The notes under the pieces were generated by a model. That model worked only from the letters and a program-made list of their open reading frames with translations, made no database searches and had not been told where the DNA came from. Of a stretch of DNA of 13,933 nt, positions 1 to 13,933 are shown one piece after another. Every line of letters begins with the position of its first letter. Positions within the stretch are counted from its first letter, which is position 1. Position numbers and translations under genes: made by a program. The stretch comes from an uncultured Myxococcales bacterium (lineage in GTDB: Bacteria > Myxococcota > UBA4151), in assembly GCA_964013405.1 (NCBI GenBank), contig CAXGWI010000096.1, forward strand, positions 1 through 13,933, written 5' to 3'.

Positions 1-425
1 CTGACCCCCGAACCCTCGGTTCCCATGGCTGCCGACAAGGCGTTCAAAGCCGCCGACTTCTTCACCCTTGCCTGGGCTGCAGCCTTCCGCTTTGCAGCAG
101 CCTCGGGATGCTCACAGGAGAAACAGTCATCGGGACCGTTGCAGACGGTGTAGGGACTGCCTGCTTTGTGTTCCACCCCAAGCTCATCCAGCGTGGTGAA
201 ATAGTCGTACTCGGACATCCAAGACTTCTGCGCCCAGAAAATTTCCTTGAGTTGCGCTTTAGCCTTCTCCTGAGCTGCTTTACAGCGTTGCTGCTCCGCC
301 GCTGCTGAGGGCTTGGCCGGTGTCGTTACCGGCACCTCCGCCGCCGCCTCGCTCCCAGGCGCTGTGCTGGCACAGCCATTCAAAGTCAAAGCCAGTAAGC
401 CAATCGTCCAGTAGGGCCTTGCCAC
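1..425 (-). CDS. Lipoprotein with a type IV pilin-like head domain (3' end beyond the window); paralog of 8442..8966
   Basis: Not in the ORF track; translated by hand. GTG at 425-423, with GGAGG about 10 nt upstream. The frame is open to the window edge (141 codons): MARPYWTIGLLALTLNGC|ASTAPGSEAAAEVPVTTPAKPSAAAEQQRCKAAQEKAKAQLKEIFWAQKSWMSEYDYFTTLDELGVEHKAGSPYTVCNGPDDCFSCEHPEAAAKRKAAAQARVKKSAALNALSAAMGTEGSGV... Lipobox-like LNGC (Cys18), then an Ala/Pro/Thr linker. Confidence 0.85.
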   Translation of the reverse strand, partial: MARPYWTIGLLALTLNGCASTAPGSEAAAEVPVTTPAKPSAAAEQQRCKAAQEKAKAQLKEIFWAQKSWMSEYDYFTTLDELGVEHKAGSPYTVCNGPDDCFSCEHPEAAAKRKAAAQARVKKSAALNALSAAMGTEGSGV

Positions 426-458
426 GATCCTGTCCTCCAGATCCCAAGTGATGGCGGG

Positions 459-487
459 AGTCTAGGGAAGTGCTCTCTGGGGGGCAA
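459..487 (-). promoter_or_regulatory. Putative sigma70-type promoter for the <1..425 gene
   Basis: Minus strand: TTGCCC (487-482), 17-nt spacer, TAGACT (464-459), lying 33 nt upstream of the GTG start. Confidence 0.55.
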
Positions 488-568
488 GAGGTTCAAAGAA
501 GGCAACTCGTGACGTTGGCCCGCACCTTACCAGCACGAATCCCGACTCCCTCGAGAATCGGAAAAAGA

Positions 569-623
569 ACGATTAAGTCGACTTCGTCGTGACATATTCG
601 ATCAAATCGACTATATCGATCAT
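569..623. promoter_or_regulatory. Array of TCGA-cored units with 9-bp periodicity, possible operator
   Basis: ACGA 569, TCGA 578, TCGT 587, then TCGA at 598, 607 and 616 (ttcgatcaa/atcgactat/atcgatcat). Perfect palindrome AAGTCGACTT at 575-584. The patch is AT-rich and lies just upstream of the RBS of the 637 gene. Confidence 0.45.
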
Positions 624-636
624 GAAAGGGAGCGGA

Positions 637-1095
637 ATGTTCGATTTAGAAGGCCTCGTGCCCGGGGCTTGGCATGGGCTCATCCTGCAACTGCACCTTG
701 TGGCGACTTGCATCATGGTCGGTGTCATTTGGTTCGTCCAACACGTTCATTACCCCCTGAAGAGCTTTGTCCACGAGGCGCATTTCAGTGCCTACCAATC
801 TCAACATATGCGGCGTACGGCGCACATCGTCGGCATCCCAATGCTGGCAGAGACGATTCTGGCCGTCCTGCTCCTCCTCGATCCTGCCATCGCCGGACAA
901 CCGGGTCTGGCATTTCTCAATTGTGCGCTTCTTGTGGGCGTCTGGGCCTGCACCGCACTCTTTCAGGTGCCCCAACATGAAGCGCTCAGTGACGGATTCG
1001 AGACCACCGTTCATCGTCTTCTTGTACGGACCAACTGGCTACGAACCGCTCTTTGGTCTGCCCGTGCCGCCTGCGCCCTGATGTTGGTCAGGTGA
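637..1095 (+). CDS. Conserved integral membrane protein, about 4 TM helices (possibly anthrone oxygenase/DUF1772-like superfamily)
   Basis: Start moved from 589 to ATG 637 (RBS AAGGGAG at 626-632). Hydrophobic segments, with motifs IWFVQxVHYP, H..RT..IVG.PM, STA/CTA.FQVP.H and LVRTNWLRT that I recognise from a widespread uncharacterised membrane family. The family name is tentative. Confidence 0.75.
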   Translation: MFDLEGLVPGAWHGLILQLHLVATCIMVGVIWFVQHVHYPLKSFVHEAHFSAYQSQHMRRTAHIVGIPMLAETILAVLLLLDPAIAGQPGLAFLNCALLVGVWACTALFQVPQHEALSDGFETTVHRLLVRTNWLRTALWSARAACALMLVR

Positions 1096-1113
1096 GCCGA
1101 AAGGAAATCATCC

Positions 1114-1779
1114 ATGTTTGGTCTGGGTGATCGTTTCAATGTGGGCTGGAAAGCCAGGTACCAACCAGTCAGTGACCACATCGACAGTTGGCTCCCACAA
1201 GGCGGCGATGCCCGACCCGGACGCATGACTGTCTTTCCCCTCCGAGACGAAGAGTACGTGGTCGTCGCCCCCTTTTTGCCCAACCGTTCGGTGATGGATT
1301 CCCTGCGGACCGCAGGCCGTTTCGGATGGATCCTAGTCTACGACGCCTTCCATCTCAGCGCAGCCGACTACCTAGAAAAGCAATTGCCGATTTCAGCGGT
1401 CCTCGCCCCAGATGCCCTGCGAACTGCTCACCCAAAACTGAAAAGCGTCGGACGCTTCCACAATGGTTACCAACTTCAAGTCAAAACCCTCTACGGCAGC
1501 GCAGGTCAAGGAATCGCTGTCGTCCACCGAACATCGAAGCGAACCACTTTGCTACTCAGCCATGTGATCAAGCCGAGCCCCCCCGATCAATGGCAACTCA
1601 GTCGCCGCCTCACCCGAGACTCGGGCCACTGCATGGAACAGATCGGCAAACACCTCATGGATTTGGGGAGCCGGCGCCCCGAGGTCACCGTCATCTTTCA
1701 TGGTGAAAGCCTTTGGCATCTAAGCGCCGATGAATGGGTGGAACGTTGTCGCCGCTCCATTAGTGCCTACGCCCACTGA
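1114..1779 (+). CDS. Divergent DUF4336-like (metallo-beta-lactamase fold) protein
   Basis: RBS AAGGA at about 1101. RMTVFPLRDEEYVVVAP resembles the DUF4336 pattern RMTVVRL.DG.L.V.SP; other matches are GxFGWILVYDAFH (~G.V.yIvaPN.FH), VHRTSKRTTLLL (~FFHkpSrTLil.D) and IFHGE (~ipcHG). Confidence 0.6.
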   Translation: MFGLGDRFNVGWKARYQPVSDHIDSWLPQGGDARPGRMTVFPLRDEEYVVVAPFLPNRSVMDSLRTAGRFGWILVYDAFHLSAADYLEKQLPISAVLAPDALRTAHPKLKSVGRFHNGYQLQVKTLYGSAGQGIAVVHRTSKRTTLLLSHVIKPSPPDQWQLSRRLTRDSGHCMEQIGKHLMDLGSRRPEVTVIFHGESLWHLSADEWVERCRRSISAYAH

Positions 1780-1789
1780 GGAGTGGCAG

Positions 1790-2551
1790 ATGCCCATCGC
1801 GACTCCAGACCTTTGCAAACCAACACACGCCCTTGTTCTTGGTGCTCGAGGGGGCATTGGCGCCGCCATCTCGGAGGCTTTGTTGCAAGGCACGAACACC
1901 GCCAGGGTAACCGGCACCAGTCGAGACCGCACCTGGTGCCAAGAGGTGTTGGACAGCCCCCGTGAACGCCGACGTGCACTGGACCTTACAGCACCCGAAA
2001 GCATCATCACCCTGGCCGAGGAACTCCGAGCTGATGATCACCCGCCCAACTTGATCATCAATTGCACCGGGCTGCTTCATGACGACCATGTGCAACCAGA
2101 ACGGGCCCTCAAACACCTTTCGTTACCGCAAATGCAGGCGGTTTTTGACGTCAACACCTTCGGTCCTGCCCTGTTGATGCAAGCCTTGCTGCCACTCTTT
2201 GAGCGCAAAGCAGCCAGCATTTTCGCCTCGATCTCCGCACGGGTGGGCAGCATCAGCGACAACCGGCTGGGCGGTTGGTACAGCTACCGAGCCTCCAAGG
2301 CAGCGCAGAACATGATGATCCGGACCGCCGCCATCGAAGCCAAACGAACCCATCCCCAACTCATTTGTGTCGCACTCCACCCCGGCACGGTCCGAACGCC
2401 GCTCTCAGCGCCCTTTACGCAACGAAAGAAAGACGAAGAACTCTTCAGTCCCCAACAAGCCGCAGCCAATCTCCTGGGCGTCCTCGCGACACTCGAACCC
2501 GCAGACTCAGGCCTGCACTTCGCCTGGGATGGTCAGGTCATCCCCTGGTAA
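1790..2551 (+). CDS. Short-chain dehydrogenase/reductase, C-factor (CsgA)/sniffer-like classical SDR
   Basis: Start moved to ATG 1790 (GAGGAG at 1778-1783, overlapping the upstream stop). Rossmann motif LGARGGIG, NCTG, catalytic S-ARVGSISDNRLGGWYSYRASK (Y166xxxK170), HPGTVRT and C-terminal FAWDGQVIPW, typical of this subfamily. Confidence 0.92.
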   Translation: MPIATPDLCKPTHALVLGARGGIGAAISEALLQGTNTARVTGTSRDRTWCQEVLDSPRERRRALDLTAPESIITLAEELRADDHPPNLIINCTGLLHDDHVQPERALKHLSLPQMQAVFDVNTFGPALLMQALLPLFERKAASIFASISARVGSISDNRLGGWYSYRASKAAQNMMIRTAAIEAKRTHPQLICVALHPGTVRTPLSAPFTQRKKDEELFSPQQAAANLLGVLATLEPADSGLHFAWDGQVIPW

Positions 2552-2802
2552 TGGCGCCCACGCTGGCCCTTCACGGGCGTTCCAATTCGAACGGGGTCGG
2601 TGCCGACTTCGCCTCAAAGTCTAGCGCTTCTTTCATCAAGGCATACACGATGTGCGGCCGGTGCCCCTTCAACTTCGTCCAAGCCCTGAGACTGAAAGAA
2701 GGAGGCCATCGCCCCGCCCTCGTTTTCAGGCCGAACTCACCGTAGCCGGGCCCGGCGCTCTGTGGCACCCTCCAGCCGCCCCAAGGCCAAGGAGGACCGT
2801 TT

Positions 2803-5800
2803 GTGGCTCGAAACCGCCTGACGCTGCTTCTGTGCCTCAGCCTCGTGATGGCGGCTGCGGCCCCCGCAACACCGGTGACCGAGAGCGTGCAGCCCCAGGG
2901 CGAGCAGCCCAAAGACGACAAGAAGAAAGCCTGGGATGTGGAACAGCCCGAGGTGACAAGCCGGGATCAGACCATCGACGTCAAAACCGGCACGTGGATG
3001 AGCCTGGACCTCAGCCCCGATGGCAAGAAGATCGTCTTTGATCTCCTCGGTGACCTCTACGAAATCCCCATCGAAGGCGGTGAAGCCAAAGCCCTCACCA
3101 GCGGTCTGGCCTGGGATATGCAGCCCACCTACAGCCCGGACGGTCGCTGGCTGGCCTTCACCAGTGACCGAGGCGGCGGCGACAACATCTGGGTCATGCC
3201 AGCAAAAGGGGGCGAGGCCAAAGCCGTCACTAGAGAGGATTATCGGCTCCTCAACAGCCCGGCCTGGAGCCCGGACAGCGAGTACATCGTCGCCCGAAAA
3301 CACTTCACCTCAAGGCGAAGTATCGGCTCCGGCGAGATGTGGCTCTACCACCGCAGCGGCGGCAAGGGCCTGCAAATGACGAAGAAGAAGACCCAGCAAA
3401 AAGACGAGGGGGAGCCGGTCTTCTCCCCCGATGGTCGCTACCTCTACTACAGCCGGGATGTCTCCCCCGGCGCCACCTTCCGCTACGGCAAGAACTCGGC
3501 CGAAGGCATCTACGCCATCGAGCGCTTGGATCGGGAAACCGGCCGGGTGGTCCGAGTTGCCGGCGGCCCCGGGGGCGCAGCCCGCCCCACCCCATCCCCC
3601 GATGGCAAATGGTTAGCCTTCATTCGCCGGGACGAGGGCCGCAGCGGCCTGGTGGTCAAAGATCTGAGAAACGGCGCCGAACGACTGCTGATGCACCCCA
3701 TCGAGCGGGACCTGCAAGAAACCTGGGCCATCCACGGGGTCTATCCCACCTTCCGTTGGACCCGGGACGCCAAGTCCCTGATCCTGTGGTCACATGGCAC
3801 CCTGCACCGGGTGCAACTGCGGGATGGCAAACGTACAGAGATCCCCTTTCACGTCCGCAGTACCCGCCGCATGCTCAAGCCCCTGCGCCAGCCGATCGAG
3901 GTGGCTCCCAAAACCCTAGCCACCCGTATGCTCCGCTGGGTCCGCGTCGCTGCTGACGGCAAGCACGCGGTCTACCAGGCCCTCGGTCACCTCTACATCC
4001 AAGCCCTGCCGGGCGGCAAAGCCCGTCGGCTCACCCAACAAAACGACCACTGGGAGCTATACCCCTCCTTCTCAGCCGATGGGCGATTCGTCGTCTACAG
4101 CACCTGGGATGACGAGGAATTCGGCAGCATCAGAAAGGTCTCGGTCCGGGGCGGCAAAGGGCGGGTGATCAGCCGAAAACCGGGCCACTACATCACGCCC
4201 GTGCTTTCGCCCGACGGTCGCCATGTGGTCTACCGACGGGTGGGTGGCGGCTGGCTCACCAGCCCCCGGTGGACCGACGAACCAGGCCTTTTTGCCCTGC
4301 CCGTGGAGCGCAAAGGACCGGAAACCCGCATCAGCCACGGGGGAACCGACCCCCACTTCGGCCAAGCAAATGACCGGGTCTACTTCCAGGAAACCACCCA
4401 CAGCGGCGACAAGGAGAGCCGGGAGTTACGCAGCGCCCGGCTCGATGGCCACGAGCTCCGCCACCACGTGGCAAGCGCCGAGGCGATGGGCTTTCGGGTC
4501 TCGCCCAACGAACGGTGGATCGCTTGGCAAGAAGGCTACCATGTCTGGGTCAGCCCCTTCGTCCGCACCGGTCGCACCTGGCGTCTGGGCCCCAAAGAAG
4601 AAGGTTTACCCCGGCACCGAGTCTCAAAGGACTCGGGCTACAACATGGCCTGGTCCGGGGACAGCCAACGCTTGCACTGGAACCTGGGCCCAGAACTCTT
4701 CACCCAGCCGGTCGGCGAGGTCTTCGCCGAGGGCCAAGAGGGTGAGAAGGAGCAAGCGAAGCCCCAAGGCCAAAGCCTGGGCTTCAGCTTCCACCATGAC
4801 CAACCCCGGGGCGGAATCGCCCTCGTCGGCGCCCGCCTCGTCACCATGGAAGGTGATCAGGTCATCGAAGATGGCACCCTGGTGATCGAAGGCAATCGGA
4901 TAGAAGCCATCGGGCCCCGCCTGACGACCCCCGTCCCCAAAGGCTTCAAGGTGATCGAAGGCAAAGGTCTGACCGCCATCCCAGGCATCGTCGACGTCCA
5001 CGACCACGGTGCCCAGGCCGAGTCGGGCATCACGCCGGAGCGCAACTGGCAGCACGATGCCACCCTCGCCTTTGGCGTGACCACCATCCACGACCCCTCC
5101 AACCACTCCCAGAGTATCTTCGCCGTCCGAGAGCTGATCCAGGCTGGCAAGATGACCGGGCCCCGCACCTTCTCGACCGGCACCATCCTCTATGGCGCAG
5201 AAGGGGCTTTCCGCTCCCGGGTCAACAGCCTCGACGATGCCCGCCAACACCTGCGCCGGATGCAGGCCATGGGGGCATTCTCGGTCAAAAGCTACAACCA
5301 ACCCCGGCGCAACCAACGGCAGCAGGTGCTGCAAGCAGCCCGGGAGTTGGGCATGATGGTGGTCCCCGAAGGCGGCGCCCTGTTTCAGCACAATATGTCC
5401 ATGATCGCCGATGGGCACACAGGGGTGGAACATGCCATTCCCCTGGCGAATGCTTACGATGATGTCCTGCAGTTCTGGGCCCCCTCGAAGGTGGGCTACA
5501 CCCCCACCCTGAACGTGGCCTATGGCGGCTTGGGCGCGGAGTATTACTGGTACCAAGAAAGCGAGGTCTACGCCCACGAACGGCTGCGGCGCTTCGTGCC
5601 CAAGCGGGTGCTGAACGCCCGGGCCCGCCGCCCAGCCAAAGCCCCCCATCACGAGTGGAACCACATCGATGTCGCTCGCTTCGCCAAGCGCATCATCGAC
5701 GCCGGTGGAAAAGTCCAAATCGGTGGGCACGGGCAGCGGGAAGGGCTCGGTTCCCACTGGGAGATCTGGGCCCTGGTGCAAGGGGGCTTCACGAACCACG

Positions 5801-6102
5801 AGGCCCTGCGGAGCGCCACGCTCCACGGTGCTTGGTACCTGGGCCTGGATGGGGATTTGGGCTCCCTCAAGGTGGGTAAACTCGCCGATGTTGCGGTGAT
5901 CGCCGGCAACCCCTTGGCCGACATCCGCCAGTCGGAAAACCTACGCTATGTGATCGCCAATGGCCGGCTCTTTGAAGCCGCAACGATGGCGCAACTCCAC
6001 CCCGACCCGACCCCCGCGCCCAGTTATTTCTTCACCCAAGACGGCGTGAACACCGATGCCAGCGTGCGCGGCCTCGACGGCTGCCTGGGCTGTGGGCGCT
6101 GA
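2803..6102 (+). CDS. Secreted amidohydrolase-family protein with N-terminal TolB-like/PD40 beta-propeller repeats
   Basis: GTG start with AAGGAGGA at 2789-2796, and a signal peptide (LTLLLCLSLVMAAAAPA). Repeated P.[WFY]SPDG[RK] motifs over the N-terminal ~650 aa. C-terminal amidohydrolase domain with PGIVDVHDH (H733/H735), GVTTIHDP, EH, and GSLKVGKLADVAVIAGNPL. Confidence 0.93.
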   Translation: MARNRLTLLLCLSLVMAAAAPATPVTESVQPQGEQPKDDKKKAWDVEQPEVTSRDQTIDVKTGTWMSLDLSPDGKKIVFDLLGDLYEIPIEGGEAKALTSGLAWDMQPTYSPDGRWLAFTSDRGGGDNIWVMPAKGGEAKAVTREDYRLLNSPAWSPDSEYIVARKHFTSRRSIGSGEMWLYHRSGGKGLQMTKKKTQQKDEGEPVFSPDGRYLYYSRDVSPGATFRYGKNSAEGIYAIERLDRETGRVVRVAGGPGGAARPTPSPDGKWLAFIRRDEGRSGLVVKDLRNGAERLLMHPIERDLQETWAIHGVYPTFRWTRDAKSLILWSHGTLHRVQLRDGKRTEIPFHVRSTRRMLKPLRQPIEVAPKTLATRMLRWVRVAADGKHAVYQALGHLYIQALPGGKARRLTQQNDHWELYPSFSADGRFVVYSTWDDEEFGSIRKVSVRGGKGRVISRKPGHYITPVLSPDGRHVVYRRVGGGWLTSPRWTDEPGLFALPVERKGPETRISHGGTDPHFGQANDRVYFQETTHSGDKESRELRSARLDGHELRHHVASAEAMGFRVSPNERWIAWQEGYHVWVSPFVRTGRTWRLGPKEEGLPRHRVSKDSGYNMAWSGDSQRLHWNLGPELFTQPVGEVFAEGQEGEKEQAKPQGQSLGFSFHHDQPRGGIALVGARLVTMEGDQVIEDGTLVIEGNRIEAIGPRLTTPVPKGFKVIEGKGLTAIPGIVDVHDHGAQAESGITPERNWQHDATLAFGVTTIHDPSNHSQSIFAVRELIQAGKMTGPRTFSTGTILYGAEGAFRSRVNSLDDARQHLRRMQAMGAFSVKSYNQPRRNQRQQVLQAARELGMMVVPEGGALFQHNMSMIADGHTGVEHAIPLANAYDDVLQFWAPSKVGYTPTLNVAYGGLGAEYYWYQESEVYAHERLRRFVPKRVLNARARRPAKAPHHEWNHIDVARFAKRIIDAGGKVQIGGHGQREGLGSHWEIWALVQGGFTNHEALRSATLHGAWYLGLDGDLGSLKVGKLADVAVIAGNPLADIRQSENLRYVIANGRLFEAATMAQLHPDPTPAPSYFFTQDGVNTDASVRGLDGCLGCGR

Positions 6103-6249
6103 TCGCCACGGGCGCGGCTGCAACGATCTCGTCAACGGATGGCTGCGAACGCTCTGGTTGCTCACAGCCATCAAGTCCACGGGCCCCCTATACGCCGGTT
6201 CTCCTTTGGCATATTGTAGGTTTGTTCATTTCTGTTCGGAGGAACCCGC

Positions 6250-6489
6250 ATGGCTTTGCTAGGCATCTTTCTAATCGGTTTCGGATTGGTAGACGTCCTC
6301 GGAAGTTGGGGCGGCTTTGATCTTTGGCGCGGCGCGATCGGTTGGCGCAGTATGCCGGACGCACTTTGGCAGTTCTCGGGCTACGTTGAGTTGGGAATCG
6401 GCTACATGCTGCTGCAGATGGGCGGCGGCGGCGATGAAGCGGAGGAGGCTCCGGCTGAGTCTGAGGTCGGTGGCGAAGAAGAAACCTAG
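6250..6489 (+). CDS. Small membrane protein with an acidic C-terminal tail, function unknown
   Basis: Strong RBS GGAGGA at 6238-6243, two hydrophobic segments, and a Gly/Glu-rich tail (GGGGDEAEEAPAESEVGGEEET). Confidence 0.7.
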   Translation: MALLGIFLIGFGLVDVLGSWGGFDLWRGAIGWRSMPDALWQFSGYVELGIGYMLLQMGGGGDEAEEAPAESEVGGEEET

Positions 6490-6505
6490 TCGATAGGAAG
6501 TCCCG

Positions 6506-7285
6506 CTACGGTCTCATCGCCTCCGGCTGTTCTAGCGCGCTGGCTTCCCTGTCTTTCGCCTCCTTGACAAAGGCACCGACCAGGGTCCGCCAATGGGCCT
6601 TGCCAGCCTCACTCAGCTGAGTGGAGGCGGCCAAACAAGCTGTTAAGCCCTCCGTGGTGGCAGCCATGCGCTGGGCCAGTTGATCCGGCGCTGCCTTCAT
6701 CAATTCCGACAGCAAGGGCGTCATGCGCTGACGGCAGGCACTGTCCGCGGGGCGGTCGTCTTCCGTGAGTGCGGGCGCCATGGTTAAGGGATAGCGATTC
6801 CCGAACGGCTCGTTATCTAATGCACAGCCCCCTTGGATGGCGCCGCTTGCCGCCACATAACGCCAACTACAGCGGGGTTGCGCCCCCGCACCGGCGACGT
6901 GGGCGAGACGATTTTGACTGCCGGCGGCTCGGGCTTTCACCTGGCTCAAGTCCACCGGTACCCGGGGGCTGCGCCGGGAGGCACCACGGAGCTCTGCTGG
7001 CCCGATAAGGAGCAGATCCATCGGTCCCTCTTGGGCCTGAATCACCACTTGGACTCTCCCCCGAGCGAAGGCCTGACTCAACTGTCGCTGGGCCACTTGA
7101 GCTGCCGAATCCTCCAGCTCCAAGGCGATCACTACATCCAATCGCTTCTTGCCGTTTTGAACAGCAATCCGGCCCGGAATCAGTTGGGTCGGCTGCAGAC
7201 CCATGGGTCCGGCCACCGCCATGAGGAGCGGGTGCTTTGCAGCCCCAGCGAGAAGAGAGACCGGGGCTCGTAACAGGGCCGGCAT
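6506..7285 (-). CDS. Hypothetical protein; probably the C-terminal part of the 7301..8452 lipoprotein
   Basis: Same reading frame as 7301..8452, separated only by TAA 7303-7301 and five sense codons (AGPWL). No clear RBS or signal peptide; four Cys residues. Confidence 0.6.
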   Translation of the reverse strand: MPALLRAPVSLLAGAAKHPLLMAVAGPMGLQPTQLIPGRIAVQNGKKRLDVVIALELEDSAAQVAQRQLSQAFARGRVQVVIQAQEGPMDLLLIGPAELRGASRRSPRVPVDLSQVKARAAGSQNRLAHVAGAGAQPRCSWRYVAASGAIQGGCALDNEPFGNRYPLTMAPALTEDDRPADSACRQRMTPLLSELMKAAPDQLAQRMAATTEGLTACLAASTQLSEAGKAHWRTLVGAFVKEAKDREASALEQPEAMRP

Positions 7286-7300
7286 GAGCCAAGGACCTGC

Positions 7301-8452
7301 TTATCGGATGCGACCCATCAACTCCCGGGGGTCGGTGATGCTCCCCAGCCACGGGGCCGCCTCTGCCGGCATCAAGAGATCCTTGAGGGCGAACTCAACG
7401 GAGACCACCTGACGAGAGCCCGGCTCCAACAAGGCCCCCTGACTCCCCTTCTGAGCTTGATCCCAAAGCCCTTGGGCGTAGGGCCTCATGCGCAGCCCCG
7501 CCCCCATCACTTCCAAGTTCGGTCCCATGGCGGCCAACACGACGCTGTCCACCTCGGCGGGCCCGTCTCTGAAGCTGCGTATCGCCATCAAGATATCCAA
7601 CGAATTGCCGATGAACTCCCCCCGGACATCCGCGGGCACTCGGGCTAGAGCTGCCAGGGTGTTCTTCACCCCCATCAACTCCCCGTAGCGATTGAGGGAC
7701 GGCATGTGCAGGGACAGCCCAAAGCCCACCTGGGGATCACGCAACGCGGTGTAACGGGTTTGATCGACCTGCTTGGGCCCAGCGATCCATGCGGCCGTAC
7801 CAACCGGGGCTTGCTGGGCTTCCTCATCGGCCCCCAAGGTTTGATAGAAGGACATCACCACGTGACCTTCCTTCGCCACCATCCCAAACCACCAGGTTCC
7901 GAACTCCCGGTGCTTGATGACTTCACCCCCCGCCCGAGTCTCGAGGAAGGGCCCCAGAAGACCTCGGAGCTCCCCCATCAGCGCCTCTGGGTTGCCGCTG
8001 GGGAGCACCGCCCGGTGCCCTATGCCTTCGCCGGCTAAATCGTCACCACTGCGCAAGGCCGCCAGCACTTCTAAATCCTGGGCCCGGCTTTGGAAAAAGG
8101 CGAAGGCGGTGGGATGATTGGGGTCCCACCACGACAGAAAGTGGCCGGTATACACATACAGCATGCCCGCCAATGATTCGGCTTTTTTCAGGGGCTCAAC
8201 GGACCCAGCCTCCAACATCCGGCGGAGGGCCCGGGGGGCTTGCTGCTTGGGTAATTCTTTGCGGAGGTGCTCAAGGCGGTCGAGGGCCGCAAAATAACGC
8301 TCCGGGCGAAGTTGAACCACCAGCGCGGCGTCACCCCCCAGAAGATCGAGGGCTGTGACCGGCTTGGCCGGCTCCAGCGCAACACCAGAGGTCGTGGCAC
8401 AGGCCATCCCGAAGAGGCCAAAACAGAGTGTCGCTATCCATCTACTCTTCAC
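7301..8452 (-). CDS. Putative lipoprotein of unknown function (N-terminal part of a possibly split ~648-codon gene)
   Basis: GTG start overlaps the stop of the upstream gene by 11 bp (8442-8452). MKSRWIATLCFGLFGMAC|ATT has a basic n-region, a hydrophobic h-region and Cys18, though the lipobox is slightly non-canonical. Confidence 0.7.
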   Translation of the reverse strand: MKSRWIATLCFGLFGMACATTSGVALEPAKPVTALDLLGGDAALVVQLRPERYFAALDRLEHLRKELPKQQAPRALRRMLEAGSVEPLKKAESLAGMLYVYTGHFLSWWDPNHPTAFAFFQSRAQDLEVLAALRSGDDLAGEGIGHRAVLPSGNPEALMGELRGLLGPFLETRAGGEVIKHREFGTWWFGMVAKEGHVVMSFYQTLGADEEAQQAPVGTAAWIAGPKQVDQTRYTALRDPQVGFGLSLHMPSLNRYGELMGVKNTLAALARVPADVRGEFIGNSLDILMAIRSFRDGPAEVDSVVLAAMGPNLEVMGAGLRMRPYAQGLWDQAQKGSQGALLEPGSRQVVSVEFALKDLLMPAEAAPWLGSITDPRELMGRIR

Positions 8453-8966
8453 AGTCGTTCACCTCGTTCACCATGTTATTGGCATCGTCGATGGACCACA
8501 CGTCGAGGGTGTCATCGTCGTCCAGATTGCCGGTGCCGCAGATGCGGAAGAAAGGACGCCCATCCTCCCCTTCGCCGTAGCCAATCGGCTGTTTGCAGGC
8601 GATCAGCTTGGGCCCTACAGGACCACAGGCGCTGGTCTCGCCGTTCAAGCCTTTCGCCGTGCACGGCCGACAATCCACGGCGTTGTTGCAGATCGTGTAG
8701 CGCCCGCCCGGTTCCGGCGCGTAGCCGACATGGTCGAAGCCCGTGTAGAGGTCGTATTCGGACATGTAACTCTTTTGTGCCTGAAAGGCCCTCTTGAGTT
8801 CCCGCTGGATCCACTCTTGAGACTGGGTGCAGGCCATCTCCTTGCGCCACTTCACAGCCGCCTCGGGCAGCTTCATCTGTGGGCTTCGCTCGGGCGGAGG
8901 CGGTGGTGCGGCTTGCGGGGTCGCACAGGCGGCGAGGCCCCCTAAGATCATCGCTCGAATCAACAT
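8442..8966 (-). CDS. Cys-rich lipoprotein with a type IVa pilin-like globular head domain
   Basis: Start moved from 9005 to ATG 8966 (perfect AAGGAGG at 8979-8973, 6-nt spacing); 174 aa. Canonical lipobox LAAC (Cys14) and a Pro-rich linker. Then ELKRAFQAQKSYMSEYDLY...VGYAPEPGGRY...GNLDDDDTLDVWSID...NDC, which matches myxobacterial PilA head motifs as I recall them. Confidence 0.8.
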   Translation of the reverse strand: MLIRAMILGGLAACATPQAAPPPPPERSPQMKLPEAAVKWRKEMACTQSQEWIQRELKRAFQAQKSYMSEYDLYTGFDHVGYAPEPGGRYTICNNAVDCRPCTAKGLNGETSACGPVGPKLIACKQPIGYGEGEDGRPFFRICGTGNLDDDDTLDVWSIDDANNMVNEVNDCEE

Positions 8967-9103
8967 CAAGCCCCTCCTTGGTTGCGGGGCTGCGACCATG
9001 CACACAATAGCTCAGGGAAGAAAGCCCCCTTGCCAGCGTCGCCCCAAAGGCTGCACATCCATGTCCTGGAGGGTTTCTTCCGCCAAGAGAGGGATACAGC
9101 CCC

Positions 9104-10678
9104 ATGACAAGGTGCCGAACACGCCGCGGCCTCGGGTCCATCTGCTTCGTGCTTGCGACAGTCGGCTATGCCCCACCCGCTGCGGCCGAAGACCTGCCCG
9201 CCTTGCTGCTGCTCACCATCGAGGAGATCGGCAAGCGGGTCGACGATGCCAGCTATTATGTACGCATCATGAAGCAGGAGGCACCGCCCCCTGCGGACGG
9301 GGGTCCAGTCGGTTCGACGGCCCCCAAAACCAGCGCTGGCCAAGGTCGCCCCGCCGCCAACAGCCGCAGCTTCCTGAAAGACTTCCAAGCCATGCGCCGC
9401 CGCTTTGACCGGGACGGGCAAAAGATGCGGCGGCGCTTCGAAGCGGATCAACGCCAAATGGCCCAAGCCTTCAAGGAGCGCCTACGGGAGCAGCGGCGCG
9501 CCTTCCGCAGCACCTATGCCCGTTGGCGGTCCCATCGACCCCGCTACCGCAAAGAGATCGATACCTTTAAGCGCAACACCATCGACCTCGACCGCTTCAA
9601 GAGACAGGACCGAGCCGAACAGAACGCTCGCCGAAAGGCCCAAGAAGCTGAAGATGCCGAGGTCAAAAAGCGCAGCGAAGAGGTCCTTGAGCGCCGCCGA
9701 AAGGCGCGAGAAGCCGAGCGAAAAGCAGCGGAGGCGAAAGCCCGGAGGGAGGAAGCACGACTCCGACGGGAGCTGGCGAAGAAGCGAGACCAAGAAGCCC
9801 GGGCCCGACTGGAAGCCCACCGCCGCAAACAAGAAGAAGCTCGCCGCCAGAAGGAACGGGAAGAAGCCAAGCTTCGGGCCGAAGAGGAGCGACGCCTTAA
9901 AGAGTCCCTCAAGAAGTACGAAGAGGAAAAGCGCCGTAAGGCCCAGCCCAAAGCCCCCAAGTGGACCTGGAAAGTGGTCAAGGGGAGCCTGGAGCAACCG
10001 GTTCGACATCAAGCCGCTCGACCGACCTGCGCCGCCTTTGCCGGCATTCGGGCCATCGAGATCAAACGGGCGCAAAATGCGAGCCCTGTGGATCTCTCCG
10101 AGCAGTACTTTTATTGGTCCAGCAAGCCGGACTGTCAGCGCAAACGCTGTCGAAGCTGGGGCTCCTGGAGCCTCTTTGGGCTGCGTAATTCGAAGGCATC
10201 AGCCCGCCCGGACATCCCCCTCGAAAGCGACTGTCCTTACAACCCTCGAAGCCGACGAAACAACCAGACCCAAATCCCCCTTCGGGCCACCTGTCACCGC
10301 AAGGGCAAAGCCAAGGTCGTGGACTACAAAGTGGTCCGCAGCGTCGATGAGCTCCCGGCCCTGCTCGATCAAGACCACCCCATCATCGGTGGCTTCACCC
10401 TCAGTCCCGCCTTCTACAAAACCAAGGCGCTGCTCACCGTCGCTGATGACGCCCGGGTGGGTCGCACCGACCGGCATGCCGGCGGACACGGTTTCAACCT
10501 GATCGGCTATTTGGAATTGCCCGAGAAGATGCACGCGACGGAAGGGAAACGCTGCTTCATCGCCGCCAACAGTTGGGGACTGGGTTGGGGCGCTGGGGGC
10601 CACAGTTGCATCAGCGAAGCCTGGCTCAAAAAGCACAAGGGCGGCAACGGGTTCATCGCCGTCACTGGGGTTCGCTAA
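9104..10678 (+). CDS. Secreted papain-like cysteine peptidase (family C1) with a long charged helical N-terminal region
   Basis: Signal peptide ending AAA|E. Oxyanion Gln303 and catalytic Cys309 (VRHQAARPTCAAFA), DLSEQYFY, His462 (GGHGFNLIGY) and Asn489 (FIAANSWGLGWG). E/R/K-rich stretch at about aa 165-280. Confidence 0.88.
   Translation: MTRCRTRRGLGSICFVLATVGYAPPAAAEDLPALLLLTIEEIGKRVDDASYYVRIMKQEAPPPADGGPVGSTAPKTSAGQGRPAANSRSFLKDFQAMRRRFDRDGQKMRRRFEADQRQMAQAFKERLREQRRAFRSTYARWRSHRPRYRKEIDTFKRNTIDLDRFKRQDRAEQNARRKAQEAEDAEVKKRSEEVLERRRKAREAERKAAEAKARREEARLRRELAKKRDQEARARLEAHRRKQEEARRQKEREEAKLRAEEERRLKESLKKYEEEKRRKAQPKAPKWTWKVVKGSLEQPVRHQAARPTCAAFAGIRAIEIKRAQNASPVDLSEQYFYWSSKPDCQRKRCRSWGSWSLFGLRNSKASARPDIPLESDCPYNPRSRRNNQTQIPLRATCHRKGKAKVVDYKVVRSVDELPALLDQDHPIIGGFTLSPAFYKTKALLTVADDARVGRTDRHAGGHGFNLIGYLELPEKMHATEGKRCFIAANSWGLGWGAGGHSCISEAWLKKHKGGNGFIAVTGVR
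9392..9460 (+). repeat. Imperfect 33-bp (11-aa) tandem repeat in the protease N-terminal region
   Basis: ATG at 9392, 9425 and 9458: MRRRFDRDGQK / MRRRFEADQRQ / M. Confidence 0.6.
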
Positions 10679-11507
10679 GGGCCACCCGAGCACGCCAAGC
10701 GAGCCACGCTGCTGCCGGAACGCTGGCAAAGACAACGGCAAAAACCCAAGCTACGACACTGCCCCAGGCCGGTCCATACAAGGGAATCGTATGCTTCGCG
10801 ACCAGGGCAAAAAAGGCCACCGCTGAAGAGCCCAGCATCATGGGCCCTGCCGCTCCGGCAGGAACCGCCTGACCCTGGGAGATCCAGAGACCCGCCATGG
10901 CGGTCAAAAAGATCGCCGGAAAGACCGCGGCGAGCCCTGCGATAAAGCCACCGAGCACCGCCGCAGCGCCGATGGCGCTAAAGATGGCAAGTCCGGCGCA
11001 GAAGCCACGGGCCACCAACATGCCCGCCGACACCGAACGCTGCCCCTTCGGTGCTGGGTAATAACGCCACGAGGCCCCCAACCCCACCGCCACCAAAATG
11101 AACGTCGCTCCCCAACCAAACCATTGGGTTGCTCCCGGCTCAAAGAAAGCCTGGCGCAGTGCCACGGCACCGCTGGCAAGCAAGACCCAGCCGGACAAAG
11201 ACAAGACCACCATGACCACCAACTGGCGCCGCAAAGGCCAAGACGGCAGTCGTGGAGGCAAGGTCCGCCAGGTCCACAAAAATCCAGCGGAGACCAGCAT
11301 TCCAGCACAGGACGAGTCCATGGCTTCAGCGAAGGCGATGGGATCGCCGCCCACATAGACGCCGATGGATGCAGGGATAATCGTGCTGGGAATCGTGCCC
11401 AAAACCCCGCCGACCCGCCCGCCCCAGCGCTCGATCATCACCGTGATCGCCACGGCCAAGCCGCCGGCAAAGAGGCCCGCGATCAATGCTCTAGGTAGCC
11501 ACTCCAT
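10662..11507 (-). CDS. Polytopic membrane protein with an internal duplication (DUF3147-like)
   Basis: Start moved from 11642 to ATG 11507 (AGGGAG at 11520-11515); 281 aa, about 8-9 TM segments. Two similar halves: RALIAG..IERWGGRVGGVLGTIP and ARGFCAG..AVLGGFIAGLAAVFP. Confidence 0.75.
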   Translation of the reverse strand: MEWLPRALIAGLFAGGLAVAITVMIERWGGRVGGVLGTIPSTIIPASIGVYVGGDPIAFAEAMDSSCAGMLVSAGFLWTWRTLPPRLPSWPLRRQLVVMVVLSLSGWVLLASGAVALRQAFFEPGATQWFGWGATFILVAVGLGASWRYYPAPKGQRSVSAGMLVARGFCAGLAIFSAIGAAAVLGGFIAGLAAVFPAIFLTAMAGLWISQGQAVPAGAAGPMMLGSSAVAFFALVAKHTIPLYGPAWGSVVAWVFAVVFASVPAAAWLAWRARVALSEPQ

Positions 11508-11518
11508 GGTGCCGCTCC

Positions 11519-12727
11519 CTAGTGCCAGAGGCCCAGACCGACGCCCACATTTCGGTAGGCCGAGGCCACATCGGCATGGGCACTGAGCTTCCAATCCCAC
11601 AGCAGATGGACCCGTAGATCCGCGCCCGCGGTTCCATGCCAACGCCCGGCACCATGGCGCGAGTCCCGAAAGCGACTGGGCTCGAAATAGCTGCCCGCCC
11701 GCAAGACCAAGCGATTGTTAAGAACCTCAGCCTCGAGACCCAGCCGGGGACTCAGCACCGGTCGCTCCCCCGCCCGCTGGGCCTCCCCTTCAAGAAAAGC
11801 CAGCGTACCAAAACCATCGGGAGTGCCCTGGGTGATCAAAAACTCCACACTGATCAGCCCATAACGGCGATCGACCGAACCATCCTTGGCCCCGGAAAAA
11901 CGCTCTGCCCCCGAGGCAAGATTGAAGCTCCGTTGGCCCCAAAACCACGTCCCGCCCACACTCAACTGTCCAGGAATCATCAGCGCATCGGGCAATTCAT
12001 CCTGAAGAAACCGGGCCCGTTCGCCCCCCAACTGAAAGGCCAAAATCCGACTGCGGTAACTCAGTCCCACGCGGTAGTTGGACCCCACCGGGCTCAACAA
12101 CAGGCCCATCTGCCCGCCGGCACCGCGGATCGTGACCATATCCACCTCTTCATGCCAGGCACAGGAACTCACGCCGAGGTCGCAATCATAAATACCGGCC
12201 CGGGCGAGGTTCAGGTTCATGCCCACATGCAAGCCACCCCGAAACAGTTGCCGTGCCAGGCCCAGGCCAAAGACCTGCTGCCGAAACCGAACCGGTTCCA
12301 GGCCTCCGTTTCTCGCCCGTGTCAGAGCATAGCGATACATTTGGGACTCCACTCGAAGCCCCAGGCCCCAGGGTCCCCACTTCAACTGATAGGCGCCATC
12401 GTGGAGTTCAAACCCACGGGTGCTGCGACCGGATAAATCCAGTTCGAGACCATCTCGCCGAAAATCCTGCATGGTCGTCAGCGCCCAGTCGTAATCGAAG
12501 ACCAGTTCATTGGCCCAGGCATAACGGGTGCTGATCGCCGCCGGATTGCCCGCCTGCCCCTCGGCGCCCTCTGCCAAGCCCACCGAGGCACCGCCCATGC
12601 CCACCACACGACTTGAACCCAGAACAGGTCCCACATAAAAATCCAAGTTCGTGGGCGATTCAGGACGACCGCCGCTGGCAAAGACCAGCGCGCCGGCAAA
12701 CCAAAGCCCCGACAGGCTGGTCAACAT
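11519..12727 (-). CDS. Outer-membrane beta-barrel protein, FadL/OmpP1/PorV-like
   Basis: N-terminal signal peptide. SSRVVGMGGASVGLAEGAEGQAGNPAAI matches the R..GMGGA......D.....NPA hatch motif. Alternating amphipathic beta-strands (e.g. RLVLRAGSYFEP) and an aromatic C-terminus (GVGLGLWH). The start overlaps the upstream stop (ATGTTGA). Confidence 0.72.
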   Translation of the reverse strand: MLTSLSGLWFAGALVFASGGRPESPTNLDFYVGPVLGSSRVVGMGGASVGLAEGAEGQAGNPAAISTRYAWANELVFDYDWALTTMQDFRRDGLELDLSGRSTRGFELHDGAYQLKWGPWGLGLRVESQMYRYALTRARNGGLEPVRFRQQVFGLGLARQLFRGGLHVGMNLNLARAGIYDCDLGVSSCAWHEEVDMVTIRGAGGQMGLLLSPVGSNYRVGLSYRSRILAFQLGGERARFLQDELPDALMIPGQLSVGGTWFWGQRSFNLASGAERFSGAKDGSVDRRYGLISVEFLITQGTPDGFGTLAFLEGEAQRAGERPVLSPRLGLEAEVLNNRLVLRAGSYFEPSRFRDSRHGAGRWHGTAGADLRVHLLWDWKLSAHADVASAYRNVGVGLGLWH

Positions 12728-13933
12728 CGCAAGCGCAATCCCTTGGGATCATAGAGGGGCGCCAAATGCAGCGTGGCTGGAACCCGCCGTGTGGCCACTT
12801 CGAGTTCGTAATCCCCGTCCAAAAGGAAGGCTCGATCAAGGCCCTCTGCCCAGCGAACGTAACCGTAGCCAATGGATTTCCCGACGGTGTAGCCCCAGCC
12901 ACCACTGTTGAGCCAACCCACCAACTCGCCATTACGAAAGATGGACTCCCGACCCCAGAGCACCGTCTCAGGATCATCCACAGTGAAGCAGGCGAGGCGC
13001 TTTTTGAGCCCCTCCGCCTTCTGTTTCAACAAGGCTTCGCGACCCAAAAAGGGAATCTCAGTTTTCAGCTTCGCTGCCCACGCAAGCCCCGCCTCCAAGG
13101 GGGTATGGTCCGGGCCCACTTCACCCGGCCAAGCCCGATAGCCTTTTTCAAGACGCAGGCTTTCGATGGCTCGGTAGCCCCCATCCGCGATGCCCATCGG
13201 CGCGCCCGCCTCCATGATCAGGTCGTAAAGTTCACCGGCCTGCTCCTGGCGCACATGCAACTCCCAACCCAACTCCCCTACATAGGTGACCCGCAAGGCC
13301 CGCACCGGAATCCCAGACACCGTGATGTCCTTGCAGTGAGCAAAAGGCAGGCCCTCATTGCTGATGTCCTCGGGACACAAAGGCGCCAGAACCTCACGGG
13401 CCTTCGGACCCATCAACGACAGGACACTGTAATCCTCCGTGACATCCTCAAGACGAACATCCATCTGCGCCGGTAGGTTCGACGCAATCCAATGGAAATC
13501 GTGGGTCGCAAAGCCCGTTCCCGTGACGATGTAGAAGCGGTCCTCCGCCAGACGTGCCACGGTGAGATCACACTCGATGCCCCCCCGGGCGTTGAGCAAC
13601 TGGGTGTAGGTCAACTTACCCGGCGGCTTGCTGATGTCGTTGGCACAGATCCACGAAAGGGCGGCTTCCGCATCGGCTCCACGCACCACAAACTTCGCAA
13701 AGCTTGTCTGGTCGAAGAGTGTGACTCGCTCCCGGGTGTTTTGGTGCTCTCTGCCCACGGCTTCAAACCAGTTGGGGCGTTCAAAAGAATAACGGTCTCG
13801 GCGATCCTCGCCAGGGCTAGCGAACCAGTTGGGACGCTCCCAGCCCATCTTCTCGCCGAACACCGCACCCTTGGACTCGAGTCGTGCGTAGAGCGGCGAC
13901 ATGCGACGAGGCCTGGCGCTGTCATCCTCTTCT
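12721..13933 (-). CDS. GcvT-family FAD-dependent oxidoreductase (sarcosine/dimethylglycine dehydrogenase-like), C-terminal folate-binding part; 5' end beyond the window
   Basis: The frame stays open upstream of 13902 to the window edge (EEDDSARPRRMSPLY...). GAVFGEKMGWERPNWF is characteristic of DMGDH/SARDH-like proteins. GCV_T motifs: LFDQTSFAKF, YTQLLNARGGIECDLTV, RVTYVGELGWELH, SLRLEKGY. Confidence 0.92.
   Translation of the reverse strand, partial: EEDDSARPRRMSPLYARLESKGAVFGEKMGWERPNWFASPGEDRRDRYSFERPNWFEAVGREHQNTRERVTLFDQTSFAKFVVRGADAEAALSWICANDISKPPGKLTYTQLLNARGGIECDLTVARLAEDRFYIVTGTGFATHDFHWIASNLPAQMDVRLEDVTEDYSVLSLMGPKAREVLAPLCPEDISNEGLPFAHCKDITVSGIPVRALRVTYVGELGWELHVRQEQAGELYDLIMEAGAPMGIADGGYRAIESLRLEKGYRAWPGEVGPDHTPLEAGLAWAAKLKTEIPFLGREALLKQKAEGLKKRLACFTVDDPETVLWGRESIFRNGELVGWLNSGGWGYTVGKSIGYGYVRWAEGLDRAFLLDGDYELEVATRRVPATLHLAPLYDPKGLRLRC

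Follow-up and report, generated by a model that had tools for sequence, protein, structure and literature searches.

The 13,933-nucleotide window (contig CAXGWI010000096.1 of assembly GCA_964013405.1, an uncultured marine Myxococcales bacterium) encodes a 174-aa protein, P0001, that starts with a predicted lipoprotein signal, continues with a Pro-rich tether, and ends in a pilin head identified by alignments and a tree as a paralogue of the host's own PilA. A lipid-anchored, non-polymerising architecture is highly likely, and, given that architecture, a role in adhesion has about an even chance. For the full proposal, a head derived from host PilA that is lipid-anchored, not pilus-bound, and works as a tethered adhesion module, we estimate a probability of roughly 0.45. 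The features on which the argument rests are as follows.

8442..8966 (-): P0001 gene (174-aa lipobox plus pilin head), supported by translation, sequence and structure matches, and dN/dS of 0.11-0.13
8973..8979 (-): Shine-Dalgarno sequence AAGGAGG, 6 nt 5' of the P0001 ATG; AAGGAG at equal spacing in the orthologous loci L020 and L021
8925..8966 (-): predicted type II (lipoprotein) signal peptide, residues 1-13, plus Cys14 (lipobox LAAC); Cys14 in 10/10 distinct orthologue sequences
8865..8924 (-): Pro-rich tether, residues 15-34, replacing the hydrophobic alpha1-N; 8 Pro in 20 residues, peak hydropathy -0.57
8754..8864 (-): long helix, residues 35-71, equivalent to alpha1-C; the part of P0001 varying most among orthologues
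8445..8630 (-): C-terminal beta-sheet and D-region equivalent, residues 113-174, acidic; the part varying least
6506..8452 (-): gene for a large lipoprotein (FGMAC) that belongs to no known family, candidate partner; downstream of P0001 with an 11-bp overlap
3..425 (-): P0002, a second lipobox (LNGC) plus pilin head, cut by the contig end; sister clade of P0001

A pilin head behind a predicted lipoprotein signal

The P0001 start is well supported, given that the Shine-Dalgarno sequence lies 6 nt from the ATG with conserved spacing and that both orthologous loci have an in-frame stop upstream; longer versions starting at 8999 or 9005 were rejected because the orthologues carry that stop there. 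All the elements that an earlier note had read from this gene are present in the translation, namely the lipobox, the Pro tether, the helix, VGYAPEPGGRY (motif GYAPEPGGRY), the C-terminal motif GNxDxD..D.W..NDC, and eight cysteines after Cys14 (46, 93, 99, 102, 114, 124, 143, and 172). The same note had seen neither a prepilin cleavage site nor a hydrophobic alpha1-N, and both motif scan and hydropathy agree. The class III signal (GF-x-x-x-E, cleaved between G and F) is absent from P0001 and its orthologues, the Glu5 of prepilins is missing, and a genome-wide scan for the class III motif returned four ORFs, none of them on the P0001 contig. Peak hydropathy before the head is far below the 2.85-3.2 of the 15 prepilins listed, and thus no hydrophobic alpha1-N precedes it.

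LAAC matches the lipobox consensus L-[AST]-[GA]-C as given in a passage of PMC3222651, and orthologues carry LVAC and ILAC. A strict lipoprotein-signal rule (a PROSITE-like pattern) rejects P0001, by one residue, because just nine uncharged residues lie between Arg4 and Cys14; P0003 and P0004 also fail, while P0007 and P0057 from the sister clade pass, and relaxing the rule by one residue admits P0001, P0003, and P0004. In the host genome, 90 of 443 Shine-Dalgarno-anchored starts are of the lipobox type, 12 of these 90 with a nine-residue run like that of P0001, and 7 of 10,590 shuffled N-termini passed as a control. Cys14 and the Ala at -1 are invariant among orthologues whose synonymous divergence is near-saturated, Cys14 is without counterpart among the eight PilA cysteines, and the host encodes Lgt, LspA, and LolA. 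Lipidation of P0001 at Cys14 is therefore predicted as probable, given the relaxed rule, the commonness of the nine-residue run in this genome, the conservation of the cysteine, and the encoded machinery. The lipoprotein signal proposed earlier thus stands as a probable one that is kept among homologues, and the check suggested with it, whether homologues have a lipobox in place of N_methyl, came out in its favor, with the lipobox kept in orthologues and no class III signal. As a separate observation, many lipobox starts in the host genome have very short signal peptides, with Cys at 13-17. Position +2 of P0001 is neither Asp nor Lys. At position +7, P0001 and the P0004 cluster have Ala, P0003 (also an orthologue) has Val, and the sister-clade proteins have Gly; the surface-sorting rule for Ala+7 derives from a distant family.

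The likeness of P0001 to pilins is greater than chance. Myxococcus xanthus PilA (8tj2) was the sole PDB sequence match (E 6.7e-6, threshold E 10), and the motifs that the earlier note had named as shared with this protein are found in the alignment. NCBIfam NF041775 matched at E 3.9e-6, with 27 bits against a cut-off of 400 bits; Pfam yielded zero matches to P0001 up to E 1, PF14245 included, and zero to the sister-clade proteins P0047 and P0057. The predicted P0001 model, made from an alignment that included true pilins, is a globular head with alpha1-C packed on an antiparallel sheet, and M. xanthus PilA is the top one of the 50 structure matches listed. Cys143 and Cys172 align with Cys132 and Cys162 of host PilA, the D-region cysteines, whose bonds are predicted. 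The PDB match, NF041775, and the predicted fold with its structure search therefore agree on the pilin globular domain that had been proposed; the profile and structure comparisons suggested as checks both lead to PilA, Pfam alone giving no match.

Descent from host PilA and inverted conservation

The earlier comparison with Myxococcus PilA needs correction as to the donor, which is the host's own PilA, with 38% identity to P0001 over 133 aa (E 3e-26; 30% in the C-terminal region) and a sister position in the tree. Four PilA-head homologues occur in the host genome: pilA on C2, P0001, P0002, and a 733-aa lipoprotein on C26. The canonical pilA lies next to pilD-like and pilS/pilR-like genes (labels assigned from ORFs), and PilQ and PilB are also encoded. 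In an unrooted IQ-TREE tree of 48 rows, hand-picked from 176, over 133 columns, the two lipobox clades represented by P0001 and P0002 group together (100/98) and are sister to the PilA of the host family (96/87). Sequence comparison thus makes the P0001 head a paralogue of host pilA, and the simplest history would be a pilA duplication, replacement of the N-terminus, and a later second duplication. The prepilin form is the ancestral state of pilins, and the direction of the duplication rests on this because the tree is unrooted.

All eight head cysteines (8/8) align with cysteines of host-family PilA, and their interpretation as a new adaptation was rejected for this reason. Disulfide stabilisation, as described in the earlier note, would thus be a trait inherited from PilA and not a new one. 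P0002 has full-length relatives (P0056, P0057, P0007, and P0047), and its head contains an Ala/Lys-rich insertion of ~40 aa; at the P0002 position, L021 carries an unrelated lipoprotein gene.

The P0001 gene is under purifying selection, with dN/dS values of 0.114 and 0.134 against L020 and L021 (dS near saturation) and 0.122 between these two loci. Its conservation is inverted relative to PilA, with a drifting helix and a fixed C-terminal sheet. Variable columns among ten orthologues number 14/26 in the helix and 9/61 in the C-terminal region, counts that are not independent given that eight of the ten sequences form one 90% cluster; the corresponding values are 4/26 and 26/61 in five host-family PilAs and an orthologue-like 11/26 and 13/61 in four sister-clade sequences. 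Of the 12.5 non-synonymous changes between L020 and L021, the helix accounts for 9.5, and dN/dS there is 0.67. The usual pilin pattern, as described in a passage of PMC12691611, is a conserved N-terminus and a variable C-terminus. The inversion fits lost polymerisation and is the best indirect sign that the helix may no longer be filament-packed and that the C-terminal region may have a fixed task. Counting against interface loss, the equivalents of K48, E53, D55, and R73, filament interface positions named in a part of bioRxiv 2023.07.22.550172, are kept in P0001. On balance, the non-polymerising character that the earlier note had deduced is supported by the missing alpha1-N and the drift of the helix.

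Neighborhood and distribution

The candidate partner gene is a single 639-aa ORF in both orthologous loci (2/2), with the same order and overlap with the head gene. An in-frame TAA at 7301-7303 (-) interrupts it in the window, whereas the head gene has no such break. This truncation is also found in three database records, other alleles being intact; a 99%-identical intact allele exists, and contigs from two of four marine runs span the site without the stop. Neither Pfam nor NCBIfam assigned the partner to a family, the ESM Atlas offered nothing beyond lipoprotein clusters without a name and a single DUF2138 cluster, and its AlphaFold model (pLDDT 39.6) was unusable. Homology of the partner to the bodies of fused lipoprotein-pilins was considered and is unsupported, as profile comparison gave probabilities of 1.9% and 19.5%, at the N-terminus only.

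No pil genes were found near P0001, PADLOC assigned none of the five neighborhood proteins to defence families, and a promoter scan of 6050-9200 gave zero sites, with terminators at chance level. Among 19 runs listed, no RNA dataset carries the gene, which is uninformative as to expression. Divergent from the head gene lies a papain-family (C1) peptidase gene (9104-10678, +), whose product combines a signal-like N-terminus with a long, charged stretch that resembles a coiled coil; the gene is syntenic in L020, and L021 ends before its position. L020 and L021 are otherwise syntenic but lack a PD40 plus amidohydrolase gene (2803-6102, +); in both, an SDR gene abuts the large lipoprotein instead. 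A 402-aa secreted protein (11519-12727, -) is without a Pfam family and is kept in L020; the pattern of aromatic residues at its C-terminus suggests an outer-membrane barrel.

P0001 has few close relatives. In a set of 1.84 billion representatives, 42 proteins matched at E 0.001 and a single one of these reached 1e-30; the family profile recovered 7 proteins among 8,000 candidates, and metagenomes contributed 2 loci among 88 pattern matches. Homologues in Myxococcales/Myxococcota MAGs are annotated as 'hypothetical protein', and tblastn against a phage collection gave no match. P0001 is accessory, given that neither its gene nor the partner was found in five other genomes of the host family (59-93% complete), which matched only via pilA and one other head.

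PF14245 matched 70 of 151 genomes of the phylum, and 118 of its 134 places were retrieved, the other 16 being already in the set or in the host's own genome. The resulting census (145 ORFs in 70 genomes, own-genome and metagenome loci dropped, 14 ORFs relabelled by eye) comprised 90 prepilins, 31 transmembrane-anchored heads, 6 body-bearing lipoproteins with residual alpha1-N, 3 lipoproteins lacking alpha1-N, 3 further secreted forms, 2 ambiguous, and 10 truncated ORFs, an undercount given that PF14245 misses P0001 itself. Non-prepilin PilA heads, mostly transmembrane-anchored, occur in 31 of the 70 genomes with a scored locus, and P0001 is therefore no isolated case. Five named Corallococcus species encode a tandem-head, Pro-tethered lipoprotein (5 of 18 loci; 12 are ordinary pilins). 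Within the phylum, lipoprotein pilin heads that lack alpha1-N have several origins, cultured Corallococcus included; a single origin was rejected by an AU test (p = 0.0002) whose grouping was defined after the first tree had been seen.

Other lipoprotein forms were observed alongside. In the Corallococcus-type lipoproteins of L128-L132, L076, and L110, a Pro tether is combined with two pilin-head-like domains in tandem, which are without the usual C-terminal motif; their neighborhoods vary. L009, L019, L045, L063, L073, and L077 encode lipoproteins of ~200-225 aa in three families, each with a 75-85-aa body, a hydrophobic alpha1-N, and a PilA head. The 733-aa host lipoprotein (L127 649-2847, -, on C26 of G000) has a C-terminal PilA head with residual alpha1-N and belongs to widespread lipoprotein-pilin fusions of 500-730 aa with at least two unrelated bodies.

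Possible functions and relation to known systems

As a tethered adhesion module, P0001 would be exported by Sec, lipidated at Cys14 by Lgt and LspA, and transferred by Lol to the outer membrane and possibly the surface, as the lack of Asp or Lys at +2 and the Ala at +7 may indicate. It would undergo neither PilD processing nor pilus assembly; a monomeric head would instead be displayed on a flexible tether and could bind a ligand via its conserved C-terminal sheet and loops, perhaps acting jointly with the co-encoded large lipoprotein, and the surface density of anchored heads would take the place of filament avidity. An anchored head is plausible as an adhesin because the M. xanthus PilA head alone binds EPS and chitosan, weakly, according to a passage of PMC12691611; Trp146 is the key EPS-binding residue of that head. 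The Trp146 position maps near Lys125 of P0001 in a low-confidence loop alignment, and the nearby clade-invariant Tyr130 is a candidate aromatic only.

The main rival is binding to the co-encoded partner, in which P0001 and the 639-aa lipoprotein would together form an envelope complex of two lipoproteins, the split counterpart of a fused body and head, and the conserved face of P0001 would be a protein interface. We consider this rather unlikely, even though the overlap and gene order recur in both orthologous loci, two MAG records list head and partner under neighboring locus tags, both genes are missing from the five family genomes as searched, and fused forms exist, one of them in the host genome. 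More circumstantially, P0047 (a sister-clade head) and P0054 (a 38%-identical partner) each come from a 7225-base Logan contig, probably the same one. However, profile comparison finds no homology of the partner to either fused body, and the partner is interrupted in the window assembly next to an intact head gene. Modulation of the type IVa machine (PilP/PilQ/PilC) or of the pilin pool by a periplasm-facing pilin mimic is improbable. The head does derive from host PilA, the pilus machine is present, and a second pilin of P. stutzeri antagonises transformation, as cited in a part of PMC6060248. Yet the gene is unlinked to pil genes, its filament-packing helix has drifted, and, among the genomes searched, it is missing from family members whose PilA is near-identical. 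In addition, pilin sensing probably uses alpha1-N, which is absent here.

That P0001 escapes lipidation, with signal peptidase I cutting after the Ala residues past Cys14 and releasing a soluble head, is quite improbable. The short h-region, the failed strict rule, and the small residues and Ala-x-Ala-like site after Cys14 all fit such a cut, and 3 of the 145 scored ORFs encode secreted-type heads that have no lipobox. Against it, Cys14 and Ala -1 are invariant at near-saturated synonymous divergence, this cysteine has no counterpart in PilA, the strict rule admits P0007 and P0057 of the sister clade, and equally short geometry is common in the host genome. A decoy absorbing pilus-binding phages or predators could account for an accessory gene of patchy distribution and for the excess of helix changes between L020 and L021, but is very unlikely and the weakest of the three roles in the earlier note, since its C-terminal region shares only 30% identity with host PilA yet varies least among orthologues, the opposite of a tracking mimic; nor are defence families found among the five proteins nearby. 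A silent, pilS-like pilin cassette or decaying duplicate, suggested by the missing 5' part of pilA and the premature stop in the neighbor gene of the window assembly, is largely refuted: the best DNA match to pilA is only 45 bp at 73%, which rules out a silent cassette, and P0001 has its own ribosome-binding site and signal, with dN/dS of ~0.12. Pilus modulation, a soluble head, and a phage decoy are thus less likely than adhesion or partner binding.

If lipidated, P0001-type proteins would be natural head-only pilins that separate head binding from filament function, which bears on pilin-exopolysaccharide recognition in myxobacteria. Type IV pilins are defined, and found by annotation tools, via the N-terminus that drives processing and assembly, and P0001-type proteins are filed as hypothetical for this reason. 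It is a tentative extension, and a doubtful one, that Myxococcota repeatedly and independently turned PilA heads into lipid-anchored, pilus-independent surface adhesins, as single heads (the P0001 clade), tandem heads (Corallococcus), or fusions with a body. Such adhesins would be an undescribed class of envelope proteins with pilin-type recognition of glycans or prey but no filament. The convergent Corallococcus form, known from cultured species, opens the idea to direct tests.

A literature search, largely of open-access text with supplements outside its scope, found no description of the lipobox plus pilin-head architecture, in line with the earlier note, which knew of no such family, and none of the large lipoprotein-PilA fusions. 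The main-text parts of PMC6060248, a survey of myxobacterial PilA homologues, hold no mention of lipoprotein forms, and the homologue lists in its supplements could contain some. The type IVa PilA of Myxococcota (8TJ2; PF14245; NF041775) has a class III signal, Glu5, and alpha1-N, whereas P0001 has a lipobox and Pro tether, scores below the PF14245 and NF041775 cut-offs, and shows inverted conservation. P0001 thus resembles a detached PilA head but falls outside type IV pilins as defined by the class III signal and alpha1-N. Bacteroidia type V pili have subunits made as lipoprotein precursors, with strand-exchange assembly and a fold unrelated to pilin; none were among the 50 structure matches listed for P0001.

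PilACt, an engineered soluble construct of M. xanthus PilA residues 32-208 that binds EPS according to a passage of PMC12691611, is likewise a head without alpha1-N and has nearly the domain boundary of P0001, but it is a laboratory construct with no anchor, and an equivalent of Trp146 is not clearly present in P0001. Transmembrane-anchored PilA heads (DUF4190 or zinc-ribbon plus PF14245), a class that probably includes the second PilA of M. xanthus with its extended N-terminus (described in a part of PMC6060248), also have no normal prepilin leader, but their head still follows a hydrophobic segment and the anchor is protein, in contrast to the predicted lipid anchor of P0001. The large lipoproteins with a terminal PilA head (of the C26, P0008, and P0010 type) combine lipobox and PilA head in one chain, as P0001 does, and differ from it in a body of 75-560 aa, a residual hydrophobic alpha1-N, and their separate branches in the tree.
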